From: Minisyncoccota bacterium
GTDB taxonomy: Bacteria; Patescibacteriota; Minisyncoccia; Phycocordibacterales; PALSA-1337
Length of the DNA stretch: 64,000 bases
Assembly: GCA_017991475.1 (NCBI GenBank)
Contig: JAGOQK010000001.1
Span: 105,689 to 169,688 of the forward strand
Direction: 5' to 3'
Shown: piece by piece, positions 1 through 64,000 of the stretch
Layout of the letters: each line of letters starts with the position of its first letter
Numbering within the stretch: the stretch's first letter is position 1
Program-made: the position numbers and the translations under genes
Notes under the pieces: generated by a model
Told to the model about the DNA's origin: nothing
Seen by the model: the letters and a program-made list of their open reading frames with translations, nothing else
Database searches by the model: none

Positions 1-105
1 AAATCTGTAAGGTATAGAAAAGGTGCGGGTAGACATTATAATGCCAAAAATTCGAGGAACGAGACCTGATTCATGCGACCACCATACAAGACACGACTGA
101 ACAGA

Positions 106-261
106 CTAGGAACGCTTCTTGTCGTTCGTGTCAGCTGGCGTATCCTTGAATGCTCCGCGAAGATGCTTGATTGCATCGACAATATTCCTCGACAATTCTG
201 GGATCTTCTTCGATCCGAACAATATCAAAAGTATCACCGCAATGATGATGATCTCCTTCAT
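106..261 (-). CDS. tatA: Twin-arginine translocase subunit TatA (51 aa; below the ORF-track size cutoff)
   Basis: Manual translation of the minus strand gives MKEIIIIAVILLILFGSKKIPELSRNIVDAIKHLRGAFKDTPADTNDKKRS. The N-terminal TM helix followed by FGxKKxPEL and an amphipathic helix is the TatA/E signature. It lies immediately downstream of tatC. Confidence 0.6.
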   Translation of the reverse strand: MKEIIIIAVILLILFGSKKIPELSRNIVDAIKHLRGAFKDTPADTNDKKRS

Positions 262-288
262 GCCTATATTTCCAAACATAGTATTGAA

Positions 289-1041
289 TTAAAAATTACT
301 AATAATTTCCTGCTTCCTAAATCTTGAATTTACAATAATTGTAACTTCGTAAAGAAGGATAAGCGGCAACGCCATTGCCATTAATGATAACCCGTCAGTA
401 GGTGGAAGTAAAGAAGTAAAAATGAAGATTATCAACACCGCCAGGCGCCTCTTCTTTTTCAAGAAACCAACATCAAAAAGGCCTACTCTGACGACAAGCG
501 AGACTACAATAGGAAACTGAAAAAGTACCCCAAGTAGCGTAGATGTGAGGATAATCTGAGATAGAAACATGCCAATATCCCATATATTCTGGACGCCAAT
601 GTGGACATTGATTTGAGCCAGTAATATCAATGCGTAGTACATGATCGCAAAACCATAGGCAAATCCAGCAAAGAATAATGCGAGAGCGATGGGGACCAGT
701 GAGAAAAAGACTCCCTTTTCCCTCCTTGTAAGTGCGGGTTTCAGGAATACGAACATGTGATATGCAAAAACGGGACAACTAACCAGAAAAGCAGTAAATA
801 GACCAATATTAATCGAGAGGTCTGCGAACTGAAAAGGTGAGGTGGTGGCAATAACTACATCCTGAATATCGAAGAATGAAAGTATGTACTTGAGTATCCT
901 ACTCGTCAAAAGAAAACCCGCGATAAAAAGCAGTGCAAATAGAATCGCAAGCTTATAGAGCCTCCCCCGTATATCCTCTAAATACGGGGTAAATTTTGAG
1001 ATGAAATCCCTTATCTTTTCCACGGTACTAGAATAGTACAC
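289..1041 (-). CDS. tatC: Twin-arginine translocase subunit TatC
   Basis: 250 aa, six predicted TM segments, and a TatC-like N-terminus (LEDIRGRLYK...). Size and hydropathy fit the TatC family. Confidence 0.75.
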   Translation of the reverse strand: MYYSSTVEKIRDFISKFTPYLEDIRGRLYKLAILFALLFIAGFLLTSRILKYILSFFDIQDVVIATTSPFQFADLSINIGLFTAFLVSCPVFAYHMFVFLKPALTRREKGVFFSLVPIALALFFAGFAYGFAIMYYALILLAQINVHIGVQNIWDIGMFLSQIILTSTLLGVLFQFPIVVSLVVRVGLFDVGFLKKKRRLAVLIIFIFTSLLPPTDGLSLMAMALPLILLYEVTIIVNSRFRKQEIISNF

Positions 1042-1229
1042 TACTATTCAGACATAATGAAGATATTGCTTCCTCCACCGGTAACTGCAGGTATTTCTGA
1101 ACAAAGAAAAGCGCCATTACTGCCGAGAAGAACATCATTGGGAATAAATGCTGGATTTCCTGCAGGAATTTCAACTAAGAAATCCTGGCCATCCCCTGTT
1201 TGTGCAAGAATATCAGTTATTGCCATATG

Positions 1230-2063
1230 TTATAAACCCAACTTCTTAGAAATCTTATTCTTCACCAATTTTTTCGCGAACGCCACGACTTCTTCAGTGG
1301 TCGTGCTCGTATTCGTCGGCGTTTCCAAGATAGGCGGCACCACTATGGCCGGACTCTCCTCGATTACAGTTGTATCCGAAGATGTCGCATTTGTGTCAGA
1401 AGGTGCTGGGGGTACGATAATTTCTGGGGTTGTCGTTGAAACATTCTGATCTGGAATCAGAATTTCGGGGGGAGTTGTAGTTGCGACTGGCGCAACACCC
1501 GGAAGTACACTACCCGGGGTCGTCGTGGATGTTTCAGTAGGTGGATAATTGAAAGTTGGAGTCGTTGTTGCTGTCGTCGACGGTGTAGTAGTTGACTGAG
1601 TTGTAGGTGTGGTTGTCGAGGTGACCACTGGAGGCGTTGTGGTGGATGTGTTGGTATTTGGGGCTGGATTGACCACTGCTGGGGTTGTGGTCGCGGTTTC
1701 GGTATTCGTCGGCGTTTCTGCTTCTTCCTCGACTGCAGCTGCCTCTTCTGTAGGCACGACGCCTTCAGCCTGCGGCACGATATTTTCAATTACTTTATCG
1801 ACTGCAACTTGCTGACTATCCTTACCATAGAGACTCTTGGGATCAAGTTTGATTATCTCTGCGAGTAACTCGTCTGGATCTGAGATCGAGTACACCATGC
1901 CCCCATAGGCAACAAATCGTGCCTCATAGCGAACTGCTGGTTCGTCAGGAAATGCCTTTGGTGCACAAATGATAGAATCACCGTCATTGTAGTAACCTGT
2001 CTGATCATAAACGACCAGTGTCGGATTATCTGTAAGTGCTTGTCCTTTTTTTAGATAAATCAT
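1230..2063 (-). CDS. Hypothetical protein with a globular N-terminal domain and a long Thr/Pro-rich low-complexity region (STTTP repeats)
   Basis: 277-aa ORF. Residues 1-100 look like ordinary protein; residues 110-250 are dominated by T/P/S with reiterated TTTP units; the C-terminus is a basic amphipathic tail (KKLVKNKISKKLGL). Confidence 0.55.
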   Translation of the reverse strand: MIYLKKGQALTDNPTLVVYDQTGYYNDGDSIICAPKAFPDEPAVRYEARFVAYGGMVYSISDPDELLAEIIKLDPKSLYGKDSQQVAVDKVIENIVPQAEGVVPTEEAAAVEEEAETPTNTETATTTPAVVNPAPNTNTSTTTPPVVTSTTTPTTQSTTTPSTTATTTPTFNYPPTETSTTTPGSVLPGVAPVATTTPPEILIPDQNVSTTTPEIIVPPAPSDTNATSSDTTVIEESPAIVVPPILETPTNTSTTTEEVVAFAKKLVKNKISKKLGL

Positions 2064-2092
2064 ATAGTTTTGTATTGAATAATTATATCATA

Positions 2093-4936
2093 TTACTGCG
2101 TCAACACTGCCCTGACTTTTAAATTATCCCCAAGAGATGCTGGAGTGTACCTAATGTAGGTTGTTTCATTTCCCTTGTCTGTCGTATTGTAAGCACCCCA
2201 AGATGTACCATCAGTAGATTTCTGCCATGTACCACTATTCGTACTAGTCGTGTAATCATCGAGCAGAAGATCTTCTGTGACTGCATTATAAAGTCTGATT
2301 CGTAACGTAGGAACTGTTCCACCGAAGGTAGTCGCAAATCTCCAAACAAACTGCTTGGCTGCAGCATTTGATTTTACGACTGATGGTTGATAGTGAGAAT
2401 CCGTTTTATTTACCGCATCATCATAGACGACGACTATACCCATAATACGAGCAGGTACACACGACCACCCTATCGTATCAAACTCAAACATAAACTGTAT
2501 TCGAGGTGAACTGGCAAGACTTGAAAGGTCGCCGTCACGTGGAACAAGTGACCATTCTCCAGTATCTGTCAAAATACCTTTTGTTCTGAAATATATCTGG
2601 TACGGTTCTGTATTCACAAGAATTTCTCCCGTGCCCAACTGATCAGTATGAAAAATATTCACACTACTAAATTGTGCACAATCTGTCGTATAAAGAGCGG
2701 GTGTTATAACTCGCTGATTTGTGGTTGCTGCATACGTGGAGTGTGCTGAAAATGGCAGTGCATACATCTGTGATAATGCCGCAGTCACACCATGCTTCAC
2801 AATATGAACAATACCATTCTGACTCCAGATAGATGCCAGCTGAGATGACGTACTGAAATGTGGTTCTGTGCCACTATTCCAATCGATTACATAGGCTGAG
2901 CCGGCACTAATAGTTCCCGCTGTCGAACTCAACGTGATTGAAGTTATAGAAGTAAAAGCAGAAATCGTGAACCATGAAACTATAGCTGTAGGATCAGTAG
3001 AACCAAAACCGATACGAAAGCCAACCATAGCAGCTGTAAAAAATGTATTAGTACCAGTAACTGCCGTACCAGAAACCGCAACAGTACCTGAGGAAATATA
3101 TGCATTACCGAGCGCAAGAATTTGATCTTGTTGTTTGTCGTCAACGCCCCAGATATGATCAAAGGGAGAACCACTCAGATCAGGATACTGGGTAACATAA
3201 TGTCTGAGACCTGTGGCTCCTGTGGTGAGCACAATGAGTCTATCCATTCCGTCTGCAATTTCCACAGAGCTGAGTGCTGATGATGCTGGAGTAGAACTGA
3301 CACCACCTGTCGGAATTTCAGCCAAATTCTCTGATATCCATCCATTATTCCCCGCATATATTCTGAATATTGAAGCACGATAGATACGAGTATGGGTGAC
3401 GAAATAGATAGAAATTATACCAGCACCTGGACCATGATTAAGTGTTCCAATTCTTCCGTTATTGACACCAGAAACTGTTCCGTTCACAAGCTGTGGACCC
3501 GTACAGATGACATCAGCCGAATCAACTATGAAATTTGCTCCTGCACCTATCGTTCCAGCCGATGATGAAAGTGTTATTGAAGTTGTTGATGAAAAAGCAG
3601 AAATTGTGTACCACGTAGTGACATTCGCAGGACTTGTCGTTCCAAAACCAATTTTCATTCCAACCATTGCAGCGGTGAATGTCGTTCCACTTCCTGTGAC
3701 AGCTGTTCCCGTCACCTCGACAGTTCCGGTGGTATAGTACTCAATTGACATGAGCATCTTACCAGAAGTAAGAACACCTGTTGCTCGCAGATTATAACGG
3801 TATACTTTCAAATAAGTTGATCCAAAACCATCTATTACATACGCGTAATGAAGACCCTTATTAATTTCAGGCTCTATTGTCAATCCACAAGGGGTGATAT
3901 TGGTAACCACATTTGCTGTGGTACCAGCATCTGAAAGCCAATAGACTGCCTTGATGTTATCCGTGGTTGTTGCAAATGCGACAGTAGTCGTACCATTTGT
4001 AGTAAAATCAGAATAATTTACACCCTTAACCAAGTGTAATCCACCATTTGCGGCGGTGGTAGCATTTGTTGTAGTGATAGCAAATCTCAATTCTTCAATT
4101 ACATACGAACTCCCTGCACTGACTGTTCCTGCTGTCGAGGCAAGCGTGATACCCGTCTCACTATCAATACTAGATATCACATACCACGATACGATGGCAG
4201 TAGGATCAGTAGAACCAAAACCGATACGCGCTCCGACCGCCAACCCTTCCGTTTGCCACAATGTATCAGTACCTGTAACAGCAGTTGCTGCTACTTCGAC
4301 AGTTCCTGTGGTGTGTAGATATCGAAGTGCTCTGAAACCACGAATTGTGTGCGCTGTTGCGGAATTGAGTGTGGCAGCAATAAAGCCTTTCCATGTATAT
4401 ACAGAAGTGGTTTTATTGTACTCATACATACTAATTTCTCTTGCAGCAACTGAAGCAATTGAATTTTCAATAAGAAATACCCAGTCTATCGTTGAACTGT
4501 AGGTCATGGCGTGCGGATACATCATGGGCGTGTTGTATACGACCACATAGGCAGTACCAGCCGTGACAGGAGTAGCACCTACCGAAGGTGATATAGTCAT
4601 CCCTGTTGTAGATGCGCGTGCTGTTATTGAATACCACGTAGTGATCTTCGCTGGATCATTTGAACCGAAACCGATAGACATACCTATCATGCTCGTCAGA
4701 AAATTTGTACCAGAACCAGTGACAGCAGTAGTAGTTACCTGTACTGTTCCTACAGTATCAACTACTTCCTGCATAGGAAGAGTAATTCCTACCGGCAGTG
4801 GGCCAACGAATTTGTCTTCAGGGTTTGAACCCGTATTCTGAATCATCAATGTACCCAAACACGTTTTTGTGTAGTCATAAGAAGCGATTGGTGTCGTCTC
4901 TCCGGTGAATGTATGTTTGACTGCGCGTAGTGCCAT
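2093..4936 (-). CDS. Giant repeat protein, paralog 3 of a tandem triplet (947 aa), function unknown
   Basis: The N-terminus (MALRAVKHTFTGETTPIASYD...GTLMIQNTG) and C-terminus (YIRYTPASLGDNLKVRAVLTQ) are conserved with the two upstream paralogs. Four internal ~75-aa repeats carry the motif GTVxVxGTAVTGxGTxF...IGFGSTDPTxIVSWY...ITLSSxAGT. No signal peptide. The stop/start spacing to the next gene is 1 nt. Confidence 0.8.
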   Translation of the reverse strand: MALRAVKHTFTGETTPIASYDYTKTCLGTLMIQNTGSNPEDKFVGPLPVGITLPMQEVVDTVGTVQVTTTAVTGSGTNFLTSMIGMSIGFGSNDPAKITTWYSITARASTTGMTISPSVGATPVTAGTAYVVVYNTPMMYPHAMTYSSTIDWVFLIENSIASVAAREISMYEYNKTTSVYTWKGFIAATLNSATAHTIRGFRALRYLHTTGTVEVAATAVTGTDTLWQTEGLAVGARIGFGSTDPTAIVSWYVISSIDSETGITLASTAGTVSAGSSYVIEELRFAITTTNATTAANGGLHLVKGVNYSDFTTNGTTTVAFATTTDNIKAVYWLSDAGTTANVVTNITPCGLTIEPEINKGLHYAYVIDGFGSTYLKVYRYNLRATGVLTSGKMLMSIEYYTTGTVEVTGTAVTGSGTTFTAAMVGMKIGFGTTSPANVTTWYTISAFSSTTSITLSSSAGTIGAGANFIVDSADVICTGPQLVNGTVSGVNNGRIGTLNHGPGAGIISIYFVTHTRIYRASIFRIYAGNNGWISENLAEIPTGGVSSTPASSALSSVEIADGMDRLIVLTTGATGLRHYVTQYPDLSGSPFDHIWGVDDKQQDQILALGNAYISSGTVAVSGTAVTGTNTFFTAAMVGFRIGFGSTDPTAIVSWFTISAFTSITSITLSSTAGTISAGSAYVIDWNSGTEPHFSTSSQLASIWSQNGIVHIVKHGVTAALSQMYALPFSAHSTYAATTNQRVITPALYTTDCAQFSSVNIFHTDQLGTGEILVNTEPYQIYFRTKGILTDTGEWSLVPRDGDLSSLASSPRIQFMFEFDTIGWSCVPARIMGIVVVYDDAVNKTDSHYQPSVVKSNAAAKQFVWRFATTFGGTVPTLRIRLYNAVTEDLLLDDYTTSTNSGTWQKSTDGTSWGAYNTTDKGNETTYIRYTPASLGDNLKVRAVLTQ

Positions 4937-4937
4937 A

Positions 4938-7373
4938 TTAATTTTGTGTTAAATGTGCCCTCACTGATATACCATCCGTAAGTGCCGAGGGGGTATATCG
5001 TATGTAGGTAATATCGTTGGTCTTATCGGTACTATTATACGCTGTCCAGCTAGCCCCGTCGTCTATTGATTTGTGCCATGTTCCATTGGCTGAAGCTGCA
5101 GTAGTATCAGTAAACAAAGACGCATCCGTCTCAGCATTAAATAATTCAATCTTCAAATTTGGAACTGTGCCACCAAACCCATGACAAAATCTCCATGCAA
5201 ATCTTTCATTTGTTGCATCGGAATGTACTGTCGAAAGCTGATAATGTGAGTCAGTCGATCCATCTTCATACGTCACAGCTATACGCATCACTCGTGCTGG
5301 TAGACATAATCTGCCGATAGTATAAAACTCAAGCATGAATTGAATTGCATTTGCTGGTGACACAGAACTGAGATCTCCATTCCCTTCAACGAGCACCCAG
5401 GAGCTGGTAGCATCTGACGCAATATCAGCAGTACGGTAGTACACCCGAAACGATTCTGGCGACAATCTGAGCTCACCTGATCCAAGATACCTATCTTCAG
5501 TCACAATCACTTGATCAAATTTTACACAACCTGCTGTTGCGAGCGATGGAGTGATGACACGCTGGTGATTTGCGGGTGATACTGAATATGCATAAGTGGC
5601 ATGTGCACCAAACGGTAATGAGTACATTTGGTTCAATTGGGCTGTTGCCCCATTCCTGGTAATATGAACGATACCATTACTCACATCCGCAGATAATAAC
5701 TGTGAACCTGTATTAAAATGAACCACACCTTGTGAGCTTAGAAGAGACTGATCTTGCTGTTTATCGTCAACACCAAATACATGATCGAAGGGGGTTGTAT
5801 CAGTGGCAGGATACCGCGTCACATACTGACGATACGCAGCGTTTGCAGCATACGTAGTAATCAACAATTTATCGATAGTCGGCATATACTGTACGTTTAC
5901 CATGTTTCCTGTCGCAGGGAATGTCGAGATTCCACCCGGAGGAATCTCCTGCCTGATATTTGCAGCTGTGATGAATGTCGTATTACCAGCTGTAATGAGA
6001 GAAACATCAACACAATAGAGTCGTGTGAGCGTTACAAAATATAAATAGGATGAGCCTGAACCTGGACCATGCGCAAGTGTTTCAACTGTGCCATTATTCG
6101 CTGAAAGGTTGGGTATTGTTCCTGTTACAGCTTGTGTTCCTGTACTGACAATATTTGCACCAGCGAGTGTCATCTTCCCTGCCGCAACAGCATCATTCGC
6201 CCTGAGATTATACTTGAATATGCGTGCATTTGTTGTGTTCGTACCGTTCAGAATATAAGCAAAATGACTTGTCTTACTTGTTTCAGCTTCCAAAGCCAAA
6301 CCGCTTGCTGCTGTGTTCGTAACTGTGGCCGCATCTGCAAGCCAGTACACACCTCTCTGATTATCGATATTACTCGCAATCGAGGGAAATGTGTTTCCAG
6401 CCGTCGTGAAGTCAAGGTGACTTGCTCCTTTAAGGAGAAATAGTCCACCGTTTGTTGATGTTGTGTTTGTAAGTGATATAGCAAACCTCAACTCCTCAAT
6501 CACATATGGGGTACCTGCAGGGACAACTCCAGGTGAGGTAGTGATGTTGAGGGATGTATCACTGGCAATAGCTCCGATCTGGTACCACTGAGTGATTTGG
6601 GTTGGATCCGTTGATCCAAAACCAATACGGGGACCGAGACCTCCAGCAACAGATGTTGAAGCAGTTCCTGCAGCTATACGATCAGCAACAAATGTTGTAC
6701 TTGTTCCCGTCACTGTACACGATGCGATGACGTAGTTTGCAGATGCGGCAATGGCGCTCGACGCACCAGAAACTGTAATTGAAAGTGTTGAGGTAAATGT
6801 GATGATCGGGTACCAACAATTGATCTGGGCTACGTTCGTACTCCCAAAACCAATCATTTTACCAACCATTGCTACAGTAAATGTGGTACCAACTCCAGTT
6901 ACAACACCCGTAACTGCGAGAGCAACAGAAGTTCCTGCTGCATAATAGCTTACTGGTGCTGCTACTGCGACGGTACCTGTTGTGTGGAGATAGCGGAGCG
7001 CACGAAAGCCTCTATTTATATTTGTAGCAAAAGGTGTCGTGGCAGTAATAAAACCATTACGAGTATAGACAGAATTAACCTTGTCATATTCATACAGAAA
7101 TATTCTTTTTGCGGCAGTGATAGAGTTTTCGAGCATGAATACCCAATCAACCGTAGAACTATAGGGGACTACGTGTGGAAACATCATAGCCACAGCTGTT
7201 GATTCTTCCATCGGTCTCGCTATCGCGACAGGAAGCGGTCCGACGAAATTCTCTTGTGGAGTCAAACCAGTTTTTTGCACCATCAAAGTACCCAAGCTTG
7301 TCTTGGTCGAATCGTATGAAGCGATCGGTGTAGTAGCTCCTGTGAAAATATGTTCGTTAACTCGTAGTGACAT
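4938..7373 (-). CDS. Giant repeat protein, paralog 2 (811 aa), function unknown
   Basis: Shares the N-terminal module (MSLRVNEHIFTGATTPIASYD), the central blocks (GFRALRYLHTTGTV; DDKQQDQ; LAHGPGSG; IQFMLEFYTIG) and the C-terminal module (YIRYTPSALTDGISVRAHLTQN) with the flanking paralogs. Confidence 0.8.
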   Translation of the reverse strand: MSLRVNEHIFTGATTPIASYDSTKTSLGTLMVQKTGLTPQENFVGPLPVAIARPMEESTAVAMMFPHVVPYSSTVDWVFMLENSITAAKRIFLYEYDKVNSVYTRNGFITATTPFATNINRGFRALRYLHTTGTVAVAAPVSYYAAGTSVALAVTGVVTGVGTTFTVAMVGKMIGFGSTNVAQINCWYPIITFTSTLSITVSGASSAIAASANYVIASCTVTGTSTTFVADRIAAGTASTSVAGGLGPRIGFGSTDPTQITQWYQIGAIASDTSLNITTSPGVVPAGTPYVIEELRFAISLTNTTSTNGGLFLLKGASHLDFTTAGNTFPSIASNIDNQRGVYWLADAATVTNTAASGLALEAETSKTSHFAYILNGTNTTNARIFKYNLRANDAVAAGKMTLAGANIVSTGTQAVTGTIPNLSANNGTVETLAHGPGSGSSYLYFVTLTRLYCVDVSLITAGNTTFITAANIRQEIPPGGISTFPATGNMVNVQYMPTIDKLLITTYAANAAYRQYVTRYPATDTTPFDHVFGVDDKQQDQSLLSSQGVVHFNTGSQLLSADVSNGIVHITRNGATAQLNQMYSLPFGAHATYAYSVSPANHQRVITPSLATAGCVKFDQVIVTEDRYLGSGELRLSPESFRVYYRTADIASDATSSWVLVEGNGDLSSVSPANAIQFMLEFYTIGRLCLPARVMRIAVTYEDGSTDSHYQLSTVHSDATNERFAWRFCHGFGGTVPNLKIELFNAETDASLFTDTTAASANGTWHKSIDDGASWTAYNSTDKTNDITYIRYTPSALTDGISVRAHLTQN

Positions 7374-7374
7374 A

Positions 7375-10026
7375 CTAGTAAAGTGTCAGCAATGATCTGA
7401 CTTTTATATTGTCAGGCAAGGTTGCGGGAGTATATCGAATGTATGTTGTTTCGTTTCCCTTATCTGTCGTATTGTATGCGACCCATGTCGTGCCATCAGT
7501 TGTTTTTTCCCAGGTACCCGCAGGAGTAGAGGAAATATCATCTACAAGTAATCCACCTGTCACCGCATCGAGAAGTCTTATTCTGAGTGTCGGTACAGCA
7601 GAACCAAATGCTGTAGAAAAACGCCAAGCAAATTGTTTGCTTGCAAGTACCGTCTTCCCTGCAGAGGGTTGATAGTGTGGATCAGTTGTATAATCATCAT
7701 ACAATACCGCGAGTGACATGATACGACCCGGAATCCCAAGAAGACTGATGGTGACAAACTCAAACATAAACTGAATATTAGAAGCTGGTGACAAACCAGT
7801 AAGATCACCGTCTGCAGCAAGCAGTGTCCATTCTCCACTATTATCTGTAATGCCGTTTGTTCGGTAATACGTAAGGATAGAAGCAGTCGGTACTCGAAAT
7901 TCTTCACTACCAAGGTGGTCAACTGTTGATAGTAGAACTCTCGTATACGCGGCACAATCGGGTGTTGAGAGAGTTGGAGAGATTATTCTTTGGTTTGTTT
8001 CTGACGCATGAACCCAATGTGCCGACAACGGTAGTGCATACAATTGACATAATGCTGCAGTTGTACCGTGTTTAATGATATGCGCAACACCATTTTCACT
8101 CCATACTGAAGTAATCTGTGATGCGGTGTTGAAGTGAATAGCTGTGTTTGGATCAGCTAGAGATTGATCCTGCTGCTTATCGTCAAGACCAAAGAATCGA
8201 CTAAACTGGTCACCGGCTGCATCAGGATACTTTGTGACGTAGTGCTTGAATGCCGTCGCACCTGTGGTAAGCACAATCAAACGATCGATAGCATCTGCAA
8301 TCTCAATCATATTGAGAGCTCCTGTCGCTGGGAAGGTACTCGCGGATCCTGGGGGGATCTCTGGGCGATTGTCGGATATCCAACCAAGATTTCCTGAATA
8401 TATATTTGATAATGCCGCTCGGTAAATACGGCTTGCTGTCACAAAATAAAGCGACAGCTCCCCAGCACCTGGACCATGATTGAGTGTACCGACACGGCCA
8501 TTGTTGGCACCAATCACAGTACCTGTGACGAGCTGATTTCCTGTACAAATGACGTCTGCACTATCGATAATGTACGATGAGCCGCCTGCAATGGTACCAG
8601 CCGATGAAGAAAGCGTGATTGATGTTGTCGAGCTAAATGACTCTATCGTGTACCAAGTGGTAACAGTAGCGGGACTAGTCGTACCAAAACCAATTTTCAT
8701 TCCTACCATCGTTGCTGTAAACGTAGTACCAGAACCCGTCACTGCTGTTCCTGAAACTCCTACTGTACCTGTCGTATAGTATGCAATTGACATCAGCATC
8801 TTACCAGAAGTGATCGTACCAGTCGCACGAAGATTGTACCTATACACTTTCATGAATGTTGCACCCACCCCGTCGGGTACATATGCATAATGAAGGCCTT
8901 TATTGATTTCTGGTAGCAGAGTAAGTCCACAGGCAGCTGTATTTGTAGCTACATTGGCAGTCGTTCCCGCATCACACAACCAATATACCCCTCGCTGATT
9001 GTCAATTGCACTTGCAATAGCGGGAAATGTTGTTCCAGCAGTTCTAAAATCATAAAAGCCCGCGCCTTTGAGTAAGAAAAGTCCGCTATTAGTAGTTGTC
9101 GTTGCTTGTGATATGGTGAACGCAAACCTTAGTTCCTCTATCACATAGGGCGTACCAGCAGGAACGACTCCTGGTGACGTGTTGAGGTTGAGTGATGTAT
9201 CACTCGCTATAGCTCCAATGTGATACCAGCTTGTGATCTGGGTCGGATCAGTAGAACCAAAACCGATACGGGGACCAAGACCTCCTACTGCTGCAGTAAC
9301 TGTCGTACCCGCGGCTATACCTTCTTCTACAAATTTTGTTCCTGTGCCCGTTACTACACACGAGGCAATAACATAGTTTGCAGATGCAGCGATGACACTC
9401 GATGCTCCAGAAACTGTGATTGAAAGTGTTGAGGTGAATGTAATGATCGGGTACCAGCAGTTGATTTGAGCTACGTTTGTACTACCGAAGCCAATCATTT
9501 TACCTACCATAGCAGAAGTGAATGTGGTACCTACACCAGTCACTATACCACTCACTGCAAGAGCCACAGAAGTTCCTGCGGAATAATAGCTCACTGGTGC
9601 TGCAACAGCGACTGTGCCAGTGGTATGAAGATACCGGAGAGCACGAAATCCTCTTGTTGTGTTCGCATTTGCGGCACTCGGCAACGTTGCAGTAATAAAA
9701 CCCTTCCAATTGTATGTTGATTTTGTCTTATCATACTCATACAAGAAAATTTCACGGGCTGCCGTTGCTGTCGCAAGGTTACGAGTCACAAAAACCCAGT
9801 CTATCGTAGAGCTATAAGTTAGGACGTGAGGATACATCATACCAAGCGCAGTAGTTTCCTCAGCTGGTCGTGCAATACCTACAGGGAGTGGTCCAGCCCA
9901 ATTATCCTCAGGATAGGTTCCTGATTTTTGGACCATCAACGTACCTAAATTTGTCTTAGTAGGATCATAAGACGCTATAGGTGTTGTGGGTCCGTTGAAT
10001 ATATGTTCGACTGCGCGTAGTGCCAT
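7375..10026 (-). CDS. Giant repeat protein, paralog 1 (883 aa), function unknown
   Basis: Same conserved N-terminal, central and C-terminal modules as its paralogs, and the same IGFGSTDPT..W[YF] repeat units. Its first ~330 aa are nearly identical to paralog 2. Confidence 0.8.
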   Translation of the reverse strand: MALRAVEHIFNGPTTPIASYDPTKTNLGTLMVQKSGTYPEDNWAGPLPVGIARPAEETTALGMMYPHVLTYSSTIDWVFVTRNLATATAAREIFLYEYDKTKSTYNWKGFITATLPSAANANTTRGFRALRYLHTTGTVAVAAPVSYYSAGTSVALAVSGIVTGVGTTFTSAMVGKMIGFGSTNVAQINCWYPIITFTSTLSITVSGASSVIAASANYVIASCVVTGTGTKFVEEGIAAGTTVTAAVGGLGPRIGFGSTDPTQITSWYHIGAIASDTSLNLNTSPGVVPAGTPYVIEELRFAFTISQATTTTNSGLFLLKGAGFYDFRTAGTTFPAIASAIDNQRGVYWLCDAGTTANVATNTAACGLTLLPEINKGLHYAYVPDGVGATFMKVYRYNLRATGTITSGKMLMSIAYYTTGTVGVSGTAVTGSGTTFTATMVGMKIGFGTTSPATVTTWYTIESFSSTTSITLSSSAGTIAGGSSYIIDSADVICTGNQLVTGTVIGANNGRVGTLNHGPGAGELSLYFVTASRIYRAALSNIYSGNLGWISDNRPEIPPGSASTFPATGALNMIEIADAIDRLIVLTTGATAFKHYVTKYPDAAGDQFSRFFGLDDKQQDQSLADPNTAIHFNTASQITSVWSENGVAHIIKHGTTAALCQLYALPLSAHWVHASETNQRIISPTLSTPDCAAYTRVLLSTVDHLGSEEFRVPTASILTYYRTNGITDNSGEWTLLAADGDLTGLSPASNIQFMFEFVTISLLGIPGRIMSLAVLYDDYTTDPHYQPSAGKTVLASKQFAWRFSTAFGSAVPTLRIRLLDAVTGGLLVDDISSTPAGTWEKTTDGTTWVAYNTTDKGNETTYIRYTPATLPDNIKVRSLLTLY

Positions 10027-10047
10027 ATGATTGAATAAAAATACAAA

Positions 10048-10749
10048 TTAAACTTCCAAATAATCTATGTTTATCTGGACTGTAGTCGTACCAGATATCA
10101 CACAGTATAACACCTCATCGATACCTCCCTCGATATAGTTTGGGTGGTTATTTGCACCATACAATCCTCCTGCTTTAGGAGAAACGTACTTTTCATGATC
10201 GGTACCACCAGATGTAAAGCGGAATGATACCGAAGTAGCATCAGCGGTCAATGAAAAACGTGAAGCATACACGCGGATCTTGTTGCCGGATCCTGGTGTG
10301 AGCACATTGCCTGACGCGGCAAGATTAATGGAGAGCTTAGTTACCCCTTGGCCTGTAACCAGTGAGGACAACGTTTCTTCAGTCGCAGGATTTATTCGAT
10401 CGTTGCTTGCGTCCTTAACGCCAACCACGCTCGATGATGGTGTACTACCCATCACCAAGGCTGATGCTTTATTCGGAAGGAGCTGCGATGCCACCACGCC
10501 GGCGCCTGCAAGACCGAGCGCCTTAAGAAAGAATCTCTTGTTGTTGTCAGGGACTGCAACCGTAGAAATATCTCCAGATGAAATACCTGGTGCGGTGTTT
10601 GTAAGCTCCCTCACGGGCTCAACAACACTCTCCCGTATGAAGCGGAATGAATGTTTATTTGTAAGCATAAAAAGCGATGGGCATTTCTCCTTAATTATCG
10701 TCGAAATATGCTTTTGTCGCAAGGCTATTTTTGCCCTGCTTATCCACAC
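10048..10749 (-). CDS. Hypothetical exported protein with a Tat-like signal motif (KRFFLKALGLAGAGVVAS...ASA); start codon uncertain
   Basis: 233-aa ORF. About 60 residues in from the annotated start it contains NNKRFFLK followed by a hydrophobic Ala/Gly-rich h-region and an AxA site. An in-frame GTG about 24 codons upstream of the motif is an alternative start. It is the first gene of the operon that ends in tatC-tatA. Confidence 0.55.
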   Translation of the reverse strand: MWISRAKIALRQKHISTIIKEKCPSLFMLTNKHSFRFIRESVVEPVRELTNTAPGISSGDISTVAVPDNNKRFFLKALGLAGAGVVASQLLPNKASALVMGSTPSSSVVGVKDASNDRINPATEETLSSLVTGQGVTKLSINLAASGNVLTPGSGNKIRVYASRFSLTADATSVSFRFTSGGTDHEKYVSPKAGGLYGANNHPNYIEGGIDEVLYCVISGTTTVQINIDYLEV

Positions 10750-10760
10750 ATGAACAATTT

Positions 10761-11741
10761 TTATACTTTGAGATACCTTCGAGCGGCAACGTAGCTCGCC
10801 AATCCCCCCACTACGACACCGAGACCCATTATGAGCAGAAATATCTGTGTGAAATTGGCCACGAAATAGCGGGAAAGGATATTCACTGCAAGCTCGAAAT
10901 CTGCTGCAACCTGAACACCAGCGAAACGAAGGACCAAAACATCACTCCAGTATGCAACTGCTGCCATACAGATGAGCGCTATGGTGCCTGACAATATGCC
11001 GTACATGACTCCAGAAACCACGAGCGGACCGCGAACGTAAATGTTACTTGCTCCTACAAGCTTCATGACGGATATCTCATCTTTCGAGGTATATACGATA
11101 AGACGAATAGTATTCCAAACGACCACAATCGACACTAATATTAATATGAGAGCTATAACAGTTCCCGCCTGCTCTACTGCAGGAATAATGCGCCCGAGAC
11201 GGTCAATAATAAGTTTGTTCTGTTGATAGTTGACCTTCTCGACTATCGGGTCACCGGAAGCATCTACAGGTGCCTTATTTTCAAGAAAATTTGCGATACT
11301 TCCATACTGACCAGGATCTTTGGCTTTGATATTGAGAACCGCAGGAAATGGGTTGGTGCCGATCTCGTCGAGACCCTGCATAATGAGGGCATTACCTTGC
11401 CACTTCTCTGAAAACTGCTCGAGAGCGAGATCACGAGAGACATACTCGACACGAGAAACCTCTGCGAGTCGTTCGATATCCTTCTTGAGTGACAAAATAT
11501 CATCTTCAGGGGCTTCGAGAGTGAAGTAGACATTGATATCAACTTTCTCCTTCACATCGGCAATAAGGCTCTTACTGAACGCTCCTGCAAATATAATGCC
11601 GCCCACTGTTACGAGCGATAGTGTCATGACGACAACTGCAGCAAATGACAGGAAGCCATTGCGCCAGAAATTGACGAAGCCTGTACGTGTAATTCTTTTA
11701 AAAGTGGTAAATATCATAAAAATGCAAAATTTAAAAATCAA
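10761..11741 (-). CDS. ftsX: Cell division ABC-transporter permease FtsX (the true start is probably an internal Met)
   Basis: Four-TM topology with a large periplasmic loop, the conserved KLVGA motif, and the usual position immediately downstream of ftsE. Confidence 0.8.
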   Translation of the reverse strand: MIFKFCIFMIFTTFKRITRTGFVNFWRNGFLSFAAVVVMTLSLVTVGGIIFAGAFSKSLIADVKEKVDINVYFTLEAPEDDILSLKKDIERLAEVSRVEYVSRDLALEQFSEKWQGNALIMQGLDEIGTNPFPAVLNIKAKDPGQYGSIANFLENKAPVDASGDPIVEKVNYQQNKLIIDRLGRIIPAVEQAGTVIALILILVSIVVVWNTIRLIVYTSKDEISVMKLVGASNIYVRGPLVVSGVMYGILSGTIALICMAAVAYWSDVLVLRFAGVQVAADFELAVNILSRYFVANFTQIFLLIMGLGVVVGGLASYVAARRYLKV

Positions 11742-11820
11742 AATGCAAAATTACAATTCAAAATGCAAAAATTTTGCTGGAGTTTCATTTTAAATTTTGA
11801 ATTGTAATTTTGCATTTTGA
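11738..11820. repeat. AT-rich perfect 27-bp inverted repeat (arms 11738-11764 and 11794-11820, 29-nt loop) overlapping three 20-nt-spaced direct copies of CAAAATGCAAAA
   Basis: Read directly from the sequence in the ftsE-ftsX intergenic region. Confidence 0.7.
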
Positions 11821-11835
11821 CTTTTAAATTTTTAT

Positions 11836-12516
11836 TTACAACACATACTTACCATTCTTGTCATCTCTCACAACCTTACCCTTCTCCATAGTGATGACGC
11901 GACCCTTGACCGCATCGACAACACCCTTATTGTGCGTCGTTAACAGAACTGTAGTGCCGAGTTCATTGATCTTCTGAAGAATACGGATGATCTCATGCGT
12001 ATTGATAGGGTCGAGGTTACCTGTCGGTTCGTCCGCAATGATGATATCGGGCTGATTGACGATAGCGCGGGCTATCGCGACACGCTGACGCTCGCCGCCA
12101 GAGAGCTCGTGCGGAAAATTCCATATTTTGTGGCCAATATCGACAAGCTCAAGAACATGCGGCACATCTGCGGCGATCTCATTGTCAGTGCGACCAGATG
12201 CTTCCATGGCAAAGGCAATATTCTCATAGACAGTCTTATTTGGAATGAGGCGAAAATCCTGAAATACCGTGCCTATTCTACGACGTAACTTATTCATGGA
12301 ACGCTTATTGAGCCGGTGAATATCTATGGATTCGAGGAATACTGAGCCCTGAGTCGGATAATCCTCAGCGATGAGCATTTTGATGAGTGTAGTCTTACCT
12401 GCACCTGATTGGCCCACAATAGTGACGAATTCCTTGGGTTCAACGACGAAACTCACCCCATCGAGGGCAACGGACTTGTCGGCGTATATTTTGGTTACTT
12501 TATCGTAATAGATCAT
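11836..12516 (-). CDS. ftsE: Cell division ATP-binding protein FtsE
   Basis: Walker A GQSGAGKTT, ABC signature LSGGERQR, Walker B IIIADEP. About 225 aa, and it precedes ftsX. Confidence 0.85.
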   Translation of the reverse strand: MIYYDKVTKIYADKSVALDGVSFVVEPKEFVTIVGQSGAGKTTLIKMLIAEDYPTQGSVFLESIDIHRLNKRSMNKLRRRIGTVFQDFRLIPNKTVYENIAFAMEASGRTDNEIAADVPHVLELVDIGHKIWNFPHELSGGERQRVAIARAIVNQPDIIIADEPTGNLDPINTHEIIRILQKINELGTTVLLTTHNKGVVDAVKGRVITMEKGKVVRDDKNGKYVL

Positions 12517-12628
12517 GAGCCTCTATTATACAAAAATTGACCCAATTAACCTAATTTCTAATTGACCTAAAATCAATCCTAAACTGATTTTCATTAGGTT
12601 AATTAGATTAATTAGAAATTAGGTCAAT

Positions 12629-13519
12629 TTATAGCTCCTTCTCCGCTTCAATAAACTCATCAATCTCCCCTTCAAGTACCTTGTCCACTTGCGCAGTCTC
12701 TAAGTTAGTTCTATGGTCTTTTACCATTTTGTACGGATGTAGCACATATGAGCGTATCTGATTGCCCCATTCGATGGCGGTTGTCGATGATATCTGCATA
12801 CCGCGCTCCTTGGCAATACGAGCGTCTTCCATACGCTTCCAGAGCTTGCCTCGAAGAATGTCGAGTGCCTTCTCGCGATTTTGGGCCTGTGATCTCTCCG
12901 AAGTGACATGAATAGAAATACCCGTCGGCGTGTGAACCAACCTCACCGCAGTTTCGCGCTTGTTCACATTCTGGCCACCGGGGCCGCCCGATTTTGCTAT
13001 AGATATTTCGAGATCGCTGTCAGGAATCACCAAGTCGCTCGCAGAGGTCTTTTCAAATTTAGGAACGACTTCGACCAGAGAAAAAGACGTATGCCTTTTC
13101 TGATTTGCATTGAATGGCGAAATACGAACGAGACGATGGACGCCCGACTCATTCTTGAAAGAACCATATGCATTTTTACCAGAAATTTCGATGGTAATAT
13201 TACGATATCCTCCGTGATCATTTTCATTGCTATGAATGACTGACCATCCCCACCCTTTACCGTCAGCGTACTTGCGATACATCCGCACGAGTATGGCTGA
13301 GAAATCCTCTGAGTCATCACCCCCGGCACCAGAAAGCACGCTCATGATAGCGTCACCCTTGTCATACTTCCCTACGCCTTCTAGCTCATCCTTGAGCCGC
13401 TGAAGTTCCTTGACTGATGCTTGAGCTCTGACTTTGTCTACCCAAAAATCAGCATCGCCCATAGACGCTTCAAGTTCGACGATTTTCTTCTCTATTTCTT
13501 CTTTTTGGTTGATAGACAT
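12629..13519 (-). CDS. prfB: Peptide chain release factor 2 (296 aa; N-terminally short form, no programmed frameshift)
   Basis: GGQ motif ([11 protein letters not shown]) and the RF2-specific SPF tripeptide ([15 protein letters not shown]). Start trimmed to the MSINQ Met, because the longer ORF extension runs antisense through tRNA-Thr. Confidence 0.85.
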
Positions 13520-13527
13520 AATTCGAG

Positions 13528-13600
13528 AGCCGAAGCCCGGGATCGAACCGGGGACCCTTGCTTTACGAAAGCAATGCTCTACCAACTGAGCTACTTCGGC
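13528..13600 (-). tRNA. tRNA-Thr (anticodon CGU)
   Basis: Manual cloverleaf: acceptor GCCGAAG/CTTCGGC, D-arm GCTC-AGTTGGTA-GAGC, anticodon arm TTGCT-TTCGTAA-AGCAA, T-arm CCCGG-TTCGATC-CCGGG. Confidence 0.8.
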
Positions 13601-13693
13601 ACCGCTTCGCTCTACGCCATACTCCGAGCTTCGCAGTGCAGGCAATAAATAACCAAGCTTGCACTTCGAAGCTTGCGCAGCTTAGCGAAGAAG

Positions 13694-13769
13694 TGGAGCC
13701 AATGTCCGGGATTGAACCGGAGACCTCGCCATTACCAATGGCGTGCTCTACCAACTGAGCTACATTGGC
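13694..13769 (-). tRNA. tRNA-Thr (anticodon GGU), CCA encoded
   Basis: Acceptor GCCAATG/CATTGGC, anticodon arm CGCCA-TTGGTAA-TGGCG, T-arm TCCGG-TTCAATC-CCGGA, 3' CCA present. Confidence 0.8.
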
Positions 13770-13854
13770 GCAATCAATCTATCATTGCACAACCAGACAA
13801 CAATAGCTTATTTATTGAATATTTTCAATCCGCGCCCCTCTCGGAGCTACACTC

Positions 13855-13915
13855 CTCACAACTGCGCCATATAAAAAACTGAACATATCGTTCAGTTTTT
13901 TATATGGCGCAGTTG
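13855..13915. repeat. Perfect 26-bp hairpin whose distal arm is the 3' acceptor/CCA end of tRNA-Asp
   Basis: caactgcgccatataaaaaactgaac-atatcg-gttcagttttttatatggcgcagttg. Confidence 0.7.
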
Positions 13916-13981
13916 ACGGGGCTCGAACCCGCAACCTCTCCCGTGACAGGGGAGTGCTCTAACCAATTGAGCTACAACTGC
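13905..13981 (-). tRNA. tRNA-Asp (anticodon GUC), CCA encoded
   Basis: Acceptor GCAGTTG/CAACTGC, anticodon arm CTCCC-CTGTCAC-GGGAG, T-loop TTCGAGC, discriminator G. Confidence 0.8.
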
Positions 13982-14044
13982 ATATCGCACCAGTCGCATC
14001 AGTCTAGCAAAAAAGCATAAAAACACAAGAATGACCCACTAATG

Positions 14045-14118
14045 TGTCGGCGGAAGGGATCGAACCTTCGACCTTGGGCTTATGAGTCCCACGCTCTAAC
14101 CAACTGAGCTACGCCGAC
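14045..14118 (-). tRNA. tRNA-Met elongator (anticodon CAU; the Ile2 lysidine type cannot be excluded)
   Basis: Acceptor GTCGGCG/CGCCGAC with a G1-C72 pair, anticodon loop CTCATAA, T-loop TTCGATC. Confidence 0.7.
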
Positions 14119-14217
14119 ATTGATACTACGATGTTTGAGATAATAATCGAAAAAACAGCTTTATGCAAACCTCATCCTTGCATTCATGGAGATACTATGG
14201 CAAAATCAATGAATCAT

Positions 14218-14289
14218 CGCGGGGTAGGGTAACGGTAACCCGTCAGGCTCATAACCTGAAAATTGCTGGTTCGATTCCGGCCCCCGCAA
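14218..14289 (+). tRNA. tRNA-fMet initiator (anticodon CAU)
   Basis: C1xA72 mismatch at the end of the acceptor stem (CGCGGGG/CCCCGCA) and discriminator A73; anticodon arm TCAGG-CTCATAA-CCTGA; T-arm GCTGG-TTCGATT-CCGGC. Confidence 0.7.
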
Positions 14290-14298
14290 CAAGTATTG

Positions 14299-14925
14299 CT
14301 AGATATAATAGAACTCTTCGAACACCGCTCGATAGTTCGAGATAGCGGCCTTCGCTTCATGATGCCCGAGTTGGAATCCCGGCTCATGAGCAATCTGGTT
14401 GCGGACCTTGTGACCCTCCCACGCTTCATTGAGGGACTTCATGTCGCCTGGATTGACACGCTTGAGTTTCTCGCCGATACTCTCTCCCCTATACCCCATC
14501 GAAGTCAGTATTTCATCAAGGATCATGTCTGCCTCAAGAATCGCCTGCTTCCAGTCATTCTGATTGTGTGAATCGATATGCGCTTTCACGCGCTCCCAAC
14601 GAGTTGCAAGACCACTGTCCTGTACGGCCTCTTGATACGCAGGCTCAACCTTGGTGTCATAGATAAGCTCTTCTTTCTTGCGAATGAGCTTGAGCTGCTC
14701 GACACAATACACAATAACAATGACCAAGAATAACGCGATAGGAATCGACAGGCCGACCAGTATACCGACGGTCGTCTTCATCCACGCAAACAGCGTCGGC
14801 GACCACTCAATGAGCTTGTCGTAGAATGACTGAAGATATGGAGTGTAGTCATATGCCGGAGGGCCGACACTGATTTGAGGAACGGGATCAATATCTGTAG
14901 GGAGCATGACAATATTATAGCGCAC
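14299..14925 (-). CDS. Hypothetical membrane-anchored protein
   Basis: 208-aa ORF with one central TM segment (VGILVGLSIPIALFLVIVIVY) and a hydrophilic C-terminal domain. No recognisable motif. Confidence 0.5.
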   Translation of the reverse strand: MRYNIVMLPTDIDPVPQISVGPPAYDYTPYLQSFYDKLIEWSPTLFAWMKTTVGILVGLSIPIALFLVIVIVYCVEQLKLIRKKEELIYDTKVEPAYQEAVQDSGLATRWERVKAHIDSHNQNDWKQAILEADMILDEILTSMGYRGESIGEKLKRVNPGDMKSLNEAWEGHKVRNQIAHEPGFQLGHHEAKAAISNYRAVFEEFYYI

Positions 14926-15007
14926 AATTCCAAATTACAAATGACAGATTCCAGGAAACAGGAGCATGACACTCATAATTAATCGCAGGCGTTGAATAAA
15001 CTACTAC

Positions 15008-16453
15008 TTAGCTTTCCAAATCTGTCCCCGCCTCGAATAAGGCATTTTCCTCCCCATGTCTCGCGGTGAGCTGAATACCAACCGGCAATTGTTTACCTTC
15101 CTTTTCTGCGGTCCCGCATGGCACCGAAATAGCCGGCATACCCGTAATATTGGCGGTGACTGTAAATATATCCTCGAGATACATAGCAACAGGATCACTC
15201 GTCTTCTCCCCTATCTTGAATGCAGGTGATGGCGCTGTTGGGGTTGCAATGATATCAACATCCTTGAATGCTTTGATGAAATCATCAGTGATCATCTTGC
15301 GAACTGCGTTTGCACGGTTGTAGTAGGCATCATAATAGCCAGACGAAAGTACATAGGTACCGAGGAGGATGCGACGAATAACTTCACGCCCAAGACCTGC
15401 CCGGCGCGACTCAAAATAGTCCTGTATACCGTCGGCACCATCAACATGAAGTCCGAACCTCATACCGTCGAAGCGCGCCATGTTGGACGAGACTTCTGCA
15501 AAATTCAATATGTAGTATACCGGAAGTGCATAATCATTCAGCGGAAGCTCGATATCTTTTATTTCATAGCCAAGATCCTTGAATTTTACTTCCGTTTCAA
15601 GAAACGCTTTTTTTACCCCCGAATCGAGACCGCCGATTTTCAAGAAGGCGCGCGGAATACCAATAACCGGTTTCTTTGTACCGACTGATTTTTTCCCATA
15701 TGTAGTGTCTGCAATAGTTGTTCCATCCTGTATGTCAGTTCCCGCAATTACATTAAGAACAATTTTACAATCTTCAACTGTCTTTGTGATCGGACCAATC
15801 TGATCAAATGAAGAAACCGCAGCTATGAGACCATACCTGGATACCTTTCCGTAAGTTGGCTTAATTCCGACAACTCCACAAAAACTCGACGGCTGACGGA
15901 TGGATCCCCCCGTATCCGAACCAAGCGCAAAAAGAGCCATATCTGCAGCGATTGCTGCTGCAGAACCCCCAGAAGTCCCACCAGGAACCCTTTCAAGATC
16001 GTGCGGATTCTTGGTCGGACCGTAGGCACTATTCTCCGTCGAACCACCCATCGCAAATTCATCCATATTGGTGCGGCCAAGAAATACGACGCCCTCAGCC
16101 TTGAGCTTCTCGATGACGGTCGCATCGTATGTCGCGTGATAGTTCTCAAGGATTTTCGATGAAGCCCCGGCAATCCTGCCTTTGATGAGGATATTGTCCT
16201 TGATCGCGCACGGAATGCCGAGCAACATGCCAAATTCCTTGCCTTCAGCTCGAGAAGCTTGAATCTTCCGATCAGCCTCTTTTGCTTGTTCGAGTACATC
16301 CACGAACACTTCACGATACGCATTGATGGCGCCATCCTTCTTCTCGATCTCATCCAAATAAGCTTGGGCCAGCTCAACCGCGGTAAATTCACCCTTTTTG
16401 AGAGCTTCATGAGCCTGCGCAATTGTTAAGTTTTTGAGGTCAATGGTCGCCAT
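15008..16453 (-). CDS. gatA: Glutamyl-tRNA(Gln) amidotransferase subunit A
   Basis: Amidase signature GGSSGGSAAAIAA. Start trimmed to MATIDLKNL; about 481 aa, adjacent to gatC. Confidence 0.9.
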   Translation of the reverse strand: MATIDLKNLTIAQAHEALKKGEFTAVELAQAYLDEIEKKDGAINAYREVFVDVLEQAKEADRKIQASRAEGKEFGMLLGIPCAIKDNILIKGRIAGASSKILENYHATYDATVIEKLKAEGVVFLGRTNMDEFAMGGSTENSAYGPTKNPHDLERVPGGTSGGSAAAIAADMALFALGSDTGGSIRQPSSFCGVVGIKPTYGKVSRYGLIAAVSSFDQIGPITKTVEDCKIVLNVIAGTDIQDGTTIADTTYGKKSVGTKKPVIGIPRAFLKIGGLDSGVKKAFLETEVKFKDLGYEIKDIELPLNDYALPVYYILNFAEVSSNMARFDGMRFGLHVDGADGIQDYFESRRAGLGREVIRRILLGTYVLSSGYYDAYYNRANAVRKMITDDFIKAFKDVDIIATPTAPSPAFKIGEKTSDPVAMYLEDIFTVTANITGMPAISVPCGTAEKEGKQLPVGIQLTARHGEENALFEAGTDLES

Positions 16454-16467
16454 GATGCATACAGAAA

Positions 16468-16761
16468 CTAATCTTGCGCGATGATCTTCTTTACTGCGAT
16501 GAAATCTCCTTCTCTGTCGGGTGCTTCGGTAAGCAAGCACTCGCGGTCTTCGATAGTTGTATCGCGAGATTCATCTGACCTCATAACATTTTTAACTGCG
16601 CCAACACGACCCTCAGCATCGAGCGATATATCGAGTTTCTTGAGCTGGTCCACATAACCAAGGATAGAGTCAAATTCCTTGGCAAGGGACTCTTTGTCAG
16701 CATCAGTAAGCTTGATACGCGCGAGCGTCGCCAACTTCTCGAGTTCGGGGATAGTTATCAT
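16468..16761 (-). CDS. gatC: Asp/Glu-tRNA amidotransferase subunit C
   Basis: 97 aa with a GatC-like sequence (ITIPELEKLATLARIKLTD...), immediately upstream of gatA. Confidence 0.8.
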   Translation of the reverse strand: MITIPELEKLATLARIKLTDADKESLAKEFDSILGYVDQLKKLDISLDAEGRVGAVKNVMRSDESRDTTIEDRECLLTEAPDREGDFIAVKKIIAQD

Positions 16762-16836
16762 GATTCAGAGTGTAGCATGGGAAAAACAAAGAAAAAAGAG
16801 ACGTATTACACCACACTCTACACACTATACTGGAGG

Positions 16837-18984
<2,148 letters not shown>

Positions 18985-19041
18985 CTAAGGATAGCAAAAT
19001 GGCGGACGAGGTTCCACCTCGTCCGCCCGAACAGCTCCGCC

Positions 19042-19632
19042 TTAATAACTCGTTGTGAGACGGAGCGCACGCTCGACAGTACGCGTACTTGGGAGCGGTC
19101 CTAACGCATCGCACTGATTGTAGCCGCGAGAAGAGACTCGAACGACATCGTCTGATGTACGAGCATCCACGCCGTATGCAACTGTGACGATCGCGCATGG
19201 AGGATTGACCTGTCCATCCACGCCGAGCGGATGCACAATAATATCTCCCGACTGGGTTATCTCAGTCCCCTCCCACAATGTAGTATCAGGATTTGAGATC
19301 TCTTCGAATGCGCCGTCGGCGACGTGAATGTTTCCATTACAATCGAGCTCAGGAGTTCGTAATGTGGTCTCATCGACTTCGGTCATAGTGAATCCTTTTC
19401 CGAGATCGGTATTGTAGTTGAGTTCGCGAGCCGCACACTCCATCGCACCATCAGCGGCATAGAGGGCGTACATGGATTCGCGAGCAGCGACCGAAAGCGC
19501 GAATTGTTTCTTGCTAACTCCGAGAATGAACACTCCAACACTGAGGACAAGCGATGCAGTGATCACCGCGAACAAGAGAGTGTATCCCTTCTCTGTGCGC
19601 TGTCTCGAATTGTGTGTGTGATGGATAGTCAT
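19042..19632 (-). CDS. Type IV pilus minor pilin-like protein (PilX-like; N-terminal TM helix without a canonical cleavage motif)
   Basis: N-terminal basic stretch then hydrophobic helix (KGYTLLFAVITASLVLSVGVFILG). Last gene of the pseudopilin series. Confidence 0.5.
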   Translation of the reverse strand: MTIHHTHNSRQRTEKGYTLLFAVITASLVLSVGVFILGVSKKQFALSVAARESMYALYAADGAMECAARELNYNTDLGKGFTMTEVDETTLRTPELDCNGNIHVADGAFEEISNPDTTLWEGTEITQSGDIIVHPLGVDGQVNPPCAIVTVAYGVDARTSDDVVRVSSRGYNQCDALGPLPSTRTVERALRLTTSY

Positions 19633-19641
19633 ACTGATATA

Positions 19642-20205
19642 TTACCTGCGTACGGCGACCATAGTGCTTACGAGATGGATCTCGAACGGTATCGTCCCTT
19701 GCATCCAGTTCACCGTCACATGAGCCTGTACCTCTGGCATAAGGTGTGTACCTCCTACATTCTCCAAATAGAACTTTCGTGAAAATTCCGTCATCGTACC
19801 GCCGGCACTCGAGTCGCTCGTATACCCATCGTCATCGGAGTAATATACCGGGCAGCCTTCCGACGGACAATCTGTAGAGATCATGTACGATCCGATTCCA
19901 TTAGCATCGCAAGGATCATTTTCCGTACAACTACCGATCCCCGTGAGCCACTGTGCCGCGATATCGTCTGCGTCATAAATATTATTATCGTGAATATTCT
20001 TGACGACCTCCATACTTTCTTGTGCCAAGAATGACGCAATCATCTGGTTCTTGGAATAGAGAGCGGCCGTAAGACCCTTGGTCGCGATGACGAGCGGCCC
20101 AGCGATCGCGATCATCAAGATTGCGACTGCGACGAGCGTCTCTACGAGCGTGAAGGCTCGGGCGCCTGTGATTGAACGATGTGTTGTATGTTTGCGAATA
20201 CTCAT
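19642..20205 (-). CDS. Prepilin-type N-terminal cleavage/methylation domain protein (pseudopilin)
   Basis: GARAFTLVETLVAVAILMIAI, the class III signal (G/AFTLxE). Confidence 0.7.
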   Translation of the reverse strand: MSIRKHTTHRSITGARAFTLVETLVAVAILMIAIAGPLVIATKGLTAALYSKNQMIASFLAQESMEVVKNIHDNNIYDADDIAAQWLTGIGSCTENDPCDANGIGSYMISTDCPSEGCPVYYSDDDGYTSDSSAGGTMTEFSRKFYLENVGGTHLMPEVQAHVTVNWMQGTIPFEIHLVSTMVAVRR

Positions 20206-20207
20206 GA

Positions 20208-20879
20208 TTACTGCGCAACGTGCGGCGCTACACTAGTCTGAACATTGAAATATGTCTTCTCGCGCTCCTTGGTGCCCGCATAGCCTGATATACGGATCGT
20301 TGCGAGAGGATACTCACCCGCATCCTCGACATTGAGATAGTACCCCACGACCTTGAGGTTACTATCAAGAATAGAGATGAAGTCTCCGTCACTTATCGGC
20401 TCTGCACACTCTACCTGCTCTGCTTTCCGTAGTTCATATGTGTCATCTATTGGCACGAAGCGGTACGCTATTGCTCGTGCACATGAAGTGGAACCTTCGA
20501 TGATACGGCCCGCTCTGAATACCAGAGTAGCATCAGATGACTCACCAATCGCCCTACAACCACCAGCATCAGTGAGCGAATCTCCTGAATAGTTTGCAAC
20601 ACCACCGATCTCGCAGGTATAAGCACCTCCTGTGCGCATCTCGCGCGACATCGCATCGAGAGCAAAATTGAGGTTGGTGATAGACGTCTGCAATGTCTGT
20701 GCTTTCCTATTCGCAGACACGATCTTGACCAATGCGCCGAGTGCGACAACGGCGACTACCGAGAAAACCGCGAGCGAAACAATCATCTCGACAAGGGTGA
20801 ATCCTCGAGGTGGAGTGACTACTTCTCGATTAATTATATTTTTTTTAAACAATGATGAAGGCATGTATAGATGTACCAT
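20208..20879 (-). CDS. Prepilin-type N-terminal cleavage/methylation domain protein (pseudopilin)
   Basis: RGFTLVEMIVSLAVFSVVAV motif. Confidence 0.7.
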   Translation of the reverse strand: MVHLYMPSSLFKKNIINREVVTPPRGFTLVEMIVSLAVFSVVAVVALGALVKIVSANRKAQTLQTSITNLNFALDAMSREMRTGGAYTCEIGGVANYSGDSLTDAGGCRAIGESSDATLVFRAGRIIEGSTSCARAIAYRFVPIDDTYELRKAEQVECAEPISDGDFISILDSNLKVVGYYLNVEDAGEYPLATIRISGYAGTKEREKTYFNVQTSVAPHVAQ

Positions 20880-21527
20880 TTACTCCTCAAGCCCAGAATC
20901 ATTAACACTTATCTGACCATTCTTTCTTATAGAAACGAAGCGGTAGTCACCTGACGGACTGCTAATCATAATTTGTGCCGTAATAATTAATCCACACCTT
21001 CCAGCTACACTCCCATTATAAGAGCACATCTGAGCACTTGGATCTGGGCGCTTAAATACAACATCAAACGATGAACCTACGTTGAAGCACTGCGTCACAC
21101 ATGCAACACTATCACAACAAGTTGCAGCAATATCTAATATTCGTACCCCCCCTCTCAGTGTTGAATATGAAATTTCCTCTCCTTGATCATATATGCCATT
21201 TGCATTCAAATCAGAAAATGTGACGATTGTTTGGCTATTTGGAATATTTGACAACTCATTTATTTGTTCACCTATTTCACGAATAGAAAAATTCACTCCA
21301 TAAGCGTTGTTGAAGCCGCCCGAGTCATCACTCCTCACACTCAATCCATACGTCTGCGCCGTACGGATCGCCAGCGCCACATCATATGCAGCATTGGTGA
21401 GCAGGACGTTGTTGTTGAAATTGCCATACTTCGCCACCACGAGCGTAGTCATGAGAGCGAAGATGCTGATCGAGACGAGAAGCTCGACGAGTGTGAATGC
21501 GTGCGTATGTTTTCGAGAGCGGAACAT
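20880..21527 (-). CDS. Prepilin-type N-terminal cleavage/methylation domain protein (pseudopilin)
   Basis: HAFTLVELLVSISIFALM motif. Confidence 0.7.
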   Translation of the reverse strand: MFRSRKHTHAFTLVELLVSISIFALMTTLVVAKYGNFNNNVLLTNAAYDVALAIRTAQTYGLSVRSDDSGGFNNAYGVNFSIREIGEQINELSNIPNSQTIVTFSDLNANGIYDQGEEISYSTLRGGVRILDIAATCCDSVACVTQCFNVGSSFDVVFKRPDPSAQMCSYNGSVAGRCGLIITAQIMISSPSGDYRFVSIRKNGQISVNDSGLEE

Positions 21528-21578
21528 GGGGATAGTATATCACAAGACCCTAGCCGAGGTGGAACCTCGGTTGACATT

Positions 21579-22376
21579 TCACTGAAAAATGATTTCTTTT
21601 AGTAAGTTGATATCGAGCACTTGTATCTGGAACAAGAGCACGAGATACATCCCAAGAATGAGATACGGGCCAAACGGCACCTCGGTTCTCGGTTTGAATT
21701 TCTTGTAGGTGACAAAAAGCCACACGAGACTGGCTGCTGCTGCGATCCAGAACGCCAGTATCATCGCATTGATGGCACCTGAAACGCCCAAAAACCACCC
21801 TATACCGAGCATGAGCTTGGCATCGCCCAATCCCATCCACTTACCCCGAGAAATGAGCCAAAGCACTGCAAATGGCGTAGCAGCAAGCGGACCCGCGATG
21901 AGTGCCCAGTACCCCGGGATATGCCACCATGAGGACCCTCCTACGAAGAGGCTCAGAAGTGCAGCGGCAGAAAACGCATACGAGAAGCTATCTGGGATAA
22001 TCTTGTGCTTGATGTCATAGACGCAAATAACCAGGAGAAGACATGCGGCAATGACGTGAATGAGGGTGACGACAGCTACTAGAGCATCGAATGGCGGAAA
22101 AGTCAGAAAAATCAACACAAATATTACTCCAGCCATGAATTCGACGAGTGGATACTGCCACGAGATCTTGCTCTTACACTTCTTGCAAGCCCCTCTTTGG
22201 ATCAAGAAGCTGAAAACAGGAACCAATTCCTTCCAAGTAAGCCCTTCTCCGCACGACATACACTTGGATCTACCCCCGAGCCCTACCCCGGTATTGAAAC
22301 GAAGCGAAACGACATTGAGGAAACTACCGACGATAGCGCCGAATATGAAGGAAATGAGGAGCGAGAGCGGGGTCAT
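21579..22376 (-). CDS. pilD: Prepilin leader peptidase / N-methyltransferase (A24 family)
   Basis: Polytopic membrane protein with a cytoplasmic tetracysteine motif (CMSC...CKKC) and conserved GLGDAKL in the peptidase domain. Confidence 0.85.
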   Translation of the reverse strand: MTPLSLLISFIFGAIVGSFLNVVSLRFNTGVGLGGRSKCMSCGEGLTWKELVPVFSFLIQRGACKKCKSKISWQYPLVEFMAGVIFVLIFLTFPPFDALVAVVTLIHVIAACLLLVICVYDIKHKIIPDSFSYAFSAAALLSLFVGGSSWWHIPGYWALIAGPLAATPFAVLWLISRGKWMGLGDAKLMLGIGWFLGVSGAINAMILAFWIAAAASLVWLFVTYKKFKPRTEVPFGPYLILGMYLVLLFQIQVLDINLLKEIIFQ

Positions 22377-22395
22377 CTGAGACTAAGGAAATGAA

Positions 22396-22929
22396 TTAAT
22401 TTGAAGAAATACAATACTGATAGAGGGGGCTTCCGCTCTCACCCTCATCCTTACACGCATCTACAAAAGTGCCTGACCACACACCAAATTCACTATCTAT
22501 ATCATCTTGCAGAGCGACGCTTTTTGATTCCAGCACCGTACGCAGTATATACGCATCTACCGTGGCACCGTTTGTATGCACGATATATTCATAGTTATCA
22601 GATCCGCCCTCAGCTTGAGGTTCGGGGCTTTTTGGTATCGTAGGAAGGAAATTTCCGAGAGTTATGCCTGATGGGCACCTATCACTTCCATTATCGCTTA
22701 AATCTAAATATGTATCCATCGTTGGGTAAGTCTTACATCTATCATAGAAAAGCTCGAGCGCCAGCTGTATCTGACCAAGATCTGATACCCTCTTTGCGTC
22801 TCTGGCCTTCGCCTTGGGTCCAGTGAGATTGGCCATGACAATACCAGTCAATATTGCGATGATTGCGATGACGACGAGCAGTTCGATGATGGTGAATGCG
22901 CCTTTAAAATTTTTGAGAGATTTTTTCAT
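22396..22929 (-). CDS. Type IV pilin (177 aa)
   Basis: MKKSLKNFKGAFTIIELLVVIAIIAILTGI, the canonical GFTxxELLVV prepilin signal. Start trimmed to that Met. Confidence 0.8.
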   Translation of the reverse strand: MKKSLKNFKGAFTIIELLVVIAIIAILTGIVMANLTGPKAKARDAKRVSDLGQIQLALELFYDRCKTYPTMDTYLDLSDNGSDRCPSGITLGNFLPTIPKSPEPQAEGGSDNYEYIVHTNGATVDAYILRTVLESKSVALQDDIDSEFGVWSGTFVDACKDEGESGSPLYQYCISSN

Positions 22930-23051
22930 GGGTTTATTGTAGCACAGTCGAAGAGTAACAACTGGGGATGAGCGGTAACAACGCATTTCCCCGCATATAC
23001 AAAACCACCCCTCGGGTGAGGGGTGGTGATTTATACTGAGAAACGACAATA

Positions 23052-23471
23052 CTAGTTACAAGCTGTTGTATCAGCACCCTTGGTAGCCGACTGTGAACCT
23101 GCAAATCCTGAACTATCGACACAGAAGAATGATGTTGCACCACTTCCTCCAAGATCTGTTGACATGTTAACTTCAGCAGCCCATGCGGCAGTATCCTCAT
23201 CACAGTTAACTGTTGCGGTAGTCAAATTTTCCACTGCGGTAACGAGAGTTACCAATCCAACTGTACAAAGATCTGCAGGATACTGACCAGCAGGTGTAAC
23301 AACGAGCTCAGCAGCGGATCTCATACTGGTCATGCTTCCAATTGCAGAAGCCGCCTGACCCTTTGTCCTTGCACTGTTAAGAGAAACCAACACAACTGAT
23401 GACAAAATACCAATAATCGCGATAACGACGAGCAATTCGATAAGAGTGAAACCTCTTGTGTACTTTTTCAT
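23052..23471 (-). CDS. Type IV major pilin PilA-like (139 aa)
   Basis: MKKYTRGFTLIELLVVIAIIGILSSVV prepilin signal; small size and Cys near the C-terminus, typical of a major pilin. Start trimmed. Confidence 0.8.
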   Translation of the reverse strand: MKKYTRGFTLIELLVVIAIIGILSSVVLVSLNSARTKGQAASAIGSMTSMRSAAELVVTPAGQYPADLCTVGLVTLVTAVENLTTATVNCDEDTAAWAAEVNMSTDLGGSGATSFFCVDSSGFAGSQSATKGADTTACN

Positions 23472-23607
23472 AATATGAAAGTTACGAATAATTATTAATA
23501 CTATGCTAATAACACCCCTTCTCTGAACAATAAGGTTTGTTGGAGTAATTATACCACCCACCTAGTAGACCCTTATAAACATAATGTGGATAACTACTCC
23601 CCACCCC

Positions 23608-24819
23608 CTACTGAGCATTCGCGATATTGTAGATAGGGACGAGCACCGAAGCGAGCAGCACTGCCACTCCACCTCCAAGCATCACGATCATGAGAGGCTC
23701 AATGAGCGAAACGAGGCCATCAACAGCCGTTGTGACTTCACGGCTATAGAATTTTGCAACCGTCTTCAAGATATTACCGAGCTCTCCCGACTCCTCACCC
23801 ACCTTCATCATCTGGATCATAATAGTCGGAATGGCCTGAGGGTCTGAGGAGAGCGACTCCGAAAGTGTCTTGCCTCCCTTTACGGCCTCAACAGAGCCCG
23901 CGATCAGATCTTTATAAACTTGGTTATTGATAACCGATGAAGTCAGCTCGAGCGAGCGAACCATGGGGATACCCGACAGGAGCATCGTGGTCATATTGTC
24001 TGCAAGGCGCGAGAGATACAGCTTGCGATAAAGGCCACTAATATACGGAATACCGAGCTTGAACCGGTCAAAAGCCATCTTACCGACTGGGGTGCGAATG
24101 AAACGAACAACGAGGAATCCGATGATAATAGCGACGCCGAGCAAGATAAATCCATACTCAACGAGGAAATTACTGATTCCAAGGATTACTTGGGTATATA
24201 CGGGGATTTCTGCGCCAGACTCAGTCAGAATACCGCTAATCTTGGGGATAACCATGGTGAACATGAGTATCATCACGGTGATGAAAGTCATGACCACGAA
24301 TGCCGGATATATGAGAGCTCCTCGTACCTTGGAACTCAGCTCATATGAGCGGTCGAGATAGTCAGCGAGATACTGGAAAGTCTCATCGAGCTTTCCCGAC
24401 TCCTCTCCCGCCTTGACCATACTCACATAGAACTCTGAGAAAACCTTGGGATGCTTGGCGAGTGCGGCCGATATCGAACTTCCTGCCTGGAGGTCATCTG
24501 CAACCTCAGTAAGCTTCTTTGCCAAAACATGATTTTCATTCTCGCTACCAAGGAGCCTGAAAATACGAAGTGCGGAGACTTGCGCCTCGAAGAGCGTCGA
24601 AAGCTGACGCGAAAGTATGACCACATCCTTGCCTGAAACTCGATCGAAGATCGAAAGATTCATATTGAGGATACCGGTAGACGCATCACTCTCCTTGATA
24701 GTAGTCAAGACGAGTCCCCTTCTCTGAAGCGAGGAGATGGCGATATCGACATTGACGGCATCAATCGATCCGTTCTTCTTCGCGCCGGTCGAATCTATTG
24801 CTTCGTAGTTGAATAACAT
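23608..24819 (-). CDS. pilC: Type IV pilus assembly platform protein PilC (GspF family)
   Basis: 403 aa with two GspF repeats and three TM segments. Positioned between pilT and the pilins. Confidence 0.85.
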   Translation of the reverse strand: MLFNYEAIDSTGAKKNGSIDAVNVDIAISSLQRRGLVLTTIKESDASTGILNMNLSIFDRVSGKDVVILSRQLSTLFEAQVSALRIFRLLGSENENHVLAKKLTEVADDLQAGSSISAALAKHPKVFSEFYVSMVKAGEESGKLDETFQYLADYLDRSYELSSKVRGALIYPAFVVMTFITVMILMFTMVIPKISGILTESGAEIPVYTQVILGISNFLVEYGFILLGVAIIIGFLVVRFIRTPVGKMAFDRFKLGIPYISGLYRKLYLSRLADNMTTMLLSGIPMVRSLELTSSVINNQVYKDLIAGSVEAVKGGKTLSESLSSDPQAIPTIMIQMMKVGEESGELGNILKTVAKFYSREVTTAVDGLVSLIEPLMIVMLGGGVAVLLASVLVPIYNIANAQ

Positions 24820-24853
24820 GTTGAGTTAATTATAGCGCATTGATTGTTTATCC

Positions 24854-24967
24854 GCAGCATCAGGACATGTGTATGTGTTCTGCTCATTATGCACAGTTTC
24901 TCGGTTTCTTGAGCATTCAGTTCACTTTGCGTCATGAGCAGAACACATACACATGTCCTGATGCTGC
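24854..24967. repeat. Perfect 34-bp inverted repeat (arms 24854-24887 and 24934-24967, 46-nt spacer) in the pilT-pilC intergenic region
   Basis: gcagcatcaggacatgtgtatgtgttctgctcat ... atgagcagaacacatacacatgtcctgatgctgc, read directly. Confidence 0.85.
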
Positions 24968-24974
24968 GAAACTA

Positions 24975-26033
24975 CTAAATCATCCTCTCAAGATTCTTCG
25001 GATTGAGCGAATTCATGTACGCACTCTCTACGGTGATCTCGCCTGAACGGACCAATTCTGCCAACGAACGATTCATGTCGATCATACCTTCCTGTGAGCT
25101 CGTCTCGATGACTGTGTTGATCTCGTGGATACGCTTCTCGCGAATGAGGTTGGAAACGGCGTTGTTGTTGATGAGCAGCTCATACGCGGGAATGAGGCCA
25201 CCTGAAATACGAGGGATGAGGCGCTGAGAGAATATACCTGTGAGCGAGCCCGCAAGCTGTATACGAATCTGATCTTGCTGATTTGGCGGGAATGAATCGA
25301 TAATACGGTTGATCGTCTGTGCGGCATTGTTGGTATGGAGCGTCGAGAAGATGAGGTGTCCAGTCTCTGCAGCAGTGACAGCAGTCGCGATCGTTGTTGT
25401 ATCGCGCATCTCGCCCACCATACATACGTCGATATCCTGGCGGAACATGGCAGTGAGAGCATTGGCGAAGTCTGGCGCATCGAAACGGATCTCGCGCTGG
25501 TCAATGATCGACTTCTTGGACTCAAAAAGATACTCGATAGGGTCTTCGATAGTGAGGATGTGCTCCGTGCGCGTCTGATTGATCATCTCGATGAGTGTAG
25601 CGAGCGTTGTCGTCTTACCTTGACCGATCGGACCTACTACGAGGAAGAATCCTTGCTGTTTGCGAGTGAATGATTCGAGAATTGGGGGCAAATTGAGCTC
25701 AGTGAGTGTACGAATAGCCTTGGGAATGAGACGCAGGGCCACAGAAAGGACGCCTTGATGATAATATGCGTTGCCACGGAAACGCGCGTGAGTGAGATTG
25801 TATGAGAAATCAACATCTTTCTGGGTCTCGAGGATAGCCTTGTGTGGAGCGCCGAGAAGCACACTGAGGAATCCTTTCATATCAGCGTCAGACAGCACTG
25901 GCTTCTTCACGAGCGGAATAAGATTGCCGGACACGCGGATGATCGGCGAGCGTCCCGATGAAAGGTGAAGGTCAGAAGCTCCCTCTTTCAGGATCAGGTC
26001 GACCAGGTCTTGAATTTCTTTTTTATAGTCCAT
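24975..26033 (-). CDS. pilT: Twitching-motility retraction ATPase PilT
   Basis: 352 aa with Walker A (GPIGQGKTTT), Asp box and His box of the PilT/GspE family. Lacks the long GspE N-terminal domain, so PilT. Confidence 0.85.
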   Translation of the reverse strand: MDYKKEIQDLVDLILKEGASDLHLSSGRSPIIRVSGNLIPLVKKPVLSDADMKGFLSVLLGAPHKAILETQKDVDFSYNLTHARFRGNAYYHQGVLSVALRLIPKAIRTLTELNLPPILESFTRKQQGFFLVVGPIGQGKTTTLATLIEMINQTRTEHILTIEDPIEYLFESKKSIIDQREIRFDAPDFANALTAMFRQDIDVCMVGEMRDTTTIATAVTAAETGHLIFSTLHTNNAAQTINRIIDSFPPNQQDQIRIQLAGSLTGIFSQRLIPRISGGLIPAYELLINNNAVSNLIREKRIHEINTVIETSSQEGMIDMNRSLAELVRSGEITVESAYMNSLNPKNLERMI

Positions 26034-26036
26034 AAT

Positions 26037-26444
26037 TTAACTTACTTTTTTGCTGCTAGTAATCTTCTCCACCTCCGCAAGCACTTCTGAGGGAATAGTC
26101 GTCGCCTTGACGATATACCCATCAACATTGAGCTTCTTGGCGCGGGAAATGTCGTCTGACGATCCCTGATTGGTGAGCATAATCATCGTCGCATGAGGAG
26201 CGAGTCTCTCTTTGCGAATCATCGACATGAGCTCAAGGCCATCCATTCCCGGCATGACGATATCTGAGAGCATAACATCCGGTTCATACCCATCGCGAAC
26301 GAGCTTGAGCGCACTATCAGTAGAATCAGCAGTTTTTACTTCATAGCCTGCTTTGGAAAACTTGATTGCGTACATATCGAGCAAAAATCTATCGTCATCC
26401 ACGAGCAATATCTTCTTATTCGTCGAAGGTGTTGGGTCTGACAT
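26037..26444 (-). CDS. Single-domain response regulator (CheY/PilH-like receiver)
   Basis: Acidic pocket DD at LLVDDD, phospho-acceptor Asp (LSDIVMPGMDG) and a conserved Lys. 135 aa. Confidence 0.8.
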   Translation of the reverse strand: MSDPTPSTNKKILLVDDDRFLLDMYAIKFSKAGYEVKTADSTDSALKLVRDGYEPDVMLSDIVMPGMDGLELMSMIRKERLAPHATMIMLTNQGSSDDISRAKKLNVDGYIVKATTIPSEVLAEVEKITSSKKVS

Positions 26445-26451
26445 AGCAGTA

Positions 26452-28191
26452 TTATAGCTTATTTACCTCCTCCAGTGGAATCTGTTTGTTGAACGCCTTT
26501 ATAAGCGCATCTTCCTTAAGCGAGAGCATTCCCTTGGAACGAGCAATCTTGAGTATCTCTGTTTCTGTAGGATTGGTAAGAATAGCTTTCTCAATATCCT
26601 TATCCATACTGAACATCTCGAAGACTGCCATACGACCGCGAGTTCCCTTGGGAAGCTCAGGCGTAGGTTTGATCTTGTAAATCGTATCGCTAAACGGTAT
26701 CTCTTTCTTGTACTGCTCCGGAAGATCTTCAAATTGCTTGTCGATCATCATCTTAATACTTCCATCGACCGGTACCGCCTCACCTGCTCCCGGCGGCAAG
26801 AGACCGACAAGTCGCTGCGCAACTGCAAGAATGAGTGTTGGCGCAATAAGATACGGGTCAACACCCATGTCGATAAGGCGTGGAATAACGCCGGCGGAAT
26901 TGTTGGTGTGGAGAGTCGAGAATACCAAGTGACCAGTCAACGCCGCTTGTACGGCGAGCTGCGCGGTCTCCTTGTCGCGAATCTCTCCAACCATGATGAT
27001 ATCCGGGTCCTGACGGAGTGTGGTACGGAGACCTGAACTGAAGTCATAACCAATCTCGGGTCTGACCTGAGACTGACTCACCCCTTCCATCTGATACTCC
27101 ACTGGATCTTCGAGCGAGAGTACGTTATAGCTTTCACGATCAACCTCGCTCAAAATAGAATACAATGTCGTCGACTTACCAGATCCGGTCGGTCCCGTCA
27201 CCAAAATCATACCGTAAGGCTTGTTGATCGCCTCGCGGAGTATGGCGAGATTCTTTTCAGACAAACCGATCTGATCGAGACCACGAACCCCCTTGGCCTG
27301 ATCGAGAATACGCATTTCGACCTTCTCACCATAATATGACGGGAATGTAGAAACACGGAAATCAATACGACGACCATCGATACGCGCCGAGAAACGGCCG
27401 TCCTGAGGCTTGCGCTTCTCATCGAGGCGCATATTGGAAAGCACTTTGATGCGCGCAACAACAGCAGAATGAACCTGTGGGGGCAGGATAAGCGACGTAT
27501 TGAGTACACCATCGACACGGAAGCGTACGCGGATCTTGTCGCGCATATGCTCGATATGCACATCTGAAGCTTCTCCTTCGACCGCATATCGAACGATCGT
27601 AGCCACAATTTTGACCACAGGCGCATCTTCTATGATGAGCGTTTCTTCGCCTCCCTTCTCCTTGCCCTTACCACTCTTATCCGAAGCGAGATCCTCCTTC
27701 TTGATACCATCAGCAATATCGACTGAGAGCTCGCTCTCAAGCTCCGAGAGTGCCTTGGACACCTCTCCCGTGATGCCCTTATACATCTCCATGACGCGCG
27801 CGAAGTCGTCGTTGGTGATCAAGAACACCTTGTACGGAATATTTTTCTTAGCAGCAAGGAAGTTGAGTGCGTCGCGGGCTTCCATATTGTCCGGGTCGAC
27901 AACACCGACGAGAAGCGTCCCCTCCTCCATGCCTATCGGTGCGAAATGATAGTGGGCAGCTGATTCCTCGGGTATATACTCGAGAATCTCGAATGGCACA
28001 GAATTGTCGGCGACCGATCGGACGGGAATATTCAGAAATTCGCCGCGCGCGTCGACGATATCCTGCGGTTTGACTCCGCGCGCGATGAGTGCGTCATCGA
28101 GCGAAGAGCCCGCGGCCGTCTGCTTGCGGATCTCGCGGATGTCGTCTTTGGTTATGACGCTCTTTTGAAGGAGAATATCAAGTACGGACAT
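26452..28191 (-). CDS. pilB: Type IV pilus assembly ATPase PilB (GspE family)
   Basis: 579 aa with a GspII_E N-terminal domain plus ATPase core (Walker A GPTGSGKSTT, tetracysteine-less CPR type). Confidence 0.85.
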   Translation of the reverse strand: MSVLDILLQKSVITKDDIREIRKQTAAGSSLDDALIARGVKPQDIVDARGEFLNIPVRSVADNSVPFEILEYIPEESAAHYHFAPIGMEEGTLLVGVVDPDNMEARDALNFLAAKKNIPYKVFLITNDDFARVMEMYKGITGEVSKALSELESELSVDIADGIKKEDLASDKSGKGKEKGGEETLIIEDAPVVKIVATIVRYAVEGEASDVHIEHMRDKIRVRFRVDGVLNTSLILPPQVHSAVVARIKVLSNMRLDEKRKPQDGRFSARIDGRRIDFRVSTFPSYYGEKVEMRILDQAKGVRGLDQIGLSEKNLAILREAINKPYGMILVTGPTGSGKSTTLYSILSEVDRESYNVLSLEDPVEYQMEGVSQSQVRPEIGYDFSSGLRTTLRQDPDIIMVGEIRDKETAQLAVQAALTGHLVFSTLHTNNSAGVIPRLIDMGVDPYLIAPTLILAVAQRLVGLLPPGAGEAVPVDGSIKMMIDKQFEDLPEQYKKEIPFSDTIYKIKPTPELPKGTRGRMAVFEMFSMDKDIEKAILTNPTETEILKIARSKGMLSLKEDALIKAFNKQIPLEEVNKL

Positions 28192-28209
28192 GAGTTAAGT
28201 ATACACCAT

Positions 28210-28551
28210 TTATCGCGCACCCCCCGTAGCGGGCACCTCGCTTACCCCCGGTATCGGAGCAAAGGGATTGGGCCTCCCGACCTCGACGGGCGGAATCTGT
28301 ATCGATCGATCTCTAAACGTGTTGTACACAGGATCATCGAATATATCAGTGTCGATTTCAAGCCTACTGACCTGATTGAGCAAACTTAGGATGCGCGCAC
28401 TGACTGCATCAGCCTGCGGAGTTGACTGTCGGACGAGAGCACCCTCAGAAGGTTCACTACCCTTGGTAAAGAAGTAGTATGCCAAACCCGCCATCACAAT
28501 GATGATTATGATACTGATAGTTGTTTTCTTTGAACTCGGTTGATTCTTCAT
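28210..28551 (-). CDS. Small bitopic membrane protein in the pilus operon (PilP-like?)
   Basis: 113 aa with an N-terminal TM segment (TISIIIIIVMAGLAYYFF); located between pilO and pilB. Confidence 0.45.
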   Translation of the reverse strand: MKNQPSSKKTTISIIIIIVMAGLAYYFFTKGSEPSEGALVRQSTPQADAVSARILSLLNQVSRLEIDTDIFDDPVYNTFRDRSIQIPPVEVGRPNPFAPIPGVSEVPATGGAR

Positions 28552-28557
28552 GGGATT

Positions 28558-29163
28558 TTATTGCTGGCGCAGCCAATATGTTTTGAGCTCGACCCCGAAA
28601 TCATACATGCCATTCTGGCCAGCTGAAACCGTAAGTCGACTGACGTCCATTATGCGCAGATTACCCTCGAGATCACGAAGCAAATCGATGAATTGCTGAT
28701 ATGATGCAGTCACACTAAACGAAACTGCCACTGTATCGAGCGTGGGCGTTGGTATGGTCGTAGAACGAGGTGCTGCTGCTCCCCCGCCCGCTATTGCAGG
28801 CTGAGAGGTGACTCCTCCTGATGAACCCTGCTTGGCAGCGCTTGCAGCTACAGCCTTCACATTACGCAACGAAAGACCCCTATCGTTCGCAATACCGTTG
28901 AGATCGATAATCAAACGTATATTATCGACTGTATTTGGTATCATTTTATCGAGTCGTTCGCGATCATCATCGGATATAGCATTGTAGCTATCGAGCACCT
29001 TCTTGCGAACTTCAACGAGCTTATCTGCATTATCGATAGCGGCGAGATACTGATCATTAACCTGGCGAACAGCCTTGACCTCGGCGAGCTTGGCACGCGT
29101 AAAAGTCACATAAATCCCTATGGCGAGCACTATGAGTATTGTTGCGGTAACGTTGCGATTCAT
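28558..29163 (-). CDS. pilO: Type IV pilus assembly protein PilO-like
   Basis: N-terminal TM segment, a coiled-coil region, then a C-terminal domain. Gene order is pilM-pilN-pilO. Confidence 0.55.
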   Translation of the reverse strand: MNRNVTATILIVLAIGIYVTFTRAKLAEVKAVRQVNDQYLAAIDNADKLVEVRKKVLDSYNAISDDDRERLDKMIPNTVDNIRLIIDLNGIANDRGLSLRNVKAVAASAAKQGSSGGVTSQPAIAGGGAAAPRSTTIPTPTLDTVAVSFSVTASYQQFIDLLRDLEGNLRIMDVSRLTVSAGQNGMYDFGVELKTYWLRQQ

Positions 29164-29169
29164 ATTATT

Positions 29170-29835
29170 TTATTGGGTTGCGGACGAATCCTCATCTGCC
29201 TCCGGCTCATCTGATGGCATCACACTCTTCGCATATGAGAGATTGGATGGATCGATTGTCGCAGAAAATCCGAAAGAGACCATACCATTCCCATCAAGGG
29301 AAGGATCTGAAAGTATCGGGTTTTTCACGACCTTGCGCAAATTGTACTGTTCGAGCTGTCCCAGCACATCTGATTGGTAAGCGACTACGGGGAAATTGAC
29401 ACCGTATCCTTTCAAGGAGACCTTGATGCCCTCTGCTGGCGTACCCGCTGCGACATCCATGCTCAAAAATCTTACCTTCTCGATAGTAATACGACCGATG
29501 ACATCGAAAACTTGAGACATTGCTATGTGATTTGCCATCAACTCCTTGGCAAGATCAATCTTCACGTTCTGTCGTTTGAGCTCCTCGATGAGGTCGACAT
29601 TAAAAAGCTTCTCACGTTCGACAAGCTGGTCCTTATACTTCTGTTGAGAAGATTCGAGTGTCGACTTCCAGAAATACATGCCGCCCGCCGCTACGATCGA
29701 AGCGATGAACACGAGAGACGCTATCGACATGAACAAGCTCGATGTATGTCTGTGCTGCGTAGGAGCATTGAATGCACCACTAGCAGGCATGAGCGGCTTC
29801 TTTGGTATGAATGAGGTTTGGAATTTAGTTTCCAT
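29170..29835 (-). CDS. pilN: Type IV pilus assembly protein PilN-like
   Basis: Bitopic protein with a TM segment near residue 40 and a periplasmic coiled coil; follows pilM. Confidence 0.55.
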   Translation of the reverse strand: METKFQTSFIPKKPLMPASGAFNAPTQHRHTSSLFMSIASLVFIASIVAAGGMYFWKSTLESSQQKYKDQLVEREKLFNVDLIEELKRQNVKIDLAKELMANHIAMSQVFDVIGRITIEKVRFLSMDVAAGTPAEGIKVSLKGYGVNFPVVAYQSDVLGQLEQYNLRKVVKNPILSDPSLDGNGMVSFGFSATIDPSNLSYAKSVMPSDEPEADEDSSATQ

Positions 29836-29888
29836 AGGTTCCCTTTAAGTATACCAGAGATGCCAATGCAATGGTTGTGTATAACGCT

Positions 29889-30986
29889 CTATTCGATCTC
29901 AGAAAGCCTACGAAGAGCCGCACCGATCGCTACTGCAAATTCTGGACCTGCTTGGGAGAATTCCTCCGCAAGGAAAGCTGGCGTCTCGAGCTTACCGAAA
30001 GGATCAGCATATACAACATCTGTCTGGAAACTAATCTTAGCAAGATCAGTAAATCCTTTGAGGAGCACTCCTCCGCCAGTCAATATGACTTTGCTTATAT
30101 TCTTGTTGGACTTCTTCTGATAGTTGAGGAGTGTCGCGTTAGCTTCATAGAAAATATAGTCGAGGTTGACGGTGATGATTTCAGTAAGCTCCTTGTACTC
30201 TGGACCGCCCTTGAGACCGTGCGTGCGCTTCAAGGTTTCCGCTTCATTCACGCTGATACTCAAAGACTTGGACAACGCCAAAGTGATATCCTGACTTCCT
30301 TTGTTAATGATATGTGATGCACGCAATATGCCGCGCTCGACGATATAGAGTTTGGTCGATCGGGCACCCATGTCGATAATCATCACTGTGGAGATTCCCT
30401 GATCAACGACCGCGCGAATGGAGCTGAATATCTCAATCTCATAGAAGCTTGGCATCAACCCACTTCCTTGCATGATAGACTGATAATCATTGATGTACTG
30501 ATTGTGTATGGCGACGACGAGCACATCGCTCCCCTGTTTCTCCGGCTTCGCTGCTTCATCATCTGATACATATGCATCCTCCTTTGGAATAACGGACCAA
30601 TCAAGCAAGACTTCATTGAGTGGAACGGGTATATACTTGCGCGCTTCGATGGCAATAACATCGGCCATCTGCTTCTCGGGAACTGGCGGTATAGATACAA
30701 ATGAAATGAGGCTCGAGGATAGCGGGAGAGCTACTCCGCACATGCTCGTCGTGGTCTTGGATTCTCTCAATATATCCTTGATAGCTTCGACGATCTTGTC
30801 CGCAGGAACGCTTGCGGCGCGGCCAACCTCGATGCCCGCATACGGCCCGAGCGCGAGCTCACCATAAGTCTCAAGCACTGCGCGGCCACGCTTCTTCTTG
30901 ATCTGTATGACCTTGATAGCAGATGAGCCGATATCAATGCCTAGGACACTGGAGTCTTTTTTGAAAAATGAGGAAAACATGCCCAT
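29889..30986 (-). CDS. pilM: Type IV pilus assembly ATPase-fold protein PilM
   Basis: Actin-like ATPase fold (LGIDIGSSAIKVIQI). Start trimmed to MGMFSSFFKK; about 365 aa. Confidence 0.8.
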   Translation of the reverse strand: MGMFSSFFKKDSSVLGIDIGSSAIKVIQIKKKRGRAVLETYGELALGPYAGIEVGRAASVPADKIVEAIKDILRESKTTTSMCGVALPLSSSLISFVSIPPVPEKQMADVIAIEARKYIPVPLNEVLLDWSVIPKEDAYVSDDEAAKPEKQGSDVLVVAIHNQYINDYQSIMQGSGLMPSFYEIEIFSSIRAVVDQGISTVMIIDMGARSTKLYIVERGILRASHIINKGSQDITLALSKSLSISVNEAETLKRTHGLKGGPEYKELTEIITVNLDYIFYEANATLLNYQKKSNKNISKVILTGGGVLLKGFTDLAKISFQTDVVYADPFGKLETPAFLAEEFSQAGPEFAVAIGAALRRLSEIE

Positions 30987-30999
30987 AGGAGTATTATAT

Positions 31000-31944
31000 A
31001 TGGAAAAACGTAAAGAAGGAACCTGGCCTACAGAAACATGTACCCACTGCCGCTCGGTATTCACAGACACAATGTGGCGCGATACAATACATCCTATCGG
31101 CATGTTCTCCATCCTCTATCGCACAGTTATAGATGCGCTTTTTCCTCTTTCCTCAGCGGAACAGGAGCTTTTTTTGTTATCACCTAAAGAGGCGTTGCAG
31201 GAATTGAATCGCGCGCCAGACTATTCTGGACTCGCAGTCCCCCTTCCTGGCGCAAGATCAGTGTTTGCATACAAAGATGAGCGAGTTGCGAAACTAGTAT
31301 GGAGTATAAAATACAAGAGGTCTGCTCAGGCGGTAAAAATAGGAGGGTATGCACTATTTCAAGTTCTTGCGAGCGCAGCAGCTAAGGAAAGAGATTTTGA
31401 GGGGGCTTTCGGACCGAGTGTAGACGAGGGAGAACGAGCCGCTGCGTCAGCAGACGCAGACGGCGTACCCCGAACAAATCTACTTTCCTTAGCTGCTGCG
31501 CCTTACAAACAGATCATAGTCATACCTACACCTATCACCGCACAGCGACGACGCGAACGTGGATATAACCAGTGCGAGTTGTTGCTCGATGAATTGGAGA
31601 GATTGGCGAAGGAGCTTATCGATCCGACACTAGAGCCGAATGCAGAACAAAAACATTACATATTCGAGAGAAATCTGCTTATTCGCACACAACATGCGGA
31701 ACGACAGACTCTGAAAGGGCGTGAGGACCGGGTCGAAAGTGCTCAGGGGATTTTTGGGGTAAATGAAAAAGCGATTGGAAGATTGAGGATTGAAATATTG
31801 AAAGATTTGGGAGCGGCAATCGAAAAAATGCCGATCATCATTGTAGATGATGTGATTACAACAGGAAGTACGATGCATGAAGCAATAGAGACGCTTAGAA
31901 AAGCGGGGTTTGAAAATGTAAGAGCACTTTCATTGGCACATTAA
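31000..31944 (+). CDS. comF: ComF-family phosphoribosyltransferase (competence protein ComFC-like)
   Basis: N-terminal CxxC zinc finger (CTHCRSVF) and a C-terminal PRTase motif (IIIVDDVITTGSTM). Start placed at the Met at 31000, which is preceded by AGGAG; divergent from pilM. Confidence 0.7.
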   Translation: MEKRKEGTWPTETCTHCRSVFTDTMWRDTIHPIGMFSILYRTVIDALFPLSSAEQELFLLSPKEALQELNRAPDYSGLAVPLPGARSVFAYKDERVAKLVWSIKYKRSAQAVKIGGYALFQVLASAAAKERDFEGAFGPSVDEGERAAASADADGVPRTNLLSLAAAPYKQIIVIPTPITAQRRRERGYNQCELLLDELERLAKELIDPTLEPNAEQKHYIFERNLLIRTQHAERQTLKGREDRVESAQGIFGVNEKAIGRLRIEILKDLGAAIEKMPIIIVDDVITTGSTMHEAIETLRKAGFENVRALSLAH

Positions 31945-31954
31945 AAAGTTGTAC

Positions 31955-33190
31955 TTACAACTGATCACTGACAACTATTTTTACAAACCTCCTCTTCCCC
32001 ACCTTGAGAATCATCGTCTTTATCGGTTTGAAATTGGCATCAGTAATCTTGGTGTCATCCTCAGTCTTGATACCACCACCTTCGATCAACCTACGCCATT
32101 CGGACTTGGATGGAACAACACCGGCCTTCACGAGCGCATCAGAGAGAGGTTCGTCTGCACCAAGCTTCACTTCCTGAATATCATCGGGGATCCCACCCTT
32201 CGCGAAGGTATTGATGAACGCCTGCTCTGCATCTACCGCAGCCTGCTCACCATGGAATCGCTTCACAATATCGGCTGCAATGCGCGCTTTTGCCTCTCTT
32301 GGCCCGGCGGCCATGAGCCCATCCTTCTCCTCCATCGGAATGCGTGTGCAGTTCAAGAACAATGGCTCGATCATTGGATCTGGAAGCGCCATAAGTGCAC
32401 CGAAAAGGTCATTTGGTGACTGGTCGATGAAGACACCTGTGCCGTTGGACTTGGACATGAGCTCACCTGTCTTGGGATTGGCGATAAGGTTGAGAGCGAC
32501 GACGAGTTTCTCTTTGTCTTTGAGACGCTTCATGAGTGTACGCCCCGCGAGCGCGTTGAATATCTGATCAGTACCACACAGCTCGACATCGACATCCATA
32601 GCGACGCTGTCATAACCCTGCATGAGTGGGTACATGAACTCATGAACATGGATCGGATTGTTCTCCTTGAGACGCTTCTGGAACATATCGCGCTCGAGCA
32701 TCTGTTGGACCGTAAAATTTGAAGCGAGACTGACTACATCAGTGAATGAAAGTTTGGAGAGCCACTCTGAGTTGTACTTGATCTGCGCAGGATTGGTCGC
32801 TGCATCAAAATCCAGAAGCGGCTTCACTTGCTTGACCCAACCAGCCACATTCTTCTTCACATCTTCCGGCGTGAGCTGCTTCCTGGTAGCAGCCTTGTCG
32901 CTTGGGTCACCGATCTGTGCAGTGAAATCGCCAAAAAGTACGATGACCTCATGACCGAGCTGGCGAAGCTCCTCGAGGAACATGAGGTTCTTGGCATGAC
33001 CAAGGTGCAGCGAGGTGAAGGTTGGATCGAAGCCGATATACATGCGGAGTTTGTCTCCCGAGAGGAGTCGTGCGATGAACATGTCGCGTGATGGCAACAC
33101 ATCGGTCACGGTCGCACGAGCGAACAGGGCTTCGAGGCGAGCTTTATCTACGGATGATTTCATGGCTCTATAGTAGCGTGATTTGGGCAA
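31955..33190 (-). CDS. tyrS: Tyrosyl-tRNA synthetase
   Basis: Class I HIGH motif in a TyrRS context (GFDPTFTSLHLGH), KMSKS-type motif (ELMSKSNG), and a C-terminal S4-like region. 411 aa. Confidence 0.75.
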   Translation of the reverse strand: MPKSRYYRAMKSSVDKARLEALFARATVTDVLPSRDMFIARLLSGDKLRMYIGFDPTFTSLHLGHAKNLMFLEELRQLGHEVIVLFGDFTAQIGDPSDKAATRKQLTPEDVKKNVAGWVKQVKPLLDFDAATNPAQIKYNSEWLSKLSFTDVVSLASNFTVQQMLERDMFQKRLKENNPIHVHEFMYPLMQGYDSVAMDVDVELCGTDQIFNALAGRTLMKRLKDKEKLVVALNLIANPKTGELMSKSNGTGVFIDQSPNDLFGALMALPDPMIEPLFLNCTRIPMEEKDGLMAAGPREAKARIAADIVKRFHGEQAAVDAEQAFINTFAKGGIPDDIQEVKLGADEPLSDALVKAGVVPSKSEWRRLIEGGGIKTEDDTKITDANFKPIKTMILKVGKRRFVKIVVSDQL

Positions 33191-33259
33191 AAAGAAAATC
33201 GCCCTTCGACAAGCTTGGGACGATCTTCTTTATCGCCTTGAGGCTAAGCCTTAAGACAT

Positions 33260-33580
33260 CTATGCAGCTGGATTTGAAGTTGAACTAGAAGCCGGAGGAG
33301 TTGTGCTCGAAGCGGGAGGTGTACCGTTATCCTTGAACTTATGCCACTTCCCTACGACGAAGTAGAGGTAGGCGAGCTCAAGAAGGCCAACCGTGTTGAT
33401 GAGAAGAAGAGCGATGAACCACCACTTCTCACTGCGGCGTGCAGCATGCCAGAGCGCATATCCTTTGAGAGCGATGATCACTACAGCGAGCAAGAGGGCG
33501 AGGAGGATGCCAAAACCACCGAGACCGAAGGTGAGCCAAGGCGATGCACCCCATGAATGAGACGAGAAACCATACATCAT
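33260..33580 (-). CDS. Small membrane protein (2 TM segments), function unknown
   Basis: 106 aa with two hydrophobic helices and a Pro/Ser/Thr-rich C-terminal tail. Confidence 0.5.
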   Translation of the reverse strand: MMYGFSSHSWGASPWLTFGLGGFGILLALLLAVVIIALKGYALWHAARRSEKWWFIALLLINTVGLLELAYLYFVVGKWHKFKDNGTPPASSTTPPASSSTSNPAA

Positions 33581-33685
33581 GATAGTAATTTACTTAATAT
33601 TATAATAATTCAACTATACAACTTATTCATGTGTTGTCTAGATGCGTGAAACAGTTCTCTATAGTGGTTCACTAGCTTGGATACA

Positions 33686-33712
33686 CTCTGCGACATAAAA
33701 AGGCGAGCTGGT
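33686..33712 (-). terminator. Intrinsic terminator after the 33733-34014 gene
   Basis: GGCGAG-aaccag-CUCGCC stem followed by a UUUUU run on the minus strand. Confidence 0.55.
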
Positions 33713-33732
33713 TCTCGCCTTGAAACCTCCTC

Positions 33733-34014
33733 TCAAATATTCAATCGAGGATACGGCTGTACTCCAAAAGGAATGCCGTGTTTTTTACGAAATGCGTCCA
33801 TACCTCCGCCGGTTATGTAATGATAGACGCACTCCGCGATCGATGGCGCATGGTCGAACCGAATGCCTGCAAACCATCGATTGTCCGATCCAACGATTTC
33901 TTGCTCCATCGAACCCCGTTGTTCAGGTTCGAGAGGTAACACACTCAATGCATTGACAATATCCATAAGTGAATCTCCTGCTCTCATTCTATACCCACCG
34001 TGCTTTTGACGCAT
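33733..34014 (-). CDS. Hypothetical protein
   Basis: 93-aa ORF followed by a terminator. No motif recognised. Confidence 0.4.
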   Translation of the reverse strand: MRQKHGGYRMRAGDSLMDIVNALSVLPLEPEQRGSMEQEIVGSDNRWFAGIRFDHAPSIAECVYHYITGGGMDAFRKKHGIPFGVQPYPRLNI

Positions 34015-34054
34015 CTAGTGCCTGTGCATAATTTGGAAATTTACCCGTTCGTTG

Positions 34055-34141
34055 CGGAGAGAGTGGGATTCGAACCCACGGTTCTCTTGCGAGAACGGCG
34101 GTTTAGTAAACCGCTGCCTTAAACCACTCAGCCATCTCTCC
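34055..34141 (-). tRNA. tRNA-Ser, type II (long variable arm), apparent anticodon ACU
   Basis: Acceptor GGAGAGA/TCTCTCC, discriminator G73, anticodon arm GCGGT-TTACTAA-ACCGC, 19-nt variable arm, T-arm GTGGG-TTCGAAT-CCCAC. Confidence 0.7.
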
Positions 34142-34226
34142 GGATAGTGTGAATCATAACCGAACATACTGAGTTGCGCCAGTTTTTGATAAATACGACA
34201 TTTTATGCAAGAATGGCAAAGCAACT

Positions 34227-34313
34227 GGAGACGTGGTGGAGTGGTCTAACATACCTCTTTGCTAAAGAGGCAGGCCTTAACGGGCCTCGAGGGTTCGAAT
34301 CCCTCCGTCTCCG
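34227..34313 (+). tRNA. tRNA-Ser (anticodon GCU), type II
   Basis: Acceptor GGAGACG/CGTCTCC, anticodon arm CCTCT-TTGCTAA-AGAGG, long variable arm, T-loop TTCGAAT, discriminator G. Confidence 0.8.
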
Positions 34314-34384
34314 CAACACCGTTTGCTCAGCCTGAGATGTGCGCTATGATATCACCATACTAGCCTAGATAACCTCATATCATC

Positions 34385-35062
34385 ATGCTCAAAACTACAA
34401 TTGCTTTGATCGTCGTTATCGTCCTCGCTGGCGGAGCATTCCTCTATGCCACTCGCCCTGCAGCAGCACCTTCACAAGATATCAACTCTGCAACAAACTC
34501 CGATACGGCCGTCACCGCAACTGCTTCAAGTACTACATATCGCATCTCGCAGGCCAGTTCCACGATCGAATTTACTATTGGCGAGATACTCAATGACAAA
34601 CCAAAAACAGTTGTCGGTATCACTGACCAAGTAGCTGGAGACATCATGATATCTGGCAACACTGTTTCGTTTGGCACACTGGCCGTCAACGCGCGCACCT
34701 TCAAGACAGATAGCGAGAAGCGCGACGGTGCCATCGCCCGATTCATCCTCAAATCTGAAGATGCTGGCAATGAATTCATGACACTCAAGCCCGACCATGA
34801 TGTACACATAGAATTTAGTCTTCCCTCAGATCTTCCTCTTGTTTCAAGCATTACCGGAAATCTCACTATTGGAGGAGTAACAAAATCTGTGATGTTTGAA
34901 ACGCGTATGAAAATAGGAAAAGATATCATCACTGGCACCGCCACGACCAAGCTCAAGCGCGCTGATTTCAATCTCAAGATACCCGAGGTCAAATCCGTTG
35001 CCAGTGTTGATGAGGAATTCACGGTAACCGCAACCATCACTGCAAACAAAATCACCAATTAG
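34385..35062 (+). CDS. YceI-like periplasmic protein (polyisoprenoid-binding family)
   Basis: N-terminal TM/signal segment and YceI-family sequence features (YRISQASSTIEFTIGEIL...VVGITDQVAG). Confidence 0.65.
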   Translation: MLKTTIALIVVIVLAGGAFLYATRPAAAPSQDINSATNSDTAVTATASSTTYRISQASSTIEFTIGEILNDKPKTVVGITDQVAGDIMISGNTVSFGTLAVNARTFKTDSEKRDGAIARFILKSEDAGNEFMTLKPDHDVHIEFSLPSDLPLVSSITGNLTIGGVTKSVMFETRMKIGKDIITGTATTKLKRADFNLKIPEVKSVASVDEEFTVTATITANKITN

Positions 35063-35088
35063 TTTAAGCCTCCCCCCTCGTAGTCTCC

Positions 35089-35646
35089 ATGGAAATCTCT
35101 GAACTATTCTTCTCACTCAAACCATACATTGTCGCTGTTCATGCGGCAAGCGCGATAGCAGGCATGGGCGCAGCACTGACATCCGATATCATGTTTAGCT
35201 TCTATAGTCGTGACCGCATATTCGATGAGCGCGAGCAACGCGTATTCGAAAATCTATCACGAATCATATGGATATCTCTCATTGCTATCATCATCACAGG
35301 TGCAGCCCTATTCCTTTCTGATCCAGTCGTATATAGTGCCTCGACCAAATTTTTGGTGAAAATGACCATCGTACTCGCACTCACTTTGAATGGAATTGTA
35401 CTTTCACGCTGGATACAGCCACATATCGCACAAGAGGGATTCCTAACTTCAAGCACTCAGCGTCACGCGCGTCGCATCGCATTCGCCTGTGGAGCGATCT
35501 CACTCACCTCATGGAGCTTGGCTTTCATCCTCGGCATGATCGACTCCATCCCCCTCTCATACACTGGAGCCATCATTTCATACCTCGGTCTCATCGGCAT
35601 CGCGGCATTCTGCGCAATCTTGATCGAGCATCATTCGTTTGAGTAG
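35089..35646 (+). CDS. Hypothetical polytopic membrane protein
   Basis: 185-aa ORF with 4-5 predicted TM helices. Confidence 0.5.
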   Translation: MEISELFFSLKPYIVAVHAASAIAGMGAALTSDIMFSFYSRDRIFDEREQRVFENLSRIIWISLIAIIITGAALFLSDPVVYSASTKFLVKMTIVLALTLNGIVLSRWIQPHIAQEGFLTSSTQRHARRIAFACGAISLTSWSLAFILGMIDSIPLSYTGAIISYLGLIGIAAFCAILIEHHSFE

Positions 35647-35728
35647 TGACTAGTACTGATGCCTTTAGCTCTGATACCTTTGCCTGATCCCCTGGTCGGC
35701 CAACCCTTTTTACAGTACCATAGCGCCC

Positions 35729-36583
35729 ATGGATAGATTCATTCGAATAGTCTGGAAACATTACGCCGCTCACAAGCGTGACATGCCCTGGCGCGCCGAC
35801 ACGAGGCCATACTATGTCGTCGTTTCCGAAATCATGCTCCAGCAGACCCAAGTCGATCGCGTCATGCGCAAGTTCGACTCATTCATCGCCCGCTTCCCTG
35901 ATTGGCAGACCCTCGCGCAAGCATCAACTAGAGATGTTTTACAGGAATGGTCCGGACTCGGCTACAACAGGCGCGCACTCTATCTAAAAAAAATTGCAGA
36001 GATCATCACTGATAATGGAAAACCCTCGGGAACATTGCCCCAAACTTATGACGAGCTCCGTAAATTGCCCGGCATCGGTCCGAATACCGCCGGCTCCATT
36101 CTTGCCTTTGCCTACAATATTCCCCACCCCTTCATCGAAACCAACATTCGCTCGGTGTTCATTCATTTTTTCTTCTCTGAGATCGAGAAGCGCGAAGGTA
36201 AGAAAGCCTGCAAAAAGATTTCCGATGAACAGATCATGCCTTTTATCGAGAAAGCATTGAGTGATCCGAGAAACGCCAAGAATCCGCGCGAGTGGCACTA
36301 TGCGCTCATGGATTATGGCGCGCTCCTGAAGAAAACCCTGCCCAACCCTTCTCGTAGAAGTGCTCATCATGTGACGCAGAAACCATTCAAGGGATCAAAT
36401 CGAGAACTCCGATCGAGAATATTGAAACTTGTGATGGAGAAACCAGTGAAAACCACGGAAATCTTTGCACATTTCAAAAAAAGAAAGAGTAACCAAGAAA
36501 AAATTCACAAAAATATTGATGACCTCATAAATGAAGGGTTCATCACTCAGAAAAGTAACGGCATTTTGGTCATTGTATCTTGA
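35729..36583 (+). CDS. HhH-GPD base-excision DNA glycosylase, MutY-like (A/G-specific adenine glycosylase family)
   Basis: MutY N-terminal signature (KRDMPWRADTRPYYVVVSEIMLQQTQV) and HhH-GPD motif (LRKLPGIGPNTAGSI). 284 aa; lacks the C-terminal NUDIX domain. Confidence 0.7.
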   Translation: MDRFIRIVWKHYAAHKRDMPWRADTRPYYVVVSEIMLQQTQVDRVMRKFDSFIARFPDWQTLAQASTRDVLQEWSGLGYNRRALYLKKIAEIITDNGKPSGTLPQTYDELRKLPGIGPNTAGSILAFAYNIPHPFIETNIRSVFIHFFFSEIEKREGKKACKKISDEQIMPFIEKALSDPRNAKNPREWHYALMDYGALLKKTLPNPSRRSAHHVTQKPFKGSNRELRSRILKLVMEKPVKTTEIFAHFKKRKSNQEKIHKNIDDLINEGFITQKSNGILVIVS

Positions 36584-36681
36584 TTATTGGTTATTTTTTG
36601 GGAATTAGTGCTTTTATTTGGAATTTGTTTTGTAATTAGGTCAATTAGAAATTAGATCGATTTCTCTGGTATCATACTCCC

Positions 36682-39018
36682 ATGCCTCTCTCTCCTGACA
36701 TCCCCGTCTCAGAACACTTCCGCATCACGCCGATACAGAAAGATGCTCTCAAAAAGCTTGGGATTCATACCGTCGAAGACCTGCTCTACCATTTCCCTGC
36801 ACGCTATGGCGATACCGCAGAAGCACGCAGTATCGACTCACTCAGGAAGGGAGATACGGTAGCGATTTACGGAAAAATCACCGGTCTGAAAGCGAGCAAA
36901 GGGTTCAAGACGCGCATCACCATGGCGACCGCGACCGTCGAGGACGAGACCGGCTCCATCCAGTGCGTCTGGTTCAATCAGCCCTACATCGCCAAGATGA
37001 CTCCCGAAGGCGCACTCGTCCGCATCGAGGGGAAAGTCAGCCAGAGGAGAAGTAAGGAAAAGGATGTTATCAGTAAGGAGACTGTACTAATACCTCCCGA
37101 GCTTTCCGGAACCGAGCCCGCCGTAGATATGGGTGAAGGGGCCTTGCGAGGCTCGACGGAGCGAGCACGAGGAATTTCCCAGCAGGGAAATATCCGTGCC
37201 CCTGAATCCATATCTACGGCGGGCGAAGGTTCCGGAAAGCTCTATTTCTCTAACCCCAAACTCGAGATCGTCGACAAACTCCCCATCGGCGTCGGCGACT
37301 CACTGTTCGGCGCAGAAGCGGAGTCACACACCCTCTATCCAGTCTACCCAGAATCTCGCGGCATCAGCTCGCTCTGGCTTTATCACTCACTCCAAAAGCT
37401 TTTCAAGGGTGGCATTCTCGATTTACTTGAAGATCCAATTCCCGAGGATATCTTGAAGAAGTACAATCTACCAGGTATCAAAACTGCACTGATCTGGATT
37501 CATTCTCCTGCAAAGAATGATGATGCAATAGCTGCGCGCAAGCGTTTTTCATTCCAAGAAATATTCACGATACAGCTCGGTCGCCAACAAGCACGCAAGC
37601 TCTATGAACAATACCCATCATTCGCGCTTGAGACCGATATGCGCCATGTCGAAGAATTCATCCGACGATTCCCTTTTGAGGCGACCGACGCACAGAAGCG
37701 CGCAATCGAAACTATTATTTCAGACATGTCTGGCGAGAAGCCGATGTCACGCCTCCTTGAAGGTGATGTCGGATCAGGAAAAACTGCCGTTGCAGCTGCT
37801 ACGGCATACGCCGTAATGAGTGCCCGTTTGCAAATCGCCTATATGTGCCCCACTGAAATACTTGCGGTGCAACATTTCGAATCCTTCATCCAGTATTTCT
37901 CGTATATGCCCGTGCGTATCGCCCTCATCACGGGATCTGGCTGTCGCGTATTCCCGTCCAAAGTCAATCCAAAAAGTTGGACGGATATCTCTCGTTCCCA
38001 ACTCCTCACCTGGGTCGCCGACGGATCGATTGCGGCCATCATCGGAACTCAGGCGCTCATCCAGAAGTCAGTAAAGTTCAAGAAACTCGCATATGCGATC
38101 ATCGATGAGCAACATCGTTTCGGCATCGGCCAACGCAAGCGTCTCGTACAGAAGAACGCCGGATTGCCCAATGCACTAGCTCCCCACCTCCTCTCCATGA
38201 CCGCCACCCCGATACCTCGAACACTCGCACTCACCATCTATGGCGATCTAGATCTTACCGTCATAGATCAGAGCCCTGCAGGACGCAAACCTATCATCAC
38301 CGAGCTCGTCCTCCCCGACAAGCGTGATGCGACCTATGACAAGGTACGCCGCGAGCTCGCCGACGGGCGTCAGCTCTATGTCATCTGTCCCCGCATCGAT
38401 GAACCCGATCCTGACAAAGAGGCCGCTATCATAGCCAAATCCGTCAAAGAAGAAGCGAAGAGGCTCAAGCGATTAGTTTTTCCTCAGTATGAAGTCGGCG
38501 TCCTACACGGCAAAATGAAACCTACAGAGAAGGATGCAACTATGGCGGATTTCAAATCGGGTAAAATACAAATTCTGTGCGCAACTTCAGTCGTGGAGGT
38601 TGGCGTCAATGTACCCAATGCGACCGTTATCATCATCGAAGGAGCCGAACGATTTGGTCTCGCCCAGCTCCACCAGCTCCGTGGGCGCGTCATGAGAAGC
38701 AGTCATCAGGCATACTGCTACGCTTTCACAGACACAAGCTCCGCGAAGTCCGTCGAACGACTCAACGCGCTCGTCACTGCCAAAAATGGGTTCGAACTCG
38801 CTGAGCTCGATCTTGCCCAGCGCGGCGCCGGCGAACTCTCTGGACTTCGCCAGTGGGGAGTCTCCGATGTCGCCATGGAAGCTCTCAAGAACATAAAGAT
38901 GGTGGAAGCGGCGCGCACAGAAGCGACACGGCTCATCGCGCAGGATTCAACGCTTGAAAAATATCCTCTCCTGAAGAGAATGGTCGACCTGTCATCACAA
39001 CTCAATCATTTCGAATAG
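36682..39018 (+). CDS. recG: ATP-dependent DNA helicase RecG
   Basis: Wedge domain, helicase motif I (GDVGSGKT), DEQH box (IIDEQHRFG), TATPIPRTLA, motif VI (QLRGRVMRS). 778 aa. Confidence 0.9.
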   Translation: MPLSPDIPVSEHFRITPIQKDALKKLGIHTVEDLLYHFPARYGDTAEARSIDSLRKGDTVAIYGKITGLKASKGFKTRITMATATVEDETGSIQCVWFNQPYIAKMTPEGALVRIEGKVSQRRSKEKDVISKETVLIPPELSGTEPAVDMGEGALRGSTERARGISQQGNIRAPESISTAGEGSGKLYFSNPKLEIVDKLPIGVGDSLFGAEAESHTLYPVYPESRGISSLWLYHSLQKLFKGGILDLLEDPIPEDILKKYNLPGIKTALIWIHSPAKNDDAIAARKRFSFQEIFTIQLGRQQARKLYEQYPSFALETDMRHVEEFIRRFPFEATDAQKRAIETIISDMSGEKPMSRLLEGDVGSGKTAVAAATAYAVMSARLQIAYMCPTEILAVQHFESFIQYFSYMPVRIALITGSGCRVFPSKVNPKSWTDISRSQLLTWVADGSIAAIIGTQALIQKSVKFKKLAYAIIDEQHRFGIGQRKRLVQKNAGLPNALAPHLLSMTATPIPRTLALTIYGDLDLTVIDQSPAGRKPIITELVLPDKRDATYDKVRRELADGRQLYVICPRIDEPDPDKEAAIIAKSVKEEAKRLKRLVFPQYEVGVLHGKMKPTEKDATMADFKSGKIQILCATSVVEVGVNVPNATVIIIEGAERFGLAQLHQLRGRVMRSSHQAYCYAFTDTSSAKSVERLNALVTAKNGFELAELDLAQRGAGELSGLRQWGVSDVAMEALKNIKMVEAARTEATRLIAQDSTLEKYPLLKRMVDLSSQLNHFE

Positions 39019-39032
39019 GGAGAGTAGTAGTT

Positions 39033-39929
39033 CTATTCCCAGGAATCTATGCAGAGAGGGGTGGCGTAGTTTGAATTATTCACCGCGGTGTCGACGCCGA
39101 TCAGCGATATGCAAAATGGCGGAATGAAACCACGAAGCTCCCAGGCTGTTGGAGTCAATGTCACATAGGTATTATCGACAGGGATAGCTGAGATATTTTT
39201 ATTTTGCGTATATACGCCCGTGCCTTGATTGTACTTATAGAACGTATATCTTTGAATTGATTGACCCGGATAGGTGGTAATCGAAGGAGACCAGGTAAAG
39301 GTGGCTGTAGGACCAAACTCCATTGAAAATTCATAACTCAAATTACTTGGAGCACTCACACTTGGGAGCGGAGGTATCACCGCCGCATAACTGTTTGATG
39401 ATCCGTTGTTTCCGCTCGGAACAGTCTGTCGTTCCATCGGAGCATATACCTGATAGGTATCGTCTGAGGCCGTGCACTCTCCCCCGTTGTCACAATAGTA
39501 CTGCACAGCCAGTGGCGCGACATAGGTATATCCTATAGGAAATTCACTCGACGAGGAGACGCATGATCCTTTGCATGGATCATCGGGTATTTTGATGAAC
39601 TCTTCCAAGGCATCTCTGTATGCAATCCAATTGTTATGCTGCAAACTACCGACTTCCGCAGTCGACACCGCGAAGCACGCTGAGGCGGCTTGCTCATCCG
39701 GAGTACTCTCGGAAATCTCATCGCACCCTGTTTGATAAAGCGGAGGGGTTTTCTTGTATGTATCCACATACATCTGCGTCGCCAAGTCTATCTGCTTAAT
39801 CTGCTGAGTACGGACTGCATCACGACCGTTTGCTTGAGCGAGACTTATTTGGACCATAACGACACTGGCGAGCATCGAGACGATGGAGATCACCACGAGC
39901 AGCTCAACGAGAGTGAATGCGCGTTTCAT
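39033..39929 (-). CDS. Large prepilin-type protein (298 aa) with N-terminal cleavage/methylation signal
   Basis: MKRAFTLVELLVVISIVSMLASVV at the N-terminus; long Cys-containing C-terminal domain. Confidence 0.7.
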   Translation of the reverse strand: MKRAFTLVELLVVISIVSMLASVVMVQISLAQANGRDAVRTQQIKQIDLATQMYVDTYKKTPPLYQTGCDEISESTPDEQAASACFAVSTAEVGSLQHNNWIAYRDALEEFIKIPDDPCKGSCVSSSSEFPIGYTYVAPLAVQYYCDNGGECTASDDTYQVYAPMERQTVPSGNNGSSNSYAAVIPPLPSVSAPSNLSYEFSMEFGPTATFTWSPSITTYPGQSIQRYTFYKYNQGTGVYTQNKNISAIPVDNTYVTLTPTAWELRGFIPPFCISLIGVDTAVNNSNYATPLCIDSWE

Positions 39930-40016
39930 GAAGTGATTATATCACTCCACATGAGAATCTGCTGGGGACAACCCGAGATGCGTCATCTCGGAGCAGTCCT
40001 CCGGAAGGACAACCTG

Positions 40017-40090
40017 TCCGCCCTCTTGGATTCGAACCAAGGACCCCAGAGGTATAAGCTCTGTGCTCTAACCAACTGAGCTAAGGGCGG
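40017..40090 (-). tRNA. tRNA-Ile (anticodon UAU)
   Basis: Acceptor CCGCCCT/AGGGCGG, D-arm GCTC-AGTTGGTT-AGAGC, anticodon arm CAGAG-CTTATAC-CTCTG (TAT at positions 34-36), T-arm CTTGG-TTCGAAT-CCAAG, discriminator A. Confidence 0.75.
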
Positions 40091-40146
40091 GTATGCATTC
40101 CTACGACACGCTAATACTAAACAATAAACAGCAATCAGTAAACCCA

Positions 40147-42075
40147 CTAGGCAACCGTCTCCAATTTTTTCTTGAGCGGTATGCCATGTGCTGTAATAAG
40201 AGACTCGTACTCCTCGCGTTCAATAGTCTCCTTCTCGATGAGTCTCTTCGAAACGAGCTCGAATGCGACCTTATGATCGGCAAGTACTTTCTCAGCAATA
40301 CTGCGTGCCTCGGTCATGATGCGCGATACTTCAGCATCTATCTCGGCTGCAACTTTCTCGGAATAATCCCGATCGTTCACACCTGAACCGAACAACACCT
40401 TACCTGACGCACTCTCGAGCGCGACCGGACCAATCTTCTCCGACATGCCATACTGCGTGACCATCGCGCGCGCCAGCGAAGTAGAGACTTGCAAATCATT
40501 GGATGCGCCCGTCGTGAAATCACCGTATATAAGGCGCTCAGCAACATATCCACCAAGAGATACGGCGATGTCATCCAGGAATTCACGGCGTGACTGAAGC
40601 TTGCGATCCTCGAGCGGCAACTTGAGAGTATATCCTGCGGCACGCCCACGTGAGATGATCGATATCTTGTGGACAGGATCAGCGTGAGGCAGTACCGACG
40701 CTACTATTGCATGGCCAGCCTCATGATACGCAGTGATCTCCTTCTCATGAAGACTCAGGATGTGGCTGCGGCGCTCAGGACCGAGCATGACTTTCTCGAT
40801 AGAGCGAATGAGGTCGAATTGGCCTATCTCGGTACGATCTTCACGGGCAGCAAGTATAGCCGCCTCATTCATGAGCGATGCGAGATCAGCTCCAGAAAAT
40901 CCTGGTGTACGCTCCGCGATCACTCCAAGATTGACATCCTCCGCGAGCTTCTTCTTGGCAGCATGTATCTTGAGGATATCCTGACGATCACCGCGGTCTG
41001 GTACATCTATGACCACACGACGATCAAATCTTCCAGGGCGGAGGAGCGCCGGATCGAGCACGTCAGGACGGTTCGTAGCGGCCATAACGATAACTTTCAC
41101 ATTGGGCTCGAAGCCATCCATCTCCACAAGGATCTGGTTCAGCGTCTGCTCCCTCTCGTCATTGCCACCACCCATGCCCGTACCACGAGCACGGCCAACA
41201 GCATCGATCTCATCGACGAAGACGATTGCAGGCGCTGCTTCTTTGGCCATCTTGAAGAGATCACGAACGCGAGACGCTCCGACTCCGACGAACATCTCGA
41301 CGAACTCTGATCCTGATATTGAGAAGAATGTCACTCCAGCCTCCCCTGCCACTGCGCGTGCCAGTAATGTCTTACCAGTTCCCGGGGCACCCATCAGAAG
41401 CACACCCTTAGGTATTTCAGCGCCAATCTCGATGAATTTCTTGGGGTTACGAAGGAAGTCGACGATTTCTGCGAGCTCTTGTTTCGCTTCTTTTGCACCA
41501 GCAACATCCTTGAATGTGATTTTGTTCTTTTTGTCGTCAAATGCAGTGATGCGCGCCTTGGACTGACCGAACGACATCGCCTGCACACCAGCCCCTTTCA
41601 CCTGACGCGAAAGCATCCATATAAAGAAGACGAGGAATAAAATCGGTGCGAGGAATGGGGCGAGTTGACCAAGCCAATATCCTGCGCCACTTGGGTCATT
41701 GATTGCAATAGTTGTCGAAGCAAGTCGTGCCTGCGAAACACCAAACGATGAGAGTGTCTCAACAATGGATGCCCCACTCTCCTTTTGCGAAGATTTGGAT
41801 GTCTTGTCCGCATATTCAGCGACGATACTGTCGCCCCGAACAGTAATAGACGAAACTATGCCCTGTTCAACATCTGCAGCAATAGTCGACAATGGCACGC
41901 TCGGCGACGCGATTGATTGCGCGGAAAATTCCGCATAGATGCCGGCGATGAGCAGGAATGAGAGTACCGCAATAATAACAGTCATCGGGAAACTCATACG
42001 GGGCGGCATAAATCCACGACCTTTCTTGTCTGGCTGACGGCCACCTTGCTGATTTGGTGAAATATTGTCTGGCAT
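40147..42075 (-). CDS. ftsH: ATP-dependent zinc metalloprotease FtsH
   Basis: AAA+ Walker A (GAPGTGKT), second region of homology, zinc-binding HEAGHAIV, N-terminal TM segments. Start trimmed to MPDNISP; about 642 aa. Confidence 0.9.
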
Positions 42076-42184
42076 GGGTTGATTATGTAAAGTATGTTGA
42101 TTATACAGAAAAGCGCTGTAAATGGAAGAAAAAAGCGCATCTACAGTTTGTAGATGCGCGTGAAAACAAAGGTACAGCAAGAGA

Positions 42185-42550
42185 TCAGAGGATTGCAATT
42201 TTACAACTTATGACCCGACCAGGGGTCGTCGACAAGAGGTATTTGTAGCGATGGTGTCTGATCGAATACCACCGGGCACGGACAATCTTGAGATATGCCT
42301 TAACAGCGATAGGTTTTCCCTTGTCCATACAACACTGTCCGTTGCAGCGCTGACGAGTGGTGCAGTCGACTCGGTAAAAACCATCAGCATCGGGGCCTCG
42401 ATTCATATAGAGCTCTCGTTCATGCCAGCGCTCAATATTACGACTGAAACAGTGAGTGCACCGTCGATTGAATCGACGGTACCACTGAAATATCATGCGA
42501 AACAGCACGATTACGGCTATCAAGACCAGAATCAAGTATCCATATTCCAT
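42185..42550 (-). CDS. Hypothetical small membrane-anchored Cys-rich protein
   Basis: N-terminal TM helix followed by basic residues, then CTHC...C...C...CC. Strand choice over the overlapping plus-strand ORF is tentative. Confidence 0.3.
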   Translation of the reverse strand: MEYGYLILVLIAVIVLFRMIFQWYRRFNRRCTHCFSRNIERWHERELYMNRGPDADGFYRVDCTTRQRCNGQCCMDKGKPIAVKAYLKIVRARWYSIRHHRYKYLLSTTPGRVISCKIAIL

Positions 42551-42574
42551 AACGCGTCCTTTCGTTGGGGGTTT

Positions 42575-43063
42575 TCAGGCCATCTGCGTAGCGAGCGGCG
42601 CGGTCGGAACAACCTGCTTCGGATTGATAATCCGCATGAGCGCGTTATAGATGATGAGGAACAGATCCTGTGAAATAATCCCTCGGGCAGATTTGGATGC
42701 ACGGAGAAGATTCTCGCGAACTGAGACTTCTTGGTCATACTGGGCGCCGTTGAAAAGTAGATACCCATCGGCACAGCCAACCTTCTGAAGCTCTTCCACC
42801 ACCTCGAAAGCCGCGAACTTGACGCTTGTTTCGCAGACCGCGTAGTTCGGAGGGGTTCGGTACTTGATCTCACCATCGTGGACCAAGCAACAATACAACC
42901 CGTCTTCCGTGTCACCCATAAAAATAATGGGTAGGAACTGTGACTGGTGCTGCCGCTGATTGAGAACGAATGCTTTTACCATATGCTTTTCTCTTTCTTT
43001 TGTTGAGTGTTTCGTTGTTGTGAATGTATCTCTAAAACCGTATTTCCGCATAAAAGTATACAT
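42575..43063 (-). CDS. Hypothetical protein (start is probably the internal MVKAF Met)
   Basis: 162-aa ORF located between ftsH and ssrA. No motif recognised. Confidence 0.45.
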   Translation of the reverse strand: MYTFMRKYGFRDTFTTTKHSTKEREKHMVKAFVLNQRQHQSQFLPIIFMGDTEDGLYCCLVHDGEIKYRTPPNYAVCETSVKFAAFEVVEELQKVGCADGYLLFNGAQYDQEVSVRENLLRASKSARGIISQDLFLIIYNALMRIINPKQVVPTAPLATQMA

Positions 43064-43091
43064 TGTTTGGAATGATAAGTCAAGTAAATAA

Positions 43092-43120
43092 AAAAGACTG
43101 GAGAAGTCCAGTCTTTTTAT
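43092..43120. terminator. Bidirectional intrinsic terminator adjacent to the ssrA 3' end
   Basis: AAGACTGGA-gaa-GTCCAGTCTT stem flanked by A-runs and T-runs. Confidence 0.65.
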
Positions 43121-43126
43121 TTGTTG

Positions 43127-43491
43127 TGGAAGTGCGGGGAATCGAACCCCGGTGCAATCGATATGCGTCTAACGAATCTACGGCGGTAGAATGCCTTGAA
43201 GTTTAACCGATGCGTTAAGAAAGCAGACAAAACGCGCACCAGCGATCTCTTTTATTCGGACAATGAGGTGAGAAGGCTCATCTGTCCTACATTCAGGTTA
43301 TAACACCCGTCCCTCGAGTCAGAATCCCCCGAGGCGAGTGCGTTCCTTATGCAGGAACGAATGCAAAGTCCTTAGCTCCGAAATACGGAGAAACGGTTGA
43401 TTTAGCATTTAGGGTTTCCGTCAGATTTACGAGGTAACGGTGCTCGCGCCGCACGAACGAACATGGTCGACTGTCTATGCCGATCACTCCC
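43127..43491 (-). ncRNA. ssrA: tmRNA (SsrA)
   Basis: 3' tRNA-like end GGGGTTCGATTCCCCGCACTTCC-A. 5' GGGAGTG pairs with the 3' strand and includes a G3-U70 wobble (the Ala identity element). An internal tag-type ORF ends ...GAKDFAFVPA-UAA. Adjacent to smpB. Confidence 0.85.
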
Positions 43492-43574
43492 AAATTTCGG
43501 TTTTGCGAAATTTGTGTCAGAATCTTTTTCGTCATGCAAATGACGGAAAAATTTTGACCAGAATCCCGGATGCT

Positions 43575-44021
43575 TTATCTATCAACGAACTCCCTCCTCA
43601 CATTCCTATCCGTCTCCCTCTTCTTGGTCGTCTCGCGCTTGTCATATTTTTTCTTGCCTCGCACGACACCAATAGAGACTTTGATAAGAGTATTCTTATT
43701 ATACACCTTTATAGGCACTATTGTCAAGCCCCTCCCCGACTCCATATCAGCGAGTTTTCTGATCTCCTCGTTCGTAAGTAGGAGCCTGCGATTGCGACGC
43801 GGTTCATACCCTTCAGGCGTATTATTCTCCTGATACGGAGACACGAGCATATTGACCACATACGCCTCACCGCCGCGCACAACGACATGCGCACCCTCGA
43901 GGGAGCCCTTCTTAGCCTTGATTGACTTGACCTCGAAGCCCTGGAGTTCGATGCCTGCATCGAACGTTTCCACAACCTCGTAGTCGAAGTGAATTTTGCC
44001 GTTGTCTATAAAAGTGACCAT
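43575..44021 (-). CDS. smpB: SsrA-binding protein SmpB
   Basis: 148 aa from MVTFIDNGKIHFDY, with the SmpB core and C-terminal basic tail (GKKKYDKRETTKKRE). Directly upstream of ssrA. Confidence 0.85.
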   Translation of the reverse strand: MVTFIDNGKIHFDYEVVETFDAGIELQGFEVKSIKAKKGSLEGAHVVVRGGEAYVVNMLVSPYQENNTPEGYEPRRNRRLLLTNEEIRKLADMESGRGLTIVPIKVYNKNTLIKVSIGVVRGKKKYDKRETTKKRETDRNVRREFVDR

Positions 44022-44043
44022 GGAAGTATGGTAGCATATCTCC

Positions 44044-45126
44044 ATGACCACACCCACCTCCTGGACCCTATACGCCACCAACGAAGAAGCCTGGACAGCC
44101 ATGCTCGCCGATTGCGCACAAGCGCAGAAGAGTATTTCACTGGAACAGTTCATCTTCGTCAACGACGACCTCGGCAAGAAACTCATCGATATCTGTGCCG
44201 AGAGAGCTGCAGCAGGAGTGAAAGTTCGATTCCTCTGGGACGCTGCAGGGAGCTTTTCATTCTTCGGATCTGATATCGCCCGCGACCTCAAGGAACGCGG
44301 CATTGAACTCGTATTCTGGAAAACACTCATTCCGAGCTACTTCAAGGTGCCGAACTTCCGATCATGGTACCTCCGCAACCATCGCCGCACACTCGTCGTC
44401 GATGAGCATATCGGCTTCACAGGAAGTATCTGTGTAAGTGATCGCATGAAAGGCTGGCGCGATACCAATGCCCGCTTCCAAGGCTCTGTAGTGCGCGAGA
44501 TGAGCAACGCTTTCGACCGCATGTGGGCGCGCGCCACCGAGGGTACACCCGTCCCCAAGCGCGTCCATGTCCGCGATCATGAATTCCGCTATGTTACGAA
44601 TTATCCTGCACCCAAACGCCGTCATGTATATGGCGACTTGATCGAAGCGATTCGCTCTGCGCGCAAATACATATACATCACCACACCCTACTTCGTACCA
44701 ACCCATCGGCTTGCACGAGTCATCAAGCTCGCGGCCCACCGTGGAGTTGATGTGAAGATCATTCTGCCTGAGCGCACCGACCACTACCCCACCCTCGATC
44801 TCGCAGCACGATCATATTTCAAGACTCTTCTCCATTCTGGCGTGAAAATATTCCTCTATGAGGGCACCGTCATTCATAGCAAATCAATCGTCGTCGATGG
44901 CGAATGGTCGACCGTCGGTTCGATGAACCTCGACAGCGCCAGCCTTCTCTACAATTTCGAAGCAAATATCATCACTACCAACGCCAAATTTGCCGAAGAG
45001 TTGTCAGCACATTTCGTCCATGATATGCAGAAGTCACATGAAGTAAGGAGGGACGAGTGGTACAACAAGTTCTATACGGACAAGATACTCTTCTTCGCGA
45101 TCAGATTGATCAGGAAATTTCTCTAG
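44044..45126 (+). CDS. Phospholipase D-family protein (cardiolipin synthase-like; two HKD-type motifs)
   Basis: The second motif is canonical, HSKSIVVDGEWSTVGSMNLD; the first is degenerate HRRTLVVDEH. 360 aa with no TM anchor. Confidence 0.7.
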   Translation: MTTPTSWTLYATNEEAWTAMLADCAQAQKSISLEQFIFVNDDLGKKLIDICAERAAAGVKVRFLWDAAGSFSFFGSDIARDLKERGIELVFWKTLIPSYFKVPNFRSWYLRNHRRTLVVDEHIGFTGSICVSDRMKGWRDTNARFQGSVVREMSNAFDRMWARATEGTPVPKRVHVRDHEFRYVTNYPAPKRRHVYGDLIEAIRSARKYIYITTPYFVPTHRLARVIKLAAHRGVDVKIILPERTDHYPTLDLAARSYFKTLLHSGVKIFLYEGTVIHSKSIVVDGEWSTVGSMNLDSASLLYNFEANIITTNAKFAEELSAHFVHDMQKSHEVRRDEWYNKFYTDKILFFAIRLIRKFL

Positions 45127-45614
45127 CCGAGTGCAAAAATCAAGAAAAGCACCACGAATGTAATCGCCGCGGTCACATTCACGGCCATACCAACAAGTGA
45201 CCCTGCAAAGCCGCCGATGGCTGCTTTCTCAGCCTTTTTTATATCCGCAGTGCGATACCATTCTGCGACGAGAATGCCGAGGAATAAACCTGCGAGACTG
45301 CCGACGACGGGGATAGGAATGACCACTGTACCGACGAGCAATCCCAGGAATCCGTACAGAAGCGACTTGGTGCTCGCACCTCCCCAACGCGCACCGATGA
45401 GACCAGATGAGAGATCGGCGAGCATCGCGAGTGTCATAACGAGCGCAAGGATGCCAAGATTGCCGAGCGTGAGATGCTCGAAGTGATCGAATGCCCCGAA
45501 AATAAGGGCGACGGTGAGCATGTAGAGGAGCCCCGGAAGACCGGGAATGAGTGCCATCAATACCCCAGGAAGAAGTAATACTGCGGTGACTATGGTAAAT
45601 ATGAGATAGGTCAT
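45123..45614 (-). CDS. Hypothetical polytopic membrane protein
   Basis: 163 aa with 4-5 TM helices, Gly/Leu-rich. Confidence 0.5.
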   Translation of the reverse strand: MTYLIFTIVTAVLLLPGVLMALIPGLPGLLYMLTVALIFGAFDHFEHLTLGNLGILALVMTLAMLADLSSGLIGARWGGASTKSLLYGFLGLLVGTVVIPIPVVGSLAGLFLGILVAEWYRTADIKKAEKAAIGGFAGSLVGMAVNVTAAITFVVLFLIFALG

Positions 45615-45683
45615 AAGATACAGTATATCCTATAAAGCAAAAGCCCCGAAATTTCGAGGCTTTTGCAAGACAGAACCGTAATC

Positions 45684-46253
45684 CTATTTCGTCAAACAGA
45701 GATAAACTTCGTGCGCAAAATTACCTGCTGACGCGCTTGAAGTGTTCAATTTATTGCCTGTATGCACAGAACTGTATGTCGCTGAACAACCTGCTCCAGT
45801 TGCAACTCCCCACGGATTGACTATATATGTTTGGGACTGAACTTCTTGATTGATAGACTTCACATATCCACCCACCACCAAGCCTGCAGGGACCGTACTT
45901 GGCGAAGTAACTGTAGCGGGAAGTGCGACCCATGTACCCACCCCATTTGCATCAGAAGTGAGAACCTTGCCTGTAGGAGAGGCTCCATTCAGTATTCCTA
46001 CATCAATAAGCTTGATACCATTTACAACCTCCAAACCGTACGCACCGAGACCGCTGCTGTTGAGCGAGAGTTGGCCGAGCTTGGTCTGCAAAGATGAACC
46101 AACGTGAAGTGGCGCATCACAGCCTGGTTGACCAGATGTACAGTTCGGGGGTGTTGAAGCGGGTGCAGTCCACGCAGCAAGTGCAGAGAGTGCTGTTGCA
46201 CCGAGAACGAATCCAAGAACGACGAGAGTTGATGATATTATTTTTGATTTCAT
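45684..46253 (-). CDS. Secreted hypothetical protein (signal peptide)
   Basis: MKSKIISSTLVVLGFVLGATALSALA signal peptide, then a Cys-containing Ser/Thr/Gly-rich domain. Start trimmed. Confidence 0.55.
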   Translation of the reverse strand: MKSKIISSTLVVLGFVLGATALSALAAWTAPASTPPNCTSGQPGCDAPLHVGSSLQTKLGQLSLNSSGLGAYGLEVVNGIKLIDVGILNGASPTGKVLTSDANGVGTWVALPATVTSPSTVPAGLVVGGYVKSINQEVQSQTYIVNPWGVATGAGCSATYSSVHTGNKLNTSSASAGNFAHEVYLCLTK

Positions 46254-46290
46254 GGTATCTAAATGATTATTTCTAAAAATTGTATAAATG

Positions 46291-46602
46291 TTACTGCGCC
46301 TGAATCTTACGAAGCTGCTCAAGCTGTGCAGTCGTCAGATTTGCAGAAGGTACTGGTTTATTGACGAGAGTTTTCAATTTTGCAGTTTCCTCCGCCGTAA
46401 GGTTCGCAGCAGGAACTGGTTTACCCGTGGACTCATTGAGCGCCGCAGCACGATCTCGCGCCACATTGTCTGTAGAATCAACTGGCTTCAAATAATACGT
46501 CAGTAATACCGCGCCTAGTAATACTCCTGCAGCGACCAGAGCCCAGACAGCTCGACGGTGGTGCGGGTGCGCCATATCTTTTTGTGTTGGAAGATCAATC
46601 AT
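46291..46602 (-). CDS. Small membrane-anchored protein with tandem KPVPxANLT(A/T)xx repeats
   Basis: A TM segment (AVWALVAAGVLLGAVLLTYYL) and two copies of GKPVPAANLTAEETAKL / NKPVPSANLTTAQLEQL. Start trimmed; a Met 27 nt downstream is an alternative. Confidence 0.45.
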   Translation of the reverse strand: MIDLPTQKDMAHPHHRRAVWALVAAGVLLGAVLLTYYLKPVDSTDNVARDRAAALNESTGKPVPAANLTAEETAKLKTLVNKPVPSANLTTAQLEQLRKIQAQ

Positions 46603-46667
46603 AGACCATATTTTACCTTTGATAGAACATAACAACAATAGCTTGTTGTCCCCAACTCGCATGTGCA

Positions 46668-46792
46668 TCCACTTGAAACGCAAGGGGCGAGGCATGGGTA
46701 TTTTTGAGATGGTCATGCAGAACGGCGCACCAAAGTTTCGTGTACAAATACAACATGGCCATCTCAAAAATACCCATGCCTCGCCCCTTGCG
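46668..46792. repeat. Perfect 38-bp inverted repeat (arms 46668-46705 and 46755-46792, 49-nt spacer) immediately upstream of infC
   Basis: gaaacgcaaggggcgaggcatgggtatttttgagatgg ... ccatctcaaaaatacccatgcctcgccccttgcgtttc, read directly. Confidence 0.85.
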
Positions 46793-46838
46793 TTTCTCTT
46801 CCCCGCATGCTATAAATAACCCCTGTAATCCCAATCAA

Positions 46839-47348
46839 TTGGCCATCCGCGTCAAAATAAACCATCAGATTAAAGCGCCCGAGTTGCGCGTCATAACAGC
46901 CGAAGGAGAGAATCTCGGTGTTATAACGCTCACCGTCGCATTGGCAGAGGCTCAAAAGAGGTCCCTCGACCTCATTGAGATCTCCCCCACTGCTACTCCT
47001 CCGGTCGCCAAGATCATGGATTACGGTAAGTATCAGTACGATGAAAAGAAGAAGGAGAAGGCTGCCAAGGCGAAAGTCGTGGTGAGCGAACTCAAGATTG
47101 TCCAGGTCAAAGTAGGCACTGGAGAACATGACCTTGAACTCAAGGCCAAGAAGATCTCTGAGTGGATCGCTGAGGGCAATCGTGTCAAAGTCGACCTCTT
47201 CCTCATCGGACGCTCCAAGTACATGGATATCAACTTCCTCAAGGAGCGTCTCGACCGTGTGATGAAACTCATCACCGTCGAGTACAAGATAGCGCAGGAT
47301 GTCACCAAGGGACCCAAGGGACTCACCATCGTCATCGAGAAGAAATAA
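46839..47348 (+). CDS. infC: Translation initiation factor IF-3 (non-AUG start presumed; exact start uncertain)
   Basis: IF3 N-terminal and C-terminal domains (KINHQIKAPELRVI...; ...KDLFLIGRSKYMD...). The ATG-initiated ORF from 46704 would read through the inverted repeat. An in-frame TTG at 46839 or ATC at 46845 gives the normal IF3 length; AUU/AUC-type starts are known for infC. Confidence 0.6.
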   Translation: MAIRVKINHQIKAPELRVITAEGENLGVITLTVALAEAQKRSLDLIEISPTATPPVAKIMDYGKYQYDEKKKEKAAKAKVVVSELKIVQVKVGTGEHDLELKAKKISEWIAEGNRVKVDLFLIGRSKYMDINFLKERLDRVMKLITVEYKIAQDVTKGPKGLTIVIEKK

Positions 47349-47359
47349 CACTCATTACC

Positions 47360-47548
47360 ATGATAAAAACCAACAAATCATATTTGAAGCGCCTCAAAGT
47401 CACCAAAAATGGCAAGATTTTGGCACGCAAGGCTGGCCAGAACCACTTCAACGCTCGCGAGCGCACTCGCACCAGCATGAGCAAGCGCCGCATGACCGTC
47501 ATCCATATGGATAACAAGGCGAAGAGTCGTTTCTTGGTCAATCAATAA
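47360..47548 (+). CDS. rpmI: 50S ribosomal protein L35
   Basis: 62-aa basic protein (MIKTNKSYLKRLKVTKNGKI...) sitting between infC and rplT. Confidence 0.85.
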   Translation: MIKTNKSYLKRLKVTKNGKILARKAGQNHFNARERTRTSMSKRRMTVIHMDNKAKSRFLVNQ

Positions 47549-47567
47549 TCATTTTTAATCAACTACC

Positions 47568-47912
47568 ATGTCCCGAGTCAAAAAAGCAGTTCACGCCCTC
47601 AAATACCGCCGCACCGTCCTCAAAGCCGCAAAAGGTATGCGCTTTGGTCGTTCCAAGAAGGAGCGCATGGCCATCGACGCTCTCCAGCATGCAGGTGCCT
47701 ATGCCTTCGCACATCGCCGCGACAAGAAGGGCGACATGCGCCGCCTCTTCAATGTGAAGATCAACGCAGGTCTCCGTCCACTCGGTTTCTCATACTCCAA
47801 GTTCATCGGCGCAGCCAAGAAGAAAGGTATCGAGATTGATCGCAAAGCTCTCGCTCACCTCGCAGAATTTAAGCCAGAGACCTTCGCACGCATAGTTGCC
47901 AAGGTTAAATAA
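47568..47912 (+). CDS. rplT: 50S ribosomal protein L20
   Basis: MSRVKKAVHALKYRRTVLKAAKG... typical L20; 114 aa. Confidence 0.9.
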   Translation: MSRVKKAVHALKYRRTVLKAAKGMRFGRSKKERMAIDALQHAGAYAFAHRRDKKGDMRRLFNVKINAGLRPLGFSYSKFIGAAKKKGIEIDRKALAHLAEFKPETFARIVAKVK

Positions 47913-47983
47913 TAGTATTACTATTTAAAAAGATGCCGTAGTACCGTCGAGGGAATCGGTCCAACAGCTTAGAGGCAGCATTG

Positions 47984-48018
47984 GGAGCTTCAGGAACACC
48001 TGAGGCTCTTCTTTTTTA
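47984..48018 (+). terminator. Intrinsic terminator of the infC-rpmI-rplT operon
   Basis: GAGCTTCAGG-aaca-CCTGAGGCTC stem followed by TTCTTTTTT. Confidence 0.7.
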
Positions 48019-48171
48019 TAATTGTACTTAGAATTTACCCGTGCTATGATTTTATCACCATATTATTGGTCAGCTCGTGGATTAAGCGAGCGGTGTCGGG
48101 AACCAGAATCTGGTTCAAGCCTCGAAGAGAGTGACGCCTACCATGGCGAATTCTCCTCTTCGGGGCTCTTT

Positions 48172-49560
48172 TTATTTCAACTCATACTCCTTCAGCCTCT
48201 CCGGTGCCACCGCCTCGAGATTCAACTCATCATTCAGCCTCTGAGATAGATGCATAGCCGCCTTTGGCTCCCCCATCACCACGAACACCTGTTTCAAACG
48301 ATCCGTCGCAGTTGCCACGAAATCAACTAGATGGTCACTATCCTTGTGTGCAGAATATCCATACAAAGTGTCAATATGCGCTTTCACATTAATAGATTGA
48401 TCATGTATCGTCACTTTCTTCGCACCATCAGCGAGCTTCCTGCCGAGAGATCCCGCCGTCTGATACCCAACAAGTAGTACAGTATTCTTGGGGTCCGGAA
48501 GATAGTCAGCCTCATGACTCACGACACGGCCGCCAACTGACATGCCTGAACCAGCGAGAATGATCTTTGCCCCCTTGAGGCGCTCAATATCACGAGACTC
48601 ATTCTGTGAAATAGTGAACTGCAAGTGTGGAAAATCAAAGATGTTGTCACCACCAGAGATCTGCTTCTGCACATGATCATTGAAAAGATTGGAATTGCCC
48701 TGATACACCTGCGTAGCTTTTATCGCCATCGGGGAATCCACGAACACTGGTACAGACGGGATCAGCTTCTTCTCAACAAGATTATTGAGCTCATAGAGGA
48801 GAAGTTGGGTGCGATCGATCGAGAACGCAGGAATGACGAGCGTACCACCACGGTTCAAGGTGTCATTGATGACTTTGGTGAACTGTTCAAGACGCTGTTC
48901 TCGCGATTCATGATTGCGGTCGCCATAAACGCTCTCCGTAATCATGTAGTCCACATCACCAACCTCCTCCGTATCTCTGAGGAGTGGCGCCGGCGAATTG
49001 CCCACATCACCAGTAAAAAGAATTTTCTGCGATTTCCTGACTGTCGACTGCTGACTGCTGACCGTTACTTCTATCATCGCCGACCCGAGAATATGTCCCG
49101 CATCCTTGAGAAATACCGAGACATCATCGGTGATTTTCGTCTGCTCATGGTAGGGGATCGTCTTCCAGAGTGGAAATACCGCCTGTACATCCTCCACATC
49201 GTACATAGGGACCGCCCCATTCTGCTTGGCATCCATTGCTAGAATATTCACCGCATCATTGAGTACCAACTCCGCGAGCTCACGGGTGACCGGTGTGGAA
49301 TATATTGGGCCACTATAGCCTTCCTTGATGAGCTTAGGAATCCTGCCCACATGGTCGAGATGCGCATGTGTGATGATGAGTGCGTCTATCTCTGAAATGT
49401 CATATCCAAAAGGTTTTGCATTCTCCTCAGTCGCAAACCTCTCTCCTTGCACCATTCCACAATCGATCAGGATCTTAGATTTCCCTGTGTCCAGGCGGAA
49501 ATTGGCACCGGTGACTGTGCTGACGCCCGTGAAAAATGTGAGTTTAGGATTTGTAGACAT
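48172..49560 (-). CDS. MBL-fold metallo-hydrolase of the beta-CASP / RNA-metabolising type
   Basis: HxHxDH motif (ITHAHLDHVG) and downstream beta-CASP-like motifs. 462 aa, with a tandem-repeat-encoded insertion (VSSQQSTVRKSQ). Confidence 0.75.
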   Translation of the reverse strand: MSTNPKLTFFTGVSTVTGANFRLDTGKSKILIDCGMVQGERFATEENAKPFGYDISEIDALIITHAHLDHVGRIPKLIKEGYSGPIYSTPVTRELAELVLNDAVNILAMDAKQNGAVPMYDVEDVQAVFPLWKTIPYHEQTKITDDVSVFLKDAGHILGSAMIEVTVSSQQSTVRKSQKILFTGDVGNSPAPLLRDTEEVGDVDYMITESVYGDRNHESREQRLEQFTKVINDTLNRGGTLVIPAFSIDRTQLLLYELNNLVEKKLIPSVPVFVDSPMAIKATQVYQGNSNLFNDHVQKQISGGDNIFDFPHLQFTISQNESRDIERLKGAKIILAGSGMSVGGRVVSHEADYLPDPKNTVLLVGYQTAGSLGRKLADGAKKVTIHDQSINVKAHIDTLYGYSAHKDSDHLVDFVATATDRLKQVFVVMGEPKAAMHLSQRLNDELNLEAVAPERLKEYELK

Positions 49561-49572
49561 ATTCTCGGTTTA

Positions 49573-49959
49573 TTACTTACTGATTTCTATTTTCGCTTTA
49601 CGGCCCAAAATCCACGCGACCACTGCCCCACCGAGCACATCATCAACCATATCTTTGACCGTATCGATGTAGTAGAGCTTGGTCCAGAGTGGATGTCCTG
49701 TCAGTTTATATACTATTTCGAATAATTCCCAGACAATGCCGATAACGATGACACCGAGAATAACATTTCTACGAGAAAATAGTGCGCCTTGACGATACGA
49801 ACGCAACAGTGCCGCGACGAAAAGACCAATACCTACACCACCTGCGATATGCATGAATACATCGTACCCATCGATCGTGTAATAGTATCCATCAAGACCA
49901 CTAATATGTGCACCGAGGACCAGAGCAAGAACAATAAAAGCTGAAATATATATGCGCAT
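49573..49959 (-). CDS. Small polytopic membrane protein (VanZ-like?)
   Basis: 128 aa with 3-4 TM helices. Preceded by a structured leader and a terminator. Confidence 0.5.
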   Translation of the reverse strand: MRIYISAFIVLALVLGAHISGLDGYYYTIDGYDVFMHIAGGVGIGLFVAALLRSYRQGALFSRRNVILGVIVIGIVWELFEIVYKLTGHPLWTKLYYIDTVKDMVDDVLGGAVVAWILGRKAKIEISK

Positions 49960-49992
49960 CGGTTAAGTATAGGTGTTTCTCGTTGATAAATC

Positions 49993-50015
49993 AAAAACCG
50001 CTCAATAATGAGCGG
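49993..50015 (-). terminator. Intrinsic terminator (CCGCUCA-uuau-UGAGCGG plus U5) 30 nt upstream of the membrane-protein start codon
   Basis: Read on the minus strand; a perfect 7-bp GC-rich stem followed by UUUUU. Confidence 0.6.
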
Positions 50016-50023
50016 TACTTGAT

Positions 50024-50155
50024 CGGTTACGAAGTATTATTAACCTAGTTAGACTAGGTGGGTGCCCGCAAGATCAGTGCCGAAGCACGATCTAATGTGA
50101 GCCGAAGCTCGTTGGGCTCCCAAAATATGTGGTATAGGATTTAATACTCCGTAAC
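50024..50155 (-). ncRNA. Candidate structured RNA / cis-regulatory leader (about 132 nt) closed by a 15-bp helix
   Basis: On the minus strand, the 5' GGUUACGGAGUAUUA pairs with the 3' UAAUACUUCGUAACC. Internal hairpins GAGC-UUCG-GCUC, GUGC-UUCG-GCAC and CCUAG-UCUAA-CUAGG. A GGAGG followed by an ATG-initiated 38-codon ORF (50048-50164) lies inside it. Confidence 0.35.
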
Positions 50156-50278
50156 CTGTACTCATTGTATTCCTCCTACACACAGATGCAAGTGCCTGAA
50201 GTAGTTACGACATTTTTTCTCACACGAGACAATGTTGACAAGTAGTTTTTTGACTTACGACTGTCGACTGGTGACTTT

Positions 50279-50890
50279 TTACTTACCGAGAATATCGTCA
50301 AGCGCGATGTCATAGACGATGTGCTCCATAACGAGATGATAGTCGATGAGCTCTTCTTTCCTGAACCAGTGTGCGATCTCATCTTCTGCTTCTTTAACAG
50401 TACCTGAAGCGTGTACAAGATTCCTGATAGAACGATTGTCAGCATCACTCATACGATACGAATCAAGCACGAGATCTCCACGGATGGTTCCGACATCAGA
50501 AGTGACCGGCTCTGTGCCTCCAGTAAGCTTACGTACAACCTCTACCGCATGCGCACCTTCCCAGACGATGGCGATGATAGGTCCCTTGGTCATATATTCG
50601 ACGAGCCTAGTCAATATCTTGGCAGTAATCTTGAGCGGATCCATCTCTGGAGGTGTCAAACCTTTGTCTTGGTAGCCTTTGATCGTTTTGAGGCCAGTCT
50701 TCACGCGCCATTCCGAATCCAGCGTGTAGTGCTTCTCGATGAGCTCGGCAGTGGGGACCATCATCTTGATGCCGACCATTTTGAGTCCTATGCGCTCATA
50801 GCGTCCGATGAGCTCTGCAATGAGTGTTCGCTGGATACCATCTGGCTTGATAATCACAAGTGTCCTCTCCTTTTTTGGATGTGTTGTCAT
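50279..50890 (-). CDS. ndk: Nucleoside diphosphate kinase (with an internal insertion of about 55 aa)
   Basis: N-terminal ERTLVIIKPDG and active-site region NLVHASGTVKEAEDEIAHWF. 203 aa against a typical ~140. Confidence 0.75.
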   Translation of the reverse strand: MTTHPKKERTLVIIKPDGIQRTLIAELIGRYERIGLKMVGIKMMVPTAELIEKHYTLDSEWRVKTGLKTIKGYQDKGLTPPEMDPLKITAKILTRLVEYMTKGPIIAIVWEGAHAVEVVRKLTGGTEPVTSDVGTIRGDLVLDSYRMSDADNRSIRNLVHASGTVKEAEDEIAHWFRKEELIDYHLVMEHIVYDIALDDILGK

Positions 50891-50944
50891 GGGGTCATTG
50901 TAGTGCGTCGGGAGCGGAGGTGCAAGTCAAAACCAACTTTTTAT

Positions 50945-51409
50945 CTATGCTTCGGGAACCTGCCCTGCATTTTCAAACGAGTTATAGCTCTTTATGAGAA
51001 AACTTACTAGCCCAATAAAATATATCAGGAAAACTAGAGGTGAAAATCCGGCAAGAAGCGCTTCTCTTCCTGTATTACACAAATGCCAACCATTGGAACC
51101 TACCAAGACTTGAAAAAACTGATAGGTTCCGGTCCCATCTCCACAATCGCCAGTATTCATCAAAACGGTGAGAATATGAATACCAAGAAGACTGAAAATC
51201 ATGCTTTTCGATACAAATAGATCCCTCCTATTCTTTGAAACAAGATTTGCAATCAACAATACAAGCGTACAAATCACAAATAACAATGCGGTGCCCGGCA
51301 ATACAAAAACAAACGCAGTCCATCCCCCACTTGTAAATACAAAACTGGCGACCGCTAAAATCGCGTACACGATAAACATTCCAAAAAAGAACCATTTATT
51401 TATTTTCAT
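50945..51409 (-). CDS. Hypothetical polytopic membrane protein
   Basis: 154 aa with 4 TM helices. Confidence 0.5.
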   Translation of the reverse strand: MKINKWFFFGMFIVYAILAVASFVFTSGGWTAFVFVLPGTALLFVICTLVLLIANLVSKNRRDLFVSKSMIFSLLGIHILTVLMNTGDCGDGTGTYQFFQVLVGSNGWHLCNTGREALLAGFSPLVFLIYFIGLVSFLIKSYNSFENAGQVPEA

Positions 51410-51424
51410 AGTTGTTAAATTATA

Positions 51425-52192
51425 TCAAGCAGTCAAAATCTCCGCCCCTTTCTCCGTAATCACCACTGTATGCTCAAAATGCGCACTAGCCTTTCCGTCT
51501 GCTGTCCTATAAGTATATCCATCCGCATCCAGTTTGATTTTCTTGGTACCAAGATTAAACATCGGCTCAATAGCGATGACCATTCCTGCCTTGAGTAACT
51601 CACCCTTCCCCGCATGACCGAAATTTGGCACATACGGATCCTCATGAACATGATATCCAACACCATGACCTGCAAGTTCTTCGACAATTCCATATTTATT
51701 AGCAACACCCACTTGCTGAATAGCGGCACTGATATCGCCCACACGAGCACCCGCCTTAGCAGCTTTAATTCCCGCCATGAGTGCCTCCTTGGTCGTCGCG
51801 AGTAGTTTCTCGAGTTCTGGCTTGATCTTCCCTACTGCGACAGTGATCGCACCATCGGTGATGAGCTTCTTGTGCACGAGTCCAAGATCAATACTTACAA
51901 CATCGCCTTCTTTGAGCACTTTGTCACCTTCTGTTGGGATACCATGAACAATCTCATCATTGATCGAGACACAGAGAGTTGCCGGATACGGGCGAGATGC
52001 GCCGTATGGCTGATAATTCAAAAATGCCGCAGTATCTCCTCCTTCACGGATGAGTTCTACAGCTTTCTCGTCGAGCTTTGCGATATGTACACCTGGCTTC
52101 GCCAGCTTGGCAACTTCCTTGAGAATATGTGCATGACGCTTACCTCCTTCGCGGAGAATAGCGATATCTTCTTTAGTCTTAATGTTTATCAC
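51425..52192 (-). CDS. map: Methionine aminopeptidase, type I
   Basis: Pita-bread fold with metal ligands (D..D..H..E..E pattern: GDVVSIDLG, HGIP, E in VIAIEPM). 255 aa. Confidence 0.85.
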   Translation of the reverse strand: MINIKTKEDIAILREGGKRHAHILKEVAKLAKPGVHIAKLDEKAVELIREGGDTAAFLNYQPYGASRPYPATLCVSINDEIVHGIPTEGDKVLKEGDVVSIDLGLVHKKLITDGAITVAVGKIKPELEKLLATTKEALMAGIKAAKAGARVGDISAAIQQVGVANKYGIVEELAGHGVGYHVHEDPYVPNFGHAGKGELLKAGMVIAIEPMFNLGTKKIKLDADGYTYRTADGKASAHFEHTVVITEKGAEILTA

Positions 52193-52201
52193 TCCCCTAA
52201 A

Positions 52202-52813
52202 TTACACCAAACCGACCTTTTTTACAATATCAGCATGCACCTCGTCAATACTCCTCTCTCCATCAATATCCAAGAATCTGACGTTGGGATTGCTGCGATA
52301 AAACTCAACAGAAGGCCTCACATCGTTATCAAACCATGCCATGCGCTTCTTGATAGCTTCCTCCGTATCATCTGCCCTACCGCGGCCTTGGAGACGCCTG
52401 GTGGACTCTTCGTGGTCAACATCGAGGTAGATGACCCATGGCTTGTCGATACCGTAGAATGGAAACAGAGAATCGAGCACCTTGGCCTCCATGAGCTTGC
52501 GCGGTGTACCATCGAAAATAGTCGTCTCCTGACCAGTGAATCCTCCCACGAACAGCTTGCCCCAGAGGTACATCGGCATGAATTCGGGCATGAGACCTCC
52601 CTCAGCAAGCACTTTCTTGGTCAAAGCGGCAGAATAATTGTCCTCCTTCGCAAATTTGCGGAGCTCATTGCCACTCTCAACATGCAAAATCTTGATAGTC
52701 GGATTTGCTGCTCTCAATTTCTTGGTCAGAAGCTCTGCCTGCGTCCCCTTCCCGCATCCCGATCGACCGATAAAGATATACGCTTGAAGTTTCTGTGTGG
52801 TGTTATTCTGCAT
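52202..52813 (-). CDS. adk: Adenylate kinase
   Basis: P-loop GRSGCGKGTQ and NMP-binding/LID features. 203 aa. Confidence 0.8.
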   Translation of the reverse strand: MQNNTTQKLQAYIFIGRSGCGKGTQAELLTKKLRAANPTIKILHVESGNELRKFAKEDNYSAALTKKVLAEGGLMPEFMPMYLWGKLFVGGFTGQETTIFDGTPRKLMEAKVLDSLFPFYGIDKPWVIYLDVDHEESTRRLQGRGRADDTEEAIKKRMAWFDNDVRPSVEFYRSNPNVRFLDIDGERSIDEVHADIVKKVGLV

Positions 52814-52923
52814 GGTTTTTGTATTCGTCCCAGTGTACCTTTTTAGCGAGCGCCTGACAAGAAAATCCCCGCTTTGGGCGGGAATTTTCTCTACTGGACC
52901 ACTTCATTCACGAACCGTCGAGA

Positions 52924-55900
52924 TTAGTACCCGAAGAAGTACGCCTTAAAAGTATCGACCAAAGCAGCTGTGAGTGTCGGTCGTCTCATAGGATCAATAA
53001 CATCGTTGAAGTTCAATCCGACATACGAGGTCTTGAAGCCGTCAAGACTTGTGTATGTATTTTCAGGTATAGAATCATCGGCCACACCCCACTTGATGCC
53101 GGTGAGCGAAGTTCGGTATTGTCCGGCAGTATACGTGCCGCCGAGCTGGACATTGACTGTCAGTGTGAAGGTTTCCGATGTGCCTTCTTCTATAACAAAG
53201 TTTCCTGTGGATGTCTTGGTCCAATCCGTATCATTTGTGATGACAGCCGATATTGCTGACGCAGCCACGGGTACGCCTGCCCTGTCAACGATGTAATTCA
53301 CGGCCATATTGGTCGCTGACGGGATATAGACATCTCCACCATTCGCTGTCACCTTGTATTTAATTCTGAATATGCCTGTATCGTCATTAGCGCCGGTTCC
53401 GGCCGATACCGTGGTGTCGGCTGAAATGAACTGTGCCACAACACTCGGTTGTACGGACGCAAAATCCACATAGAACACGAGGTTGCTCGTGCCGAGAGTC
53501 TGAGCGCCCGTTACGGTCGGTCGCTTGGTCGTATCTGCCCCTGTCGGGAATGATCCATACCATCGTGCAGCGTATGTTCCAGGGCCACTCGATGAAACTG
53601 TACGAGAACAAGTACCCGAGACCACACCCTTCGGCGTCGACAAACTAACGGCACAAGCGGACGGAATTTCGTTCACAGCGAGCACTCTGCCGTCGAGGCG
53701 AGATATGATCGAAACTGTTGGTGTAGATGGAGCTGGTGTTGTTGAGGCTGACTTGAAATCAACATAGAAGGTGACCGGATTCTCGCCCGCTGGACGATTG
53801 CCCAGGAAGCGGACTGGAGTTATTGTTGGTGCTTTGGTCGTATCCGCACCTGCGGGATATCCATTTTCCCATTTAAGTGTATATGTCCCCGCTGACTGGT
53901 TGGTCAGACTTCGCGCGCACCCAGCGGTATTGCTACCAGAAGGACCTGTGAGGGTCGATACGCACGGAGCGGCATTCGAGGGATTGAGCGCGCTTCCGTC
54001 GAGGCGAGTGATGATATTGATAACACCAGAAAACGGCGCAACTGCCGACGACACCACGTTCAGAGATCCACTCGTAAGTTTCGTGCCGCCGCTACTGTAT
54101 ACCGTGACTTCATACTTGCCTGCGTCGAGCGCGGGCGATACCGTCACTGACCATTTTCCACTGGTTACCGGTATCAATCCACTGCCATATACCTTGCCTC
54201 CGCTATTACTCAACACGACACCGACGCCGGTATTTCCGCTTACCGTTCCACTGATGACAGGATTCGAGGAAGTAGTTTGTGTATCACTAGTAATGGTTGC
54301 TGATGACTTAGGATTACTTGAAACAACATTGATATACGCATCACTCGTATCCCTTACATCTGGATCACTTTCAAGAAAAACGATTGTCCTGTACAGGCCT
54401 GGCACCAGCGTAAGTGCTGTTCCCGGACATTTATACCCGGCAACTAGACTCAAATTTATGGAGTTAGCATAACTTGAAATACTGCCAATCCTACACACTG
54501 CACCGCTTGGAAACTCTAGCCCTGTCCACAGCACTTGCTCTGGCTGATTGGCCAAAGTTTGGGATGACCACCTCAAAGGAATCGTCTGTCCGAGAGCGAA
54601 TGACTCTCCGCCATTTGGTGAAATAATCGTGAGGTTCGATGAGTACGATGGGATGCATGTAGCATTGACACTAGCTCTTGTGATTGCGCCAAAATAGCCG
54701 GTAGCCTCGACCCCGATGCTTTTCTGATACTCCTTTAAAGCTTGGAATGTTGCATAACCGAAATATCCCTTATTCGCACTACTACCGAGAGTCAGGTCCC
54801 CAATAGTGAACCCCTTTGCGAGCAGAAAATTCTGCAGATTTTCTACATCCTTGCTTCCACGGACATCGCGAGAACCTAACCGAAGATCTCTGGTAAAAGT
54901 ATAGCAAGGGGTAGGAGTTCCGTCATTTTTTATTTCAAAGAATAATGGGTTACTCCAGTCACTATCATTCGTTGAGGCTGCAATATAGTAATCCCCATTC
55001 GGAAGGATTTCATCGCCGGGTAAAACAAATGATATTTCTGAGCCTATACTACTTGGCACTTCAGAAATCTGATAAATTGAATTATTATTACTATCTCTTA
55101 TCTCAACCCAATTATTCTCCAATGAAAAACCTTGGCCAGATATTTTTATTGTCTGACCTTGTTTGGAAAAGAGATTACCTAATGCGGCGAGTTGATTTGC
55201 ATTATTTGATACTGCGGTGGTGTCATTTATAACGGGAGATTTCGCTGCGAGTATAGGATTCCCTGATTTAGCTATTTCATAGCGCAATAAACTACCACCA
55301 TCTTCACTAACAAATTTAGGTGTTACATCTGTTACTGAATTTCCTTTTGCAACAACTTTTTTTACACACTGCTTCTTATTGCACAATAAAGGAATAGTAT
55401 CTACTTCGGTATACCTGTTATCTCCTGACACAATAACTTGACCAGGTTCAGAAATTTCACCAGAAATACTGAGGATATTTACATATTTCTTATTCGGGTC
55501 TCCGCCAATAAAAGCAAGGGACGTCTTGGATGATGCTGATTTTTTAGTAATAATCTCCTCTTCTATATTAATGCTTGTTCCATAACTTCTTTTAATCAGC
55601 TGATTCAAACTACCCAGGAGACTCTGCCCTCCATAGGAAGTGATTGAATCTGGTCCATCTTGTATTATCGTCTCCGTGTCACAAGATATACCCCCATTTC
55701 CCTTTTGAACTTTAGTAAGAATACTACCGTTCCACGAGGAACCTGTAGTGATTTTCTTATTTTCACACATATGCTCGGTCGTAAATGATGCAGTATAAAG
55801 TCCAACAAAAAGACTACTTCCGGTATCATTTTCTGCCAAAAGCTTTGCGAGAGCCAGCTGATCCTTTACACTAAAGGTTCCTTTACTAGTAAAACTACCA

Positions 55901-56085
55901 GATGTGTTTGGTGCTTGAGATATGATATTAGTAGTTTCACTCAGAAATGCATAATTTAAAAATACTATTGATTTAGGCACATCGGTCACCTGTGCTCTCA
56001 CCTTCTGTGGCACACTAGCTACAACAAACACCGCCAGCGAAAAGAGTGCGAGCGGGATGATAAACGAACCGAGTAATTTTTTCAT
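52924..56085 (-). CDS. Large secreted protein (1053 aa) with a putative peptidoglycan-binding domain
   Basis: Signal peptide MKKLLGSFIIPLALFSLAVFVVASVPQKVRA. A central PG_binding_1-like segment (YTFTRDLRLGS...LQNFLLAKGF...GYFGYATFQALKEYQK). Ser/Thr/Gly-rich beta-type repeats in the C-terminal half. Confidence 0.65.
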   Translation of the reverse strand: MKKLLGSFIIPLALFSLAVFVVASVPQKVRAQVTDVPKSIVFLNYAFLSETTNIISQAPNTSGSFTSKGTFSVKDQLALAKLLAENDTGSSLFVGLYTASFTTEHMCENKKITTGSSWNGSILTKVQKGNGGISCDTETIIQDGPDSITSYGGQSLLGSLNQLIKRSYGTSINIEEEIITKKSASSKTSLAFIGGDPNKKYVNILSISGEISEPGQVIVSGDNRYTEVDTIPLLCNKKQCVKKVVAKGNSVTDVTPKFVSEDGGSLLRYEIAKSGNPILAAKSPVINDTTAVSNNANQLAALGNLFSKQGQTIKISGQGFSLENNWVEIRDSNNNSIYQISEVPSSIGSEISFVLPGDEILPNGDYYIAASTNDSDWSNPLFFEIKNDGTPTPCYTFTRDLRLGSRDVRGSKDVENLQNFLLAKGFTIGDLTLGSSANKGYFGYATFQALKEYQKSIGVEATGYFGAITRASVNATCIPSYSSNLTIISPNGGESFALGQTIPLRWSSQTLANQPEQVLWTGLEFPSGAVCRIGSISSYANSINLSLVAGYKCPGTALTLVPGLYRTIVFLESDPDVRDTSDAYINVVSSNPKSSATITSDTQTTSSNPVISGTVSGNTGVGVVLSNSGGKVYGSGLIPVTSGKWSVTVSPALDAGKYEVTVYSSGGTKLTSGSLNVVSSAVAPFSGVINIITRLDGSALNPSNAAPCVSTLTGPSGSNTAGCARSLTNQSAGTYTLKWENGYPAGADTTKAPTITPVRFLGNRPAGENPVTFYVDFKSASTTPAPSTPTVSIISRLDGRVLAVNEIPSACAVSLSTPKGVVSGTCSRTVSSSGPGTYAARWYGSFPTGADTTKRPTVTGAQTLGTSNLVFYVDFASVQPSVVAQFISADTTVSAGTGANDDTGIFRIKYKVTANGGDVYIPSATNMAVNYIVDRAGVPVAASAISAVITNDTDWTKTSTGNFVIEEGTSETFTLTVNVQLGGTYTAGQYRTSLTGIKWGVADDSIPENTYTSLDGFKTSYVGLNFNDVIDPMRRPTLTAALVDTFKAYFFGY

Positions 56086-56488
56086 TCTCTGAGAGAGTTA
56101 GTGCTAGTAATAAAAATACAAAACTTAGTTGCTTGTAGAATTATAGCCCCTACTGAGGGGCTATACAAAAGGATAACTAGACTACCCCGCCATCACTGCT
56201 TGCATTGCCGGTGAAGTAAATGTGAGCCATGCGAGCGCAGTGAGTACGAATACATATTTGAAATGGTCCTTGGAGAAAACTGCTTTGTGATCGATCAACA
56301 TGATGATGGTTGTGTTAGCGAGCTGAATAATGCACATCTCCGATAACGGAGAAAGGCACGCCTCACTGAGAGGTCATGCCTTGGGTAGTGAGGATAGTAT
56401 AGCAAGAGGGAAAATTCCTGCAAATAGAGTTATCCCCACCGGAACTACTCCGTAATAACACACGTGCGTTGCCCGCAAGCGCAAATAC

Positions 56489-57109
56489 CTAGTTCCCCGA
56501 TGCTCCAGCATCTGCTGAAACATTGGTACCTACAGTGCTCTTCAAGGCTCCATGTATAGCCCTCACGAATACCGCCTTGGTCGTATTCGTAAGTTTAGCT
56601 TCCCCTTCGACACCCATATCTGATGTTCCGATAGTAGCATTTATCTTTGACTGGACCGCGACTTCAGCACCAGCATCATCCGCACTAACTAGGAAGTAAT
56701 ACCAGGGATGCGAGACTTTCACATCACCACGAGCGTCAACAGTAGTTCTGACATTCATGCCCATAGGAATGAACCCGAAAAGCCGTGCAGGAACCTTGTA
56801 CCAGAGACTTACTGATGAGTCATCACTTTCTACTTTCGTCACATTATCATCTGAACTCACCTCAGCAGCAAGCGTAGTATCTATATCCGCACTTGTAGAT
56901 GTTTCCGATGTCTGATCGCCCTTATAGACGCGACCATCGCCATTCACATCAACATTGAGACCACCTGACGTGCTCGATGACACAAGCTCTGCCTGCATGT
57001 CAGCCTTGACATCGATCGAGAGGGGCGCACCGATTTCTACAGCCGCCTGAGCAGGGAGTGCACACATGAGAGCCAGAAGCGCGAATATAAAACTGTGTGA
57101 TTTGTTCAT
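56489..57109 (-). CDS. Secreted hypothetical protein (signal peptide)
   Basis: MNKSHSFIFALLALMCALPAQA signal peptide, then an acidic Ser/Thr/Asp-rich domain. 206 aa. Confidence 0.55.
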   Translation of the reverse strand: MNKSHSFIFALLALMCALPAQAAVEIGAPLSIDVKADMQAELVSSSTSGGLNVDVNGDGRVYKGDQTSETSTSADIDTTLAAEVSSDDNVTKVESDDSSVSLWYKVPARLFGFIPMGMNVRTTVDARGDVKVSHPWYYFLVSADDAGAEVAVQSKINATIGTSDMGVEGEAKLTNTTKAVFVRAIHGALKSTVGTNVSADAGASGN

Positions 57110-57232
57110 AAATAGTAGTTAATTATATCTAATAACCCCATACTATGACGGATATGAACCCCACTTATTACAAAAATATTACAGAAACACCAATCTTTTA
57201 TTCGATAGCAGCAAAGTAATGTGCTAGAAATA

Positions 57233-57262
57233 GTAAAAAATCGCACTTCTGCGATTTTTTAC
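57233..57262. terminator. Bidirectional intrinsic terminator downstream of fusA
   Basis: AAAAAATCGCA-cttc-TGCGATTTTTT. Confidence 0.7.
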
Positions 57263-57282
57263 TACCTTACTTTCTTACTATT

Positions 57283-59448
<2,166 letters not shown>

Positions 59449-59490
59449 AGAAATCTTTAAAATTAAATATTAAATCTCAAATCTAATAAA

Positions 59491-59847
59491 CTATCCCTTA
59501 TTCTTCTTCATAGTGATGATACTGGCTCCAAGAATATTCGCTATTTCCGTTGTCTCCTCAAGGATACTATTCGCCTGATTTTTCGGTAGCTTCCCTGTAT
59601 CTCGAGCTAAACCTATCCATAGTTTTGATTCATTAGCCGATTTCAAACTATGAGTATAGAAGTTTATGTAATCCTTTCGGGAGCTTGCTCCTTTTGCTTC
59701 TACTATGTTTGCTACAACTGATGTTCCACTTCTTATCAATTGATTAGCTATAGCTCGTGCAGATACATCCTTCGCAAATCCATCCACACATTTTACTATA
59801 CTTACTGCATACTTGTATAATCTTTGATCAAACTCCTTCTTTATCAT
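59491..59847 (-). CDS. Four-helix-bundle protein (23S rRNA intervening-sequence protein family), inserted between rpsG and fusA
   Basis: 118-aa all-helical protein with the family's AVSIVKCVDGF...ANIVEAKGASSRKDYINFYTHSLKSANES pattern. Confidence 0.6.
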   Translation of the reverse strand: MIKKEFDQRLYKYAVSIVKCVDGFAKDVSARAIANQLIRSGTSVVANIVEAKGASSRKDYINFYTHSLKSANESKLWIGLARDTGKLPKNQANSILEETTEIANILGASIITMKKNKG

Positions 59848-59883
59848 TTTTAAGATTTAAAATTTGATCTTAAAGATTAAAAC

Positions 59884-60354
59884 CTACCACGCAAAGTGAG
59901 CAAATGCCTTGTTGGCCTCAGCCATCTTGTGCATGTTCTCGCGCTTCTTGATAGCCTCACCCTCATTCTTGGATGCTGCGATGATCTCTTCGGCGAGCTT
60001 GATAGCGATCGGCTTACCCTTCTTGGAACGAGCCGCTTCGACGATCCACTTCATCGAGAGAGCCGAGCGGCGCTCTGGACGAACTTCGCGAGGAACCTGA
60101 TAGTTGGCACCTCCGACACGGCGGGAACGGACCTCCATAGCCGGTGAGGTGTTCTTGAGTGCGAGTTCGAAGACTTCGAGTGGATTCTCCACCTTGGCCT
60201 TATCCTTGATCTCCTTCATACAGTCAGCAACAATGGCGCGAGCGATGTTCTTCTTGCCAGACTCCATGATGTAGTTGGTAAACTTGCCGAGCTTAACAGA
60301 TTGGAAGTTTATGTCCGGCTTTATTTCTCTCTTTATGTTTAGTTTTCTTCGCAT
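59884..60354 (-). CDS. rpsG: 30S ribosomal protein S7
   Basis: 156 aa (MRRKLNIKREIKPD...) with canonical S7 conservation. Confidence 0.95.
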   Translation of the reverse strand: MRRKLNIKREIKPDINFQSVKLGKFTNYIMESGKKNIARAIVADCMKEIKDKAKVENPLEVFELALKNTSPAMEVRSRRVGGANYQVPREVRPERRSALSMKWIVEAARSKKGKPIAIKLAEEIIAASKNEGEAIKKRENMHKMAEANKAFAHFAW

Positions 60355-60366
60355 GATAGTTGGAGA

Positions 60367-60783
60367 TTACTTTGCCGCTTTCGGCTTCTTATTACCGTAC
60401 TGGCTTCGACCTTTCCTGCGCTTCTCGACACCTGCTGCATCGAGCACGCCACGAACTACTGTATAACGGAGACCAACGTCCTTGACGCGACCACCACGGA
60501 GGAGGACCACAGAGTGCTCCTGGAGGTTGTGACCCTCTCCTGGAACGTATGCGGTGACTTCCATACCGTTCGAAAGACGAACACGAGCAATCTTGCGGAT
60601 AGCTGAGTTTGGCTTCTTTGGGGTCTTGGTGGTGACCTTCACACATACTCCGCGCTTGAATGGAGCTGGGAAGAAGATCGGGCGGTTCTTGATGCTATTA
60701 AAAGTACGGGTCAAAGCAATAGACTTCGACTTGCGTGTGAAGCGGGTACGATTCCGCTTTGTGAGCTGATTGATTGTAGGCAT
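60367..60783 (-). CDS. rpsL: 30S ribosomal protein S12
   Basis: [15 protein letters not shown]...[10 protein letters not shown]; 138 aa. Confidence 0.95.
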
Positions 60784-60987
60784 TTGTAATTGTTAGCACC
60801 CTGAATTCTTCACCGCTTTTGGCTTGAGGTCCCCTTTCGGAGAATGCCTAGGCGATTACTCAGAATGCGTTGTTAATCGAACGCTGTTCTCTCGAAAGAG
60901 ACAGTGGGGATACCTTACCAGAGAAATATGAAGAGTGCAAGTGAAATATACCCCCCTCTTTGAATGCGACCATATAAACTATAGATA

Positions 60988-61350
60988 TAAAAAAGAGGGT
61001 GCCGGCAGTTGGACGTAACTGCACAACACCCTCCCACACAACTACGGAGGAACCTCCGCAGTAAATGATGAAATTGACTGGTTGCGCGACACTATTAGAC
61101 GAGCTGTCGCACAACCAGTTGCTCCGAATCGAGAAAGGAGGGAGCAACCTCACTTAATCTCGACGAATCAGGAATCGCAACCGAAGCGACGATTTCCCGA
61201 CTCTTCTGGTGGCTTCCGGCTGAGGCCTGGACGGGCGGAGGACGATGGATGCTAGCGGTGAAACCCGCGCGCCGAGCATCATACAGTTTCCGCGATTGGC
61301 CCCGCTTATGCGATAACGCCGGATGTTTGAAACGCCACAGGTACTTACCG
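60988..61350 (-). ncRNA. Candidate novel ~360-nt non-coding RNA with its own near-consensus promoter and intrinsic terminator, upstream of rpsL
   Basis: On the minus strand: TTGACA (61385-61380), a 17-nt spacer, TATACT (61362-61357). About 360 nt downstream: GAGGGUG...CACCCUC stem (61032-60994) followed by UUUUUU (60993-60988). The candidate rpsL promoter lies beyond it. No long ORF starts at the predicted TSS. Confidence 0.4.
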
Positions 61351-61356
61351 CTATAT

Positions 61357-61385
61357 AGTATAGCACCTTCGAGACTATTTGTCAA
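61357..61385 (-). promoter_or_regulatory. Near-consensus sigma70-type promoter (TTGACA-17 nt-TATACT)
   Basis: Read directly on the minus strand, immediately after the stop of the M50 protease gene and directed toward rpsL. Confidence 0.55.
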
Positions 61386-61407
61386 CTGAGGTGGAACCTC
61401 GACACAC

Positions 61408-62013
61408 CTATATGATCCCTATTCCCGTAAATGCCTTGAAAATAGGCCATATTATCGGGGATATAGCTTCCCAGAGGAAAAATACGACAACAATGATCAG
61501 GATCGGCGCGTACATCTCGAGCATATGACGCACCCGACCATACTGGCTTGGCAGGAATGAAAACAGAAGCTTCGATCCGTCCAGGGGCGGGATCGGGATA
61601 AGGTTGAAAACTGCAAGCACGATATTGATGATGACAATACGAGCAGATATTTCTATGAAAGGTGTCATCACCTCACCCATCATGCTCCTTATGAGGAGTC
61701 CGAATATAAGCGCAATCAAAATATTAGACGCGGGACCTGCAGCCGCAATGAGAAACTCACCCATGCGTCTATTTTTCAAATTATACGGATTGTATGGCAC
61801 GGGCTTGGCCCAGCCGAAAGTAAATCCGCCAAGCGAAGTCACGATAGGTACGAGAATTGAGCCGACCGGATCAATATGTTTGAACGGATTGAGCGTCAGT
61901 CTCCCCTGTAATCGAGCAGTAGGATCACCGAGACGGTCAGCCATGTAGCCGTGTGCGACTTCATGGATGATGATGGATAATATGAGAATGGCTATAGAAA
62001 GTATGGTGAGCAT
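61408..62013 (-). CDS. Site-2 protease-family (M50) zinc metalloprotease
   Basis: HExxH in TM1 (IIHEVAHGY) and multiple TM helices with the LDG motif (PIPPLDGSKL). 201 aa. Confidence 0.75.
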   Translation of the reverse strand: MLTILSIAILILSIIIHEVAHGYMADRLGDPTARLQGRLTLNPFKHIDPVGSILVPIVTSLGGFTFGWAKPVPYNPYNLKNRRMGEFLIAAAGPASNILIALIFGLLIRSMMGEVMTPFIEISARIVIINIVLAVFNLIPIPPLDGSKLLFSFLPSQYGRVRHMLEMYAPILIIVVVFFLWEAISPIIWPIFKAFTGIGII

Positions 62014-62051
62014 TTGAATTATTTATTGACCTATGATACCATGGGTTTCCT

Positions 62052-62294
62052 ATGGCGAAAGTATGTGCAATAACCAAGAGAGGTTCAGTCGTCGGAGGAC
62101 GATATTCGAACCGTACCCGTGCAACGCAGTATAACCCCTGCGGCAAGGTTCGTCGCCACCCAAATCTCCAGAAGAAGCGTATTTACGTCCCTGAGCTCAA
62201 GAAAACCATCATCCTTACCATCTCGACTCGTGCACTACGCACTATCCAGAAGAACGGCGCCTACCACACCCTCAAGAAAGCAGGCATTATATAA
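62052..62294 (+). CDS. rpmB: 50S ribosomal protein L28
   Basis: MAKVCAITKRGSVVGGRYSN...RRHPNLQKKRIY; 80 aa. Confidence 0.85.
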   Translation: MAKVCAITKRGSVVGGRYSNRTRATQYNPCGKVRRHPNLQKKRIYVPELKKTIILTISTRALRTIQKNGAYHTLKKAGII

Positions 62295-62321
62295 ACAAAT
62301 CCGGTACTCCTACCGGATTTT

Positions 62322-63230
62322 TTATTCAACCTGTATCGACTTACCGTCCATGGTGATTTTCACCATTCCAGCCTCCCTTAGGTTGAACCTATTCCCTACC
62401 AGAATTCCCGCCAATGGATCAGGTGGTGCTTTTTTGTTCACTGATACTCCCGACTTCCTTGAAGCCGATTTTGAATCCGCTCTTGAATAAATAAGATACT
62501 CAGGTCGTGCCGCCACCATAAACTCGCGGGACATGTTCGTGGCTGATGCACTATGCGAAACAATGATGGCGTCAACCTCGCCTGTCGATGAAGCAATATA
62601 CTTCTGAATCTTCACAGTCACATCGCCAAGTAGGAGCACCGACTGATTCCCATAAGACACCTTCAGGACAATCTGGGGTGCGCTCGCCTTTGAATATTCA
62701 AATGCTGAACTCTTCTCAGGAAACAGAGCCTCTATCTTCACCACACTTGCGTCATTTGATTCGACCAGATCACCCGACTCGAGCTCCACCAGCTCAACGC
62801 CCCCATGCTCGGATGCCTCATGAAATGCATTGTATGCAGGCTCGGAGGATGACGAGATGCCCAGATTTTCCAGGGTGATTGCGGGGATATATACACGACC
62901 AACCTTGTACCGCTCAATAATATTTACCAATCCTGATACATCAGTATCACTCGTATTCACCGCCACGACTGCATCGAGGTGACGAGAATAGAATGGTAGT
63001 ACAGAACTCACCTTACGAACAATCTCCGCGTTTGGTCCACCATTGACCAGTATTCTCTCATCATCTGGCGTGCGTACAAGGGTCGCTATACCGCTCTTGA
63101 GCTGGAAGACAAATACTTCGAGAACTGGCTGCCGGTGCTGCTGCATCCACACATATCCCCCGAGCGCAGAGGCCGATACTGTTGCCACAATAAGGGTGAG
63201 TACTATTTTTCGTCTGGTATTCGATGCCAT
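62322..63230 (-). CDS. Membrane-anchored MBL-fold protein resembling the ComEC C-terminal domain but with degenerate metal-binding motifs
   Basis: N-terminal TM segment; the LVRTPDDERILVNGGP and DAVVAVNTSDTDVSGL segments align with the ComEC MBL blocks (GQGDA...ILIDGG; H-x-D-x-D-H) with the catalytic residues substituted. Confidence 0.55.
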   Translation of the reverse strand: MASNTRRKIVLTLIVATVSASALGGYVWMQQHRQPVLEVFVFQLKSGIATLVRTPDDERILVNGGPNAEIVRKVSSVLPFYSRHLDAVVAVNTSDTDVSGLVNIIERYKVGRVYIPAITLENLGISSSSEPAYNAFHEASEHGGVELVELESGDLVESNDASVVKIEALFPEKSSAFEYSKASAPQIVLKVSYGNQSVLLLGDVTVKIQKYIASSTGEVDAIIVSHSASATNMSREFMVAARPEYLIYSRADSKSASRKSGVSVNKKAPPDPLAGILVGNRFNLREAGMVKITMDGKSIQVE

Positions 63231-63306
63231 GCTCGTATTCTATATAACTGAAATGAAGAAACCGTGATGAAGCGATAGAGTTTCCATGATGTGATACAAT
63301 TCATTC

Positions 63307-63900
63307 ATGAAACAATTCACTGCAAAAACATTCACGATACCTGAACTCGTTGGAATTTCAGCCAAGAGTATCGAAGAACACCTCAAGCTTTACCAGGGCT
63401 ATGTGAAGCACGCCAATCTCATTCTCGAGAAGGTTGTTGAGTACAAAAAGGATGCCGAAAAGAATGCATATGCTCTCGATGAGATCATGCGCAGATTTGG
63501 CTTCGAATACAATGGCATACGAAATCACGAAGTCTACTTCTCTTCTCTCGAAGGGGGTCCATCGGACCTTGCTGACGGAAGCACCTTGAAAGCGGCGCTC
63601 GCTGAAGAATGGGGTTCATTCGATGCGTGGCGAGCGGAATTCAAAGCGCTCGCACTCACGCGCGGTATCGGTTGGGCAATGCTTTACTATGACCGTACAG
63701 ATGGCCGCCTCCTCAATGCGTGGATCGACGAACAACATCTCGGTCAACTCCAGGACTGCGCGCTCATCCTCGGACTTGATATGTGGGAACACTCATTCGT
63801 CGCTGACTACCTGCCGTCAGGTAAGAAGCAGTATGTCGAGGATTTCTTCAAGAACTTGAATTGGGGTGTGGTCGAAGAGAATTTTGAGAAGGTGAAATAG
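63307..63900 (+). CDS. Fe/Mn superoxide dismutase
   Basis: The SOD C-terminal signature D-x-W-E-H is present (LGLDMWEHSFVADY), as are the N-terminal His ligands (EEHLKLYQGYVKHAN). 197 aa. Confidence 0.85.
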   Translation: MKQFTAKTFTIPELVGISAKSIEEHLKLYQGYVKHANLILEKVVEYKKDAEKNAYALDEIMRRFGFEYNGIRNHEVYFSSLEGGPSDLADGSTLKAALAEEWGSFDAWRAEFKALALTRGIGWAMLYYDRTDGRLLNAWIDEQHLGQLQDCALILGLDMWEHSFVADYLPSGKKQYVEDFFKNLNWGVVEENFEKVK

Positions 63901-64000
63901 TATGAGAAAAATAATCCTAATTATCGTTGTCTTAGCAATAATAGTGAGTTTTATTCCACTTTTTTCACATACAAATCTACTTCAGAATAGTTACAAATTA

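Follow-up and report, generated by a model that had tools for sequence, protein, structure and literature searches.

The 64-kb stretch of DNA analysed here, which we refer to as the window, comes from an uncultivated Parcubacteria (CPR) bacterium and contains a gap of 624 nt between the gene for an M50 membrane protease and rpsL, the gene for ribosomal protein S12. A first-pass annotation of the window had called this gap unusually long, and it is, as many relatives have 48-250 nt at the same place. The question raised by this locus is what occupies the gap. The answer that we favour, with moderate confidence and on the basis of sequence comparison, is an independent gene for a non-coding sRNA of ~360 nt that is selected for its structure, runs on the minus strand from ~61350 to ~60990, belongs to an undescribed family and would act in trans, preferentially by binding protein. 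CPR/Patescibacteria are uncultivated and have reduced genomes, and our limited search of the literature found no paper on their non-coding or regulatory RNAs; such an sRNA gene, together with the leader of rpsL described below, would provide a concrete entry to RNA-based regulation in these organisms.

Extent and elements of the putative sRNA gene

All elements of the sRNA unit are on the minus strand. The features of the locus, in the direction of transcription, are:

61388-61400, minus: gene-end hairpin GAGGUUCCACCUC, just past the M50 stop codon and upstream of the sRNA promoter, outside the sRNA
61357-61385, minus: predicted sRNA promoter, with -35 element TTGACA (61385-61380), 17-nt spacer, TG (61365-61364) and -10 element TATACT (61362-61357)
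61340-61352, minus: probable transcription start (61352-61350, from the distance to the -10 element) and 5′-terminal mini-hairpin GGUAAGUACC (61349-61340)
61209-61338, minus: 5′ multibranch domain closed by GUGGC/GCCAC, variable in sequence and present only in four long homologues
61165-61203, minus: hairpin H2 with a UUCG tetraloop tip, from MFE folds
61128-61164, minus: hairpin H3, purine-rich on its 5′ side and pyrimidine-rich on its 3′ side, from folds of the long forms
61077-61119, minus: hairpin H4, with which the conserved 3′ core begins; near-perfect stem of 17 bp (-25.8 kcal/mol)
61063-61076, minus: U-rich linker UCAAUUUCAUCAUU, predicted to be largely single-stranded
61041-61062, minus: hairpin H5 with the conserved 9-mer GGUUCCUCC (61054-61046), from the covariance model alignment
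60989-61040, minus: UGUGUG spacer (61040-61035), terminator GGAGGGUGUUG...CGGCACCCUCU (61034-60994) and U6 (60994-60989), from the predicted fold
60912-60940, minus: separate rpsL promoter TTGCAC-14-TGG-TAAGGT, the downstream boundary, outside the sRNA
60784-60906, minus: structured rpsL 5′ leader, a conserved neighbour of the sRNA (HMM core 60864-60793)

The sRNA promoter lies 22 nt downstream of the M50 stop codon (at 61408), matches the consensus at 11 of 12 positions with a TG extension in addition, and is the top site of a 3-kb scan. Its earlier description as near-consensus and unsurpassed in the window is accurate, as only two sites in the 64 kb match at 11 or more of the 12 positions; the mean number of such sites in Markov-simulated windows was 1.1, and only 0.03 when the TG extension was required. 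The same promoter architecture is found at the same place, 10-35 nt past the M50 stop, in the related loci L082, L084, L002, L089, L168, L004, L006 and others, and the extended -10 region GGTGCTAT is kept in the first five of these. Of these loci, L089 is identical to L167, which lies on the groundwater contig Hain_H41, and L002 derives from a river sample (JBDLTF01). The long forms of the RNA and the short L168 form all retain a GUAC(N)AGUAC motif at their 5′ end.

At the other end, the annotated stem and U6 were confirmed as a 17-bp interrupted stem (-26.6 kcal/mol) followed by U6, which a simple terminator scanner missed because the stem has an internal bulge. In the covariance model described below, pairing reaches 98.5% over its 11 outer pairs; the sequence of the 5′ arm, GGGAGGGUGU, is itself conserved and a GGGAGGG terminator is common to the homologues. 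The terminator does lie, as had been claimed, just upstream of a distinct rpsL promoter, which begins 48 nt beyond it and whose TTGC-type -35 element, spacing and TGnTAnnnT box are shared by relatives that have the sRNA unit and relatives that lack it. As expected of a stand-alone sRNA gene, the unit is intergenic and has its own promoter and its own intrinsic terminator, both of which are kept in homologues.

Coding potential

The first-pass annotation saw no credible ORF in the ~360 nt of the unit, and we found neither a conserved ORF nor a Pfam match. The 96-aa and 70-aa frames begin, as it stated, upstream of the likely start site, and neither these nor a 97-aa frame match any Pfam family. 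Compared in both the sense and the antisense direction, the ORFs of the four long homologues have nothing in common, and the window contains nothing that corresponds to a 116-aa antisense ORF called on L082. A protein-coding reading was rejected, there being no conserved ORF on either strand and no Pfam match; by ORF comparison and Pfam the unit is, like a generic stand-alone sRNA, free of conserved coding potential.

Predicted fold of the transcript

The stretch downstream of the promoter is strongly structured, as proposed, with a minimum free energy (MFE) of -156.3 kcal/mol compared with -119.2 ± 5.2 kcal/mol for shuffled sequences (z = -7.1); the opposite strand of the region has a folding z of -4.8. 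Transcripts at this locus from 11 species have folding z-scores of -4.1 to -10.0. The proposal that the stretch is GC-rich holds only to a modest degree, the values being 0.53-0.59 compared with roughly 0.45-0.55 in the flanks.

From 5′ to 3′, the predicted order is the 5′ mini-hairpin, the variable multibranch domain, hairpins H2 to H4, the U-rich linker, H5 with GGUUCCUCC, and the terminator. In separate MFE folds, the multibranch domain closed by GUGG(C)/(G)CCAC is clear in the window, L084 and L002 and less so in L082, and the identity of this domain (61209-61338) to that of L002 is only 28-44%. H2 has a GCUUCGG tip in the window and in L082, and a hairpin with another tip occupies the same place in L084 and L002. 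H3 is present in all four long forms with differing sequences (UCGAGA../..UCUCGA, CCUG../..CAGG, CCAGGG../..CCCUGG and CCUGG../..CCAGG). Among the six sequences of the covariance model, 11 of the 14 modelled pairs of H4 are changed on both sides, with 96% of cells paired, as are eight of the nine pairs of H5 (-13.4 kcal/mol). The linker is U-rich in all members (UUUCAUCAUUU, UUUUAUUAUUU, UUUCUUAUUU, UUUCUUCAUUU, UUUUUUACUUUUU and UUUCUUAUUUU). The motif CGGAGG-AA-CCUCCG, reported in the first-pass annotation, is real and corresponds to H5 seen from the plus strand; in the RNA it reads CGGAGGUUCCUCCG (61059-61046). The 9-mer GGUUCCUCC or a near copy is present in 9/10 units at this locus, and its pairing register varies between species. 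When run on plain MAFFT alignments, both for the full-length RNAs and for the leader, RNAalifold returned a poor consensus because variable stems were misaligned; model-guided alignment and per-sequence folds were used instead.

Homologues, covariation and distribution

Whether relatives carry conserved sequence upstream of rpsL had been left to synteny, and homologous units were indeed found at this position in related Paceibacterota. Built on the core, a covariance model matched six distinct sequences at 34-144 bits, always between the M50 gene and rpsL and on the coding strand, and found nothing convincing in the remaining loci (~170 in all, from related genomes and metagenomes). These six homologues share the promoter and a 130-nt 3′ core consisting of a long hairpin, the U-rich linker, the GGUUCCUCC hairpin and the GGGAGGG terminator. 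Of the cells in the core, 94.7% pair, compared with 37-54% when partners are slid, 26 of the 36 pairs are changed on both sides, and the covariation score is 0.685 compared with 0.10-0.19 for slid partners, a value reached in 0/500 shuffles; these counts come from only six clear homologues, in an alignment fitted to the structure of the model and hence biased towards pairing. With the same alignment and the same six sequences, compensatory changes keep the secondary structure, as in a generic stand-alone sRNA. A tally of pair types gives ~12% G-U among paired cells, and these pairs, which would be A-C mismatches in an antisense transcript, indicate that the minus strand is the functional one.

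Outside the core the picture is one of rapid change. Among homologues the 5′ 220 nt can hardly be aligned, although their hairpins are laid out in a similar way, and two homologues, of 111-140 nt, do without them; even the window and L002, which have 100% identical S12 proteins, can scarcely be aligned over the 5′ two thirds. Length ranges from 376 nt, with long forms in the window, L082, L084 and L002, down to 111 nt, and the unit is absent at this locus in two close relatives, L170 and L174. On the evidence of these alignments, conservation of sequence is limited to the linker, GGUUCCUCC and UGUGUGGGAGGGUGU of the 3′ core, and selection is seen to act on the hairpins. Judging from the loci compared, the family is confined to a narrow subclade of Paceibacterota (Parcubacteria, Taylorbacteria-like). 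The structure, divergence and loss among homologues therefore suggest a lineage-restricted, dispensable and fast-evolving RNA gene selected for structure, which illustrates how quickly a structured RNA can grow, shrink and be lost within a genus-level clade (376 nt to 111 nt to nothing). A repeat or mobile element was rejected, as there is no second copy in the window and no blastn match in phages or plasmids; 75 viral contigs share a 15-mer with the region by chance, since the covariance model finds nothing in them.

The earlier suggestion of a novel sRNA is supported, at the level of sequence analysis, by the strong promoter and terminator of its own, the lack of an ORF, the lack of an Rfam match and the homologues with compensatory pair changes.

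Proposed mode of action

The sRNA most likely acts as a free, stable RNA. Once released, it would persist and act in trans through its conserved 3′ core, its stability being suggested by the hairpins at both the 5′ and the 3′ end. A protein-binding role, as scaffold or by sequestering, may be favoured over classical antisense action by seed pairing, because the molecule is nearly all double-stranded, with near-perfect stems of 14-17 bp, and because one motif has a fixed sequence in a varying register. Its fixed site beside the S12-S7-EF-G operon leads us to guess at a link with translation or ribosome synthesis.

Several targets and mimics were considered and rejected. Pairing of the sRNA core with the rpsL leader has duplex energies no better than with shuffled leaders (z from -1.3 to +0.5) and no conserved site. 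Sites complementary to GGUUCCUCC numbered 17 compared with 10 expected, which is not significant (6/100 shuffles reach 17). Mimicry of an anti-Shine-Dalgarno sequence was dismissed, as the genome does not use Shine-Dalgarno motifs and GGAGG is found upstream of 0/52 genes. Many genes in the window look leaderless, and about half of Parcubacteria lack the anti-Shine-Dalgarno motif in their 16S rRNA (PMC9297842). A Csr/Rsm-type sponge was also discarded: the loops in the MFE fold (AAGU, AUAA, UUCG, UUGCUC, GUUC and others) share no GGA or repeated motif, and the L089 form has only two GGA triplets, both within stems.

Alternative explanations

The unit might instead be a cis-acting module of the str operon, with the strong promoter as a distal P1 and the supposed sRNA as a long leader that ends in a regulated attenuator. 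In this arrangement, pairings 1:2 and 3:4 would be those of H5 (GGAGG:CCUCC) and of the terminator (GGGAGGG:CCCUC), respectively, and pairing 2:3, between CCUCC and GGAGG, would act as the antiterminator, perhaps under the control of a ribosomal protein, so that read-through would add to the transcription of rpsL-rpsG-fusA. Attenuation of a ribosomal-protein operon has precedent in the action of L4 on the E. coli S10 operon. In favour of this reading, every unit points in the same direction as rpsL and, apart from that of L082 with its extra insertion of ~115 nt at this point, stops 2-55 nt short of the rpsL -35 element; GGUUCCUCC and GGGAGGGUG, in addition, are both conserved as sequence and mutually complementary over 5-6 bp. 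However, the 17-bp terminator stem (-26.6 kcal/mol) and H5 (-13.4 kcal/mol) far exceed an antiterminator of 5-6 bp with a loop of 9-12 nt, and with such unfavourable energetics the antiterminator reading of H5 and the terminator was retained as a weak rival only. Moreover, L002 lacks GGUUCCUCC yet retains the terminator, relatives without the unit rely solely on the conserved promoter that rpsL has of its own, and the core has no significant complementarity to the rpsL leader. We regard the cis-acting module as unlikely.

A second possibility is that the transcript is non-functional or only weakly selected, a lineage-specific insertion between the M50 gene and rpsL with a chance promoter and hairpins that is tolerated and decaying. 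The patchy presence (L170 and L174 lack the unit) and the widely differing sizes of the homologues are consistent with this, as is the near-neutral divergence of the 5′ domain, which is 28-56% identical to that of L002 when the adjoining leader is 86-94% identical. Random decay, however, would not preserve a near-perfect promoter, a strong terminator, folding z-scores of -4 to -10 in all species and 26 pairs changed on both sides, and the region has no phage, plasmid or viral similarity and no second copy in the window, which makes this explanation distinctly improbable.

Alternatively, what matters may be the act of transcribing and terminating beside the rpsL promoter, with the RNA an inert folded by-product; the unit could insulate rpsL from read-through of the M50 gene, or hand RNA polymerase to the weaker rpsL promoter by sliding after termination. 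Such a DNA- or transcription-level device would fit the conservation of position, orientation, promoter strength and terminator across 11 species in which RNA length (about 100-376 nt) and sequence vary, and in several species the T-run of the terminator reaches right up to the rpsL -35 box. That the unit always sits immediately before the rpsL promoter speaks for this device and for the cis-acting module alike. Against the device, compensatory changes maintain H4 and H5, neither of which is needed for termination, GGUUCCUCC and the linker are conserved as sequence, insulation would need a terminator alone, and polymerase recycling is not directly known to occur in vivo in any such organism. 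We consider it very unlikely.

Known RNA families

Searches with Rfam covariance models, the check suggested for RNase P, SRP, 6S and T-box RNAs, matched no known family: none reached the gathering score in the whole window, E ≤ 10 in 60700-61500, or E ≤ 1 in the 10 homologous loci. The first-pass annotation had found no signatures of these four RNAs by eye, and motif comparison together with Rfam agrees. The universally conserved P4 strands of RNase P are CR-I GAGGAAAGUCCGG and CR-V ACAGAANCCGGCUUA; their best matches in the sRNA have 4/13 and 6/15 mismatches, respectively. An RNase P RNA would be full-length and slowly evolving in all relatives, and what we found is 28-56% identity to L002 and forms of 140 and 111 nt. 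SRP domain IV is marked by a GNAR tetraloop with conserved symmetric and asymmetric loops; the best match to it (E. coli string) has 6/17 mismatches, at a site that L082 and L084 do not conserve. In their MFE and centroid folds, five homologues are rows of independent hairpins, without the end-to-end rod and large central bubble of 6S RNA. The best match to the T-box core has 3/13 mismatches at a non-conserved place, with no Rfam match, and the downstream gene is rpsL with its own promoter, not the aminoacyl-tRNA synthetase or amino-acid gene that follows a T-box and its antiterminator. The unit also differs from a ribosomal-protein leader in that it is probably not a co-transcribed 5′ UTR: a strong terminator and the conserved rpsL promoter intervene.

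The alternative raised at first pass, a diverged RNase P or large SRP RNA, has these results against it, the 5′ two thirds being nearly unalignable and the unit short or absent in relatives, and is not supported because the evidence fits no essential universal ribozyme or SRP RNA. A highly diverged housekeeping RNA (RNase P, large SRP or 6S RNA) is hardly credible: the RNase-P-like size of ~360 nt, the strong promoter and the rich structure would suit one, as would the fact that the rest of the 64-kb window yielded no gene for RNase P, SRP or 6S RNA. Against it, there is no Rfam match (E ≤ 10 for the region, E ≤ 1 for the homologues), signature motifs are missing, two thirds of the molecule are gone from the homologues of 111-140 nt, the locus is without the unit in close relatives, divergence is far beyond that of any housekeeping RNA between genomes with identical S12, and the hairpins simply follow one another, unlike the central-bubble rod of 6S RNA or the P1-closed fold of RNase P. 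The long gap between the M50 gene and rpsL is thus not a missed RNase P or SRP gene.

Comparison with known systems

RsaE/RoxS are C-rich-loop sRNAs of Firmicutes and belong to a trans-encoded class with a sigma70 promoter and a Rho-independent terminator. Like these, the putative sRNA is a stand-alone promoter-to-terminator intergenic unit without an ORF, with a pyrimidine/C-rich conserved motif (UUCCUCC) at the tip of a hairpin or close to it, unpaired U-rich sequence adjoining the terminator, rapid turnover and a narrow taxonomic range. Unlike them, it is long for the class at ~360 nt and far more structured (z = -7), with very little single strand, and this genome, as the count of GGAGG upstream of 0/52 genes indicates, does not use the Shine-Dalgarno sequences that C-rich loops usually target. 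More generally, it has no sequence or model similarity to the sRNAs in Rfam.

The combination of a strong promoter, high structure, a length in the 100-400 nt class, structure kept more than sequence and species-variable length resembles 6S RNA, mycobacterial Ms1 and CsrB/RsmZ, stable RNAs that sequester proteins or bind RNA polymerase. The putative sRNA differs from 6S RNA in having no central-bubble rod and no Rfam match, and in being dispensable in close relatives, which 6S is not in most lineages; it differs from CsrB in having no repeated GGA-loop motifs. Among leaders and attenuators of ribosomal-protein operons are the E. coli S10 leader with L4 and the str mRNA on which S7 acts. The unit shares with them a terminator hairpin and a co-oriented position immediately upstream of rpsL-rpsG-fusA, but a strong terminator and a conserved rpsL promoter stand between, and the real rpsL leader is at 60906-60784. 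Bacterial RNase P RNA (RF00010/RF00011) is of similar length and likewise has a multibranch 5′ domain followed by several hairpins, but the putative sRNA has no model match, no P4 (CR-I/CR-V) and no P1 pairing of the 5′ and 3′ ends, and is not conserved.

The rpsL leader and the gene-end hairpin

The structured leader of rpsL is 86-94% identical to that of L002, whereas the adjoining sRNA 5′ domain is only 28-56% identical. It is absent from Rfam. Short stretches of it, the 7-8-mers UGAGUAA, GGUGAAG and AAGCGGUG, match the E. coli 16S rRNA sequence; ~2.7 such matches are expected by chance, and the idea of rRNA mimicry was therefore dropped. As a conserved, structured element missing from Rfam, this by-product of the analysis may be of wider interest. 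The genome around the leader otherwise looks leaderless and free of Shine-Dalgarno motifs. Exact GAGGT-NNN-ACCTC sites, of which the hairpin past the M50 stop codon is one, occur three times in the 64-kb window, and the other two likewise lie just past gene ends.

A putative non-coding RNA gene between the M50 protease gene and rpsL

The closest proteins and contigs to this region derive from metagenome-assembled genomes of Candidatus Parcubacteria/Paceibacterota. All genes around the sRNA unit are encoded on the minus strand, where the M50-family protease gene and rpsL are separated by a gap of 624 nt.

Features of the M50-rpsL locus (window positions)
62013-61408, minus: M50-family protease (Pfam PF02163)
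61400-61388, minus: short gene-end hairpin, the first element of the gap
61385-61380, minus: sRNA promoter, -35 box TTGACA, followed by a 17-nt spacer with an internal TG
61362-61357, minus: sRNA promoter, -10 box TATACT
61034-60989, minus: intrinsic terminator, a 17-bp interrupted stem (-26.6 kcal/mol) followed by U6
60940-60912, minus: rpsL promoter, TTGCAC-14-TGG-TAAGGT, conserved in relatives whether or not they have the sRNA unit
about 60906-60784, minus: rpsL 5′ leader (HMM core 60864-60793), conserved and structured, also found in related loci L002-L022, L088-L097 and L170-L177
60783-60367, minus: rpsL
60354-59884, minus: rpsG
59847-59491, minus: 23S_rRNA_IVP-family ORF (Pfam E = 2e-21; four-helix-bundle family)
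59448-57283, minus: fusA

The first-pass annotation had proposed a near-consensus promoter, an ORF-less structured transcript of about 360 nt, a terminator and a separate rpsL promoter downstream, all of which were borne out by our analysis. The sRNA promoter matches the consensus at 11 of 12 positions; only two sites of this quality or better occur in the whole 64-kb window, and simulated sequence yields 1.1 per window, or 0.03 when the TG extension is added. The stretch of ~360 nt 3′ of the promoter has a predicted folding energy of -156 kcal/mol compared with -119 ± 5 kcal/mol for shuffled sequences (z = -7.1; antisense strand, z = -4.8). It contains no credible ORF, since the frames considered initially begin at or upstream of the promoter, lack Pfam matches and are not conserved in homologues. 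On this sequence evidence, we consider the unit to be a genuine gene that has its own promoter and terminator and encodes a predicted non-coding RNA.

Conservation and covariation of the sRNA core

The comparison covered about 170 loci around M50 homologues, taken from GTDB genomes, metagenomes and assembled read sets. In this set rpsL commonly follows M50, with a gap ranging from 48 nt to >2 kb (in many cases 48-250 nt). When the whole gap was used as a profile, broad conservation was limited to the last ~150 nt before rpsL and did not include the sRNA, over which only the closest genome, L002, gave a weak alignment. Between L002 and the window, identity is about 89-90% for M50 and 100% for S12. 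The sRNA promoter and terminator and a single central hairpin align, the remainder is 28-56% identical and the rpsL leader is 86-94% identical. Locus L082 (M50 92%) is intermediate and bridges these two sequences with clean compensatory changes, exemplified by GCGACA/UGUCGC to GUGGUG/CACCGC in hairpin H4.

A covariance model built from the 3′ 130 nt of the sRNA (the core) recovers six distinct sequences, namely the window (= L001, 144 bits), L082/L083 (140 bits), L002 (112 bits), L084-L087 (69.5 bits), L089 (= L167, 50.6 bits) and L168/L169 (34 bits). In every case the match is on the coding strand, in the gap that separates M50 from rpsL, and nothing convincing was found elsewhere in the searched loci. 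They share, in this order, the long H4 hairpin, a linker rich in U, the H5 hairpin bearing the 9-mer GGUUCCUCC, UGUGUG and the terminator, in which the 5′ arm GGGAGGGUGU shows conservation at the sequence level. The 5′ 220 nt are present solely in four long forms, where the mini-hairpin GGUAAGUACC is accompanied by a multibranch domain with a GUGGC/GCCAC closing stem, by H2, whose tip is UUCG, and by H3, a purine/pyrimidine hairpin; folded separately, the four forms adopt a similar 5′ layout despite barely alignable sequence. L089 carries the core alone (140 nt) after a perfect TTGACA-17-TATAAT promoter, and the L168 form is 111 nt. In L082, a gene caller predicts an unconserved 116-aa ORF antisense to the sRNA, and an extra insertion of ~115 nt (L082 2350-2470), not found in the window, separates the sRNA terminator from the rpsL promoter.

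In an alignment of only six sequences that was itself fitted to the covariance model, 94.7% of core cells are paired, compared with 37-54% after the 3′ partners have been shifted by 1-3 columns, and both sides have changed in 26 of 36 pairs. The covariation score of 0.685 (0.10-0.19 for shifted partners) was reached by none of 500 shuffles. G-U pairs, tallied from pair types, make up about 12% of paired cells, consistent with the minus strand being transcribed. Selection targets the structure of the sRNA.

When the six sequences were combined into a second model, marginal matches appeared at the corresponding position of L004, L020, L005, L172 and L003 (E between 0.004 and 0.29). Analogous units were seen by eye in L004, L005, L006, L092 and L172, and L021, L022 and L176, examined less fully, appear similar. 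Their promoters, 10-35 nt past the M50 stop codon, have a TTGAC-type -35, a 16-18-nt spacer, a TAnnnT -10 and, in some, a TG extension; the RNAs are roughly 100-245 nt (z from -4.4 to -7.6), usually with the GGUUCCUCC hairpin, and terminate 2-55 nt upstream of the rpsL -35 box. The unit is absent from the close relatives L170 (M50 81%) and L174 (83%), in which the rpsL promoter directly follows M50.

Alternative explanations

The strongest alternative is that the unit represents a distal operon promoter with an attenuator. However, the potential antiterminator is weak (5-6 bp) relative to the terminator stem, and rpsL has its own promoter, whose -35 (TTGC-type), extended -10 (TGnTAnnnT) and spacing are kept across relatives even though the hexamers are off consensus; the sRNA is therefore not simply an operon leader. 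A weakly selected transcript is less well supported, as the promoter and terminator are conserved and both the z-scores and the compensatory changes speak against it. A device operating purely at the level of transcription is at odds with the compensatory evolution of H4 and H5.

Relationship to known RNA families and possible function

Rfam searches, which covered RNase P, SRP, 6S and T-box models, matched the sRNA to no family. Rfam 15 at gathering thresholds detected only one tmRNA and eight tRNAs in the window; at E ≤ 10, the relevant strand of 60700-61500 was empty and the other gave three chance-level matches, and at E ≤ 1 in ten homologous loci there was nothing in the unit and two chance-level matches outside it. 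The sRNA likewise lacks the CR-I and CR-V strings of RNase P, domain IV of SRP RNA and the T-box core. Of the two earlier suggestions, we reject a diverged RNase P or SRP RNA, whereas a candidate novel sRNA is supported at the level of sequence. Moreover, the sRNA is limited to one Paceibacterota subclade, fast-evolving and dispensable, and is therefore not RNase P, SRP or 6S RNA; these properties fit a lineage-specific accessory RNA. It belongs to no described family and represents a new family within a known kind of RNA: as a class, it is an ordinary stand-alone bacterial sRNA gene, although unusual in its size, extreme structure and host. A limited literature search found no paper on sRNAs of Parcubacteria.

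The sRNA is almost wholly double-stranded in the predicted fold. Its sequence-conserved parts are a U-rich single strand and the hairpin with the 9-mer, the pairing register of which varies between species; such a pattern is more usual in elements recognised by proteins than in antisense seeds. Searches for pairing partners revealed neither conserved complementarity with the adjacent rpsL leader nor a significant excess of complementary sites across the window. Shine-Dalgarno sites were rejected as targets, since GGAGG precedes none of 52 long-ORF genes in the window; nor is any SD-like motif enriched. Given this conservation pattern and the failed base-pairing tests, we favour, with modest confidence, a free, stable RNA that would bind a protein, possibly linked to translation in view of its neighbourhood.

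A candidate autoregulatory leader upstream of rpsL

The rpsL leader is the conserved element of the M50-rpsL gap. Its core profile matches once in each of 42 sources, always on the rpsL strand; in the 39 whose sequence includes rpsL, the match precedes the ATG by 10-123 nt. Matches are confined to loci whose S12 is ≥ ~86% identical, except for a weak match in L007, where only 37 residues of S12 were available. The leader has the form UGAGUA-AUCG[stem]CGGU-GAAGA-AUUCAGGAUUGCC; the two strands of the inner stem differ in sequence in nearly every species but stay complementary, and a conserved CUCA lies in the terminal or internal loop of this stem. There was no Rfam match (window at E ≤ 10; ten homologous loci at E ≤ 1), and a published survey of ribosomal-protein leaders includes no S12 leader. 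The element is a good candidate for a new ribosomal-protein leader, autoregulatory for S12/S7.

The lack of an SD signal is consistent with a published report that about half of Parcubacteria have lost the anti-Shine-Dalgarno motif (PMC9297842). Many genes in the window have a TATAAT-like -10 box ending 5-15 nt upstream of the ATG, suggesting that mRNAs are mostly leaderless or near-leaderless. Against this background, a structured leader of ~120 nt is conspicuous.

Other features of the window

The 23S_rRNA_IVP ORF between rpsG and fusA looks like an insertion in the str operon because its local GC content is 0.32-0.40, compared with about 0.5 in its surroundings. The sole 12/12 consensus sigma70 site, TTGACA-18-TATAAT (43698-43727, minus), lies inside the 3′ end of an smpB-like ORF, some 200 nt ahead of the tmRNA gene (43491-43124), and may be an internal ssrA promoter or a chance occurrence. 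A small palindrome, GAGGT-NNN-ACCTC with a GGAACC/GGTTCC centre, is present in three exact copies (19008-19020, 21556-21568 and 61388-61400), each just past a gene end, and may be a recurring gene-end hairpin element; the copy at 19008 forms the tip of a longer terminator hairpin, and the palindromes are similar to H5. Three tandem large paralogous ORFs of 947, 811 and 883 aa (2093-10026, minus) contain repeated segments that are 60-80% identical (repeat families D1-D8). Finally, three long near-perfect inverted repeats (11726-11832, 24853-24968 and 46675-46796) have arms of 43-45 nt that are 93-98% complementary.
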